Source: Macrostomum hystrix (lineage: Eukaryota > Animalia > Platyhelminthes). From it: a stretch of DNA of 64,000 nucleotides. The notes below the pieces were generated by a model that saw only the letters and a program-made list of their open reading frames with translations, did not search any database and was not told the origin of the DNA. Position 1 is the stretch's first letter. Each line of letters begins with the position of its first letter. Below, piece after piece: positions 1 to 64,000 of the stretch. A program made the translations under genes and the position numbers. The stretch lies in assembly GCA_950097015.1 (NCBI GenBank), contig CATNEN010000002.1, positions 3,720,001 through 3,784,000 of the forward strand, in the 5' to 3' direction.

Positions 1-1107
1 CGGAACAGGCACTCCAGGCCGTATCTGCGGTGTGGGGTTGGCACTTTAGCGGCTAGTTCCTTTGATGTTTTCTATTGATCAACTGCGGCTAGTTCCTTTG
101 ATAGATTATATTAATTAACTGCGGCTAGTTCCTTTTATATATTCTATTAATTGACTGCGGCTAATTCCTTTGATGTTTTCTGTAGATCAACTGCGGCTAG
201 TTCCTTTGATGTTCTCTATTAATCAACTGCGGCTAGTTCCTTTTATATATTCTATTAATTGACTGCGGCTAATTCCTTTGATGTTTTCTGTAGATCAACT
301 GCGGCTAGTTCCTTTGATAGATTCTATTAATTAACTGCGGCTAGTCCCTTTTATATATTCTATTATTTGACTGCGGCTAATTCCTTTGATGTTTTCTGTA
401 GATCAACTGCGGCTAGTTCCTTTGATGTTCTCTATTAATCAACTGCGGCTAGTTCCTTTTATATATTCTATTAATTAACTGCGGCTAATTCCTTTGATGT
501 TTTTTGATAGACTGCGGCTGGCTCTATTGATCTAGTGGCTAGCTGCAGCTATTAAATTTATTTAGTTAAAAAAACTGAAATAGACTGCTCAAAACACACG
601 CAGCTCACCTGTGACCATTAGCCGCATCCTCATTGGCCAGCTGTTTAAACTCGTTGTACATCTTCCAATTGAAATTGTCGCGCAAAAAGAATGACCAGAA
701 CCGGTACAGAGTGTTCATTTCCTGCGACTGGCCGGGACCTTGAATTTCTCGATCTAAAAAATCAGTTTTTATGCTTGTTTATTTACTCTACTGGTAGTAG
801 TTTAAATAGAAAAGAAATAGCAAAAAGTAAGAAATTGACACCTACCGCGCAGACAACGCCGGTGATAATGATTATAATCAACAAAATTGAATCCGTGTTC
901 TTGCAGCAGGGTGTAGGACGGATGAGTATAGTTGGACTGCGGCTGCTGCTGTTGCTGCTGAGCAGGCTGCAGAACTGGCAGATTTCCCGGCAGAAAGTCG
1001 CCCAAGCAGAAGCTGCTGCTGGTGCTGGATGTTCGCGATCTAGACCGAATGCGGTGCTCTCTGACGTCGAACATGTAGCCGATGCTTTGCTCTTCCGGAC
1101 GCTGCGA

Positions 1108-1139
<32 letters not shown>

Positions 1140-4100
1140 GCATCTTGACAGCAACCGAAGTGTAGGCCGGGTAGAACCGACCCTTGCCAGCTAGCGACGA
1201 AGACGACGGCGGTGGCGGCGGTGGTGGAGGCGGCGGCGCCTTCTGATCTTCGGACTGCGGCTGCTGACTATCAGAGCTCCGTCGAGCCCTCAGAGTCTCC
1301 TCTGAGACCAGCTGCACCTGCTGCATACCCGACACTGCGGCCTCCTCGTCCAGCTGCTGCTGGCGCCAGATCGCGGCCTCGTACTCGGCCAGACCGTCGC
1401 CGATCTGCCTGGCCAGCTCCTGGGTCATCCGGCCGGGCCGGTGCTGGCTGTGGTGCGGCCTATCGCCTCCGGGATGCTTGGCCAAGGTGCGCAGAGACAC
1501 ACCTGCTGGGGCCACCACGATCAGCCTGTTGATATCCGCCTCGGACAGGTCGTCTTCTGTTGTTGAAATGGCTCGGACCCTGGTACGCCTGGCGCCTCCA
1601 TGATGCTGCAGATGCTGCTGGCTGGAAGCGGAGGCGGCTCCCGCGTGCTCACTGGCAAACTCAAAGTCCAGCTCGTCGTCGGCAGGTGGCGGCTGAGCAG
1701 CTCCTTGAGCAGTCGATGAGTTTGCTGAGGCTGATACCGACGGAGCGGCGCCAGCTGCCGCCGCCGGAGAGTCGCTGATGGAGTTCGAGCTGTTGCGAGA
1801 CGTTCTTGGCCGGCGGAACACTTCGTGCCAGCGGTCTGCGAAAAAAGTGAGGCGGACTAATTAAGGCCGCTGACATTAATTCTAATTAAAGCGGGTGTCG
1901 ATTTACAGTGCAACGTGTTCTAATAATTACTTTGTAGGTTCAGCTATACAGATGGACAGATATACATGTGCTAGGGTTATAAAGAATAACTGTGGATTGG
2001 GGTGGTGGGTTTACTGGAAGGCAGAATGTACATTGGGGTGGTGGGTTTAATGGAAGGCAGAATGTACTTTGGGGTGGTGGGTTTAATGGAAGGCAGAATG
2101 TACATTGGGGTGGTGGGTTTAATGGAAGGCAGAATGTACATTGGGGTGGTGGGTTTATTGGAAGTCAGAATGTACATTCGGGTGGTGAGTTTATTGGAAG
2201 GCGGAATGTACTTTGGGGTGGTGGGTTTATTGGAAGGCAGAATGTATATTGGGGTGGTGGGTTACAAATGAAAGAGAGATTGTAAGAGGGTGGTAGTTTA
2301 CACCAGGAAAGGGAGAATGTATATTGGGGCGATAGGTTTCACGGGAAAGTTAGAATGTACATTGGGGAGGAAGGAGGTAACACAGGAAAGGCAGAATGTA
2401 CATTGGGGTGGTGGGTAAAACACAAGCAGAAGTGTCATAAACTGCATATTCAAATAGTATCAGTGCAAATTAGACTGTCGAAATGAACAGCAAACAATCA
2501 TATGATCACCAAGCTATTCTTTATATGAATATACACAGAAATAATTTTCAATTTTGATTTATAGATCGCCAATACAGGCCCAGAATACACCTGAGCACTA
2601 TTAACGAAGCATTGATTTTTTATTATTTTACAAATGCATACGCATAAAGCATAAGACAAATGAACACCACAAAAAGCCACCCGGGCACAGAGAACTCCCT
2701 AAGGCCGTACCATCAACACTGGCCGACTTGGCTGACAAAGCGAACACTTCGTCATTAATAGCGAATTCGTCTGCGATTGTACAGGGACGGACGGGCTAAA
2801 CACAATGCTTGAACCATTCTTATATCTCGGCTGGTTGCAAAGTAAAAGAACATTTTTCACAGCGGAATAACTGTGAGCAACGGTTAGCAACCACAGAACT
2901 AATATTTTAAAGCAGATTTCAAGTTCCCACAGGCGGTGCAGCCAAAGTTCTGGACTGCCAAGTCACACTGGAGCTGTTTTAGTCAGACATTTTTTTCCAA
3001 TATTGCAAATCCAATGTCGGATAATATATGGGAAAGCAAATAGAACTGATTCTAATACTAAAGCCAGAACCCAACCTCCAATAAAGCTGCTAAGCTTATG
3101 CGTCAAACGCCTGTCAAAATTTTATAACTCAAGGCCAAACCCAGAGTCATGGGTAAAAGAAAAGACAAAACAAACACAATGTCTGAATTGGGATCTGGAA
3201 AAAATTGGGTTTCTGAGTAAAGGATCTTGATATAATTCGGTTCTTAGTAGAGGATCTTGAAATAATTCGGTTCTGAGTAGAGGATCTGGGAAGCATTCGG
3301 TTTTGAATTGAGGATCTGGGAAGAATTTGAGGATCTGGGAAGAACTTGAGGATCTGGGAAGAATTTGAGGATCTAGGAAGAATTTGAGGATCTAGGAAGA
3401 ATTCAAGTATTTGGGAAGAATTTGGGGATCTGGGAAGAATTTGGGGATCTCGGAAGAATTTGGGGATCTGGAAAGAATTTGGGGATCTGGGAAGAATTTG
3501 AGGATCTAGGAAGAATTTGAGGATCTGGGAAGAATTTGAGGATCTGGGAAGAATTTAAGGATCTAGGAAGAATTCAAGTATTTGGGAAGAATTTGGGGAC
3601 CTGGGAAGAATTTGGGGATCTGGTAAGAATTTGGGAATCTGGTAAGAATTTGAGGATCTGTAAAGAATTTGAGGATCTGGGAAGAATTTGAGGATCTGGG
3701 AAGAATTTGAGGATCTGGGAAGAATTTGGGGATCTGGGAATAATTTGAGGATCTGGGAAGAATTTGAGGATATAGGAAGAATTTGAGGATCTAGGAAGAA
3801 TTCAAGTATTTGGGAAGAATTTGGGGATCTGGGAAGAATTTGGGGATCTAGAAAGAATTTGGGGATCTGGGAAGAATTTGAGGATATGGGAAGAATTTGA
3901 GGATCTGGAAGGAATTTGAGGATCTGGGAAGAATTTGAGATCTTACTTCCTGCAGGTCCCGAAGTGCGTGGCACAAACTCGGGAGCGTCAATGTTCAGCA
4001 GTTGATTGGTGTCATTGTGGTAGAAGCTGCGGTCCTTTAGTCCGGCTGTGCCACCCTCGTAGGTGTCGAGATCGATAGGCCACAGGGTGGGATTCACTCG

Positions 4101-7100
4101 GCGTCGAACCCTGGTGCGATCCGGGCTGAGGTCCAGCTGGTCGCTTTTCTCTAAGGCGGCTGCAAAAAGGGGAAAATATTAAAGAAGATGTTTTTAATGT
4201 GATTTGGGAGAAACGTATTTTTTTAGTTTGATTTCGGAAAATGAGGATTTTTTGGGATTTATTAAACGGGGATTTTGATTAAGTGGTTTCCTAGGAAGAC
4301 TACGGCGAGTATTTCATTCACCATTTTCTTTTCAATTTCTTTCTCTTCCTAATTATTCCTTATTTATTCTAAATTTATTAAATTTATAAAGTTATGAACT
4401 AAATAAAAGTTCATTCCTTTTGGGAGCTATCGTGACGTAGGCAATGAGTATTTGAAATTTGAACTCTGTGAAAACTCTATTGATCCAATTTACCAAGCAC
4501 ATCCTCAGGATTGCCATTGCACAGGTAGTTGACCCTGTTGAAGCCGGCCAGGGTCTGGAGGCTCACATAGCCCTCCTTGTCCATGATGCTGCGTAGGAAC
4601 AGGTCGTGATTCAAATTATCGTCTGAGAAGTAGAACTCAATCTGACGACGAATCTGCTCGAAGACGACTTCGCACACAGCGTCGCTGTCGAAGTTCTCCG
4701 GATAATAGTACAGGCCGTTAACAACAACGGAGCGGGCACCGGTGACGGGGTCAACCAGCTCTCCCATTGGCAGCATGTGGTCCTGCATTTGGCCCATAGA
4801 ACCGCCCGAGTAGATGAGGGCCATGCCTTCTGCGAAATTCGAGTGGGAAAAGTTTGCGATTGAGAAAAAAATAACAACGAAACACGACAGCTTTGCCTGC
4901 ATAGCAACCGGAATTTCCCTTAGATACACAATTTTACTTTCCGTTAAATAAATGTAAAGTTTTAGATTATCAGCACAAAGATTTGAGAATTTCCCGAATA
5001 TACTAACAGAGGATTATAAAAGTTTGCCACATGAGGCTAAGAAATGTAAGACCATAGCAACTAGGATTTTCCCTAGATACAGATGAGGCTAAGAAATGTA
5101 AGACCCTAGCAACTAGGATTTACCCAAGATATGGGTGAGGCTAAGAAATGAAGGCACATAGCAACGGGGGTTTCCACTAGATACAGATGAGGCAAAAAAA
5201 CGAAAGCACATAGCAACTAGGATTTTCCCTAGTTACGGATGACGCTAAGAATTATAAGACCATAGCAACTAGGATTTACCCTAGATACGGCTAAGAAACG
5301 TAAGTCCATAGCAACCAAGGACTTGCTATGGACTTGTCATTAAATACAAATGAAGCTTCTACTCGTGAAAAAGAAAAGTATGGAACATTTTTAGACATTT
5401 TTCTCTGACGGGTTAAAACCATGTGTATATATATATATACCCGTAGACTAGTCTAAAGAATGTCAAACAAGAAAATAAATACAAATGAATAAGAATATAT
5501 CTCTTTCCAGTGCGCAATTCATTATTCACTTACCGTTTGCTATACAACTGTGTGGGCAATCTGACAATCCCCTTCAAGCGTACCCAATAGGTATTGATAG
5601 ATTTTTATACACAAAAATTTTCTAATTTCTCTACAGCGGGTAGGGAAAAAATCGATAAAAAAGAGAGAGGCTTTAGGAAGAAGTGACCTGTTCAAAAGCT
5701 AATTTCACCACTGCACAAAAGTATATAAGTACTGAGCTAGGGGGACGAAAATGTAAACAAGGGAGAAATATAGTTTGGAATAGGCGCGCTTCGAATGAGA
5801 AAACTGAGAATTAAACTAATAAGTTAAATAGTAGGAAAGTTATTAACTTTAACTGCAGTGTGGCATACACCTCTCTTAAGGGTAAATTAGCGAATTAGAT
5901 TAGGGCGCGAAGGGTGACTTTGTAAATCACAAATAAACCCTACGTCAGATTGCTTTTCATAAATTATGCTACAATCATTTCATCTGTCATAAATTATCTT
6001 AAGGATATTTCGTACGCTAACATTAACCAACGGTCATTTCGTACATAATAAATTATCCAAGGGTTACTTGGATAAAGGGTTACTTACATCATAATTGATC
6101 TTATCGTAATTTTGCACATTATAAATAATCAAAGGGTCATTTACTGCATCATACATTATCCAATAGTCTATTAGTACATCATGCATTATCCAATAGTCTA
6201 TTAGTACATCATACATCCAATAGTATATTAGTACATCATACATTATCCAATAGTCTATAGTCTATAAGTACATTATACATTATCCAATAGTCTCTATGTA
6301 CATCATACATTATCCAATAGTCTATTAGTACATCATACATTATCCAATGGTCATTTCCTACTTCATACATTACCAAATGGTCATTTCCTACATCATACAT
6401 TATCCAATGGTCATTTCCTACTTCATATATTATCCAATGGTCATTTCCTACTTCATACATTACCAAATGGTCATTTCCTACATCGTACATTATCCAATGG
6501 TCATTTCCTACTTCATACATTATCCAATGGTCATTTCCTACTTCATACATTATCCAATGGTCATTTCCTACTTCATACATTATCCAATGGTCATTTCCTA
6601 CATCATACATTATCCAATGGTCATTTCCTACTTCATACATTATCCAATGGTCATTTCCTACTTCATACATTATCCAATGGTCATTTCCTACTTCATATAT
6701 TATCCAATGGTCATTTCCTACTTCATACATTATCCAATGGTCATTTCCTACTTCATATATTATCCAATGGTCATTTCCTACATCATACATTATCCAATGG
6801 TCATTTCCTACTTCATACATTATCCAATGGTCATTTCCTACTTCATACATTATCCAATGGTCATTTCCTACTTCATACATTATCCAATGGTCATTTCCTA
6901 CTTCATACATTATCCAATGGTCATTTCCTACTTCATACATTATCCAATGGTCATTTCCTACTTCATACATTATCCAATGGTCATTTCCTACTTCATACAT
7001 TATCCAATGGTCATTTCCTACTTCATATATTATCCAATGGTCATTTCCTACATCATACGTTATCCAATGGTCATTTCCTACATCATACGTTATCCAATGG

Positions 7101-8060
7101 TCATTTCCTACATCATACATTACCAAATGGTCATTTATTAATTCATAAATTACCCCGGGGTTATTTTGTCCGTCAAAATTTGGTCCTAGTGTCATTTAGT
7201 AAGGCACAAAATTAGACAAAAAGTCGCTTGATTGATAGACTGTATGATTTCTCGTCCATACTGGAATTAGAGGTTAAATATGTAAGGCTGACTAACAAAA
7301 AGACATTATATTATACACTTTTACAAACGTGTGAACACACTATAAATCTACAAAAAAACTAAACAACGACTCAGCTACCGGAAGCAACTAGATCAGAGAC
7401 CCTAATACTCTAGGTACAGTAAATCAATACACAAATACACATAGAAACAATGAGTTCGCATCCGGAGTATGGGAAAATCGTTTGAAATAAACATTTTCCC
7501 ACCCATTTTCGATACTGAATTTAGCGGCTTAACTTAAAAACGCTGAACTAGGATCAATACTTAACATTTACTATATGAAAAATATGGACTAGCCTTTAAA
7601 TGAATAAATAAATAAATATATATATGAATTATAAAAGTTAGGAGCTAATACACAAAAATCTTTTTTAAAAATGCCTACCCTAAATAGACAAAAGAGCGAA
7701 TATTCAGAAATTTAATAATAAAACCGATCATTGTTAATAAGTTCGTTCAAACAGCTCAAGCACAGACGGACAAGCAACTAAAGATTGAAATATATGCAGA
7801 AACACAACTACAAAAATGAATACGAACAGAAAACACAAGAACAGGCAAGAATAAACAAACAGACAGACAGGCAGACAGACAGACAGACGGATAGGAAGAC
7901 AGACAGACAGGCAGACAGAGAGGCAGACAGACAAACAGACAGACAGGCAGACAGACAGACAGACGGATAGGAAGACAGACAGACAGGCAGACAGAGAGGC
8001 AGACAGACAAACAGACAGACAGGCAGACCGACAGTCAGACAGACAGGCAGGCAGACAGGC

Positions 8061-8097
<37 letters not shown>

Positions 8098-8496
8098 GGC
8101 AGACAGACAGACAGACGGATAGGAAGACAGACAGACAGGCAGACAGAGAGGCAGACAGACAAACAGACAGACAGGCAGACAGACAGACAGACGGATAGGA
8201 AGACAGACAGACAGGCAGACAGAGAGGCAGACAGACAAACAGACAGACAGGCAGACCGACAGTCAGACAGACAGGCAGGCAGACAGGCAGACAAACAGAC
8301 AGACAGGCAGACAGACAGACAGACGGATAGGAAGACAGACAGACAGGCAGACAGAGAGGCAGACAGACAAACAGACAGACAGGCAGACAGACAGACAGAC
8401 GGATAGGAAGACAGACAGACAGGCAGACAGAGAGGCAGACAGACAAACAGACAGACAGGCAGACCGACAGTCAGACAGACAGGCAGGCAGACAGGC

Positions 8497-8537
<41 letters not shown>

Positions 8538-8568
8538 GGCAGACAGACCGACAGACAGACAGACAGGA

Positions 8569-8605
<37 letters not shown>

Positions 8606-11083
8606 GGCAGGCAGGCAGACAGACAGACCGACAGACAGACAGACAGTAGACAGACAGACAGACAGGAAGACAGACAGTAGACAGGCAGACAGACAAGCAA
8701 GCAGTTCAGGCAGGCTCAGAAATCGCAGGGGTCTCACCAGTGATGACGCTGTCAGAGACAGTTGCTAACAGGGCGGGATTATAGCTGGCATCTCGGTGGC
8801 TGCCAATCGCCATCGGCCGCTGCCCCGGCTGCTGCTGCTGCTGCTGCTGCCGAGGAGGCGGGGGCGGCAGCAGCGGCTGGGGCTGCGGCGGCGGGTTAGC
8901 GAAGGCGGGCAAAGTCTGGTCATCATAATACGGCAAGCAATAATAAGGATTATCGTCCTGCTTTTGACCATTGCTGATTGAAGAGGCCTGGGCCACTAGC
9001 TGCTGCTGCTGATGCGGCCGTCGGTTGCCAATGTGGTGCGGCGCGTTGTTCGAGCCTGGGTTCCGAGCAGTTTGTTAATAAAATTGGGGGTAAAAGTGAG
9101 TCGTTTTGCGAGAAGCAGCTGAGTGAAAGACAGGAAGGAGATAACAATGAAATTCCATTTCCGAAGCACAAAAAGCACACGAAAGCAGGGGTAAAAATCA
9201 TTTCTTCCCAATTTGTTAAAAATTTCGAGTCACCAAAATTTAAATAAGGATAGAGTCAAGCGATTAGATCAATTTAGACACCTAGAAATAAATCGATCCC
9301 AAATTTAAAATCCTCGGCCACTGATATTAAGTTTTCTATAATCCATAGTATAAAAACAATACAAAAAACACTCTACTAACTCCAGGCCTAAACGAAATTA
9401 AAAAACAAACCCTAACACCACAATTTAGGCCAAATATATTAACAACGCAAAAATGACAGACATTAAATTTTTTTTAAACAAATGTTCCTACTATTTAAAT
9501 ATTTTCACGTCTAAAAAACAATACTGTAGAAATATAATACTTCCTGGAATTCAATACACACTCTAAACAGTTTAGACAGCTATTTTGACAGTTTAGTGAC
9601 AGCTCCATGACAGGTAGTTAAAATTGAAGTTCTGTTGAAATATATACTACTGGAATAGAGTGTACTAGTACAGTGTAATAGTAAAGTTTAAAGCTACAAA
9701 TGTGCTCATTTATTTAACGATATAAGAAACTATACTAGGCCATATAAAAACACAGTAAATCTAAAACAAAAAATGTTGAGTTTCCACCTAATCCACTACG
9801 ACAGTTTCTAATAGAGGATATTGCCTCATGAAAAAAAGTATTCCAGAAAACTGGAAATCAGGGGCGAAATTATTCTAATCGAAAATGGGAAATCCTAACT
9901 AAGGGGAAAACTCTCAATGAAAATCAGTCAAAATCAGACAGCGAAAAGTCTCCCTATGAAACAGTGACCTCCAATGGTAATAGGAAATCCCAATTTAGGA
10001 AATATTCCTAATGAAATACTGTAATCTCACAAACATGGGTTGTCTACTTTCTGAAAAATATGTACACCCTTTCTTTGCAAGAATTATATATTGTAAGACA
10101 AAGAAGTCGTATACCATGGAAATTGATAAAATAAAATGTTCTTAAAGTACGCATGAAAACCTTCAGATTGAGAACACGCGAAATTTCAGATGCAACAAAC
10201 ACACGAAGGCATGCTTAAGAAAGCGGCTCTGGGATTTCAAAATTGCAAAAATTTGAAATACCCCCGCAGATTATAGCAAAGCCGTCTCACCATAACGGGC
10301 CACATCCTGCTGATGCTGCACCCTGGACTGATGCTGGCCGCCGCCAGTAGACGTCATCCCGGGCTCGAATCTGCCGCGGCCGGAGCGAGCGAATCGCTTG
10401 AACGGTCTAGGACGATTGGCTCCGCCGCCGCCGCCGCCGTTGCCACCGCCGCGCCTGACACCAGCTGATGTCATTGGAGGCGGCGTTCGACTTCGCTGCT
10501 TCTGCTGCTGCTGGTGCTGGAAATTCTGCTGCTGCTGCTGCTGCTGCTGAGTCTGGTGCCCGCCGCGCCGACTAGCGGACTGAAGCGAGCGCGAGCGTCT
10601 CTGCTGCTCCTGGCGCTCATTGCCAGATCCGTCGAATTCTAGCGACATTCTCTCCCACGAAACTGGCTGCGAACGACTTGCAGATGAGGCCAGCTGCTGC
10701 TGCTGCTGCTGAGCAAGCTCTTTAGCATTGCCTGGCTGGCCAAGAGTGGGCCAATCGTCAGCGGCGCTATCGCTGGCCAATTTTTCGTCACCACTGGGGC
10801 CAACAGTGGCTCCAGACTTTGAGGAGTCATCGGCAAAAACCAGCTTCTTTTTGGCATGCTTTTCCTCTAGCTGCTGCTGCTGCTGCTGCTGCTGCTGATT
10901 TTCGGAGTCTTTTTTCAGCACTGAAGGACCCGGTTCAGCTGTGGCTATGACATTCTTTAGCCACGGATTCTCTTTAGGTGGAGGTGCATCCACTAAGCTG
11001 GTGTTGGTTGAATGCTGCTGCTGTTGCTGCTGGGGTGGCGAGCTAACAGCTGTTGCTACTATCTGCGCCTGTTGATGCTCCAT
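1..11083 (-). CDS. LARP1: La-related protein 1 (La motif, PAM2, DM15), 3' end truncated by the window edge
   Basis: Exons joined in frame at GT-AG sites: 11083-10291, 9055-8738, 4829-4494, 4159-3947, 1835-846, 753-609, 24-<1. La motif: [43 protein letters not shown]...[30 protein letters not shown]2-like [13 protein letters not shown]15: [12 protein letters not shown]...[36 protein letters not shown]...RYGLECLFR. Boundaries of the low-complexity exon 2 are the least certain. Confidence 0.95.
45..520. repeat. 36-nt minisatellite with a 108-nt higher-order repeat (LARP1 intron)
   Basis: Unit ACTGCGGCTAGTTCCTTTGATGTTTTCTATTGATCA; the variant GCGGCTAG.TCC.TTTTATAT recurs at 121, 229, 337 and 445. 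Confidence 0.95.
1975..2420. repeat. 36-nt G-rich minisatellite (LARP1 intron)
   Basis: Unit GGGGTGGTGGGTTTAATGGAAGGCAGAATGTACATT, ~8 good copies, then degenerating. Confidence 0.95.
3190..3945. repeat. 19-nt minisatellite abutting a LARP1 splice donor
   Basis: Unit AGGATCTGGGAAGAATTTG; the array begins directly after the donor at 3946. Confidence 0.95.
4900..5320. repeat. 52-nt minisatellite (LARP1 intron)
   Basis: Unit TGAGGCTAAGAAATGTAAGACCATAGCAACTAGGATTTTCCCTAGATACAGA, period 52 (5031 to 5083). Confidence 0.9.
5970..7140. repeat. 30-nt minisatellite (LARP1 intron)
   Basis: Unit TATCCAATGGTCATTTCCTACTTCATACAT, near-perfect from ~6341 to 7135, with a degenerate left flank. Confidence 0.97.
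7855..8700. repeat. (ACAG)n compound microsatellite with higher-order structure (LARP1 intron)
   Basis: AGAC/AGGC tetramers with recurring landmarks GACGGATAGGAAG and GACCGACAGTCAG. Confidence 0.97.
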
Positions 11084-14000
11084 TTATTGAAGTGCTTTTC
11101 TGATGCTAACCAATATTGACTTGCTGTCTATTAGCTGGAGATTAACATGAACATCTAAATATAATAGGTTCTAGTATAGGTTCACTTTATTTTAGCTTTC
11201 CATTTTAAATTGTTCTTCATAGTTACATATAAGTTTAAAAGGCTTAAATTTTATAGTCAAAAAGGCTGATTACTTACTAGCTGGTATACTATAGGCCCTT
11301 TTAAGTTTACAGTTATAGGTCTTGTCTAGAACACTAAACAAGAAAATATTTTCAAAAATTTCTAAAGGCCTAAAAATAATTTTAAGATTGTCATGCATCA
11401 TAGGCCTGTTTGTAGGGCCTAAGACGAAAATGTAAAGGTTTAGACCCAATTTATGAATCTAGATGAAGATGAAGCAATGAAGTGGACTTGCTAAGCTAGA
11501 GGTTTAGTGTAGTTGAGGCTATCATGCTTTCTGGCATATCTTTGCATTTTTAGGCCCTCTATCCCCACACTGGTTGCTGGTATATTGTAAACAGCCTTAG
11601 AAATATAACTTATATTATAGGCCTAAGCAATGCACAAAAATCTTCACAAAAATCTACTTTAATTCATAATCATAAAGGCCTACCACCACATTGTCATATA
11701 ACATAACATAGTAATATTCATATGATAGGCTAATAAAGCCACATTAAATTGAAACTTAAAATGAGTTTTAAGGGCCTATGAACCATTTAATTTAAATAGG
11801 CCTTTTAAAGTCCAAAATCTAGGTGTGGTTAATGCTGTAGTAGGCCTATAGATAGGCACTAGACCCTAGCATATGATTGGCCCTATATAGGCCCTATAAT
11901 ATTCTTAAGTAAAAAAAGCAATGAGCTGAGCTAAGGCTAGGCCCTAGGCCTAGTCTACTTAGTTCTAGTTCTGGTAAGCCTAGTCTGCCCAGATAAGATC
12001 AAGGAAAATCCTCTCTCTGTTGTTATGTGCCCAAAGTGAAGGTCTGACTCTAGAGTCTAAGCCTAGGCCTATAGAAAGCCCAAGGACAATTGTAGGGCCT
12101 AATAATAATCATAAAAAATAAATAATATTATTACCACACAGACCGAAAGATAGGCCAAACTTAAAACAACATCACTTTATTTTACTTCAACTAGACCTAG
12201 CCTAGTTCAATTCAAAGTCTAGCAAGCTACACTTTTATACAAGTGAAAGAACTTAAAAGAAATTGGTATGCAAAGCAGTTGCAGAACTAAATCTGAACAC
12301 CAATGATTATCGTAATATGTATTATGATTTATGAACTACCTAGTACAATTATTTTTTAAGATATAAACTACCGTACTCAAGTAAGAGGGTAATCAGTAAG
12401 TAAGATTTGCAATAAGAAATTAACATCACAAACGGTTCTACCAGCAACGTGACTAATCAAGAACGTGACTTATCAAGAACGTGACTTAAAAAACGCAAGG
12501 TTGGTCAGTTTGAAAGCGAAAAGCAATCATTACGTAAGATCACTTAAAGAAAAGTGGAGAGAGAATAAGTTTTTTCTTGATCTATCGACAAGTAATGCAT
12601 ACTTTATCGGTATATATTTATCTGCTAAGAAGAGACTAGCTCCCAGCCAAAGTTTGAGTTGCCGCTTCGTTTGAGTGGTAACTAAAATGAGTTTGTGCAG
12701 TACTCACTCTTTTCTAGCTGTCCTATCTGCGTGGATTGTACATCAGGCTTGTTCTCCCCCCCTCGCTCATGATCTCCACTCTCGCTTATGATGTTGCGTA
12801 ACATTGTCTGGTTGAAGAGTCAAGTATTTATTGGTCAGCTTGCATAGCTAGTTGATTCGTTATTATTGCTCATTACAGTAAATAATAGTCTACTTGAAGT
12901 CGCTGTCCTCGGAATGACATCCTTGCCTAAAATGTAACCTAATATGTTACCTGCCTACATTTGTAGTGTATAAGAACGTAAGCCAGGGCATGTCGTATAG
13001 CATTCACAGTTTGAATGATTCGAAACTTTATAGCAGGGCAGGTTCGGCATCATATGAAAAATGAGAGGAGACAAGAAATTGTTTTTATAGGAAACAGAAA
13101 CATCTGGTTGGCGAGCCAAGAGTTTTTCCGACTCTAATTTCAAGCAGTATAGTTTTTAAGCCTTACAGCTTGTCAACCAAAGTTCAAAGGATACGCCGCC
13201 TTGCTGAGGCAGTCTCATTGGACGTCTCAAATCAATGACGTGTTCATTCTAGGCATGCAAAATGCTGCAAATATAGTACGTTCAATTCCTATAAGGACTT
13301 GATTATAATAAATTTGCAGCTTTTTATAATAAAATAAAAAAACGAAGCCTTGTTGGCTAATATAAAATGACAACATTTTAATGGTTATACCAACATGGAA
13401 AATAACATTAACAAGCATCTTATTAACACAAACATCATATTTTATTAAGGTAACTCATCCATATAAGGTAAAAAAATATTACAACAGCAAGAGTACATAC
13501 ATGTAAGTATTGGTTAAACAAACAAGCTAACTAATTTAAACGCAAAAGCGTTGATTCAGGTTTTCGCTTTCATGACGACAGAAATCTATGCTGTAATTAG
13601 TAGCCCATTTATGAACTCCTACATGTCATAATGTACCCAAATGTTAAGTAAAAGTATGTAAAGATAAAACAAAAATGCTCGCTTTGGTGAGAAAAAAAAC
13701 AAAACTCTAAATCTTTTTTTGAATTTCACATGTTTCACAGGCCAGGTACTTCAGTAAATAGCTGCTAGTCTATTTTATACACTACAGCACGGGCAAACAT
13801 CGCACTGATTGATATGAAAAAGCAGTTAAAGCGGCTGATATTTAAATCAGAATAAAGACAATTAACATAGCAGCAGAACAGATTTGTTGCTAATAACACT
13901 GGGATTGTTACACTGAGATGCGAACAAAAATAGAAGTCTTGAAATTAAAAACGTATCACACTATATAGGTTTTTTAATGTGCTTTTTAAACCAAATTTAC

Positions 14001-15039
14001 GTGCAAAACTTTCTATAAAACATATAGTACCAATTACTCTGGTATGACGATAACTGTTGCGACAGGTTAGACAACAAGAAATAATTTTGAGATTGAATAA
14101 TGTGAATGAGATGGAAATGTTGTTTACAACAGAGATACGGTTATATACACAGAATGTACATCATTTGAGCGTGTTGTATTACTTTCGATTCTCTAATTAT
14201 CGAAATAACAGCGACATTTTCAAATCTAAATGGGTTTATTTTTGCAATGAACAAAAAAACTTTCCTGAAAATATCTTACAATTTGCGCGCTATTCTACTG
14301 TTTAGAGTAGTAAAACAGAAAATAAAAATTAAATGACAAAAGTCTACTTACACATACATTAGCGTGAATGTATTTATTATTAACACAAACAATTTATAGA
14401 AAAATAACAGACTAATCAGTAGGTGACTTTACTGAGGTTTTTCTTTGGTTAAAGTTTGGCTAGTAAATCGAGAAAAATAAATTAATAAAAGTATTCTACT
14501 TTAACTAGTACAACGCGATAACTTTTACCAATTTGATTTGCAACATTTGAAATAGCGCGCTAGTTACGCGAGTGATGTAAAACAAACAATGGAATAATGA
14601 ATGATATAAAAACTGCGTTTGAAATGAGAAAATAGAGTAAATAAGATCTTTAACCTAGGCTTGTTCTGGCTATAGCTTAGTATACAAACTGGATAGATAA
14701 ATAATATAAGCAAAATAGAGAAGGCACGGGCTAGACTTGTGCTCAAAATTACTGAGAGAACAAATAGGATACTTAATATTTCTTTTATCAGATTACGATT
14801 TTACATTTCTCTATAAAAATTCTAGGATTTTCCTTTTAAATAAAACACAATATTAGCATGTAATATTGACACAATACATATTAAGCTAACTTAAAAAACG
14901 ATTCAAAACTATGAATCAGATACATTATAACTGATTATATATATATAAACTGGTCCTAATATGTTGAATAAATCAACTCTAAGTGCATCATTCATTTTAG
15001 CTTCGTCTATATGCTAGATACAGTTGAATAATATAGATG

Positions 15040-15155
15040 TGCAGCCAGTGTGTACAGCTATTCAGTCCGTGGACACGCGAGGCCGCAACGCTTATCCTGT
15101 CTAGATTGAGATTCGAACTTCCGACCTCTAGATCAGAAGAAAGAAACTCTAAAGA
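15040..15155 (-). mobile_element. SINE family 2, internally deleted remnant
   Basis: CAGCTATTCAGTCCGTGGAC and GAGATTCGAACTTCCGACCT match the family tail and head. Confidence 0.5.
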
Positions 15156-15272
15156 CAGAGCTACAAGATCCCTATTACTTTAGAATATAATTTAGTTTAT
15201 GTTCTAAACTAGAACAAAGACTTTATGGCCAGACAAAGACCCAGCACTCCAAGACAAAAAAAAACAGACTTG

Positions 15273-17411
15273 TCAAATCCGAACACTCCTGACAGCTTCC
15301 AGTTCGTCATCATCATCGTCGTCTTCACCATCGTCGACATCTTCCTCGTCATCGTCTTCCAGAACCGCGGCGTCGTCATCATCGTCGTCGGCATCCCGGT
15401 CGCGATTGTAGGCGGCGACCACGAAGCTGCCGCGGCCGACAACAGCGTCAGCGCCGCCAAGGCCGGCTCCGGGCTGCTGCTGAGCAGCCAGCTGGGCCAC
15501 GTTGAGATCGCAGCAATGGACTGCCGAGCCGCTGTCGGCCAGGTAGACCCGATCCGGCGACACGCCGCACAACGCGTTGACCTTCTCGGAGTGGGCGAAG
15601 GAGCCGCCGGACCAGTCGGAGTCCAGATTCCACAGAAAGCAGTCGGCGTCGTTGCCGCCAGACAGGAGCAGATGGCCGGGCAGGCACAGCAGGGCGCTGA
15701 CAGCGGCAGCGTGGCCATAGAGGCTCTCGGCGTGCTGCAGGTGACGGCCTGACAGAAATTGGTCGATGCTTTTATATAGGCAGAGCGGTTTAACGCGTTC
15801 GCTTCTCGCGCCAAGATTCCTGAGTTCGATTCCTCGGCGAAGCCACATTCATTTGTGGCGCAGCCGCGGAGAAAAGTCTTGGGACTTGTCGTACAAATTA
15901 CGCTCTTGAGAGCCAACCTCCAAGGCACAGTGACACACTGCCTGACGATGAGAAAGTCAGGGCAGATGTACACACCTGTTGTGTGAGCGTGTGCTCAGGA
16001 GCCAGCGGAATGGGCAGAATTGTCCCCTCGCTGGCTGCCAAATTGTGTGCCATTGCCTGCAGCCCTCCTGCTTTGCGGCAGTCATTGTTGAAGAGTCGGG
16101 TAGTGCTGCTGCATCCATCCTGATTTGTCACCGTGTGAATTTTTCTTATTTTCACAGACACAAGATTGCGTGGGTACCGGAATCTGGTACCGTGAGGCCT
16201 TGTGCATTGTTGGCAGAAGTGCATTGACAATGGGGTAGTAAAGCTGTATCTTTCTTGTTCCATCTTCTAATTTTGGTAAGTTTTTCTAACTCGCCTAGCA
16301 AACTCACCACCGGCGCTAAACAGTTCAACGGAGCCGTTCTCCAAGCCGGCTGCGGCGTACAGGCCGTCAGGCGTGGCCGCCAGGCAGTGGATCAGCGGCG
16401 GCGCCGCGGCTGCAGCAGCTCCTCCGCCAGCCGCGGCATCTCCGCAGAGTTCGGCGTCGAGAATCTCGGCGATGTCGAAGATATTCAGCGCGTGGCCGCG
16501 GTGGCCCTTCCAATCGGTGACGACTAGGCGACAGTCCATGCCGCCAGATATGAGCTGTCAATCAGTTACGAAGAAATTTACGACCTCGAGGGTCAACTTT
16601 CAATGCGTAGTGAGAGATGTCAGAGATGAGAGAGTCAGGCCAGATGTACACACCTGTGTGAGTGCGTGCCTGCGTACAGTATGTGTGGTCAGGAGATATT
16701 GAACTGGGCAGAATTGCCTACTCGCTTAACTCCTGCTATTTACTCATTTTTTCCTTTAAGATTTGATTGTCTTTTTCAGTTAAAGCTTTTTTTTACTAAA
16801 GTGAGAAATGGGTAAACGGCGAGAGTAACTATACTTTATTATAGCATGTAAAAACGCATCGTGATCTAATGATCAGCGGTCAACCCCACCTGCCAGTCCT
16901 TGCCGGGCCTGAACAGCACAGCTGATGCAATGCTGTCATGCTTGCGCAGCGCGCGCACCAGCTCCCCAGATTCAGCGTCGAAGACTCGAATCCAGCCGCC
17001 ATCGTCGGCCGTAGCTAGGCGACGCTCGCTAGAACCGGTGGACGCCGTCGGGTTAGTCAGCACAGCCAGGCCGTTGATGTCGTCATCGCGAGCAACCCGG
17101 ACAACCAGCAGCGGCTCATGCGGTCGAATCGCCCGGGTGTCCCAGGCTATCAGGTGGCTGCCCTGAGCGGCGTAGAGTCGGCCCGGCTGCCAGGCTTCGG
17201 CGAAGGCCAACGCCGAGATGGCGCCGACTGAGCTGGCAGAGCCGCCAATGTCAGTCAGGCCGGTGGGGCAGCGCAGGCGAGCCCGGAGGCGGCGCAGCTC
17301 CGGGTCCCACAGGCAGATGTAGCCGTCGTCGCCGCCAGAGGCCAGCTGACGGCCGTCCTCGGTGATGGCCAGGGCGTTGATGGAGGCGGTGTGGCCGTCA
17401 GCAAGGGTCAT
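15273..17411 (-). CDS. WDR53: WD40-repeat protein 53-like, ~414 aa
   Basis: Exons 17411-16890, 16554-16308, 15748-15273 (1245 nt, phases 0 and 1 match). GHTASINALAI...ASGGDDGYICLWD; DDINGL...LATADDGGWIRVFDAESGELVRALRKHDSIASAVLFRPGKDWQ|LISGGMDCRL resembles WDR53 (EEINCL...ASADDSGAIKILD...RSLKRHSNICSSVAFRP...LVSCGLD). Acidic C-terminal tail. Confidence 0.8.
15779..16075 (+). mobile_element. tRNA-derived SINE family 1, near full length, in WDR53 intron 2
   Basis: A-box-like GGCAGAGCGG, B-box-like GAGTTCGATTCC, conserved body GGCGCAGCCGCGGAGA, hairpin CCTGACGATGAGAAAGTCAGG-GCAGATGTACAC and tail TGTGCCATTGCC..CAGCCCTCC shared with other copies. Confidence 0.85.
16590..16730 (+). mobile_element. 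SINE family 1, 3' fragment in WDR53 intron 1
   Basis: GATGAGAGAGTCAGGCCAGATGTACACACCTGTGTGAGTG...GGGCAGAATTG matches the family body. Confidence 0.75.
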
Positions 17412-18104
17412 GATTCAATGCTGTTGTTTTGATTGCTCTAGGGTCCAGTTGGATTCAATGAAGATATGTTATTGTCCAGCTAAGGCAAGTTGGTTGGCTC
17501 TGGCTAAGGCCACAATGCAGCTGGGGAACAGTTGAAGGTCATTGAGTGTCAACCGCGATTGTGTAAATATTAAACTATTTAACTATTTTTTACTTTCTTA
17601 CATGCCACAACATCAGTAAGATTTAGCTTTACACTGAAGCAAAAAATTGCCTGATTTGCAAATTTAGATTTTTAGTGAAAAATCACTCTCAGGAATCACT
17701 TTTATCTTACTATTGATCAAGAAATATTTAATAGGTCCTACCCTATTGTTATCTATATACCCAAAGTTATTAGAATTCAAACAAAACTTTAGAAGTTAGT
17801 GAAACTCTTACAAGTTTAAAATGTCTTTATCATATTGGAATAATCAACTGACTTTTATCACTCAGCTTCAGCTACTTGCTTAGCCAGTAATAAATAACAT
17901 AAATATAGAAAGTAACATGTAAATAAAACTCTATGGTGTTGAATAGCCAGAAATATATGAAACTTGGCAAACTGTGATGATCTATTTTGTTACTCATTGC
18001 ATTGTCAGAATTGTGGTTGTTGCTTTGAAGTTATAACTTATTAATTACAATTAAGGTTATAGCTTAAAAATAGCTAGGACAACTAGACAATAACATTAAA
18101 AATT

Positions 18105-18345
18105 GCAGGAGGGCTGCAGGTAATGGCACATCAATTGGTGACACTAGACATGAAGCCCATAAGGAGGCAATTCTGCCCCTTTCCCTGACTCCTAATCACA
18201 CATGTACATAGATAATGTACATAGGCACTTGCTCACACAGGTATGTACATCTGCCCCAACTTTCTTATTGTTACTGTAAGGCCTACATAGTTTCACTGCA
18301 CCTTGTAGGTTGGCTCTAAAGATATAAATTGTACGCCAAGCCCCA
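18105..18345 (-). mobile_element. SINE family 1, degenerate copy
   Basis: GGAGGGCTGCAGGTAATGGCACA, GGCAATTCTGCCC and GTATGTACATCTGCCCCAACTTTCTTAT are reverse complements of family motifs. Confidence 0.65.
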
Positions 18346-21010
18346 AAACCTCATCTCTATTGGTAAGCATCAAATGAATATAGCCTTGACATAGAATCAA
18401 ACTTAGAGACCATAGGGAAACAGGCAAACAACTTAACCACTCTGCAACTGACCTGCCTGGACAACTGGACAAGATTCACATAGATTTTGCTTGAACTTGA
18501 TAGGCTAGGCCTAGTTTACAAAGTTGATTTTCCTCAGGGAAACAATGTAGGAAATAATGCAGAACATTTGGGAAACATAGGAAAAAGCAACTGGGATAAG
18601 TTTAATACATTTAGTCACTTGTTTTACAAATTAAGCAATGATAAACAATACAACCCCATTATATAAGTTCTATGACTATTAGTGAACTAAAACTTGACTA
18701 TCCTGAGAATTGTTCAGTAATTTATTTTCTCATCTAAATTCGCACGGCAATGTGTCCATAATTCCAAAATTGATGCCTGTTGGCCTGCCACCAATAATAA
18801 AATGATGTGGTGTGGCATGAACTGCAGTTCGAGATAATATGTCAAAGTCTAAAATCACTGCATCAATTCTGTGGAAGGGATCAAACTGCCATTTGAGAAA
18901 ATATGTCTATGGTCAAAATCCAAGGCACAACAGTGTATAACAACTGGATTGAGGCCTGAGGGGACATGGGCGCACTGCAAGGCCCAGTTTCAGTTGATGG
19001 ACTGTTGAAATAGTACCTGAGGGAGTACTTGGGATGGGGACAGTTCCAGCAGAATTCATTTGGCAACTTTCTGTACTGGGTTGTCCACTATTTGGCCTTT
19101 ACTTCACCATTTCTAAATGCCTGAAGTGTGTAAAGAAGGGACTATAAGTCTATAACAAACTAACTTGACATCTAGTTTACATTTGTTTACATTCTACATT
19201 CTAGTTATCATTTAAAATGTTACTTTCTCACCTTGTTCTATACTCGAAGCTAGGCCTAAGAGATGCAAGTTATTCCCGTTGAGAAAATAATTTCATGTAC
19301 AATTCTGCAGGATAGTAGATAGCAATAAAACACATGCTAAATTGAAAAACATATTTAATTTTATCTTATCTGCAGTCAGTATTACTGATAAAACGAAAGT
19401 GAAATGACTTATATCAAGAACTGACTCAAGAAAGTTATATAGTAAAAGAAGATATCTATATATTATAACTATAACTATAACTAATGTTGTACAATGTGTT
19501 TGTGTAAGTGCACGCTGCAGGCTGAACCGATTTTTTTTGGATCTGTTCCCCTAGGTAAGGTAGGTAATCAAAAAAATCCATCAGAGGCTAATTTTTTATT
19601 AATTTGCATGGAATTGAAGTATGCTTTTGAGGTGATAAACAGGTATTTTACCTATCTAATCAATGTATTTTTCTCGCAGTCAGAGCTCAATTCTGAACAT
19701 TTAGTCTATGGTGTATAGTGGCTAAAAAGTTTGGGCTGCGCAGCTAGAATCTAATATAGACTATATAAAATGTAGTCTACTTGGTTGTTCATGCTCATTC
19801 CACTATAATCATTTTGCATGCTGGATAATGGCTTTATGTTGTACAGGTCCTGCAAAGCGGGTACAAAATAGCTAGTAATATAGGAAAGTTAAAACGTTTA
19901 ATGCCTTTCGTAGAAAAAGCTTTTCAAATAACTTGTGACCCAGCTGTTTTTCAAGTGTGCTTTAGGTCGTGATTAACGAGTATGAAAACAGATGTAGAAA
20001 TATAGTGCAGGGCAAATAGGATGTAGGGCAAAATATCGTAATCAAAGCCAGTTTTCGAAATTTTTGTGTACTCTTGCATTTTTTGCACCTATACTTGATT
20101 AGCCGTATTATAAATAAGTGATCGCATGCTTTAATAAGCAACCGATTTATTTAACCCTTTACAAGCTACTACCTTAACTGAAATTTGCTTGCAAATTGTT
20201 TTTCTTTGTGGAAAATAAAGCACTTGGAAATAAAATGTTTTAATTTAGTTTTTGAGTATCTTACTTGCAAATTTAACCGCTATTTTCATGACCGTTGATC
20301 CATGACCGTAAATCCATAATCCAAGATTTGTCATGAACAAAATGACATCAAAGTCAAAGCAGTATGGTATGGTATGGTATGGTAAGAATTTTGCTAAAGC
20401 ATGCTTAGCCATGCAATGTAAGACCATTTAAATCCTTAAGATATTGCAAAAACATATTTATAAAAAACCGCGACAATTCAAGTTAAAAAAGTTGGAGCAT
20501 GAAGTTTAATAGCTACTAATGGATAGACTTTTGTATTAGCCATGACTCATATGGCGAACTATACAACCATTTTAGAAAATTAAATTAAACACAGCGAAAC
20601 GAGATAATGAACCTCAACAAAACCAACGGAAACACCAAAGCGAGGACAAAAGCGAAAATAATGGTTAGAGAATACAGTTTTATCTTTTTGTGTCGCAGTA
20701 TGCAATGTCCAAAAGGCAGCAAATCATACGAGAAGGATGCAGTGTTTCTGGCACTAGGTCATTTCGAAGGCAAAATCGGGCTAGCATACAAATGAAACAA
20801 AAGCACGATCGAGGAAAAACTCAGATTCGTGTATTTCTACTGTCAGTAGTGTAACAGGCGCAGCAGTTTTTAGTTGTAATCGATGTGCAACAGTGAAAAT
20901 TATACAATGGAAAGAACAGCATGAATAATAAAATGAGTAGCTTCGACAACCAATGCAGATATCGCACAAAATAATAAACTTCTACTTATCTATGCACATA
21001 TTGTACAGCT

Positions 21011-23999
21011 CTAAAACCTCGGCTCAATTAGGTACACAGAGCCGCCAGTGGTGCCAACAGCCAGCTGAAGCTCGTGCACCGGAGAGAAGTCCGCGGTGAC
21101 CACACTGCTGTCAGTGCCAACCACGGTAGCTGCGGAATGGCGGGTGGTGGCACAAGTGGACGACAGACAATACAGAAGGATTACTGACAGACAGGATTAT
21201 AAACAGACAGACAGTTCTTGTCTAATAAAGACAGGAACTTGATTAGATAAAAACCCACAATTACAGACTGAGAAACTGACAATAATACACAAAAATACAC
21301 ATTAGAGACAGAAATACATTTTTAGACAGAGTGACAGACAAATAGAGACAGAGACAGACAATTTCAGACACAATAAAAGTGAGACAATTTAATGACAGAG
21401 AGCAAACAATACAGACAGGAATAATTGCAGACAGTCAAAGATAGAAGCCTTAGAGACAATGACAGACAAAGACAGACAATGACAGACAAAGACAGACAAT
21501 GACAGACAAAGGCAGAAAATGACAGACAAAAACAGACAATGACAGACAATGACAGACAAAGAAAGACAATGACATACAAAAACAGACAAAAACAGACAAA
21601 AACAGACAATGACAGACTATGACAGACAAAGAAAGACAATGACATACAAAAACAGACAAAAACAGACAAAAACAGACAATGACAGACTATGACAGACAAA
21701 GAAAGACAATGACATACAAAAACAGACAAAAACAGACAAAAACAGACAATGACAGACTATGACAGACAAAGACAGACAATGACAGACAAAAACAGAAAAT
21801 GACAGACAAAAACAGACAATGACAGACAATGAGAGACTAAAACAGACAATGACAGACAAAGACAGACAAAGACAGACAATGACAGACAAAGACAGACAAA
21901 AACAGACAATGACAGACTATGACAAACAAAGACAGACAATGACAGACAAAAACAGAAAATGACAGACAAAAACAGACAATGACAGACAATGAGAGACAAA
22001 AACAGACAATGACAGACAAAGACAGACAATGACAGACAAAAACAGAAAATGACAGACAAAAACAGACAATGACAGACAAAGACAGACAAAGACAGAAAAT
22101 GACAGACAAAAACAGACAATGACAGACAATGACAGACAATGACAGACAAAGAAAGACAATGACATACAAAGATAGACAAAAACAGACAATGACAGACAAA
22201 GACAGACAAAAACAGACAAAGACAGACAAAGACAGACAATGACAGACAAAAACAGACAATGACAGACAAAAACAGACAATTACAGACAATGACAGACGCA
22301 CCAACAGGCTCGATGGTGTCCCCATCGGTCAGTCGAGTCTCGTCCAGCCAGCCAAGTCGCCTATTGGCGAACAGTCGAACTCCGCGCGCAAATGGTGAGG
22401 CCAGAAATCGGCGGCACCGGCTAAAATTGATCTCCTTAATAATCTGACGCGCCGCGATTGGCTCAGGGAACTGGCCAATCAGAGTGGCCCTGCCGGCACC
22501 AGTTGAATCCTCGTCCAGCCAGTGCAGGTAGGTGCTGGAGCTGACGGGAGGCGGGCCGGCGATGAGCTGGCTGATCAGCCATGGCTGACGCGGGTCGATG
22601 GCGAAGCCGCGGCTGGCGATCAGCCGTCCAGACGGATGTGGGCAGAGCGACGACAGGCAGACCTCCTCGGTGTCTGGCGAGTTGTTGAATCCGTTGAACA
22701 CCAGGCGGGGCAGGTTGCGCTGAAATATTCGACCATTCTGCGAGCCTTCAGCAATGCGACTCGACAAAATCGCTTCTGGCGACGGCTCAGCGGCGTCCAA
22801 GGCTTCGCTCAGCCAGGCGTCGGGCAGGAAGTCGGGCAGATCGGCTGCCAGATGCTCCGGATTGAATCGCTCGACGATGACAAGAAATGATCGATAGGCC
22901 AGCACGAGCTGGGTGGCGGCTGATTCCGGTTTCAGCAGCCGAGCGCGCATCAGCTGACTCGTGGACCAGGCCGGGCTGCTGTCGCTCAGCCGCAGCGTCA
23001 GGGTGTCCCAGAAGCTCAACTGCGAAGCCGGGTTTCAGTGGGCAGATGCGGGTCATGTTTAACGTCTGGTGAAGGCAGATGACAGACCAGAGTGAAGGCA
23101 GGTGACAGACCAGACTGAAGGCAGGTGACAGACCAGAGTGAAGGCAGGTGACAGACCAGACTGAAGGCAGGTGACAGACCAGAGTGAAGGCAGGTGACAG
23201 ACCAGAGTGAAGGCAGGTGACAGACCAGACTGAAGGCAGGTGACAGACCAGAGTGAAGGCAGGTGACAGACCAGACTGAAGGCAGGTGACAGACCAGACT
23301 GAAGGCAGGTGACAGACCAGAGTGAAGGCAGGTGACAGACCAGACTGAAGGCAGATGACAGACCAGACTGAAGGCAGGTGACAGACCAGAGTGAAGACAG
23401 ATGACAGACCAAACTGAAGACAGATGACAGACCAGACTGAAGGCAGATGACAGACCAGACTGAAGGCAGGTGACAGACCAGACTGAAGGCAGATGACAGA
23501 CCACAATGAAGGTGGGGATTCGAACCTGTGACCTGAAGCCGGACACGAGCAGCAGCCGCCTGTCAGGGCAGGTGTCCAGGTTCTTGACGCAGCCGGCTTC
23601 AGTAAGCAGGACAGCCAGCGGGCAGGCGGGCCGACGCAGGTCCCACACTCGGCACTGACCAGAGTCGCAGCCGGTGGCAAAGATGCATTCGCTGCCGCCA
23701 AGAAATGTGGCAACATTGACGCAGTCCGGATGAGCTGATCTGTCCACGAAGACAGGCCGGTTGGACCTGAAGTCAAGGCGGGCCAAGGCGCATTTCTCGT
23801 ACAGTGCTAGGAGGGTGCGGCCGTCAGTTGGATGGTGGAGCACGTTGAACACGCTGCCAAGATCCAGGCCATTGCTTGGCGGGCCGGCTAGTGTTAGTCC
23901 AGCTAGTAGGCTCGACCGCAGCTGCTGCTGCTGCTGATGCTGATGCTGCGATTCGCTACTACGGCATCGCAGGTGAGAGAATACCGACTGCGGCTGGAA
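21011..23999 (-). CDS. DCAF10: DDB1- and CUL4-associated factor 10 (WDR32)-like WD40 protein; no in-frame ATG in its first exon
   Basis: Exons ~23999-23526, 23019-22302, 21129-21011 join in frame. Motifs: [24 protein letters not shown]...[21 protein letters not shown]...[10 protein letters not shown]|[36 protein letters not shown]-terminus [30 protein letters not shown]. These align by eye with DCAF10. Confidence 0.85.
21330..22297. repeat. 10-nt minisatellite filling the last DCAF10 intron
   Basis: Units GACAGACAAT / AACAGACAAA, starting at the donor at 22301. Confidence 0.97.
23070..23500. repeat. 23-nt minisatellite in a DCAF10 intron
   Basis: Unit GGTGACAGACCAGACTGAAGGCA, ~18-19 copies. 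Confidence 0.97.
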
Positions 24000-24084
24000 C
24001 TAATCAGTTGATAAGCAAGGATTTAACCCCACATGGCAACCGGTACAGTTGAGATACATTGATAGATAATAATAATACTAATTG

Positions 24085-24470
24085 AAGGAGGGCTGAGGGC
24101 AATGGCACATCATTTGGAAGCAATTCCAAACATGCCGCTGACTCCTGAGCACTCACTCACACAGGTGTGTACATCTGCCCTGACTTTCTCATCGTCAGGC
24201 AGTGTATACTCCCCTAGAGCTCGATTCCGCGGCGAGGCCACATTCATTCGGGGCGCAGCCGCGGAGAGAAGACTTGGGGGCTTGTCGTGCAATTTAAGCT
24301 CTTGAGGGCCAGCCTCAAAGGCGAGTGTACACTGAGTGTGAGTGTACGCTGTGAGTGTGAGTGTACACATCCTGATGATGAGAAAGTCAGGGCAGATGTA
24401 CACACCTGTGTGAGTGTTTGCCTGCCTACAGTATCTGTGTGCGTGTATGCTCAGGAGTCAGCGAGTCGAT
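24085..24470. mobile_element. Two SINE family 1 copies in inverted orientation (minus ~24085-24325, plus ~24360-24470)
   Basis: CACTCACACAGGTGTGTACATCTGCCCTGACTTTCTCATCGTCAGG (~24153-24199) is the near-perfect reverse complement of CCTGATGATGAGAAAGTCAGGGCAGATGTACACACCTGTGTGAGTG (~24371-24416). Confidence 0.85.
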
Positions 24471-24959
24471 AGACTGGAGGCCACTCTAAGCTTTAAAATT
24501 TAGAGGCTCTAAAAGTATAAAGTGATAAAAAGAAAAAATACTGAAGTTTTTAAAGCAACCGCAAAAACTAGAAAGCAAAACGTGTATTACAGTAGTGAAC
24601 GGATATTACAAGCGACATGAATTATTCTAAATAACACTCACTTCTTAATTTTCTTTTAGGTGGCAACATAGAAACTATAAGCAAACAAGCAAACTGCAAA
24701 TCAGCAAAAATGCACTTTTAACTCTCAAAGAGAACTTTATAAAAGCGTCGGCACTTTCTTTTCAAAGCATTTTTAATTTCAGACCATTATTAAGATTTCT
24801 GTTTTGGCACTGCTAAGATACCATATCCATTAGTTGACAAAACTATCCGTAAGTGTGATAACAGCGCTTGGATTCTAAACGCGATAGTTCCAGAAAAAAA
24901 CTATTAAATAGTTGAAAGGAATACTATTCGAAAAGTTAAAGACAGGATAAGAAAAAAAC

Positions 24960-25335
24960 AGATAGAAAAGAATGAGAGTAGACTAGTAGTAGATAGTAAA
25001 TAAGGAGAGTAGATAGTTGATAAGTAGAGTTGATAGTAGACAAAGAAGTTGATAGTAGATAAAGAAGTAGATAGTAGATAAAGAAGTAGATAGTAGAGTA
25101 GATAGCAGATAGCAGATAAGCAGAGTAGATAGCAGATTAGGAGTGTAGATAGTAGATAAAGAAGTAGATAGTAGATAAAGAAGTATATAGTAGATAAGAA
25201 GAGTAGATAGCAGATTAGGAGTGTAGATAGTAGATAAAGAAGAAGATGGTCGATAGGAAGAGTAGATAGCAGATTAGGAGAGAAGATAGTAGATAGTAGA
25301 TAGGAAGAGTAGATAGCAGATTAGGAGAATAGACT
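24960..25335. repeat. Purine-rich (AGTAGAT)-type degenerate repeat
   Basis: AGTAGATAGTAGATAAAGA and AGTAGATAGCAGATTAGGAG reiterations downstream of the stop of the Gly-rich gene. Confidence 0.9.
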
Positions 25336-25413
25336 TAGAGAAACTGATAAAAAGAAGAAGAAAGCGTTAATTCACGGACTTAAACGAAACGATTGGCCAG
25401 TCAATCAGGCCCC

Positions 25414-28400
25414 TTAAAACAGGGCCAATTCGCATGCATGCAAAATATGGCCCAAATCAGCAGAGCTGGCCTCGAAGTCTTCATCGCCGCCACTGACTTC
25501 CCCGCCAGCAGATCGGGCAGCCGGCCGAAATTCGTCAACAGCCGAGGCAGAGTTCGGTGACAGTTCAACCAAGTCGAGCTGCTTCAAGCCGTTCAGATCC
25601 GCCTGTTCTTCGGCATCTTCGGCAATCACCTTACGGACATTGTCATCGGCCAGCAGACGGCACAACAGGCTTGACAGACGCCGAAGCCCGGGCTGGCACA
25701 AGCCGCCAAACAGCTGCAGTGTTGGCAGAGCAGTCGAGTTGATCAACAGTTTGACGGCGGATGGGCCGAGATTAACGGCTGACCTCAGGCGGAACCTGGC
25801 ACTCGGTCCTGAGTCGTCGTTATCTTCGGCATCGTCTTCATCCTGCTGATAGTCCAGAGCCTCGATAGCTAGGAGGATATCAATGGCTGAACTGGCCAAT
25901 TTGCGGGCTAGTTCTAAACTGTCGCTCAAATTTAGAGTGCATGCGTTGCCTAGCAACCGTTGCTGGGGTAGTCTATGGCCGAAAGCCGCTATCAGGGCGG
26001 TAGCGGACTCGGCGAGTTGGCACTGAGACACGCTGATCTCCGCTGCCAGGCGCAGCTGGTTAACTAGCAAGGCTGCTGTCAGAGATATTGGCAGTAATCG
26101 CTCCGCTATAGCTTTTGGCAACGTCAACGCTGACGAAGGCCTAGCGCCGACTGCCTGGAGACACCAGGCGCGCAGATCGGCCTCCGAATCGTAGCTGAAT
26201 GCCAGGCTGAATTTCAGCTGCATTGAGAGAAAGCTGGAGCAATCATCGAGACTCTGCGGGTTCGCGGAAGATCAAGGAGAGTTTAGGAGGATATCCCAAT
26301 TTGATTTCCTCAATAGGGATTTAACTGACATCCATTTGTCAGGATGTGGGATTCTGATATATCGGCGCATCTGAAGGCTGCGTACGGCTATTCAGTCCAT
26401 AGACTGTAGGGCGCCACATCCACCCTCAATTACTCCAGCTGATGCTGGTACCCAATCAAGAGCTGGGTGAACTGAAGCAACGCAGAGTTAATTGTATTGC
26501 TAGCGTATAAAAAATGCTCCAGTATAGTCGAGAATCGAATCCCCCCCCTTTCGAGTCTGGAGTCCTTCGATAGAATCATTCGAGCACGCTTAGATAAGCA
26601 CTAGACCAGACGCTGCAATGTCAAGGTCGTTTATCATTCATCAAATTTGTACTCGAAGGATTCGCGTGCTTGGCAAATAAAAAACACAATTTTTACCATA
26701 GACAACAAGCTATTATTTAACAGTTGGACTACCGAGTCATTTGCCGCCCGTTTTTATACTAAGCGTGGGGGGAGGGGAAATCCCCCTGTAAGTTTTTTCG
26801 GCGGCGCCTGAATGCTAACAGCGTTGGGTGGTGACTGATTGGTTGACTGACTAGACGATGACGTACTGTGGCTGAGCTGCGCCTAATATTTAGGCTTGAT
26901 CAGTGAAATTGGAGAAATTCGCGTCAGGGTGTCCATAGTGGCCTAGTTCCATCTGTTGTAGCCCTTGAAGGTCCAGCCAATCCGTCTAGATAAAGGTAGG
27001 TTACCACCAAAGATGGAGATGATTCAGGCTCATTCGGGTGACATGCTGATACATTTAAAAGGCCCGGCAAGGCCGCACTGAGGCGCAGTGCTAATTCGTG
27101 TATTGGGGTGTATGAAATACACTTAGCGCTTATGGGAAAAATCCGACCTTCGGCCAGAAGCGTTGAATATCTCGACAGTCTGAAGAGCTGGCGACTTGAT
27201 TCTCGCATCAGAAGATGCGCAACAAAAAGTTGGCCCGTGTTCTTGCGGAAATGAGAAGGTCTACCCTAGGAAATGTGCATTTTCCGTAAAAAAAATTCTA
27301 CAAAAAATGCTCGGAATCTGAATGCTTTACTGAGCTTCAATGCCTCACAATTTTTAGTTCGCAACTCACCTGAAAGCCAGCTGATGACTTTTCGGCTAGC
27401 ACAAAGTCGGCAAACTGCAACACCTGTCCGGGCATGAGAGGTCGATGAAAGCGCAGGCACCAGAGCAGGTGTCGCCGCAGTCTCTCCAGCGACCGTCTCG
27501 GGCACGGATCCTCTGCGCTAGAGGGCCCGCTGAGCAGCATCAGCCAGTCGCGAAAGCCGATTGGCTCGCCCAGCACCAGGGCGGTGAGGCGGGTGTCGCG
27601 GCTGGTTAGACCTTCAGTTTCATCGGCTGTGTCGATCGCCACAGCCAGGGAGCAAGCGACAATGTCTGGCAGTTCGCCAGCTGTTAGAGCTTTCTCTAGC
27701 AAGTCGAAGGCGGCGTCTGTATCGTCGGCGACACCTGTTTCGTCCGAATCGACAAGCCACAGCAGAGTTCTGCCAGCAGCTGTGAGATGCACGAGTGACA
27801 TCAGTGCCAGCTCTTCGCCACCCGGATGCAGTACTAGACGATCGAATTCAGCTGCCACCGCCGATGCCCCGGAGGATTCTTTCGAAGGCCGTCCGTCAAC
27901 CAGCAGCACTGGCCGGATTTGATTCAGCAGCGGGAGAGCTGCGGCAGCGAGGCACCGATCTACTAGGAGCAGAAATGGTGACGCGGCAGACACGGAGGCT
28001 GCCAGGTGACTCAGCGAATCGAGCGACACCGCGTCGATGAGCAAGCGAGGCTGGCGACGCGTGAAGTGCCGGCCCAGCTGACGGGCTAAAGAACAGTTTT
28101 AATTTCGTTGACTGATGGCTACTTAAAGTAGTTTAAAGCAAAAAATGCAAAAAAAATTGTCAATTGGCTTTCTAAAGATCTAGAATTTTAGGATTTTTCA
28201 ATCGGTTCTACCGACAAAATGTTTTGATAGGAAAAACTCAAATTCAAATAAAATTGTCCTTTTTATGTACGAGTAAAACGAGAAAAACTAGAAAACTAAG
28301 TTGAGAAATTAGAAGCTTCTCTCTTAGGAGACGTTTCTTAGAAAACGTTTCTTGGAAGCAAATTTAGATTGGTTGTCGCCGAAAAGAAAGTTTTTAGAAC

Positions 28401-29822
28401 TTTTGAGATTATTTTCCATATTTATAGTTTAGATTTCTGACATGCATTCTTTTTCAACATTCCTCTTATAAGGTTTGTAAAATCTTTTTTTGAAGCAACA
28501 TGCTTAGTAAGTGAAAATTCCTAGATCACCGTTTTGTCTTTTTGGGTAAAAAAAACCTGCGTTCTAAACTTTTTCTAAGAAACATAGTTTCCCGTCCTTT
28601 CGCTCATAGCACATGGCACACCATTTGGTAACCCAGCGAGAAGGCAGTTCTGCCCATTTCGCTGACTCCTGAGCACACACGCACACAGGTGTGTACATCT
28701 GCCCTGACTTTCATTTCTTTCTCGTCCCTGAGCACGACAAGCCCCAAAGCCTTCTCTCCGCGGCTGCGCCCCAAATGAATGTGACCTCGCCGCGTAATCG
28801 AGCTCAGGGACCTGGGTGCGAGAGGCAAACGCGTTAACTGTTCTGCCGCTCACACATCTGTAGACCCTGATTCAAGCTGGCATGTGCTTACACATTCGGA
28901 ATCCTCGCTCAATCCAATGCCCCAGCCGCTGTCCTAGCAATCCTCGTCTTGAAGCTTCATCGCCAGCTTCCGCTAGGCGATGCCCAGCTGGCAGCAGACT
29001 ACGAGCCACGGTGCGCCGCAGCAGGACCTCTGCAGCTGCCAGCCTGCGGACGAATTCGTCAGGCGGCAAAGTGGCGTCGGCGGCATCGCCAGCACCGGGG
29101 CCGCCACGAACCAATCGATGCGTGCCGGCGTCAGCCAGTACGCGCTCGGCAATGTCGGTCAGACAGACAAATTTATTACCCTTCGACCTAAGAGCAATGC
29201 AATCATCGTTAACCAGCGTCCAAATCAGATGCTGCTGCGGTTGCTGCTGCTGCTGATGATGATGATGATGATAAAAACTTCCAGAACCTGTTGAGGCCAG
29301 GGTCTGCAGACAACGGCAAGAGCACAGCGGCCTCTGCTGCGGCTGCGGAGGCGGCCTGACCGGGATGGGATTGTCCTTCATGGAGCCCAGGCAGTCGCGA
29401 GCGGCCTCCAGCTCCGACTCCTTCTGGCGCAGGCGCTCCAGGCGAAGCGCGCGCAAATCGCCGCTGGAAGCTTCGCCGACAGCCTCCGTTGAGGAGGCCA
29501 GGCCCTGTGCCGACGAGGGAAGGCTGCGAAAGCCCAGGCCGGAGTCCGGATTCGGGCCGCCCTTGGAGAAACCGACGCCACGCCGAAATCCGCCGCCTCC
29601 GCCACCACCGCCATTTCCGAAGCCTCCGCCATTTCCAAAGCCTCCGCCATTTCCGAAGCCTCCGCCACCGCCGCCATTTCCGAAGCCTCCGCCACCGCCG
29701 CCATTTTCGAAGCCTCCGCCGCCACCGCCATTTCTGAAGCCTCCGCCACCGCCGCCATTTCCGAAGCCTCCGCCGCCACCGCCGCCGCTACCTACGTGAG
29801 ATCGATTTGGATAGCGACACCT
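25414..29822 (-). CDS. Uncharacterised ~816-aa protein with an N-terminal Gly-rich (GGGGFxNG)n region; no early in-frame ATG
   Basis: Three GC-rich ORFs join in frame: 29822-28892 (phase 1), 28085-27370 (phase 0), 26217-25414 (stop); total 2451 nt. Donors T|GTAAGC and CAG|GTGAGT; acceptors TTGCAG, TTTAG, TGCAG with pyrimidine tracts. No family confidently recognised. Confidence 0.75.
26365..26605 (-). mobile_element. CORE-type SINE family 2 copy
   Basis: GGCGCATCTGAAGGCTGCG..GGCTATTCAGTCCAT...CCAGCTGATGCTGGTACCCA...AGCTGGGTGAACTGAAGCAA...GAATCGAATCCC is colinear with 36368-36600. Confidence 0.85.
26775..27250 (+). repeat. Dispersed ~470-bp repeat, copy 1 (intron 2 of the Gly-rich gene)
   Basis: Colinear reverse complement of ~55722-56182, e.g. 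GGGTGTCCATAGTGGCC...CCCTTGAAGGTCCAGC and TCGACAGTCTGAAGAGCTGGCGAC. Confidence 0.85.
28606..28852 (-). mobile_element. SINE family 1 copy in intron 1 of the Gly-rich gene
   Basis: Contains GTGTACATCTGCCCTGACTTTC, TCTCCGCGGCTGCGCC and the head GGCAAACGCGTTAAC in reverse orientation. Confidence 0.8.
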
Positions 29823-30589
29823 CTGCAAGACAAAAATGAATAAGATGTGAATGCAAATATAAAATCAATAAGTTTGCTGAATAACTGTTCCCGAACGTTA
29901 CTAGAAACTAAACTAAAAAATGAAATTAAGCCAAAGATTAACGGTAGAATACGTTTGTAAAAAAACGCATTAATATTCGTAGCGTAACTCTTTGCCATAT
30001 AATATGCCGTATTTCTTTACACATGCAAACATATTGGTAAAAATTAACAGACACACACAAAGCAAAGTGCTGCATAAGACTGAAAAATTCAAATACAAAC
30101 AGAAGCGAAAATGGAGTTATTTAAATTTAGTCTTTTTCATCATAAAGCGGAAATTTGCATCAATTATTGAAGGAATGAATTGAAAACAAATTATTATCAC
30201 ATATACTAAAACAGTTTAATTAAAGGTGAGAAGACAATTCGCGGCTTATGGGAGATGGGAGCTGGATTTCAATTTTTATGTTTAAACTCAACCAAGATAC
30301 TCAAACTTAAACTAGTTTTAATAAGCAACTGCATATCTGAAAAAGATCAAGAATATTGTAACAGCAAATTAAAATGGTTTAGCCCAGTCGTTTTTAATAC
30401 TGAATATATATATATATATATATGAGTTTCACGAGCATTCAATAATATAGTAAAAACAATAATAATTATAGCAGGCAGAAAATATATAGTTATTTCAGTT
30501 GCGCGATCCCATTGACCATGAGCCGAAAACAATTCACAGATAATGACCAGCACGTTCTTGAGTATCAATTCTTGAGTATATGATGCCAT

Positions 30590-31895
30590 AACACCCAAAT
30601 GACCAATCTGGCAGCAGCATGACCAATCTGACACCTAAATGACCAATCTGACAGCAGCATGACGAATCTGACACCCAAATGACCAATCTGACATCCACAT
30701 GACCAATCTGACACCCACATGACCAATCTGACATCCACATGACCAATCTGAAACCCACATGACCAATCTGACACCCACATGACCAATCTGACATCCACAT
30801 GATTAATCTGACACCCACATGATTAATCTGACACCCACATGATCAATCTGACACCCACATGATTAATCTGACACCCACATGATCAATCTGACAACCACAT
30901 GATCAATCTGACAGCCACATGATCAATCTGACAGCCGTATGATCAATCTGACATCCACGTGATCAATCTGACAGCCGTATGATCAATCTGACATCCACGT
31001 GATCAATCTGACATCCACATGACCAATCTGACATCCACATGATTAATCTGACACCCACATGATTAATCTGACACCCACATGATCAATCTGACACCCACAT
31101 GATTAATCTGACACCCACATGATCAATCTGACACCCACATGATTAATCTGACACCCACATGATCAATCTGACAACCACATGATCAATCTGACAGCCACAT
31201 GATCAATCTGACAGCCGTATGATCAATCTGACATCCACGTGATCAATCTGACAGCCGTATGATCAATCTGACATCCACGTGATCAATCTGACATCCACAT
31301 GACCAATCTGACATCCACATGATTAATCTGACACCCACATGATTAATCTGACACCCACATGATCAATCTGACACCCACATGATTAATCTGACACCCACAT
31401 GATCAATCTGACACCCACATGATCAATCTGACACCCACATGATCAATCTGACAACCACATGATCAATCTGACAGCCACATGATTAATCTGACAACCACAT
31501 GATCAATCTGACAGCCACATGATCAATCTGACAGCCGCATGATCAATCTGACATCCACGTGATCAATCTGACACCCACATGATTAATCTGACACCCACAT
31601 GATCAATCTGACAACCACATGATCAATCTGACAGCCACATGATCAATCTGACAGCCGTATGATCAATCTGACATCCACGTGATCAATCTGACACCCACAT
31701 GACCAAAGTGACACTCAAATGACCGATCTGACATCCACATAAACAATTGGACACCCACATGACCATTCTGACAGCCACATGACCAAATTGACAGCCAGAG
31801 CCAAATAACCCACCTGACACCCAAATGACCAATCTAGCAAAAAATGACCAATCTGAAAGCCAAATGACCAATCTGACACCAAAATGACCAATCTG
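30590..31895. repeat. 20-nt minisatellite immediately downstream of the KLHL8 stop
   Basis: Unit GATCAATCTGACACCCACAT, >60 copies, with repeated variant blocks. Confidence 0.97.
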
Positions 31896-31907
31896 ACAAT
31901 CAGCAGT

Positions 31908-34900
31908 TTATTTCGCAGCGGCAACTCCAGCAGATGTCGCAGCTGGCGCAGATTTCAAAGCTCGCACAGGAATGTCGGCAAAACAGACGCCGGCGCCAGC
32001 CCGTTTTAAATTGATGCCGGCCACGGGCTCCCACCGATTGGCGACAGGATCGAAGCATTCAACAGTGTCCATGTAGGACTCGCCGTCGTGACCGCCGATG
32101 GCGTAGATCTTGCCCCAGAGAGCGGCTACGCCGACTCCGCCGCGGCAGGTGTTCATAGACTGCATTTGGCACCATTTGTCAGCCCGAGGATCGTATCGTT
32201 CAACAGTGTCTAGAGGAGCATTGTCGTCGAAGCCGCCCAGGACGTAGATAAAAGAGTCCAGAGCAACAGCGCCAGCGCCGGCCCTCTTAAACTCCATGGA
32301 GGCGGCTGGCTGCCACATGTTCTTCACCGGATCGTAGCGCTCGCAGGTGGCAATAGAAGTTAACGAATCGTTGCCGCCGAATACGAAGATTTTGTCTTGA
32401 AAAGCCGTGCCACCAAGGCCGCCGCGCGGACTACCCATTGAGGCCACGTTGGCCCAACTGTCCGTCACTGGATTATAGCGCTCCACGGTGTAGAAGCAGG
32501 CGATGTCGTCTAGGCCGCCGAGGCAGAATAGGCAGTCGCTGAGGGTGGCAACGGCTAGGCCGCGTCGCCTAGTCGCCATGCTGGCGATGCGGCTCCACCG
32601 ATTGGCTACGGGATTGAACACTTCGCCGGAGGCCAGGTGATCGTGACCGTCGTGACCGCCGACAGCGTAGACTAGACCTAGAATAGGGAGGTCGTGTTAT
32701 TCGTTTTTTTCTACTATGACTAGCATGAGACGAAATTCAGATGGAGTTTATTTTACGATATGCATCGAAAAACGTATATCCATCGACTATAATAATTAGA
32801 CAAGATAGAGAATATAAATAGGGATTCATTTGCGAGATTAATGAACTTGCTAATACTATCTAGCTCCCGACATGTATCGAAAAATATAGATTAAGTTAAC
32901 TCATCATCGTCTCGCAAACTAGGGTGGGAGGTTGTAGCTCTGTGGTCAAAAAGTTCGTACTCTTGACCACGAGGAGGTCAGAGGTTCGAATCTCAGCTTG
33001 GGAAACAATTTGTGGTCTTAAATCCTTGTTGTCTCGGGTGCTAGCATTAGCTCAGGTAAAAAAATAGTTTATGAACTAAAGATTTGTGCACTTAGTGTAC
33101 TACAATCATCCGATATGTATCGAAAAATCATTTTTTATAAACGCTGCCTCACCATTGGCGGACACCAGTCCAACATGTCGCCGCTTAGTATGCATCGGTT
33201 CAACTGTAATCCAACGCTCCTCTAACAGATCGTAGACCTCAGCATTGCGGTAAGGATCGCTTAGAGTACCCCGACCGCCAACGCAGAAAATGCTGCCTGC
33301 GTAGGTCTTCCTAGGCCGGTAGTGAGGCAGCGAGGACACGCGCTGAGTGACGGGCCGGTGCTTGGCCCGGCTGAGCTGATAGGCGCAGGCGTCTAATACC
33401 AAATCCTTGCAGGCCTGCTGGCTGTGAATCAGCGGATCCGAGTGCACAGTGTCCATCAGGTATTCGGACGGCAACTGGGCCAGACGGACGCAATGAAGAA
33501 GCCTGGGGCATTGTGGGAGAGCGGCACAATGAAACAATCCAATTGATCTTTCTAATGTACCAGTAAATACATCGCCCGGAATTTTAAATCTGAAGACTTG
33601 ATCCTGAATCCCTGAGCTCTGGAGATCTCAAATCTGAAGACCTGATCCTGAATCCCTGAGCTCTGGAGATCTCAAATCTGAAGACCTGATCCTGAATCCC
33701 TGAACTCTGGAGATCTCAAATCTGAAGACCGGATCCTGAATCCCTGAACTCTGGAGATCTCAAATCTGAAGACCCGATCCTGAATCCCTGAACTCTGGAG
33801 ATCTCAAATCTGAAGACCTGATCCTGAATCCCTGAACTCTGGAGATCTCAAATCTGAAGACCTGATCCTGAATCCCTGAACTCTGGAGATCTCAAATCTG
33901 AAGACCTGATCCTGAATCCCTGAACTCTGGAGATCTCAAATCTGAAGACCGGATCCTGAATCCCTGAACTCTGGAGATCTCAAATCTGAAGACCCGATCC
34001 TGAATCCCTGAACTCTGGAGATCTCAAATCTGAAGACCTGATCCTGAATCCCTGAACTCTGGAGATCTCAAATCTGAAGACCGGATCCTGAATCCCTGAA
34101 CTCTGGAGATCTCAAATCTGAAGACCCGATCCTGAATCCCTGAACTCTGGAGATCTCAAATCTGAAGACCTGATCCTGAATCCCTGAACTCTGGAGATCT
34201 CAAATCTGAAGACCCGATCCTGAATCCCTGAGCTCTGAAGATCTCAGATCTGAAGACCTGATCCTGAATCCCTGAGCTCTGGAGATCTCAAATCTGAAGA
34301 CCCGATCCTGAATCCCTGAGCTCTGAAGATCTCAAATCTGAAGACCTGATCCTGAATCCCTGAACTCTGGAGATCTCAAATCTGAAGACCTGATCCTGAA
34401 TCCCTGAACTCTGGAGATCTCAAATCTGAAGACCCGATCCTGAATCCCTGAGCTCTGAAGATCTCAGATCTGAAGACCTGATCCTGAATCCCTGAGCTCT
34501 GGAGATCTCAAATCTGAAGACCCGATCCTGAATCCCTGAGCTCTGAAGATCTCAGATCTGAAGACCTGATCCTGAATCCCTGAACTCTGGAGATCTCAAA
34601 TCTGAAGACCTGATCCTGAATCCCTGAACTCTGGAGATCTCAAATCTGAAGACCCGATCCTGAATCCCTGAACTCTGGAGATCTCAAATCTGAAGACCTG
34701 ATCCTGAATCCCTGAACTCTGGAGATCTCAAATCTGAAGACCTGATCCTGAATCCCTGAACTCTGGAGATCTCAAATCTGAAGACCTGATCCTGAATCCC
34801 TGAACTCTGAGGATCTCAAACCTTAAGATCCCATCCTTAATTCCTGAACGCTATCTGGAATCTGAAGATCCCATCCTGAGTCCCTGAGCTCTGAGGATCT

Positions 34901-36164
34901 CAAACCTTAAGATCCCATCCTTAATCCCAGAACTTACGAGCTAACTAGAGTTCGCCTAACCGGCAGGTCCGCGTGCACCCATTTCACAACGCTGTCGAAC
35001 ACCCGAACCTCGTCGGGCACATTCAACGAGTCCGACTTCAATATAGACTGCAGCATGTCGAATGATAGCGAGTGGAAAACTTCGCTATTGACCAGCTGCT
35101 GGTAGTTCTGGCAGAGGAACTTGTCAATCTCAGCTATGAGGCCCGTCCGGTTGTGCTGTTGTGCGAACAGTCGGGCATCGATCGCATTCGACACGTCCAG
35201 CTTGTGGGCTATGAACCTCTCGCAACAGTGAATTACCTCTTCTAGTTGGAGAAGACAGGCTGTGTGCATGAGGCATTGCACACTGGCCGGCGTGACTGAC
35301 AGTTGGCCGGTGTAAAAGAAATCGATCACCTTGACAACCATGTCTTGGTCAAGGTCGTGCAAGGTCACAGTGTCTGTCTTCGACTCCTAAAATGAAGCAA
35401 CAGTAGGAAAAAAATAAGCCAGATTGAATCTAGCTACTCTACCAGATTGAATCTAGCTACTCTACCAGATTGAATCAAGCTACTCTACCAGATTGAATCT
35501 AGCTACTCTACCAGATTGAATCAAGCTACTCTACCAGATTGAATCTAGCTACTCTACCAGATTGAATCTAGCTACTCTACCAGATTGAATCTAGCTACTC
35601 TACCAGATTGAATCTAGCTACTCTACCAGATTGAATCTAGCTACTCTACCAGATTGAATCTAGCTACTCTACCAGATTGAATCTAGCTACTCTACCAGAT
35701 TGAATCTAGCTACTCTACCAGATTGAATCAAGCTACACTACCAGATTGAATCTAGCTACTCTACCAGATTGAATCTAGCTACTCTACCAGATTGAATCTA
35801 GCTACTTTACCAGATTGAATCTAGCTACTCTACTAGATTTGATTTATGAATTAAAGAACCTTAGCTAGCCCAAAAGCAGGTATCCCAAGCCACACACCTG
35901 CATTGGAGAGGAGAACATTGCGCAAAAGTAGGGACTCCAGCAGGCGAGCACCACCCTATGACAGGGTATTTCCCGCTGACCAATCCTGATGCGCACATCG
36001 CATAGCACCTCGGTGCGGTAGAACTCGTGCAGGCATTTGAATCCAGAGTCGCCGTGCATTGCAAAAGTGCAAACTGCCTCAGACGAATCAGCATCATACT
36101 GGATGGCTAAATCTGACCGACTAGTAGCCAAGTGGTGGAGTCTTGGCAATGCCGTTGTTGTCAT
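31908..36164 (-). CDS. KLHL8: Kelch-like protein 8 (BTB-BACK-6 Kelch), ~611 aa
   Basis: Exons 36164-35898, 35386-34938, 33502-33153, 32677-31908 (1836 nt, in frame). BTB: LCDVRIRIGQREIPCHRVVLACWSPYFCAMFS. KLHL8-specific stretches: RPRKTYAGSIFCVGGRG..DP, RRHVG, VYAVGGHDG, RRGLA...GGLDD..CF, PRGG.G, RAGAG...GGFDDNAPL. Confidence 0.93.
32925..33005 (+). mobile_element. tRNA-like SINE head in KLHL8 intron 3
   Basis: GTTGTAGCTCTGTGGTCAAAA...GAGGTTCGAATCTC (A/B boxes) without a good cloverleaf. Confidence 0.5.
33590..34930. repeat. 44-nt minisatellite filling KLHL8 intron 2
   Basis: Unit TCTCAAATCTGAAGACCTGATCCTGAATCCCTGAACTCTGGAGA, period 44 (33661 to 33705), ~30 copies. Confidence 0.97.
35418..35835. 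repeat. 23-nt minisatellite filling KLHL8 intron 1
   Basis: Unit ACCAGATTGAATCTAGCTACTCT, ~18 copies. Confidence 0.97.
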
Positions 36165-36367
36165 CACTATAAAATTAATGCATAAATTTGCATTTAAACC
36201 AGCTAATTAAATGACGAGTGCTTTACTAATTTAAATTTGTGAATAGTTACTCCTGCTGTCTACCCAAGTACTACGCATGTGACAAATATATTTATTAATT
36301 ATTAATTAATTGATTACACCTGCCCTAATCAGGTCAGATGTGCAGCCGACAGCACAGCCGCAGCTAT

Positions 36368-36600
36368 TGCGCGGCGCATCTGAAGGCTGCGTATGGCTGT
36401 TCAGTCCATGGACTGGGGGGACGCCACACCCACCTTCAATTATCCCAGCTAATGCTGGTACCCATTTAACAGCTGGGTGAACTGAAGCAATGCAGAGTTA
36501 ACTGTCTTGCTAAAGGACACAAATTGTTTAAGTGGAGACGGGAATCGAACCCCCGACCTTCAAGTCGTGAGTCCGACGCCCTAACCACTAGGCTACAACC
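36368..36600 (-). mobile_element. tRNA-derived CORE-type SINE (family 2), full length
   Basis: Minus strand: TGTAGCCTAGTGGTTAGGGCG...GGTTCGATTCCC (A/B boxes), then GTGTCCTTTAGCAAGACAGTTAAC...CTTCAGTTCACCCAGCTGTTAAATGGGTACC, which resembles the CORE domain, then tail GCAGCCTTCAGATGCGCC. Confidence 0.85.
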
Positions 36601-36999
36601 TCTCTTTATTTATATATACTTTTAGATTGGTAACAAAAGTTTTGTTAATCAAACTACCTATAACAGTAGCTGAAGCTGTAGAGAAACTGTACTAAACATA
36701 AAAGGTCAAACATGAAATGCAAGCATAGTCTTGGTGATAATACAAATTTCTTAGATAAACACAAAATATTATCAATATGGGACAAATGTTAAGGCATCAT
36801 AAACTTTCCAAATCTAACGCCTTTAAAAAGTTTTAATGCCACATTAGTTTGCATATTTTAAATTCCCGCATACAGCTAGTGTGATTTCAAAAAAATGGAA
36901 AACAGAATTGCACTACTGCCAGAATTTTAGAAGTACATTTTTGGTTGGGTTCTTTATTTGCAAAAGAATTTTCTAACCCAAATAAATAGACTTAACATC

Positions 37000-37250
37000 A
37001 ATAGAGTCAAGACTCAAGGGGACCTTTTGAAGATTGCTCATATTTATTACAGGATAGGCAGGCCTACAGGCTTTTGTTGGTACCCCAATATATAGGAATA
37101 CCCCACTAAGTGGGACATGATGATTGAAGAAGGCTTTTGGGTTGGGTAAATTCTGTGTGAATATAAAATAGGATTAGACTTGAATAGAGGCATGGGGACC
37201 TTTCAAATATTAATAATATTTATTATGTCTTAAGACTTAAGACTTGTGTA
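37000..37250 (+). repeat. Old dispersed repeat; second copy at ~58615-58860 in the same orientation
   Basis: Shared colinear blocks CAATAGAGTCAA, CCCCAATAxATAGGAATA, GGACATGxTGATTGAAG, GGTAAATT, AATAGGATTA, CATGGGxAC and TATTTATTAT. Confidence 0.65.
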
Positions 37251-38844
37251 TATCTAAATATAGGCTATGAATCATATATAGGTTTCTTGACCAAAAAATT
37301 TCTGATGGACATTTCTTTTTTAAACAAAAATTAAAATTGAGTCCCAAACTCTGAGGCAAAGACCAAAGAGTTTATGTCAGTTGTCAGACTGATGCATAAC
37401 TTGGCTTAAAAATATGCAGGAAATTTTGTTGTTAGGGCCTAAGGATTCACAATTGTAGAAATTTAGCAAAAAGTATGCAAAAAGTTAAAAAGCAGTCAAA
37501 GCACACTTTGAATGAGAAAACTTGAAAATTTAGTATACTAATTTGTGTCTGAGGTGTCAATTTGTAGCTGAAACATGAGTCAAAATTTGTATAAAATGTA
37601 AACTGTCAGATAGATAAAGTATAAGGGCACAGCACCAAATGTTTACTGTCAATTGTATGATAAAAGCTAAGCAAATAATCAAAGAAAGCAAACCTTAAAT
37701 GAGAATATCAGAAAAAGTGCTTGAGTAATTTTTGTGTCTGATAAGTTGATTTTTAGCACAAACACGTGATGCATTAAGCAGTTTTAGCAACAATATCTTG
37801 GCAAAATACTTATCCTGCCTAATGCTGGGACTGAAAATACTCTCTTAAGAAGCATCCCAAAACCCATCAAAGTTTCTAAAGAGGCAAATCCTTGACAAAA
37901 AATTGTTCCACGTGTATTTTTAAGCTGAGTTTGGCATCAGAGTCTCACAAACTCTTTGCCCGAGAGTTTGTGGTTTCTGCTTTAATTCTTTTAAAGAGGA
38001 AAATATATGTTGAAAAATGTCTGTCAGGGAACCCATATATATGTGAACATCACATCATCACATCAAATTACCCACATCAAGACAATGAATTATGACAAAC
38101 GACAGCAACAAAGTTATTTATTATTCTTGCAATGAAGCTTATGTTTTGCTTATTTCTACATAGAACATAGATAATTATTGTTTATAAAATTTGGTAAAAT
38201 CTGACTATTATTATTTATTTTCATAAAAAATATGATCAAACCTGTACCAACTACTTTACATAGACATTTTAGAGACATTAAACAACCAATAAGGTTAAGA
38301 AAAACATAGATTAGGTGAAAATTCTTGCTCAAACAAGCTTAACACACAACACAACAGATAAAAGAATCAGGCCATACAGAAAAGACAGGAAACTTGAAAC
38401 CGTAGTAGAAATCTTCACATGACTAAATCTTTTCAGCTTATTTTAAAAAGCTGAGGAATGAAGAATAGGGTAGTTAATAACTTGGTAAAAACGTTCGTAG
38501 AAAAGTCACATTTCCAAGACATCCTAAAGTTTGAATACGTGCAAAACGTCTTTACGCGTGAGGTGATTTTTTTATCAATTCTGAACAATATGTGAAAGTT
38601 CGATTGCCTGAGCTTTTAGTCCATCAAATTCGAAATGAGTGAGATATAAAGAAAAAAATAAACTAGAACAAAATTAGGTATTAACATCATATCACGAAAA
38701 CAGCAGAAATCTCAATCTTCAGCTTCAACCCCTTCAAAGACGTCAACAAGGCAATAGTTTTTCTGTTGTGAAAAGGACAAGTCCGTTGTCAAGTGCGCGA
38801 GTCGCGCGGAAAGTTTAGTCGTGGCCAATAAGGGGAAGGTCTTG

Positions 38845-38942
38845 TTTATTTATACGCCGAGAGAAAGTTCTAGAAAGTTCTAGAAAGGTGACGAAAGTTC
38901 TAGAAAAAAGTAAACTTTAAGTCGTGCCCGAACTTTCTAGAA
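38845..38942 (-). promoter_or_regulatory. Heat-shock element array plus TATA box facing KLHL8
   Basis: GAAagTTCtaGAAagTTCtaGAA (38863-38885), GAAagTTCtaGAA (38893-38905, in register) and GAActTTCtaGAA (38930-38942). Minus-strand TATAAATAAA at 38854-38845. Confidence 0.7.
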
Positions 38943-39123
38943 TCCTATGCTTCGTGCGCTGTTTCAATACACAACAACAATTAACACAAAACCATAATCC
39001 AATTTAATCGAGTTTAAAAAACCTCACATTTGCACGCACTACAACACGTCAGCACACCCTAGCTGCTGCACGCATATGCGATCTCTAATACTCTTTACTC
39101 CTCCTACTCGTAAAAAGTATTTT

Positions 39124-39947
39124 TCAGCCACGAATGAATAACACCCCAGTGCTGGGGCTGCTCAGCGCGGTCGGCACCACAGCGTACTCCCGCAGGTAGC
39201 AGAGTCCCAGCTGCCGATTGAACACCACGTACAGCCTGGCAGCCAGAGCCGCACTTGTAGACGCACTCCGTCAGCAGAAGGGTGGCGCCGACAGTTCGGA
39301 AGGCTGGCGCGTCAGGTTTGCTGATGCCAACGAATGTGCGATTGCCCAGGACGAACTGACTGTCCTCTGGAGAGCGGATGATCGGTTGGCATTGACTTTA
39401 AAGGTCAGTTTAAACAGAATGAAATTCAGGCTGCCGCAGCTAGAGCTTACTGAAGGTGTAGGTCAGTCGCACAACGTAGTTCCGTTCTCCTCCGCCACAG
39501 TTTTGCTATGAATTTCCAGGGCAGGCGCGTGAGCAGTCGCCAGCGGGTGCGGCGCCCTGAGTGCCGTAAGTGTTGCCGCAGCTGCACTCGTTTCCGGCCT
39601 GCAGTCCGATGTACTCAAAGCCGCCCAGGGCGCAGATGTCGCCGCAGAACCTATGAGTCAACTGGCTGTAAGTAAGCAGCGGTGCCTTGACTCAGTCCGC
39701 TGACGCTGCCGAGCCTCGTGAAGCCGAAGTCCGCCAGTCTGCCGAGGTCCCTAACGGTGTTCACGTAGTCTCTGAAGCAGCCGAGGCCAGTCATTGGTAT
39801 TGGCGACCGAAGACGACGGTGAAGGCGCAAATGAGGACTAGGGATGGAAGCAGCGCGGTCATCGTTATAGCGGCCTGCTTTTACTGCTGCTCTTCCAAGC
39901 AAAACGCAAAAAGCGATGCTATAGAACAATTCAAAGCTCTTATCCAC
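39124..39947 (-). pseudogene. Disabled secreted WSC-domain + PAN/apple-like gene
   Basis: LGCFRD...RDL, then a frameshift into SQLTHRFCGDICALGGFEYIGLQAGNECSCGNTYG...DCSRACPGNS*QNCGGG (WSC Cys pattern; TAG at 39508-39506). An in-frame 84-nt GT-AG intron (39450-39367) follows, then ECVYKCGSGCQA / VVFNRQLGLCYL (PAN-like, second frameshift). Hydrophobic N-terminus. Confidence 0.75.
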
Positions 39948-40954
39948 TGCTTGGTTGGCTTAGTGGAGAGGAAAAGAGAGAGACAAATGATAGAGACGAG
40001 AGGAACACATTCTGTTGATATGCAGTTATGAACCTCCTACTAGTTTCTCCTATAGTTGTAGCCTTAAAGGCTGCATTTTAACTGTGAAAGTGCGGTTTGT
40101 GCCATTTTTTCCTTGCAACCCCATATCATTGTGCTGCGTGGGCAGGCAGCGCTTGCTATTGTCCTCAATAAATTTTTAGCCTGCCTAATCCTAATAAATA
40201 CAGTGGACAAATATGGTAAAATTCAAAGCTTCAAGGACAGCAGCACAGTTGCTTATAGATACTGTTAGGTACAAACAAGGACTTTTAGACTATAGAGTGC
40301 TAACGAAGTGCTTACAAAGTGGTAACGAAGTGCTTCTACCTTAGTAGTTATCCTTGCGTAGTTATCCCTGGGTTCGACTCCCGACCTAGTCTAGAACTAT
40401 TCGTGCAGCCTTTGGCAAGCTGCTTTGCCCTGATGTGCACACAGTCTACTCAGCTGCAAATGAGTACTGACATTTCGTGGGGTAGTAAATAATTCCGGCT
40501 GGCGTGGAATAAAGCAGTTCTGTGCGGCAATTCTGTGGGGTTTGGATGCTGCCGATATGTTTGGAAAAATAAATTCCATTGCTGACACGCGGCTGTCAAC
40601 CGGTGTCCGAGAGAGCCGGGGAGTACAATAGGTGTGCAGTCCCCACCTGCTAGTGTGCCTGACACACAACACCTGCGCTGGCCCTTGGGTCTAGTGTCAA
40701 TTATTATTATATTATTATTTGCTTACGAAAAGGAGCATTTTTAGGATGTGTTTTTACCGAGTCCAAAGAATTCCAATCGAGCTTAATTAAGCTCTTATTC
40801 AATGGCTGAATTTTCCGCGGATTTTCCATGTGTTTTCCATGACAACGTACGTCCAATATGTACTTTAAAAACCCATAAGAGTATATTTAACCTGGCACAT
40901 AGAAATCATTGAGTTTTAAATGGAATAGTTTTAAGAATCAAATGCGCTTTTTAA

Positions 40955-41165
40955 AGCCGTGTACTACTGTTCAGTCCGTGGACTGGGAGGCCTTCACAAA
41001 AACTGAAATTTCTTGCCCAACAAAAGCTGGTGTTACCCCATGCTTCTCAGCTGGGTGAACTGAAACAGTGTGGAATTAAATTTCTGCTGCTGTATGACAC
41101 AAATAGTCCCCATTGTGCTCAGAATCGAACTCCGGATCTTTCAGTCAGAGTTAACAAAGTTCTAA
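40955..41165 (-). mobile_element. CORE-type SINE family 2, degenerate copy
   Basis: CTGTTCAGTCCGTGGACTGGG...CAGCTGGGTGAACTGAAAC...GAATCGAACTCC. Confidence 0.7.
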
Positions 41166-41439
41166 CCGTTGAAGGCTTCAAGCAACCTCGAATTCGCGCT
41201 ACATAAACTAAAAAAGCAAGCTCTTGATCAAACAAAGATTTATTTTTAACAGAAATTATATTCGTACGCGTTTTATACTATAAGTAAAGAAGTTAAAAAG
41301 GTACACTTTTTATCTTTGTGCACAAGCAAATCTATGGTGCATGTGTGTGTCTATTGTAAAATGAAATTCGTATTTAAAATGAACATACTGCAATCATTTT
41401 ATCAGTAGTCAAGATTTTAAGAGCACACATGCTACAGTG

Positions 41440-41560
41440 GGGTTGCAGCCTTCTGGTAAAAAGCGTCGGACTGACAACTTGGAGGTCAAGGGTTCGATTC
41501 TCGACTTTACTGGAACAGCTTGAACCCTTTAGCAATACAATACTTTAGCCGGACTTAATA
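41440..41560 (+). mobile_element. SINE family 2 head fragment
   Basis: GTTGCAGCCTTCTGGTAAAAAGCGTCGGACT...GGTCAAGGGTTCGATTCTCG followed by CCCTTTAGCAA.ACA. Confidence 0.6.
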
Positions 41561-41659
41561 CTTAATTCTTCTGCTCAAATTATTTTTTTAATCATGCAAA
41601 AGTTTGAATAAGTTCACATCTGTTTATAATAGTAAAAATGTTCAAAAAAGGTTTTAAAA

Positions 41660-41730
41660 AATTGTACTCCGTCTGTACTCCGTCTATTTGTACTCCGTCC
41701 ATTTGTACTCCGTCCATTTGTACTCCGTCG
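41660..41730. repeat. Short tandem repeat (~12-15-nt unit) just downstream of the paralog A stop
   Basis: TGTACTCCGTC x5, the later copies as TTTGTACTCCGTCCA. Confidence 0.85.
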
Positions 41731-41765
41731 AAGTTTCCAATACCATTGTTAGATAATTTCCCAGC

Positions 41766-44700
41766 TTAATGGTCAAAATGAACGGATTTGCGGGGAGGAA
41801 TCGGTGGCCCGGCGCCTTCTCTATTTGAAGCCATGGTGCGCCGGCTAGACCACCGCTCATAGATGGCTACACGCTCTTTGCTAGAGAAGTAGAAACACTC
41901 ATCTGACGACCTGTATATTCTTTCTTTCACCCAGCGAATTCGTTCCTCATCTTTGTTCTCCATGGCAGTTCGTCGATCAAGCGCGATCGCATTCATCTGC
42001 TGCAGGCAAAATTCATGATGTTCGCGGTCCCAGCTGTAGTGAGCCAGCGTGTGCAGCTCCTCCAAGTCCGGGTCCTCGTGCAGCTCTTTGAACCATTGTT
42101 CTGTAGCTTCTGCTAGATTTGCATTGCGGAGCCGCTCGGCCTGGAGACTCCAGCTCAGGCAGCGGAAGTTCACATACAGGTGAGAGGACCGAGGCTTCAA
42201 TAATCTTGGCGTAAACAGGCACTGCGTGAATTCAGGAAGAAATGGCAGCTGAGGCGGAGTGTCGCATGGCAGGCAGAACCTCCACGCCCAGTTCGAGTCT
42301 GTGTCCTCATATCTCTCGATCTCAGATATCTTCCAGCTTCTCTTTACTTGTGGAACCGGTCGATTCATTAGCATCGATAGAAGCCCATCAGCTTTGTCAA
42401 AGTCTCCAAATTTTATGTGAGCAATTGCCAGCAAACAGTCGGCCGCGTACGTGCACCATGGCAACTTTTTCAGCAAATTAAGCTTATCAAATAAGCTTTC
42501 TTTGTCGACCACTTTGGACTGTAGTTCAATGACACACACGTGAGTTATGATGGTGTACGCAGAGTAGTACTTCCTTGAATAGAATGAGTCCTGATCTAAG
42601 CTTAGATTAGTAGCAGAAAATGGTACCAGCGGCAGCATGCAGAATAGGTGAAAGTAAAAACCATGGGATGGCAGCGGTTTGAAATTTTCCATAGCTAGAT
42701 CAACTAGGTTTCTTGTATTAGTCCTCAAAAGCCGAATTCCGTCTCTAACTTTGGATTTTGTGAGCTTGTACTCATCACCGGCTCCAGCGTTCTTGAAGTA
42801 GAGCGGCGCATCGTCCATGAAAAAGTGCGGCATGCACTCATCGGGTGAGCGTCTTGAGTCCATAAAGTTAAGCATCATTCCGAGGGACTCCTTCAGCCTT
42901 TCGATCAGGTTCTGCGGCTGCCACGCTGCCTCAGCATCGCGCGAGTGCCTCTCTAGCATGAAGAAGAGCAGAGTCTTTGCGTGGTAGGTCTTGAGCCCTG
43001 GTGCGTCTAAATACCGTGGCAGGTAAATTTTGAAAACGAACTTGATCAGCGTAAACAGTTGACCCTGAACTGTACCCAGATTCATCATGATTTCTTTCTC
43101 GTGAAAGCTAAAACTCACTCTCAGTTCGTTAGGGAAATTTGGCCTTGTCGCTCTCACCAAATGAACTTTAATAGTACACCTCGGTAAAAGCTTCTTCACT
43201 CTGTCCTCACAGAGTCCACTGCAGCACTGGATGGCATGGCAGGTGTCCTGAGCAGGTAACAGTCCGCTGGCATCGGCGCGCACTGCAGGCTGGCTGCCTA
43301 AATTACCGTGGTTACAATGTTTTTGCTTTGATTAACGTCCACAATCTGTGTAACACAGTGAAGTTGGGGGTCGGTGGCAGAGTGGCCAACGCGTTTGCCT
43401 CTCACACCAAGGTGCCTGAGCTCGATTCCACGGCGAGGCCACATTCCTTTGGGGCGCAGCCGCGGAGAGAAGGCTTGGGGGCTTGTCGTGCAATTTACGC
43501 CATTGAGGGCCAACCTCCAAGGCACAGTGAAAGGTACACTGCCTGACGATGAGAAAGTCAGGGCAGATGTACACACCCAGTGTGCGTGTGTACTCAGGAG
43601 TCGGCGAAATGGGCAGATTTGTCTCCTCACTGGCTGCGGATATCGTGTTACCAAATGATGTGCGAATTACAGTGAAGTTATGAAAGGCCGATGAGAAATA
43701 TCTTAAATTTTGCACCTTCCCTTTCAGTTTGTTAAAGCATTTAACTCCGTATTTCTTGCCATAAGTATTTAGTACTTTACCTGCACTATGTACATGTACT
43801 AGTGCTAGCGTGTGCTTTGCGCCAACATGCCCGCGCACCGCTTACCTGATCCCACACTGAACTGCGCGTGGCCTTGTATCACCTTGAGCACGGAGTAATT
43901 GTCGCAGTCGCCAGACCGCCTGCAGCCACCCTCCAAATGAACTTTTGGCCCGTCGAGCAGGATAGTGAAGTCGATATCAGAGTCTGTTGAAACCCTTCCG
44001 TTCACTTGCTCCATATTGTTGGCCCAGCCCTCAGCGTAGCTGCCTGTTATACGACGTCCGTCCTGCAGGACGTCCTGCGCAGCCTGTTCAAGAATATTGG
44101 CCATTCGCTGCAGGCTTTGCGCTCGTGCTTTGGTGAATCCCGAGTTAAGCAGCACCTCGTACAGGTCCCTGCTGATCTGCCGGTCGAGTCTCAAAATCCC
44201 TCTAAATTTAAGTTGATTAATTTTAGGTTTTGTTATAGCCGAAATACTAGAAAAGAAATCTTAGTCAAGAATAGGCCACATGGTTTCTAGCTTACATGTC
44301 AGCAGGATAATCAGCGTTAGCGCTAGCAAAGCTTTCAGCGAATTGCGAGTAGCTGAAAAAGTTGCACGAGTTTCTTAAGTTCATTTTGATCGAATCCCGG
44401 ATATTAGAAAAGCAATGATTTTGCTTCGAACTGAGCATAGTCACCTGTCGACGTCGTGCTGCTGCTGACTCAGTTGTTGATGTTTCTCTAGCAGCTGCTT
44501 GCAGGTGAGTCCTCTCTTGTCTAAGTGGTCTTGATTCGCACCTCTGTTTTTCAGCGCCTCGGCTGTTCTGACGTGACCAGCTTCGGACGCTCTTGACAGT
44601 GCGGTCCGCCCTTCGAAGTCTGCTAGATGCACCGACGCGCCGGCGTTGATGAGCGGCTCAATGAGCTCGTGATGATCCGAATCAGCTGCCAGCATGAGAG

Positions 44701-47700
44701 CAGTGGCTCCTGTGCAGTCAGGCAAGTCGACATATGCCTGACTGCAGTCGATCAAGAAAAGTGCCAATGCGACATGACCGTGAGTTATGCAGAGGCAGAG
44801 CAGCTGAGTGATCTGAGCTGGCTGCATCTGAGATACTGTCGCAAGAAGGATGGATGTGTCTTTCGAAAGGACCAGATACGAGAGTAGGCTTAGAAGGGAG
44901 GAATTTCGAGAGAGCCAATGAGGTGGCACCACAGATTCGACTGAAGACGAATCAGCGTGTGCGGCTTCGTTCATATCAGTAAAGTAAAGTGGCTTCACCG
45001 CGGCCAGAAACGAACCAAGAGACGTTTTTTGCATCTTTCTCGCGCAGTTTACGGCTATGCCAAAGCAGAACTCGTCTCGACAGCGTTGATCACTAACTTT
45101 TCGAATGAAGAAAGTCACTTCCTCCCATTTCTTCTGTTGCGCTGCGGACGCTGCGATTCTCACGAGGCTTTGGTCGCTAAGGACGTTGTCAGCCTCAATA
45201 AAACTCTGCAATAGAGACCTCGACGTGGAAAAACGGCCATTCCTTGCAGATGCTTCAATCGCTCTAATGTAGCAAATCTCCTTAAGTTTAGCATGCGAAA
45301 TATTTTCAGCAAAAAAATTGGCGATCTCTGTCGAACCGGCCACCGAGGCAGACTCCGCAATTTTCATGCAGCAGTGGTCCTTCAGATTTCCTTCGTTGAT
45401 TAGAGGCAGCAGATATCTAGCGATTCGCCAGTTTTCAGCTTTGGCTGCAAAATCAATAGCCGTTATGCAGTAATAGTCCCGCTGCTCCAATTCCGACATT
45501 ATGCTGATTGCGTCCTTCAGAAACTCCCATTCTTTGGCCTGAACGGCTTGTTCGATGACCTTAATGCAACACTGTTCTCTGATATTCGATCTGCTAATGG
45601 TTTTGAGAAAAAATGTTAATTGCTCCAGTTGGCAATTTTCGACAGTGGACTCTGCGGCCTTCTTGCAGTACTCATCTCTACACTGATCGGAGAGACTATG
45701 TACGAAGAAGGCCAAGCAGTTCCAGTCGCCAAGTTTGATAGCATGATCCGCGGCTCTGGTGCAGGAGGCATTTTTTAGTTTGGGATCCGAAATCAATTGA
45801 ACCACGAATTTCAATACGTTCATGTTGCCAAGAACTATTGCACGATCCAACACTGCTAGGCAGCACTTGTCTCTTTGAGTTTGATTATCTATGGCAGGTA
45901 AGAAAAACCGGAGCAATTCAAAGTTAGAATTTCTTGCAGCGGATTCTGCACCCTTGATGCAGTATTGATTTCTGCTAGTTGCGTCGGTGTATTCCTGAAG
46001 AGCGTCACCTAAAGCTTCAAAGTTGTAGTCGTTTGCTGCAAGGTCGGCTGCACGTTCGCAGCACGCTTGTCGGATGCCATCTTGTGAAATCTGTTTTAGG
46101 AGTAGCATCGCTAATGTCCAATTCTTTTTTTGCATAGCATTTTCTAAAGCTTTCTGGCAGTATCGATCTTTCGCAAATTGATCCGATATCAGTTGTAGGA
46201 GATCTTTCAAGATGCCGAAGTGACCCTGAATTATTGCAGATTCTGCTGCTTTAACCAAGCAGTCATCTCTAAGTTTTGGGTCAGATACTGTGGTTTGTAA
46301 TAAGTGCATAAAGAAATCCATGTTCTTGATTGCGAGACTATTATCGGCAGCTTGAGCGCAGAACTCGTATTTTAATGTTGCGCAACGAATGGCCTTGGCG
46401 AACTCGAGCGTCCAGTACCAGTCGGCCTCCATTGCCGCAAGTTCTGCAGCCTTCTTATGCAGCTTGTCGCTGATATCTGCGTTGGATATTCTTAATATAC
46501 AACCGACTACCTCCCATCGCTTTTCGTTGGCTAAATAATTAACTGCTTCTGTACAGTAGCTGTTCTTTCTCTTCCTGTCGTTAACTTTTAGCAAAAAAAA
46601 TTCAAGTAATGGCAAATTGCTCGCCCCTCTAGCAGAATCTGCCGCGATTAACAGACACTTGTCCTTCAGATGAGGATCCGAGATATTTTGCACCAGAACA
46701 TCAACAACATCCAAATTTCGCTTAACAATCGTCGGCTTAAAAAATGATTCACAAAATGCGTCTCTGTAATGTTTGTCTGATATTTCCCGTAGAAAGATAT
46801 TCAGAAAATGTGCTTCGCCACATTGGACTGCATCGTTTGCCGCTGTCATGCAGCACTGACTCCGAAGTTTCCTATCGCCGATCTCCAGAATGAGTTGATG
46901 TGCAACATCCCAGCTCCTCTTCTCAACAGCCTTTCCCGCAGCCATGGTAAAGCACTGATCCTTCAGAGAGTCATTGTGGAAGAATCCCTCAAGTACCTTG
47001 ACAACTTCCCACTCTTGCTTCCCAGCTGCTGAATCTGCAACTGCCAGGCAGCACTGATCGATGAGACTTGGATCAACACAGTCTAAGAGAACTCTTACCA
47101 CCTCTTGATTTCCGCTGGCGGCTGCATAGTTCGCGCGAGTCATGCAGTACTCCTGCCTTCTGTTGGCATCGCGAACTTGTTGAATTAAGGATCTTAATAG
47201 ATTCAAATGGCCACCGTTCATAGCAGATTCAGCGGCCTCGAAACGGTAATCATCTCTTAACTTATCGTCCGAAATGTTTCGTAAAAGGAAATTTACGGTT
47301 TCCGAGTTGCCGTTTAATGCAGCCATCTCAGCAGCCCTGTGACAGAGATCTTCTCTCTCCTTCTTATCAAACACGTTTTTTAGCAAAATGGTCATCAGCT
47401 CAACATGGTCATCTCTCGCCGCCAAGGACTCAGCTGCTCTTACGCAAAGTTTTTGTCGCGAACTTAGGTCGGGGATGTTTTCGATGGAATTTCTAGCTAA
47501 GTCCAGCTGATTATTAATCACAGCGGAATCGGCAGCCTTCATGCACTGCTCGGTCTTTAGATGTGGGTCATCGATTGCTTCTAAAAGTTTCTCGACTCCT
47601 TTCCAACGCTTTCGTGAGATTTCAATGTCGATGAAGGTAGCAAGGCAGTTATTTCTTAGCTTTTTTTCCTCAACTTTCTTTGAAAACGATATCGCCGCTT

Positions 47701-48169
47701 CATACTCACCCAATAAGAAAGCAGATTCAGCTGCCTTCTCGTAGCAGCGATCTCTCTTTCGCTGGTGAGGAAACATTGGTACTATCACCTCGACAATGGC
47801 CCACTGCTTATTGGACATTGCTGTGTCAACAATTCTTGAGCAGCATTCATCTCTGCAATTCGGCTCCGTGATTTTATTTATAAGAAACAAGTTAATGTCG
47901 AGGCGGCCCTCTTTCGCTGCTGTTTCAGCTGCCTCGAGACAGCACTGATTTCTGAGTGTCTCATCCTCAATGCCATTCACTAGAAAGTGAGCGACCTCCA
48001 CATGACCCTGCGATGTGGCGAGCTTAACAGTGTCTTTGCACACCTGATCTCTGACTGGCTGGGGCAGCGACTCCACAAGTCTTCTCATGTGACTCACCTC
48101 GTTGTTGATTGCGTGATACCTGATCCGTCTGATCGTCCTAAGGCTCTCCTTTGAAATTGAGTTGCCCAT
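41766..48169 (-). CDS. Paralog A: myristoylation motif + ankyrin-like repeat array + cGAS/Mab-21-like nucleotidyltransferase (cGLR) fusion, ~1870 aa
   Basis: Exons 48169-44445, 44201-43846, 43297-41766 (5613 nt; phase 2 AG|GTGACT...TTTAG|A, phase 1 G|GTAAGC...TTTAG|GC). MGNSISK start; ~31 33-aa repeats; canonical ANK TGATALMLAA/GRTALSRA; NTase TGSYAEG...DSDIDF...QDTCHAIQC; Mab-21 C-lobe HLV...LRVSFSFHEK...IK...GLKTYHAKTLLF...CMPHFF. Confidence 0.88.
43372..43665 (+). mobile_element. SINE family 1, full-length copy in intron 2 of cGLR paralog A
   Basis: GGTGGCAGAGTGGCCAACGCG...GAGCTCGATTCC head, family body, hairpin and CCAAATGATGTGC tail. Paralog B intron 2 (104 nt) has no such insert. Confidence 0.88.
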
Positions 48170-49039
48170 CGCAAAAATCTACTTGACGATAGAACCTGCG
48201 GCGGGAACCGCAGATTTCTTAATCGGAAGACTGTGTACTTTTGCGTTTTAACTACGAGCGACGTGAAAAAATTGTCTTTGAAAACTATTAGGAATCGTGC
48301 AGGGCTATGCAATGCATTTATATTATCACATAATCAAGGATGCGGGTGCGTAGAATATAATATATTTTAGTAATAATTGGCATTGCTAGTTAGTTTCTAG
48401 AGAGAGAGAGAGAGAGTACAGTTAAGAATAGTGGAAGATAGAGAACAGAAAATAGCAAAATAAAATGCTTTTTTCATCTACTTTGCATAATAGAACGCTG
48501 GTTAAATTTAAAAATAACTTTTTTAACAATCGTAGACGTCACTTGGTGCTCGAATTAAGGTTGGGAATGTTTGCGATGAAATTTCTAGCTTATTAAAACT
48601 TTTGAATGGCGTCCCTTGGCCTTGCTATCTCCTAATTTTTTAACTTGCATTACTTTCTTGTTTGCATGCATGTTGCACCTTTTGCAGTCGACTAAACGAA
48701 TACATAAAAGTTATAAATAAAACTAGAGACCGTTAATATATTAAAAACAAATTTAGTGAGTATATTTTTTACTTGGCTAGATTGTTATTATGTTTCATTA
48801 AATAATATGATTAATAATAATAATAAATAATAACCAACGGCTCCTAACTACACTTTTCGACCAATTATTGACTTCACTAAAATAATATCAAGATCTACGT
48901 AAAAAAATATTCGTTAATTATTGCAGGACTAAAATGTATTGCCTGGTAGTTACAAATTTTGAAAAAAAACAAAGGGAGGAGAGAAACGAAGCGCGAACAG
49001 AATTGCAAGAAAGAGAATAAAAAACAACTGTGGCACATA

Positions 49040-49275
49040 GGATTACATCTTGAGTCTCGCACTGCAAGGTCGCTAAAGCTTGATTCCGAGGCCTGGCCCC
49101 ATTAATTTCGCGGACTCAGCCGCGAATAGAAGGCTCTCGTTGTGAAGAGGGGGGCAATTGTTGTACAATTTAGCAACTAAGGGCCCACACCGAGGCACAG
49201 TGAGAGTATGTAGACTGTTTGACAGTGAAAAATCCTGGGCTGATGTACACCAGAGCTGTGTGAGTGTGTGTTCAA
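49040..49275 (+). mobile_element. SINE family 1, degenerate copy between the two cGLR genes
   Basis: GATTCCGAGG...CAGCCGCG...TTGTACAATTTA...GAGGCACAGTGA...GGGCTGATGTACACC...TGTGTGAGTGTGTG is colinear with the family. Confidence 0.55.
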
Positions 49276-49687
49276 CGAACCTTTTAAATACGTCAGTGCC
49301 GAAACTCGGCGTAGAGTTGGTGGCAGGAATTCGCATTGTGTGAGACACGCTATAGAACATCTTATAGGCTGCGTTCTTTCATGTCGCATACTTTTTTGAG
49401 GCTATTTAGTAGCCAGCACAGAGCAATGAAAAGGGCACGGCTATTCATTGTAGGTATTAATATGTTCGCGTATGAGAAGCTTCAAAATTTTCAAAAAACT
49501 TGCTCATTTTTTCTGCTATGCAGCAGCTCACCGCGCTAAAGAACAATAACCTACTGCATGATGATGCACGCTTGTGTTGCTTAAAAAAGAAATCGACACG
49601 AGCAGAGAAAACTGTGATAGAACAAACGTTTGATGTGAAATCAAGTCTTTTTTTAAGTATACTCTTCTCTGTCCTCGAAAACTGCCA

Positions 49688-52600
49688 ATGGGAAATACGC
49701 TGTCAACTCAAACAGTCAATCAGTTGGCGGAAGCTGTTGGTTCCGGAAATCTGCGGCGAGTGAGGTGGCTTATCGCTAAAGCCAGACTGAATGATCAGAG
49801 CCTCATATCATTGGCGGAGATTGCTGCACGTGAGGGTCACAGAGACATCCTGATTTTTCTGTTGCGAAGAATTTTAAACCAACATCTTAAAGATTGTTTT
49901 TGCCTGTGGGCATCGGTTAAAGAGCTGCGTGTAAATCGCCTGGACATTGGACTGTGCCTTATACAAGCAATAGCAAACCAAAAGACCAGAGACCTGTGTT
50001 GTGCTCAGCTAATTGAGCAAGCTTCACAGCTCGGTCACTGGTCTTTTGTAACTTTTCTCGTACAGTTGCTCACCAATCGAACCCTGAAAGACCAATGTTG
50101 CGCGAGAGCTTGCAAAGTGGCGGCAGTTGCTGGTGAAGAGGAAATAGTGAAACTTCTTGTTGAAGCAATCTCTGACGTGGGCCAAAAGGATCGGTGCTGC
50201 TCGTTCACTGTGGAATCTGCTGCTAGCCAAGGTCGCAAGGAAATCTGCGAATTTCTCGTGCGAAATATGTCCGAAGAGGGAATGATTGACGAGGCCTGCT
50301 TTCTGGCAGCCAAGCACGCAGCCCGCCACAGCCACATGGAGTGTCTCTCCTTCCTTGTGCTTGAATCAGTTGGTGAGGACAGCAGAGACCAGTGCTGCAT
50401 GATGGCCTTGAACTATGCTGCTATTTACGGCCAATTGAAGGCCATCGAATTTCTGACATTGAACATCAGCGACCAGCGAGTAAAGGACAAAGCTTGCAAG
50501 ACGGCCATCGAGTTCGCATCGGCCTACAACCATCCGAAAATAGTGATTTTTCTTCTGTCGAGTCTAAGCGACAATGAATCCAGCAGCAAGGACTATATCT
50601 GCTCAAAAGCGGCCGAGCTGTCTGCGAGGAGAGGTCACTTCACCGCCACTAAGATTTTTGTTAAACGAGTCGCGAATGAAGCTCTGAGGCAAGAGTGCTG
50701 CAGATTGTGCGCCGAAATTGCAGGCAATCAGAACTCAGAAGAAAGAAAATATCTTCTTAGCATTATCGCTAGCGACCAGAGCCACAATGCGATAATCGAA
50801 AAGAATCTAATGGACCTTTGGACTATGGAGCAAAGAGTGCGCCAAGAAAATCTTGGCGATTCGGGCTGGCTTGATGTCGCCAAATTCGCTGCAAAGAATC
50901 GCCTGTTCGACCAAGTAGCGTCAATGATAAATAACATAGAAAATCAGCAAATCAAAGATAGCTGCTGCTTGGAAGTTGTGTCGGACGCTGCTAGCTGCTA
51001 CAGTTGGTCCACGGTTGAGTTTCTCGTGAACTCGACAGCAGACAAGGCAAAGAAGTGCGAGTGCAGCATGGCTGCTATAGAATGCGCAGCTAGAAGTGGC
51101 AATATTGATCTAGTGAAACGTCTCGCCCAAGAAGACGCAGATAAAAGTTTAACCCTGCAAGGCCTCGGAAAGGCTGTTGTTCCCGCTGCGATCCATGGTC
51201 ACCTGGCAGTTTTACAGTTTCTTATCGACACAATTTCAGATAAAAAACTAAAAGAGGATTGCTGCGTCGACGCAGCGGAGGCTTCTGCCACATGGGGTCG
51301 CCTAAATATCGCCCAATTTCTGGTGGATAAAATTTCTAGCGAAAAGCTAAGAAATGAATGCTGCAAGAATGCGGCCAAAACAGCAGAAATACATGACCAC
51401 TTTGAAGTCGAATTATTATTTCTTGATGCCATCACAGGAAGTAGCGGAATGAAGGATCAGTGTTGTGAAGAGCATGCTAAATCTGCTGCTGCTGAATGTA
51501 ATTTTGAAAGTGCCTCGCGCTTAATTCAGCTTATTGATGACCAGGATCTGAAAGATAAGCTGTGTATGGATTTCGCTGAACAAACTCTGCGAAATGGGAA
51601 ATGGGAGATGGCGACTACTTTCATGGAATGTACAAGTAGTCCAATGCAAAGGGATTATATGTGCTCTCGGATCGCTGAGTTGGCTGTACCAAAGTTGAGT
51701 TGCAAATCATTAGCTTGCATTGCAGAAGGCATCACAGATGCAAGCCTGAGAGATCAGTTTTTGATGCACGCAGCGCAGGCCGCGATGGAAAAAGCCGGCA
51801 AGGCGTTGTTTTGCGAACTATTAGCGACAACTGAACGCCAGTCCAAGGCAGTGGATACACGCAAATCACACGTGCAATCTGGCTTCGTAGCTATCCCTCA
51901 TCATTGGCTCGCCCGGAGCTCTCGGGTGCGTGGTTTAATATCGAATCTCACAATTGCTGGCGAAAATTCGATTCTGCATTGCACTCTGCTTCAGATGGAG
52001 CCAGCCAACATCACCCAGCTTCTTCGGCTCTCCATCACTGAAGGCCATGTTGCATTGGCGTTCGAACTGATTAAACATGAGAAATTCAGCCAAGAAGTGG
52101 TTGATCTGCCTGATAGCACTGGAGCAACCGCTCTCATGCTTGCTGCGGGCGATGGTCATTACGGTCTTATCCTTCAACTGTTGAAGAAGGCTGCTTCCGT
52201 GCACGCAGAAGACAATGCGGGTAGAACTGCACTTTCACGAGCGTGCGAAAACGGTCACCTGAAAGCTGCTAAAGTTCTCGTTGATCGAGGAGCTGATCCA
52301 TTTCATCAAGATGCTCGTGGAATGACGTGCCAACAAATAGCTTCCGGACACACCGACCTAGCTAGTGTACTTCGAGTCGTCGATACCCAAAGCGTCGGGT
52401 AAGTTGCATGATTTACTTAGATAATATTTCATTACAATCTTTTTACGATGCCTGCACCAACTTTAACTTGAACATCGATGTTTAAAGCTTGTCTTCTCAT
52501 ACATTCATGTGTACACGACGAGTAAATGCAGCATCGCTTGTTTTGTTTTAGCAACGATAAATTACTCAGTGAGAACCTGCATCAGGTGCTGAACGCTGCT

Positions 52601-54462
52601 GGCTTTACTCAGGAGAGAGCAGCGTGTCAGCAAATCCTGGCCGACTGGCTCGAAGGCGTTGCTAGAGTTTTAAATCACAATGGCCAGTTGACTGGAAGTT
52701 TCGCGGACGGATGGGCTAACAGTCTGACGCAAGTGAACGGCAGGACAGCGGCAGACTCTGACATTGACTGGACTGTCCTGGATGCCCAGCAGGTCTTCCA
52801 TCTGGAGGGCGGTTGTGAAAAGTCAAAAGAAGAGTGCCTGCGAAAGTATGTGAAGCAATGTAAGGTTGTTAAGGGCCATGCTCTTGTCGACTCAGAATCA
52901 GGTGCGTCACAGGATGATAGTCTAGAACTCGGATTATAGTAATTTGTCTTCCCATTTTGATAATTTTGAAGCTTTTTAAAATTAGATTCAGGCAACCGAT
53001 TTCAGGTAGTCAGCCGGCCATTTCAACAGCAGCCAATGGGGTGCGGCCTGCGCACGACCTGTGCCACGCTATTGAATGCTGCAGCAGCTTTTGTGAGGCC
53101 AGGGTAAGGATATTACTAAGTGCGCCTGATGAGTCACCTGTCCATTTGGTATTCGCAACTAGACCGCAGCCGAACGCAACAAGCGAGCTGAGAGTGAGCT
53201 TCAGTTTCCAAGAAAAGCGAATTATCCGACGTCTAAGCACTGTGCAGGGCCAGCTTTTTGCGATCATCAAATTCATTTTCAAGAGGTATCTGCCTAAAGC
53301 TTTGGAAACATCTGGGCTAAAGACCTATCACGCAAAAACTCTGGTGTTCTTCATGCTGGAGAAGTACGGATTGGACAACACTGCCGTTTGGCAAGGTGTG
53401 AATTTGCTTTCCCTGCTTAAGGAATCTCTCGACATGATGCTGGATTTCTTTAACAAGGAACCGCAATCACCAGACGTTTGCATGCCGCACTTCTTCATTC
53501 CCAAGGCTCCGCTTTATTTCAAGAACGCCGGACTCAGTGGCGACTTTAATAAAACTAAAACGAGAGTTAGAAACCGACTCTGTGAGGTTAGAAATGACGT
53601 CACCAGGGTGGTAGAGCAACTGAAAAAGCAGGTGCAGCCCCTGCAATCGTACAGCTTCTACTTTCATCTATACTGCCTGCTTCCACTGGCTGTACCGCAA
53701 ACTTGCATTCAATTTGATGAACTGGCTTCAAAAGATACTCAGAACTTTGAGACACTGGCAAGCGTGTACAGCATTGTGGTTCGGTGCCTCACTGAGCTGC
53801 AGTCCACTTGGAACAACAGGCAGGCCGTCATGAGGCTGCTCAGTCACTTGCATGGTCTAGCTTTCTGCAAATGTGCCATCAAGAGCCTGACGGCAATGGC
53901 ACATTTAAAGTTTGATGAGAACGAACAGGCTAAAGCACTACTATCGGAGCTCCGGGAGCATCCTGTGAAACGAAGCTGGAAGACTGAAGACCTGAAAAAA
54001 ATTCGACGGCCTGGAAGAGATTACATAGACTGGGAAAAAATCCCAATGGATGTCGACTGGGCGTGGAGATTTTGCGTCCCTTGTAACGCGGAACCGAAAT
54101 TTGCGTTTCTTCCCGAGTTCACGCAGAGTCTGTTCACGGCCAGGCTGTCACAGCCTCGCTCCTCCCACCTGTTCATCAGCTTCCGCTGCCTGTCCTGGAG
54201 CCTCCAAGCTGAGCTGCTCCCGGATCACGTCAGGCCAACAGCGCCTTCAACATGGTTCACGGAGCTGCACGAGGACCCAGACTTGGAGGAGCTGCTCACT
54301 CTAGCTCACTACAGCAATAGCGTTGAGCATCTTCAGTTCTGTCTGCAGCAGATTGGGCTCATAAGAGACGAGAAGCGCATGGTCCTGGAGCAGGAGGATG
54401 AGAAGAAGATTCAGTTGGTCAGGATGAAGCTGAAGAGAATCGAGGAGGAAACTGAAATGTAA
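49688..54462 (+). CDS. Paralog B: myristoylation motif + ankyrin-like repeat array + cGAS/Mab-21-like nucleotidyltransferase (cGLR) fusion, ~1505 aa
   Basis: Exons 49688-52398, 52552-52901, 53006-54462 (4518 nt; phase 2 GG|GTAAGT...TTTTAG|C, phase 1 G|GTGCGT...TTCAG|GT). MGNTLST start; ~21 repeats; TGSFADG...DSDIDW...HDLCHAIEC; LRVSFSFQEK; GLKTYHAKTLVF; CMPHFF. Intron positions and phases are the same as in paralog A. Confidence 0.88.
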
Positions 54463-55211
54463 CTCTTTTAATGCGCCAGTATTAGTCTGAATGTGGAAAG
54501 TACTTTTAAATTTCAAGTCTATCGCTCATACTTGCACTCGAAGCTTTCATAATTCTCAAAAAATTCAATTGATTTTACAATTTAATGTTACTTACATCCA
54601 TATAGTTCTTTGGACGAATAGTATAAAAGTAAAATTTAAGTACTCCTGGTACAATGTCAGTCTGATTTCGTTACTTGACTCTTCGTTTGATTTCGATTCC
54701 TACGTGTACATTATAAGTAACTTTTTTAGTGTTTTCTAACTTTCTGAATCACCGAATCACCGTTAAAAATCTGACATTTTAAATTGTAACTGTAATTTCA
54801 TAATCATTAATGATGTAAAAGCCACTTAGGGGATTTAATAATATTTTAGGATAGTTCCCTGCTTTCCCTTCGTCCCTTCCGTTCCCTTCCCTTCCCTTAC
54901 CTCCCTCCATCTGCCATTATTTATGCATCGTCTAACTCTCAAGCGCTGCCATCCCTCCTACCTTTTCCATTGCGCAAATAATAGTCATAAGTAATTCGTC
55001 TTTTTAGATTGCACACCCACCTCCCTCCTTTCTTTGTTTTCCTTGTCATAAAGCATTGTTACGTAATTGCGCACCCACCCTCCTCCTATAAGTAATTTCA
55101 TATCCCTTTTCCCAGTCCCGCGTCCAGCACTGCGGGGCTTTGCCCATCCCCCAGGTAGCTGCCCTAATTTTGCTATTAACTTTCTGCTCGTTGAACAATT
55201 TAAGATTCGAG

Positions 55212-55255
55212 GCGTAAAGACGGCCTCTTACTGCGAAGACTCATTTTATTGCATG
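55212..55255 (+). other. Spliced-leader-like 44-mer (relic or SL pseudogene)
   Basis: gCGTAAAGACGGcCTCTTACTGCGAAGACTCAtTTTATTGCATG matches the M. lignano SL (CCGTAAAGACGGTCTCTTACTGCGAAGACTCAATTTATTGCATG, recalled from memory) at 41/44. It is followed by CAAAT, not a GT donor. Confidence 0.8.
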
Positions 55256-55721
55256 CAAATATACAGATATACAGTTCTCTTATTTAAGATATTTCTATGA
55301 TCTTCTGTACATTGCTAAATCTTCAGTGGTTTCAGTGGTTTCCGTGTGGCCTTGTGCCATTTTGTAGTTAGATTTTTCTTCTGCTGTTATAGGGACGTGA
55401 AATTCGGATTTTCCCTGAATATAGGATTATACGGGATATTAAGAGCATGTTAATCTAGTGGATGCGGGGATCCGTCCGAATGAATGCGGAGAGATTAATT
55501 CATTATAGCTGCTTGTAAATTTCAAGTCTGTTAATAAAGCTTTAGTTAGTCTGTTAATAAGCAAAAACAAATTTTGATTAGGGCCAATGCCATGGGCAGT
55601 GGTGTCAATTCACAATAGATAGCCCTGACACCTGGCGAGCATACTCTCTTCAAGGACAACTGATGAGCATATAACGTAACTTCAGTTGTCCTTAACTCTC
55701 TGTTGTTGATTCCACGATTCC

Positions 55722-56182
55722 ATGTGCACAAGAACACGGGCCAAGTTTTCGTTACGCGTCTTTTGAAACAATAATCATGTCGCCAGCTCTTCAGACCGTC
55801 GAGATATTCAATGTTTCTAGCCGAAGGTCAGTTTTTTCCCAAAAGCGCTAGTGTATTTCATACACCCCATACACAAAATTACCTCAGTGCGGCCTTCAAA
55901 ATTTATCAGCATGTCACCCGAATGTGCCTGCATCATCTCCGTCTTCGGTGGTCACCTACCCTTATCTAGACGGATTTGCTGGACCTTCAAGGGCTACAAC
56001 AGGGGGAAATAGGCCACTATGGACACCCTGACGCGAATTTCTCGAATTTCACTGATTAAGCCTAAATATTAGGCGCAGCTCAACCACATGACAGCCTCGC
56101 CTAGTCAGTCAACCAATCAGTCACTACCCAACGCTGTTAGCATTCAGGCGCTGCCAAAACATTTTCTGGCGGATTTCCCCCC
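55722..56182 (-). repeat. Dispersed ~470-bp repeat, copy 2
   Basis: GTCGCCAGCTCTTCAGACCGTCGAGATATTCAA...GCTGGACCTTCAAGGGCTACAACAG...GGCCACTATGGACACCCTGACGCGAATTTCTC is the inverse of copy 1. Confidence 0.85.
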
Positions 56183-57934
56183 ATGATAAAGGGGTTATAC
56201 ATTTTCTATTCAAGTTATTTGTTCTCTAAGGCGAATTTAAATGAATTTCCGGTTGGCCCACAAACTTCGCGGCTTTCTGAGCACATTTTCGGGAGCTTTC
56301 GCCTCACGTTGCCGCTCCTGTCGCAGCCCACACCGAGACTTCAAACAAACAGCAACAACAAGACTGAGTCTGAGTAAAGATAAAAAGTCTGAGTCACAGA
56401 GCTCGCTTTAGAGCCAGATCTGGAACGTTGGCCACACCGCCGGCAGTGTCTGGGGCACCAGCGTCCGCCAGCAGGCAGTCGACGAAGCATGCACCCAGTG
56501 CGCATCGGCTGCACCTCCTGCAGCAGCAACAGTACGACTCGGCACAGACGAGGTGGCCTGCCAGCTGGCGCATCTGCCGCTCGCCAGCGTCCCGGTGAGA
56601 GTCGCTGCTGAAACGACAATCCCGCTGATGCACTATCTCGCATTGTGCTGATCCCGAAGAAGACTAGGTCGACACGAAAAGAAGTGCACCGATGGATAGT
56701 CTTCTGTCTCGCTTGCTTGTACCTTCTGATATTATAATTGATGCCCCGTACTGCTAAGTTTTTTAACCGACTGCTCAGTGCAGTCAGGAAGACCACTGAG
56801 CACAGCGGACATAATTCGCTGCAAGATCTCTGAGGCGCTAGTGAATCCCACACTGAGTCGTGTCAATCGCTTCAGTCCGGTAATAAAATTTATGACAATT
56901 AAGAGAACAAAGAGACGAATGGAGATTGGGTCAATTACCACGTAGTAATCCTAATCATAGGTCTACTGTATCATAACCAAGAAACACTATTTGTTACAAT
57001 TAGTAGTCTAATTTGTGTTAGCTGTTCGCGCAACAAAAACAAAAATAATTTAATATATAGTCGTAATGGAAGAGGGAGTGCGAGAGTGAATTTTGACAGG
57101 GAAAATGTTCATGACTAAGGAAAACAAAACATATTGACGTCGCAAGGTCACTGGGATGAGTCATAGGGCATGGGAAGGTAAAGAGATAACAAAGGGCACG
57201 TTACATTTTTCTAAACAGACCATTACCCCTTAAGTCGCCGTCAAGGACCACTAGTTGTTACTTTTGCTTAACTAGTTTATTAGGACAACTTAACCGAGAC
57301 GCATTGCGTTGAAACAGTTAAAGAGGGCATGTAATTATTGTTTATAAAACTCGAATGATAAGCAGCTGCAATATTTTTTGTTGTCCATTTTATTATGTAA
57401 ATTTATTTTTAACAGTAAGTGCATTTGTATATTTTGTTTATATATTTTGTTTCGCAGAATGACTGCAATTTTTAACCTAACAAAATGAGGATTTTTCTCG
57501 ACATATTTAAACTGCTCATGATTTTTGTGTGGATCTACTCGTCTACTTCTTATTTCACACAATAGCGTATGCATTCATACTTCGGTTTTGGGCTACGATT
57601 TTAAAACCAAAGGTTTGAGCATACAAGGCTTTTCTCCCTTACTTCTCCTTCACTACATAATAAATGCTTATCTCAGACTTACGTCGTCCACTTTCGGTTG
57701 CATTTTATGTCATGACTCCCAATGCCTTGCTTGCCTCGTAAATGAAATTCTAGTGCCTATAGCCTAGTAGACATAAAAATTACAGTTTAAAGTACTTTAA
57801 AAATCTCACATGCATTTGAATACTTTTTTTCAATTTGCTTGCAATATTGTTGCATTGAATAAGAATTTGCACAATAGTCCTTAGTCCATACATGATACAT
57901 ATAGATCCTATAAGGTCCTTTACATACACGTAAT

Positions 57935-58188
57935 CATAGGCGTAGGAACGGGGGGACAGTGGGGCCATGGCCCCCCACTTTTTAAGTTGGGGGGGCCAGT
58001 AATGAGATGTGGCCCCCCCCACATTTTAAATGCAAAATGTTGACTTTTTGCTTATTTTTTTTCTATTTTTTACTGCAAGGACAATATTGAAATAATAACA
58101 ATTGTCATTTTTTGGATTTTTTTCGGGGAATTGGATCCTCCCCTTGGCCTTGGCCCCCCCCACTTTTTTAATCATTCCTACACCTATG
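57935..58188. mobile_element. hAT-type MITE, 254 bp
   Basis: Terminal inverted repeats CATAGGCGTAGGAA / TTCCTACACCTATG (1 mismatch). Perfect 8-bp TSD CACGTAAT at 57927-57934 and 58189-58196. Internal GGCCCCCCCAC subrepeats. Confidence 0.9.
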
Positions 58189-60409
58189 CACGTAATTAGT
58201 AACAAATTAACAATCAATTTTGTATCAGACTTTCGGTAGGCCTAACAAGTGATCTGATATGATCTGATCTAGTTATATATGGTCTTTAATGTCAAAAAGC
58301 TAATTGACATATTGCAATCATGTTGTGCTTACATTTCAAAATCAAGCTGTGTACACTGCACACATTTATTAGGCCTAGACTATTGAAAAGCATAGACTAG
58401 TACCAAAATTCATAACACTGGTCTTATTGTTCCTTTTAAGTTACGTTATATATTGTTCAATTTTGTTCAATATACAACCACTTTTTATGGAATGGATTCC
58501 TGATCACAGGATGACCCCACTGTGGCATATAGAGAATCAGAATTTTTTAAAGAATTTTTTTGTTGTGTGTTTTATTTGTGAGAGAATGGCAAATAAATAG
58601 GCCTAGTATTCAACTTCAATAGAGTCAAAGGAACCCATTGAATATTACTCATATTTTTAATTGGATAGCCTTCAGCCTAGAGTCTTTTGCTAGGCCATCC
58701 AATGAGAAAGGACCCAATTGCAGGGACCCCAATACATAGGAATATTTCACTAAATTGGACATGGTGATTGAAGGGTTGGTAAATTTTGTATAAAGAATTA
58801 ATAGGATTAAGCTGAACAATAGAGACATGGGACTTATTGAAGATTAATACTATTTATTATAGGGTGAGTCTAACTGCCTAAGGACTTTTGTGGGCATCCA
58901 AATATATCTAAATCAGTCACCATGACAATAATGACAATTATTTTATGTTATAGCCTATAGGCAAGCTACAAACTTATAAACAATAGTCAGTAAAAACCCA
59001 CTGTCTTCTTGAAAACAGTAGTTGAAGTTTCTTGTCTATTGGGAAACCTAAAAAAGTATTTATTATGATGAAAGTTCAAGAAGCCCTATGATTTTTTGTT
59101 TTGATTGGCAATGTTTTGTCTATGTAATTTTACATATCATAGTCATTACACATTTTTAATGAATGGATTGAGCACTAGGTCTTATATAAATTGTTATGTG
59201 AATTTAGAATCAATATAAAAGATGTGCAAATGCATGCTGGTTGTAATACTTGTAAATATAAGTCAATTTGTAGATTCTCAGTTTATCAAACCTTGATTTT
59301 AAAATAGTGTATTTGATCAAATTTTCAAATTTCAAATCAAAACATCACTTAATAGCTGGAGATAGCAAATATATATATATCAATAGCAGCCATATAGCAA
59401 GAAAAATATATATTTATTGAACTGATAAAGATAAAAGAATGTTTTCTTTATTTTATTAAGATTTATTTGCATTTGACAATTTGCACAATGACAAATAAAA
59501 CTTTGGATGCCAATCCTTATGGGTTTATATTGTTATTAACTGTAATTATAATGTTGTTTTTACATGATTGTTGCATTGTCATTTGTACTTTTATGGTCAC
59601 TTGGTCAGGTCAGTATATATTCCAATTGATTTACCAAAACAATACCAATACTGATACAGAGAATAGAAAAGACTAGATACTGTCTGACCTCCTGCTCACT
59701 AACTATATCTTAGGTCAATGTTACCACCAAGCAACTATATTGTATTGGATTACCTAAGTTCCCCTATTGTTTCAGTTTCAATAGTCATAAAATTAATACT
59801 AATATGAGCTTCCAGGTAGAAATCTGGGTATGTTTGGTAGCTCCAATATAAATTATCTGATTAATCAAACTAATTACTTTGCCATTTGGCCACAAGATTT
59901 TTGTTTTGCCCAATTAAGTTAGGTCTGATTTGTTAGTTTTATATATTTTATATATATTTATGCATGCTATTTGAGTAAATTGGAGCAAAAATTGTCACAA
60001 AGTGAAGGATTGACAACACACAACACTTGTATGTATGTATGTTATGAAGCTATTTCATTTAATGATTACGATGCATTCTGCATTTGTATTAGCCAAATAG
60101 TAATAAGTTTGTCTTCAATGAAAAGTTACCGTTCCCATGAAGACTTGGATAAAAGATTACACATATTTTCATACAGCAGCTACTACTCACACAAGTAGCT
60201 AGTCGAGGTTTTCAGCATTCCACAATTATTTAATGATTGTAAATGTTACATTAAAAAAAGTTCTGCAATTAAGGTGCCTCATTTTTACATTTGATATCGT
60301 AATTTGTTTGTAACAAAGGCATTACAGGCGTCGTCAAACTTATTAGCTAGCGGGCCAAAAAGAACCTTAAAGACGACAGCGGGCCGGATTGACTGTCTAA
60401 ATATGAAAA

Positions 60410-60830
60410 AGGGGATATTTGAGACATAGAAGAGATGAAAATAGGAGATTATACAGGAAAGAAATAGACACGGGAGAGATGAGACACAGAAGAGATAAGA
60501 CAGGGAAGAAATGCGACACGAGAGAGATGAGACAGGAAAGAGATGAGACACGGAAGAGATAAGACAGGGGAGAGATAAAACACGAAATATATAAGACACC
60601 GAAGAGGTTAGACACGGGAGAGATGAGACACAGAAGAGATAAGACAGGGAAGAAATGCGACACGAGAGAGATGAGACATGGAAGAGATGAGATATGGGAG
60701 AGATGAGACAGGAAAGAGATGAGACACGGAAGAGATAAGACAGGGGAGAGATAAAACACTAAATATATAAGACACTGAAGAGATTAGACACGGGAGAGAT
60801 GAGACATGGGAGAGATGAGACATGTGAGAC
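60410..60830. repeat. GA-rich degenerate tandem repeat
   Basis: GAGATGAGACA / GAAGAGATAAGACAGG reiterations with a duplicated larger block. Confidence 0.9.
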
Positions 60831-62249
60831 ACGGGCAAGACGAATTAGAGGAGAAATGAGGCAGAGGAAAGATGAAACAGGATACTGTAGGTGTCGGAAG
60901 AGGCAACGGGCCGGGTTTGGGAGCTCCAAGGGCCGCATCAGGATCGCGGGCCGGAGTTTGCCGACTCGTGCTCTATTGGGTATTTAAACCATTAAAATCT
61001 CACCAAATGGAACAAAAATATTGGTTGCAAAAGGACAAACTACAAAGTTTCCTAATTTAGTCTATATCGGAAGTCAGTCTCCAGTTTCCTTACAACCACT
61101 CAGTCTGGTCTATATTTAACTCCGCTTCTAGTCTACTTCGGCTTTCCAATCATACTCAGAATTTTCGACAGGTGATTAATTAAATAAGCCCAGCTGCTTC
61201 CTTAGATACAAGAAATTCTTTAAAAATAGGAACTGCTTCTTCAAATGTATTTTCTTTTGCAGAAGGGACAGACAAGATCGTGTGTTGCTGGACGGGGGTT
61301 GCATGCGTGTCAGAGGCAGTATTTCATGGGATTAGGAATAGAGAATTAAGCAGTGCTGCCTCCTCCACTAGGACTTGTCTACAAGCACCTTCACCATTAT
61401 ATTTTTTACGGCCCAGACTGGCTGTGTAGTAGCGGCCGGAGAGAAGGGAAAAATGGAGCTGAGGATGCGAGAAAATTGATGGGATGGGAGACTGGGCTGA
61501 GAGAGAGATGCAAGAGTGCATCATGCAGCTAGTGATGTTTTGGTTAGGTTATTTATGTGATTGTCGATGTTTGTAAGCAAGTCACAGCCAAGTCATTATC
61601 AACAAGCATGCATGGAAGCACATAGCAATAAATCTTTATAATTAGCTAACTGTTGGTGTAATTACAATATATCCAATATTGTAAATATCATGAAGGCTTA
61701 GCAAAGCATTGGGGGATTGAGCCTCGTTTTGGTCTAGGATTAAAAATAATATCACGTGTCCTAAATCGGCGAGAAAACATTTTCAGTACGCAACTCTGCC
61801 CAATGTACTTTTCCAGTCTATCCTTGTCCTCCGTCAGTCCTGTCCTCCCACCAGTTCAACTTGCTCCGTCCTTCGCTCTCCGCAATGTACTTCGCAGTCA
61901 ATCTGGCCTCGATTATGGACCAACTGATCCGTTCTTTCAGTGCTGTGTACTTTCCACGTCTTCTGCACCTTGGGATAGGAAAAGTAAAGCAGTTAAGAAA
62001 TTTACCCGAGTTTGAACATTTATTTCTATCCTGGGCAAAGCTTTGAAGGATGGGATAAATTTGGTCAGCGAGTCTTTCTTCCCCATTTCTCGTCCCTCCA
62101 CAAGGAGAAGACGCAGACAGGCCTAGGGCGAGGAGAGCACCAAAATATGATTCGTCCTTTCTACCATTACAGCTAGATTCCCTCCCCGCAGTCCCCGGCC
62201 TGTATTTCCTAAACACAATTTTCCTCCCACTCAGCCGCCCTCCGTCTGC

Positions 62250-62380
62250 GGGTAGCCAATGAAAGAGGAGGCTTGGCAGGCTTGTTGAAGGGTGGGGGCG
62301 CAATCAATGTGTGCAGTTGCAGTGGGACATTCAGCCAAATGTTACACACGCACACACTGGGGGCATATAAATATCTGAAT
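62250..62380 (+). promoter_or_regulatory. Candidate core promoter of the IRS-like gene
   Basis: CCAAT near 62256, GC-rich GGGGCG, TATAAATA at 62366-62373, and a GTAAGT donor near 62452 that could close a 5'UTR exon. Confidence 0.4.
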
Positions 62381-62849
62381 TATGTATGTCAGCGCGTCTG
62401 TGTATGTAAACAAACTACTTATAAGTTTGGATCATCAATCTTTACTGTCTGAGTAAGTAGTTGAACCTTGTCGTTTGTTTTATTTTTATTGGTCTATTCT
62501 TCTCTCTAGAAGCGAGTTAGAGTTTATTGCTTCGCTTTGCTTTGTTTGGCAATTTAAGAAAGACCAGAAGCACTTGTACGAGTATTTAGTTATATTTTTC
62601 TTTGCTGCAACACTAACTGTGTGTTATGCCTATTAAGAGGGACTGAGATTTTCAGTTTAAAGAGAAACGTTTATAATAGGACCCATACGTTGCCTTGAGT
62701 TTGTGAGACCCAGGCATTATCGAGCATTCGTGCGCTGAGTACCACTGCACCAAAGTGTGGCCAACCTGTGTGGCTTAAACTCACAGTATGATTCAATCAT
62801 CATTGCTTTCAGTTTGACACATTTAAGCAGCCAATCTGCATGCTCAACT

Positions 62850-63197
62850 ATGGACGACAGCGCCTCGTTAGAGGACAGCTCCATGACCATTGTTCAGGGT
62901 GACAGCACCATCGCCTTCGCCTATATCAAGGAGGTGCAGTCGAAGAAGAAACGGTTTTACGTGCTAAGATCGCAGCCGCGAAGGAACGGCTCCCCAACAT
63001 CGTCCACTTCTTCCGATTTCGAATTGTCGGCCAAGTCGTCCATTAGTCAGCCTCCCAACTGCCTCCTGTACGCCTATAAGAATAAGAAATTCTTCGAGAG
63101 AGGCGAAGCTAAACGGGTGTACGATCTAGCCAATGTCATCCTATTGTCCAGGTGTACCAAAAAGGCTAACAAAACCATACTGGGCATTTGCTTTCAA
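62850..63197 (+). CDS. First coding exon of an insulin receptor substrate-like PH-domain adaptor; gene continues beyond the window
   Basis: MDD...AYIKEVQSKKKRFYVLR...LYAYKNKKFFERGEAKRVYDLANVILLSRCTKKANKTILGI resembles the IRS PH domain (GYLRK..SMHKRFFVLR...LEYYENEKKW...PKRSIPL...INKR.D.KNKHLVAL). Donor CAA|GTGAGC at 63197/63198. Confidence 0.65.
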
Positions 63198-63240
63198 GTG
63201 AGCAATCGTTTAGTTTAGTTCTTAACAATGGTGACTCTCA

Positions 63241-64000
63241 TTGTCTAGAAAGTAGCGATTCTCATAGTCTAGAAAGTAGCGATTCTCATAGTCCAGAAAG
63301 TAGCGATTCTCATAGTCTAGAAAGTAGCGATTCTCATAGTCTAGAAAGTAGCGATTCTCATAGTCTAGAAAGTAGCGATTCTCATAGTCTTGAAAGTAGC
63401 GATTCTCATAGTCTTGAAAGTAGCGATTCTCATAGTCTTGAAAGTAGCGATTCTCATAGTCTAGAAAGTAGCGATTCTCATAGTCTAGAAAGTAGCGATT
63501 CTCATAGTCTAGAAAGTAGCGATTCTCATAGTCTAGAAAGTAGCGATTCTCGTAGTCTAGAAAGTAGCGATTCTCATAGTCTAGAAAGTAGCGATTCTCA
63601 TAGTCTAGAAAGTAGCGATTCTCATTATCGAGAAAATAGCGATTCTCATAGTCTAGAAAGTAGCGATTCTCATAGTCTAGAAAGTAGCGATTCTCATAGT
63701 CTAGAAAGTAGCGATTCTCATAGTCTAGAAAGTAGCGATTCTCATAGTCCAGAAAGTAGCGATTCTCATAGTCTTGAAAGTAGCGATTCTCATAGTCTAG
63801 AAAGTAGCGATTCTCATAGTCTAGAAAGTAGCGATTCTCATAGTCTAGAAAGTAGCGATTCTCATAGTCTAGAAAGTAGCGATTCTCATAGTCTAGAAAG
63901 TAGCGATTCTCATAGTCTAGAAAGTAGCGATTCTCATAGTCTAGAAAGTAGCGATTCTCATAGTCTAGAAAGTAGCGATTCTCATAGTCTAGAAAGTAGC
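63241..64000. repeat. 24-nt minisatellite in intron 1 of the IRS-like gene
   Basis: Unit TAGTCTAGAAAGTAGCGATTCTCA, >30 copies, running off the window. Confidence 0.98.

What the first reader, a model, noticed from the sequence alone, without database searches (positions are those of the whole stretch)
41766..54462. Head-to-head pair of giant ankyrin-array / cGAS-like receptor (cGLR) fusion genes: a candidate NLR-like immune sensor system
Seen in sequence: two paralogs diverge from a 1.5-kb spacer. Each encodes MGxxxS, a long repeat array, three canonical ankyrin repeats and a nucleotidyltransferase with Mab-21 C-lobe motifs. Established: cGAS/cGLR enzymes use GS and D/E-x-D...D motifs to make cyclic dinucleotides that signal through STING, and some invertebrate cGLRs carry accessory ANK/TPR domains. 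Inference: a ~700-1050-aa variable solenoid gating a second-messenger synthase is a sensor-enzyme design like an NLR. It may recognise proteins or membranes rather than nucleic acid. I know of no description of this in flatworms, but cannot search to confirm.
Basis: partly seen in the sequence, partly recalled or inferred. Interest (0 to 1): 0.92.

Follow-up and report, generated by a model that had tools for sequence, protein, structure and literature searches.

The report
Paired flatworm ankyrin-cGAS-like receptor genes
Two neighbouring flatworm genes each join a very long ankyrin-type repeat array to a cGAS-like signalling enzyme with its catalytic residues in place; the genes are real and one is shown to be expressed, but this fusion family in Macrostomum flatworms is already in a published 2023 catalogue and its trigger, product and receptor remain unknown.

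Summary
Two paralogous three-exon genes diverge from a 1,518-bp spacer. Gene A (- strand, 48169..41766) encodes 1,870 aa and gene B (+ strand, 49688..54462) encodes 1,505 aa. Each encodes an MGxxxS start, a 33-aa-period ankyrin-variant array (about 32 and 22 units), three canonical ankyrin repeats, a cGAS-like nucleotidyltransferase, and a helical C-terminal domain of about 300 aa. RNA contigs from four runs cover gene B without mismatch and remove both introns exactly as modelled. A model of a 55%-identical Macrostomum lignano paralogue matches human cGAS at Z 15.9. The GS, DxD and third-Asp residues are intact in both genes and in 71 of 79 family clusters.

These genes belong to the cGLR family by sequence, fold and active site. 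They are not NLRs. The claim that the architecture is undescribed in flatworms fails. Li et al. 2023 list M. lignano ankyrin-cGLR fusions in Table S2. They also screened five M. lignano proteins, two of this subfamily, and none is among the 15 active enzymes they labelled.

Other agents of this scan reached the same verdict on other loci of this genome. I file this as a new member of a known, uncharacterised kind. The unusual features are the array length, the hairpin-less Cys-Cys repeat and the myristoylation motif.

The parts
44445..48169 (-). Gene A exon 1 (aa 1-1241 plus 2 nt): MGNSIS start, about 32 variant ankyrin units (aa ~7-1095), a linker, and three canonical ANK repeats (aa 1124-1214 = 44528-44800)
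   Evidence: ORF and translation; Pfam Ank families; 33-aa period; GT donor at 44444-44443
44202..44444 (-). Gene A intron 1 (GT..AG, phase 2). A second in-phase acceptor would start exon 2 at 44246 and add 15 codons
   Evidence: Sequence reading and single open frame after joining; no reads were laid on gene A
43846..44201 (-). Gene A exon 2: cGAS spine helix and NTase core with G1295-S1296 (44044-44039), D1317 (43978-43976) and D1319 (43972-43970)
43298..43845 (-). Gene A intron 2 (GT..AG, phase 1); it splits the active site between the DxD motif and the third Asp
   Evidence: The junction sequence matches the continuous M. lignano protein P0001
41766..43297 (-). Gene A exon 3: third catalytic Asp D1378 (43247-43245), the RVSFS and YHAKT nucleotide-pocket motifs, Mab-21_C lobe (42807-43001), a helical C-terminal domain (41769-42743), and the stop
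48170..49687 (.). 1,518-bp AT-rich spacer between the two start codons; it includes gene B's 5' UTR (from about 49508-49522) with a short uORF at 49558-49584
   Evidence: no repeats found in it
49688..52398 (+). Gene B exon 1 coding part (aa 1-903 plus 2 nt): MGNTLS start, about 22 variant ankyrin units (aa 1-722 = 49688-51853), a disordered linker, and three canonical ANK repeats (aa 785-875 = 52040-52312)
   Evidence: AlphaFold model at pLDDT 85; Foldseek best matches are the ankyrin-1/ankyrin-B solenoids; covered by RNA contigs
52399..52551 (+). Gene B intron 1 (153 nt, GT..AG, phase 2)
   Evidence: Removed in RNA contigs of all four runs
52552..52901 (+). Gene B exon 2: spine helix and NTase core with G952-S953 (52694-52699), D974 (52760-52762) and D976 (52766-52768)
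52902..53005 (+). Gene B intron 2 (104 nt, GT..AG, phase 1)
   Evidence: Removed in RNA contigs of all four runs
53006..54462 (+). Gene B exon 3 coding part: third catalytic Asp D1038 (53056-53058), RVSFS and YHAKT motifs, Mab-21_C lobe (53290-53514), a helical C-terminal domain (53590-54459), and the stop. The transcript runs on to about 54552

Best explanation
Shown: these are two divergently transcribed paralogues of the ankyrin-cGLR gene family, which is greatly expanded in Macrostomum flatworms. Each protein has four parts: (1) an N-terminal MGxxxS motif; (2) a long all-helical solenoid of 33-aa ankyrin-derived units, about 32 in A and 22 in B, followed by three canonical ankyrin repeats; (3) a complete cGAS-like bilobed nucleotidyltransferase with GS, DxD and third-Asp residues and the RxSxS / YHxK pocket motifs; (4) a helical, TPR-like C-terminal domain of about 300 aa. 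Gene B is transcribed and spliced as modelled.

Inferred: the enzyme is catalytically competent and makes a nucleotide second messenger, most likely a cyclic di- or oligonucleotide. Like other cGLRs it probably rests inactive until a ligand is recognised. The fast-diverging repeat array is the likeliest recognition or autoinhibition module, probably for a protein or other non-nucleic-acid ligand. The N-terminal glycine is probably myristoylated, which would place the sensor on a membrane. The signal would be read by a STING-type receptor. Earlier notes of this scan report TIR-STING genes in this genome, but I did not test that.
For: Gene models: single frames of 1,870 and 1,505 aa after joining through GT-AG introns of the same phases. 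One 4,774-nt RNA contig lies on 49522..52397 | 52551..52897 | 53002..54552 with 0 mismatches, and the same joints appear in four runs.

Family: the only close relatives are more than 20 M. lignano proteins at 57% identity or less, with the same Ank + Mab-21_C make-up. An exhaustive profile search gives 89 clusters at E < 1e-30; the six I looked up (length 1,355 aa and over) are all M. lignano or unnamed, and the weaker hits include bivalve cGLR-like proteins.

Enzyme: Mab-21_C is above Pfam's cut-off in gene A and 0.1 bit under it in gene B. A PDB profile search hits only cGAS, cGLR1 and MAB21L1. Foldseek's top 50 are all cGAS or MAB21L1. VIA-align gives Z 15.9 to human cGAS 6ct9, with model residues 35-346 on cGAS 161-521, and Z 15.3 to MB21D2.

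Active site: the third Asp of 'PAQDTCHAI' aligns with the Asp of the bivalve 'GPA...DhVxAF' strand. GS/DxD/D is intact in both window genes and in 71 of 79 clusters. R, S, Y and K of the RxSxS and YHxK motifs are conserved in 85-87 of about 90 sequences.

Array: 33-aa period. The AlphaFold model at pLDDT 85 shows about 22 helix pairs of 17 + 9-10 residues without hairpins. Its best PDB matches are the ankyrin-1 and ankyrin-B 24-repeat solenoids and NOMPC. A versus B identity is 29% in the array against 55-57% in the ANK3 and NTase parts.

Background: cGLRs with ANK or TPR modules exist, and most cGLRs are inactive until a ligand binds (Li et al. 2023).
Against: No activity is known for any family member. 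Five M. lignano constructs, two of this subfamily, were in the screen of Li et al. with dsDNA and poly I:C, and none carries the label given to the 15 active enzymes. Those constructs lacked the array, and a blank label is not proof of inactivity.

Pfam's Mab-21 NTase model PF03281 does not hit.

The structure was modelled on a 55%-identical paralogue, not on the window's own spliced protein. Model quality is moderate (pLDDT 73), and the loops around the active site fall below 50.

Eight of 79 family clusters have lost a catalytic residue, so catalysis is not indispensable for every member.

Nothing here shows an immune role: there are no expression data after infection. The STING partner rests on unchecked first-stage notes. 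Published surveys say flatworms lost cGAS and STING (Wu et al. 2014; planarians).

Transcription of gene A was not tested. Myristoylation is inferred from a motif alone.
Confidence: 0.6

Rival explanations
1. Catalytically silent Mab21-type scaffold. Like MAB21L1 or MiD49/MiD51, the NTase fold may only bind a nucleotide or serve as an adaptor. The protein would then be a membrane-anchored ankyrin scaffold with no second-messenger output.
For: No family member is among the active enzymes labelled in the published screen. PF03281 does not match. Eight of 79 clusters have lost a catalytic residue. MAB21L1 is among the fold and sequence matches. Giant ankyrin solenoids such as ankyrin-1 are classic membrane scaffolds.
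Against: GS, both DxD aspartates and the third Asp are kept in 71 of 79 clusters that are otherwise as little as 35-55% identical, and in both window genes. Li et al. separate Mab21L1/2/3 from cGLRs precisely because those proteins lack a functional active site. The pocket motifs RxSxS and YHxK are also kept.
Confidence: 0.15
2. Nucleic-acid-sensing cGLR of the ordinary kind. The NTase domain itself would bind dsRNA or dsDNA as in cGAS or Drosophila cGLR1, and the ankyrin array would serve only localisation or oligomerisation.
For: The NTase core is moderately basic, with pI 8.7 (A) and 8.3 (B), while the rest of the protein is acidic. Most deorphanised cGLRs respond to dsDNA or dsRNA (Li et al. 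2023).
Against: The vertebrate zinc-thumb segment is an insertion absent from the family; there is a gap opposite mouse cGAS 'GIEKTCCESSGAKCCRKE'. NTase-only constructs of two subfamily members, tested with ISD45 dsDNA and poly I:C, are not among the labelled actives. The array, at 50-58% of the protein, is the fastest-diverging part. That pattern suits a recognition surface better than a tether.
Confidence: 0.15
3. An active NTase family expanded for a non-immune purpose, for example reproduction, stem-cell or regeneration control, or intragenomic conflict, rather than pathogen sensing.
For: The neighbours are housekeeping-type genes such as a KLHL-type BTB-Kelch gene. Gene B is expressed at modest depth in four apparently unchallenged samples. 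Large lineage-specific expansions also occur in reproductive gene families (general knowledge).
Against: Every characterised cGLR with an intact active site acts in innate immunity (Li et al. 2023). Large, rapidly diverging repeat-receptor families are typical of immune recognition. This is an argument by analogy only.
Confidence: 0.1

Closest known systems
Macrostomum lignano ankyrin-cGLR proteins catalogued by Li et al. 2023 (e.g. PAA93208.1, PAA68676.1; here P0001, P0010-P0022)
   Same: They share the domain order (variant ankyrin array, three canonical ANK, cGAS-like NTase, helical C-terminal domain). They share the signature motifs TGSYAEGWAN, DSDIDW, PAQDTCHAI, LRVSFSFxEK, GLKTYHAKT and CMPHFF. 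NTase identity is 50-57%.
   Different: The window genes come from another genome; their best identity to any M. lignano protein is 57%, and RNA of 'organism A' matches at 100%. Their arrays are longer than in most M. lignano gene models. Both begin with MGxxxS, which among the M. lignano models looked at fits P0039, P0075 and P0110; many of those models are N-terminally truncated.
Vertebrate cGAS (e.g. PDB 6ct9, 4k9b)
   Same: They share the bilobed Mab21 fold over the whole catalytic domain (Z 15.9). They share the GS loop, DxD, third Asp, and the 'RLSFS' and 'YHVKT' pocket motifs.
   Different: Identity is only 12-16%. There is no zinc thumb and no basic disordered N-terminus. The segment between DxD and the third Asp is shorter, at 59-62 residues. 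A giant N-terminal ankyrin array and a 300-aa C-terminal helical domain are added. The ligand and product are unknown.
ANK- or TPR-fused cGLRs of corals and molluscs (Stylophora pistillata, bivalves; Li et al. 2023)
   Same: In both, the cGLR core is fused to a repeat-type protein-interaction module. Bivalve cGLR-like proteins are the nearest non-flatworm sequence relatives. A molluscan Mab-21 cluster is the best Atlas fold match across residues 29-589.
   Different: The flatworm arrays are far longer. They use a modified repeat in which a 17-residue first helix replaces the hairpin and TPLH is replaced by a Cys-Cys motif. Sequence similarity outside the NTase core is nil.
Ankyrin-1 / ankyrin-B membrane-binding domain and the NOMPC ankyrin spring
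   Same: Both are very long (24-29 repeat) 33-residue-period ankyrin solenoids. These are the best structural matches to the array (E 2e-13).
   Different: The canonical repeats have beta-hairpin fingers and the TPLH motif, and the window's array units lack both. The known proteins are scaffolds or springs and are not fused to an enzyme.
NLR / STAND immune receptors
   Same: Only the logic is shared: a variable repeat solenoid attached to a signalling module, in a large lineage-specific family.
   Different: There is no NACHT/NB-ARC ATPase and no CARD, PYD or TIR effector in these genes. They are not members.

Membership tests
cGLR (cGAS-like receptor, Mab21 superfamily) | Mab-21 C-terminal lobe recognisable by sequence (Pfam PF20266) | tested here: met
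   Scores are 27.2 bits (A) and 24.0 bits (B) against a cut-off of 24.1, so A passes and B falls 0.1 bit short. M. lignano paralogues score 24-29 bits. A family profile hits cGAS, cGLR1 and MAB21L1 only, at E about 1e-4.
cGLR (cGAS-like receptor, Mab21 superfamily) | Mab-21 NTase lobe recognisable by Pfam PF03281 | tested here: not met
   There is no PF03281 hit at E <= 0.1 for the window exons or at E <= 1 for full-length M. lignano paralogues. The lobe is identified by fold and motifs instead.
cGLR (cGAS-like receptor, Mab21 superfamily) | Bilobed cGAS fold (spine helix, NTase core, helical C-lobe) | tested here: met
   This was tested on a model of the 55%-identical paralogue P0001:520-1135 (pLDDT 73, pTM 0.76), not on the window protein itself. 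Foldseek's top 50 are all cGAS or MAB21L1. VIA-align gives Z 15.9 over cGAS 161-521.
cGLR (cGAS-like receptor, Mab21 superfamily) | Active site G-S ... [DE]h[DE]h ... X50-90 ... h[DE]h (the criterion of Li et al. 2023) | tested here: met
   Gene A has G1295 S1296, D1317-I-D1319-F and D1378. Gene B has G952 S953, D974-I-D976-W and D1038. The spacing from the second DxD Asp to the third Asp is 59 (A) and 62 (B) residues. The residues flanking the third Asp are polar (Q-D-T, H-D-L) rather than hydrophobic.
cGLR (cGAS-like receptor, Mab21 superfamily) | Synthesis of a nucleotide second messenger on ligand recognition | not testable with these tools
   Five M. lignano relatives were in the published screen, and none is labelled active.
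cGLR (cGAS-like receptor, Mab21 superfamily) | A STING-type receptor in the same organism | not tested
   Only unchecked first-stage notes report TIR-STING genes about 5.3 Mb away on the same piece. Published surveys report loss of STING in the flatworms examined.
Ankyrin repeat proteins | 33-residue repeat of two antiparallel helices stacking into a solenoid | tested here: met
   The period is 33. Pfam Ank_2/Ank_4 hits fall inside the arrays. The model is a continuous helix-pair solenoid whose best matches are long ankyrin domains.
Ankyrin repeat proteins | TPLH motif and beta-hairpin finger loop | tested here: not met
   This holds for the array units. Their consensus is sD..lRDqCC..AAEsAA..GnwEil.FLL..I, and DSSP shows no strands and a 17-residue first helix. 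The feature is met only by the last three repeats (Pfam Ank).
NLR / STAND receptors | Central NACHT or NB-ARC NTPase domain | tested here: not met
   No such Pfam family hits any exon at E <= 0.1.
N-myristoylated proteins | N-terminal M-G-x-x-x-[ST] with a permissive residue at position 3 | tested here: met
   The N-termini are MGNSISK and MGNTLST, and M. lignano P0039 begins MGNQNS. The lipid modification itself is not testable here.

The most novel reading that the evidence does not exclude
The hairpin-less, Cys-Cys ankyrin-variant solenoids would form a diversified ligand-recognition repertoire of roughly a hundred genes. Each would gate a membrane-tethered cGAS-like synthase whose nucleotide signal is read by TIR-STING-type receptors. 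That would amount to a full cGLR-STING immune system with non-nucleic-acid, NLR/LRR-like recognition, in a flatworm lineage, although the phylum is textbook-listed as having lost cGAS and STING.
Probability: 0.25. Interest if true: 0.75.

Novelty: new member of a known kind. Interest (0 to 1): 0.45.

Why it matters
Flatworms are usually cited as animals that lost cGAS-STING signalling. Macrostomum is the exception, and it holds one of the largest cGLR expansions known, almost all fused to ankyrin arrays. None has a known ligand, product or receptor. These two genes are clean, full-length examples, and gene B is shown to be expressed. Their complete active sites and extreme arrays make them good candidates for deorphanising a cGLR that probably senses something other than nucleic acid, in an animal where RNAi and transgenesis are available. 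The family itself is already catalogued, so the value lies in the well-defined constructs and the specific hypotheses, not in a new kind of system.

Tried and rejected
1. I first suspected that the third catalytic Asp was missing, because 'LRVSFSF' looked like the cGAS 'ISVDITLAL' strand. I rejected this. The PDB profile alignment shows that LRVSFSFxEK corresponds to cGAS 'WRLSFSHxEK', which lies downstream of the third Asp. The true third Asp is in 'PAQDTCHAI'.

2. By eye the repeat looked like a 37-aa unit. Autocorrelation shows exactly 33 aa.

3. A strict regular expression undercounted the third Asp in divergent subfamilies. I replaced it with an HMM-column census.

A 55%-identical M. lignano paralogue was folded instead.

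5. The last protein search, on the neighbouring Kelch exon to place the organism, gave no taxonomic signal.

6. The C-terminal 335 aa gave only weak TPR / Integrator-like leads in the Atlas (scores at or below 0.88) and weak TPR fold matches. I treat these as leads only.

7. The spacer holds no direct or inverted repeats.

8. No further copy or pseudogene of the family lies in the window.

9. Paper searches for Macrostomum with cGAS or STING, TIR-STING with Platyhelminthes, and cGAS-like receptor with flatworm found nothing beyond Li et al. 2023 and statements of loss.


Full report
**Observation.** The region 41766-54462 holds six long ORFs, three on each strand, that point away from a central spacer. 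Reading the DNA at the ORF ends shows that each stop codon lies just inside a GT donor. AG acceptors restore the frame.

Joining the pieces gives two genes, each with a single stop codon at the end of the frame:
- Gene A (- strand): exons 48169..44445, 44201..43846 and 43297..41766, encoding 1,870 aa.
- Gene B (+ strand): exons 49688..52398, 52552..52901 and 53006..54462, encoding 1,505 aa.

The intron phases are the same in both genes, 2 then 1. The junction peptide of exon 2 to exon 3 ('...GHAQFSVGSG|SQPAVRA...') matches the uninterrupted Macrostomum lignano protein P0001 ('...GHAQVAVGAGNQPAVRA...'). The start codons are 1,518 bp apart.

**Transcription.** Four public runs from one study and one organism hold 81-92% of the sampled words of gene B. 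When laid on 48900-54800, one 4,774-nt contig of run X1 covers 49522..52397, 52551..52897 and 53002..54552 with no mismatch. The same two GT..AG joints occur in all four runs. After the stated cut offsets they fall at 52398/52552 and 52901/53006, exactly as modelled.

So gene B is an expressed three-exon mRNA with about 170 nt of 5' UTR and about 90 nt of 3' UTR. Gene A's support is its intact 5.6-kb frame and its conserved splice sites. Gene A exon 2 also has a second in-phase acceptor 45 nt upstream, which I could not resolve.

**Domain content.** Pfam finds ankyrin families in exon 1 of both genes. The strongest stretch covers three canonical repeats at the end of exon 1. Pfam also finds Mab-21_C (PF20266) in exon 3 of both genes, at 27.2 and 24.0 bits against a cut-off of 24.1. 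It finds no NACHT or other signalling domain.

The long N-terminal arrays have a sharp 33-residue periodicity. A repeat HMM built from them finds 28 units in A and about 18 in B. From the array lengths (1,095 and about 722 aa) and the model, I estimate about 32 and 22 units.

The unit consensus is sD..lRDqCC..AAEsAA..GnwEil.FLL..I. It keeps the ankyrin 'AA..G(H/N)...(V/L)..LL' core but replaces TPLH and the hairpin with a helical segment that carries a Cys-Cys pair. Units are old: the best intragenic identity is 52%, with no sign of recent homogenisation.

An AlphaFold model of gene B exon 1 has mean pLDDT 85. It shows about 22 consecutive pairs of a 17-residue and a 9-10-residue helix with no strands. 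A disordered linker follows (723-737), then the canonical ankyrin repeats. Foldseek's best matches are the 24-repeat ankyrin-1 and ankyrin-B solenoids, DARPin fusions and the NOMPC spring (E 2e-13).

**The enzyme.** A profile of the family's C-terminal 600 aa (alignment A1) hits only cGAS, cGLR1 (8gjy) and MAB21L1 in the PDB. In that alignment 'LRVSFSFxEK ... GLKTYHAKT ... CMPHF' lies on mouse cGAS 'WRLSFSHTEK ... CSYHVKT ... YFIPKF'. The cGAS zinc-thumb segment has no counterpart.

I could not fold the window's own spliced protein because it has no reference. I therefore folded the 55%-identical M. lignano paralogue P0001:520-1135 with A1 (pLDDT 73, pTM 0.76). Foldseek's 50 best PDB matches are all cGAS or MAB21L1. 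VIA-align superposes model residues 35-346 on human cGAS 161-521 at Z 15.9, and on human MB21D2 at Z 15.3. The fold is therefore a complete cGAS-type catalytic domain.

**Active site.** The GS loop (TGSYAEGW / TGSFADGW) and the DxD motif (DSDIDF / DSDIDW) lie in exon 2. The third carboxylate lies in exon 3, in 'PAQDTCHAI' (A) and 'PAHDLCHAI' (B). It aligns with the Asp of the 'GPA...D-h-V-x-A-F' strand of bivalve cGLR-like proteins and with 'DLIPAF', 'DIVYSY' and 'DIIVAL' in the other M. lignano cGLRs printed in Li et al.'s Table S3.

The spacing from the second DxD Asp to the third Asp is 59 residues in A and 62 in B (positions). That is within the X50-90 of the published cGLR motif.

In an HMM-column census of the family, 71 of 79 clusters that cover all five positions keep G, S, D, D and D, and both window genes do. 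The R and S of RxSxS and the Y and K of YHxK are kept in 85-87 of about 90 sequences. From my own knowledge of human cGAS, these correspond to the nucleotide-contacting R376/S378 and Y436. Conservation of the catalytic set across paralogues that share only 35-55% identity argues for retained catalysis.

The NTase core is mildly basic (pI 8.3-8.7), while the whole proteins are acidic (pI about 6.5).

**C-terminal domain.** About 300 aa follow the Mab-21 C-lobe. They are conserved within the family (motifs DWAWRFC, FLPEFTQ, HLYVNFRCLSWSLQAE, DPDLEEL) and are mostly helical. They give only weak TPR-like leads. The function of this domain is unknown.

**Family and distribution.** Word-based searches with exon 1 and exon 3 find only M. 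lignano proteins, at 57% identity or less, plus one metagenome fragment. The exhaustive profile search finds 609 proteins at E <= 1e-3 and 89 clusters at E < 1e-30. The six I looked up, of 1,355-3,379 aa, carry M. lignano records or, for one, no name. The weaker hits include bivalve proteins.

The window's organism is therefore a close relative of M. lignano, or a genome absent from the protein collection, that carries the same expanded family. Notes of this scan list the same fusion at many other loci of this genome. Four follow-up agents reached the same verdict independently. I had reached the catalogue evidence below before reading those notes.

**Divergence between the two paralogues.** Identity is 29% in the array, 57% in the linker plus ANK3 region, 55% in the NTase and Mab-21_C region, and 46% in the C-terminal domain. 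The array is the fastest-evolving part and also differs by about ten units. This fits a recognition surface, but it is not a test of selection.

**What is already known.** Li et al. 2023 (bioRxiv 10.1101/2023.02.22.529553 / PMC9980059) make several relevant statements:
- 87% of cGLRs are stand-alone enzymes, and some carry TPR or ankyrin modules.
- Their Table S2 lists Ank_2 domains on M. lignano accessions (PAA67649.1, PAA58690.1, PAA68676.1, PAA86972.1, PAA45980.1).
- Their Table S3 lists five M. lignano proteins, samples 89-93, among the 140 screened. Samples 92 and 93 carry the same motifs as the window genes.
- The 'Note' column that names the 15 active enzymes is empty for these five.
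- The screen used NTase constructs with poly I:C and ISD45 dsDNA, and the authors stress that many cGLRs appear inactive for want of the right ligand.

Other papers state that flatworms lost cGAS and STING, based on Schistosoma and on planarians. I found no paper that discusses the Macrostomum family in its text.

**Mechanism.**
Shown:
- the gene structure;
- expression of gene B;
- the cGAS fold on a paralogue;
- the intact catalytic and pocket residues;
- the ankyrin-type solenoid.

Inferred:
- The enzyme is active and makes a nucleotide second messenger.
- The array recognises a ligand or autoinhibits the enzyme.
- Gly2 is myristoylated. MGNSISK and MGNTLST fit the consensus, and M. lignano P0039 starts MGNQNS.
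- A STING-type receptor reads the signal. TIR-STING genes are reported by unchecked first-stage notes about 5.3 Mb away.

The rivals are a silent Mab21-type scaffold, an ordinary nucleic-acid sensor, and a non-immune role. They are weighed in their own sections of this report.

**Verdict.** The identification as an ankyrin-cGLR fusion is correct. The NLR comparison is an analogy only, and the novelty claim fails because the family is catalogued. What is new is modest:
- two full-length members in a head-to-head pair, one of them shown to be expressed;
- arrays among the longest in the family;
- a description of the modified repeat;
- the myristoylation motif;
- an active site split by an intron.

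I rate it a new member of a known but functionally orphan kind, of moderate interest.

Noticed in passing
window 49558-49584: There is a short upstream ORF (ATG ATG ATG ... TAA, 8 codons) inside gene B's 5' UTR, within the transcript seen in the RNA contigs.
   Followed up: no
window 54271-54315 and 52729-52776: Short RNA contigs of much higher depth (225-303 and 19-25) lie here with 2 mismatches and unlike flanks. They probably come from more strongly expressed paralogues that share the DPDLEEL and DSDIDW motifs.
   Followed up: no
window 44202-44246: Gene A exon 2 has a second AG acceptor in the right phase 45 nt upstream, so the exon could start at 44246. That would add 15 codons. Which one is used is unresolved.
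   Followed up: partly
window 31908-35368 (- strand): A BTB-BACK-Kelch (KLHL-type) gene lies in several exons about 6 kb beyond gene A's 3' end. It has no evident link to the cGLR pair.
   Followed up: partly
M. lignano proteins P0038, P0039, P0041, P0061, P0065, P0088, P0094, P0103: Eight of 79 family clusters have lost a catalytic residue (for example D to N at the second Asp, or D to S, T, P, H or R at the third). These are possible pseudoenzyme or decoy members.
   Followed up: partly
window 48399-48416: A (GA)9 microsatellite sits in the AT-rich spacer between the two genes.
   Followed up: no
P0023 (JGI metagenome contig of 3,238 nt): A 467-aa fragment, 45% identical to the window's exon 3, comes from an environmental metagenome. 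It is presumably a macrostomid-like flatworm in the sample.
   Followed up: no
same genome, about 5.26 Mb beyond the window's end: First-stage notes report a doubled TIR-STING gene and a tandem paralogue. If real, these would be candidate receptors for the family's product.
   Followed up: no
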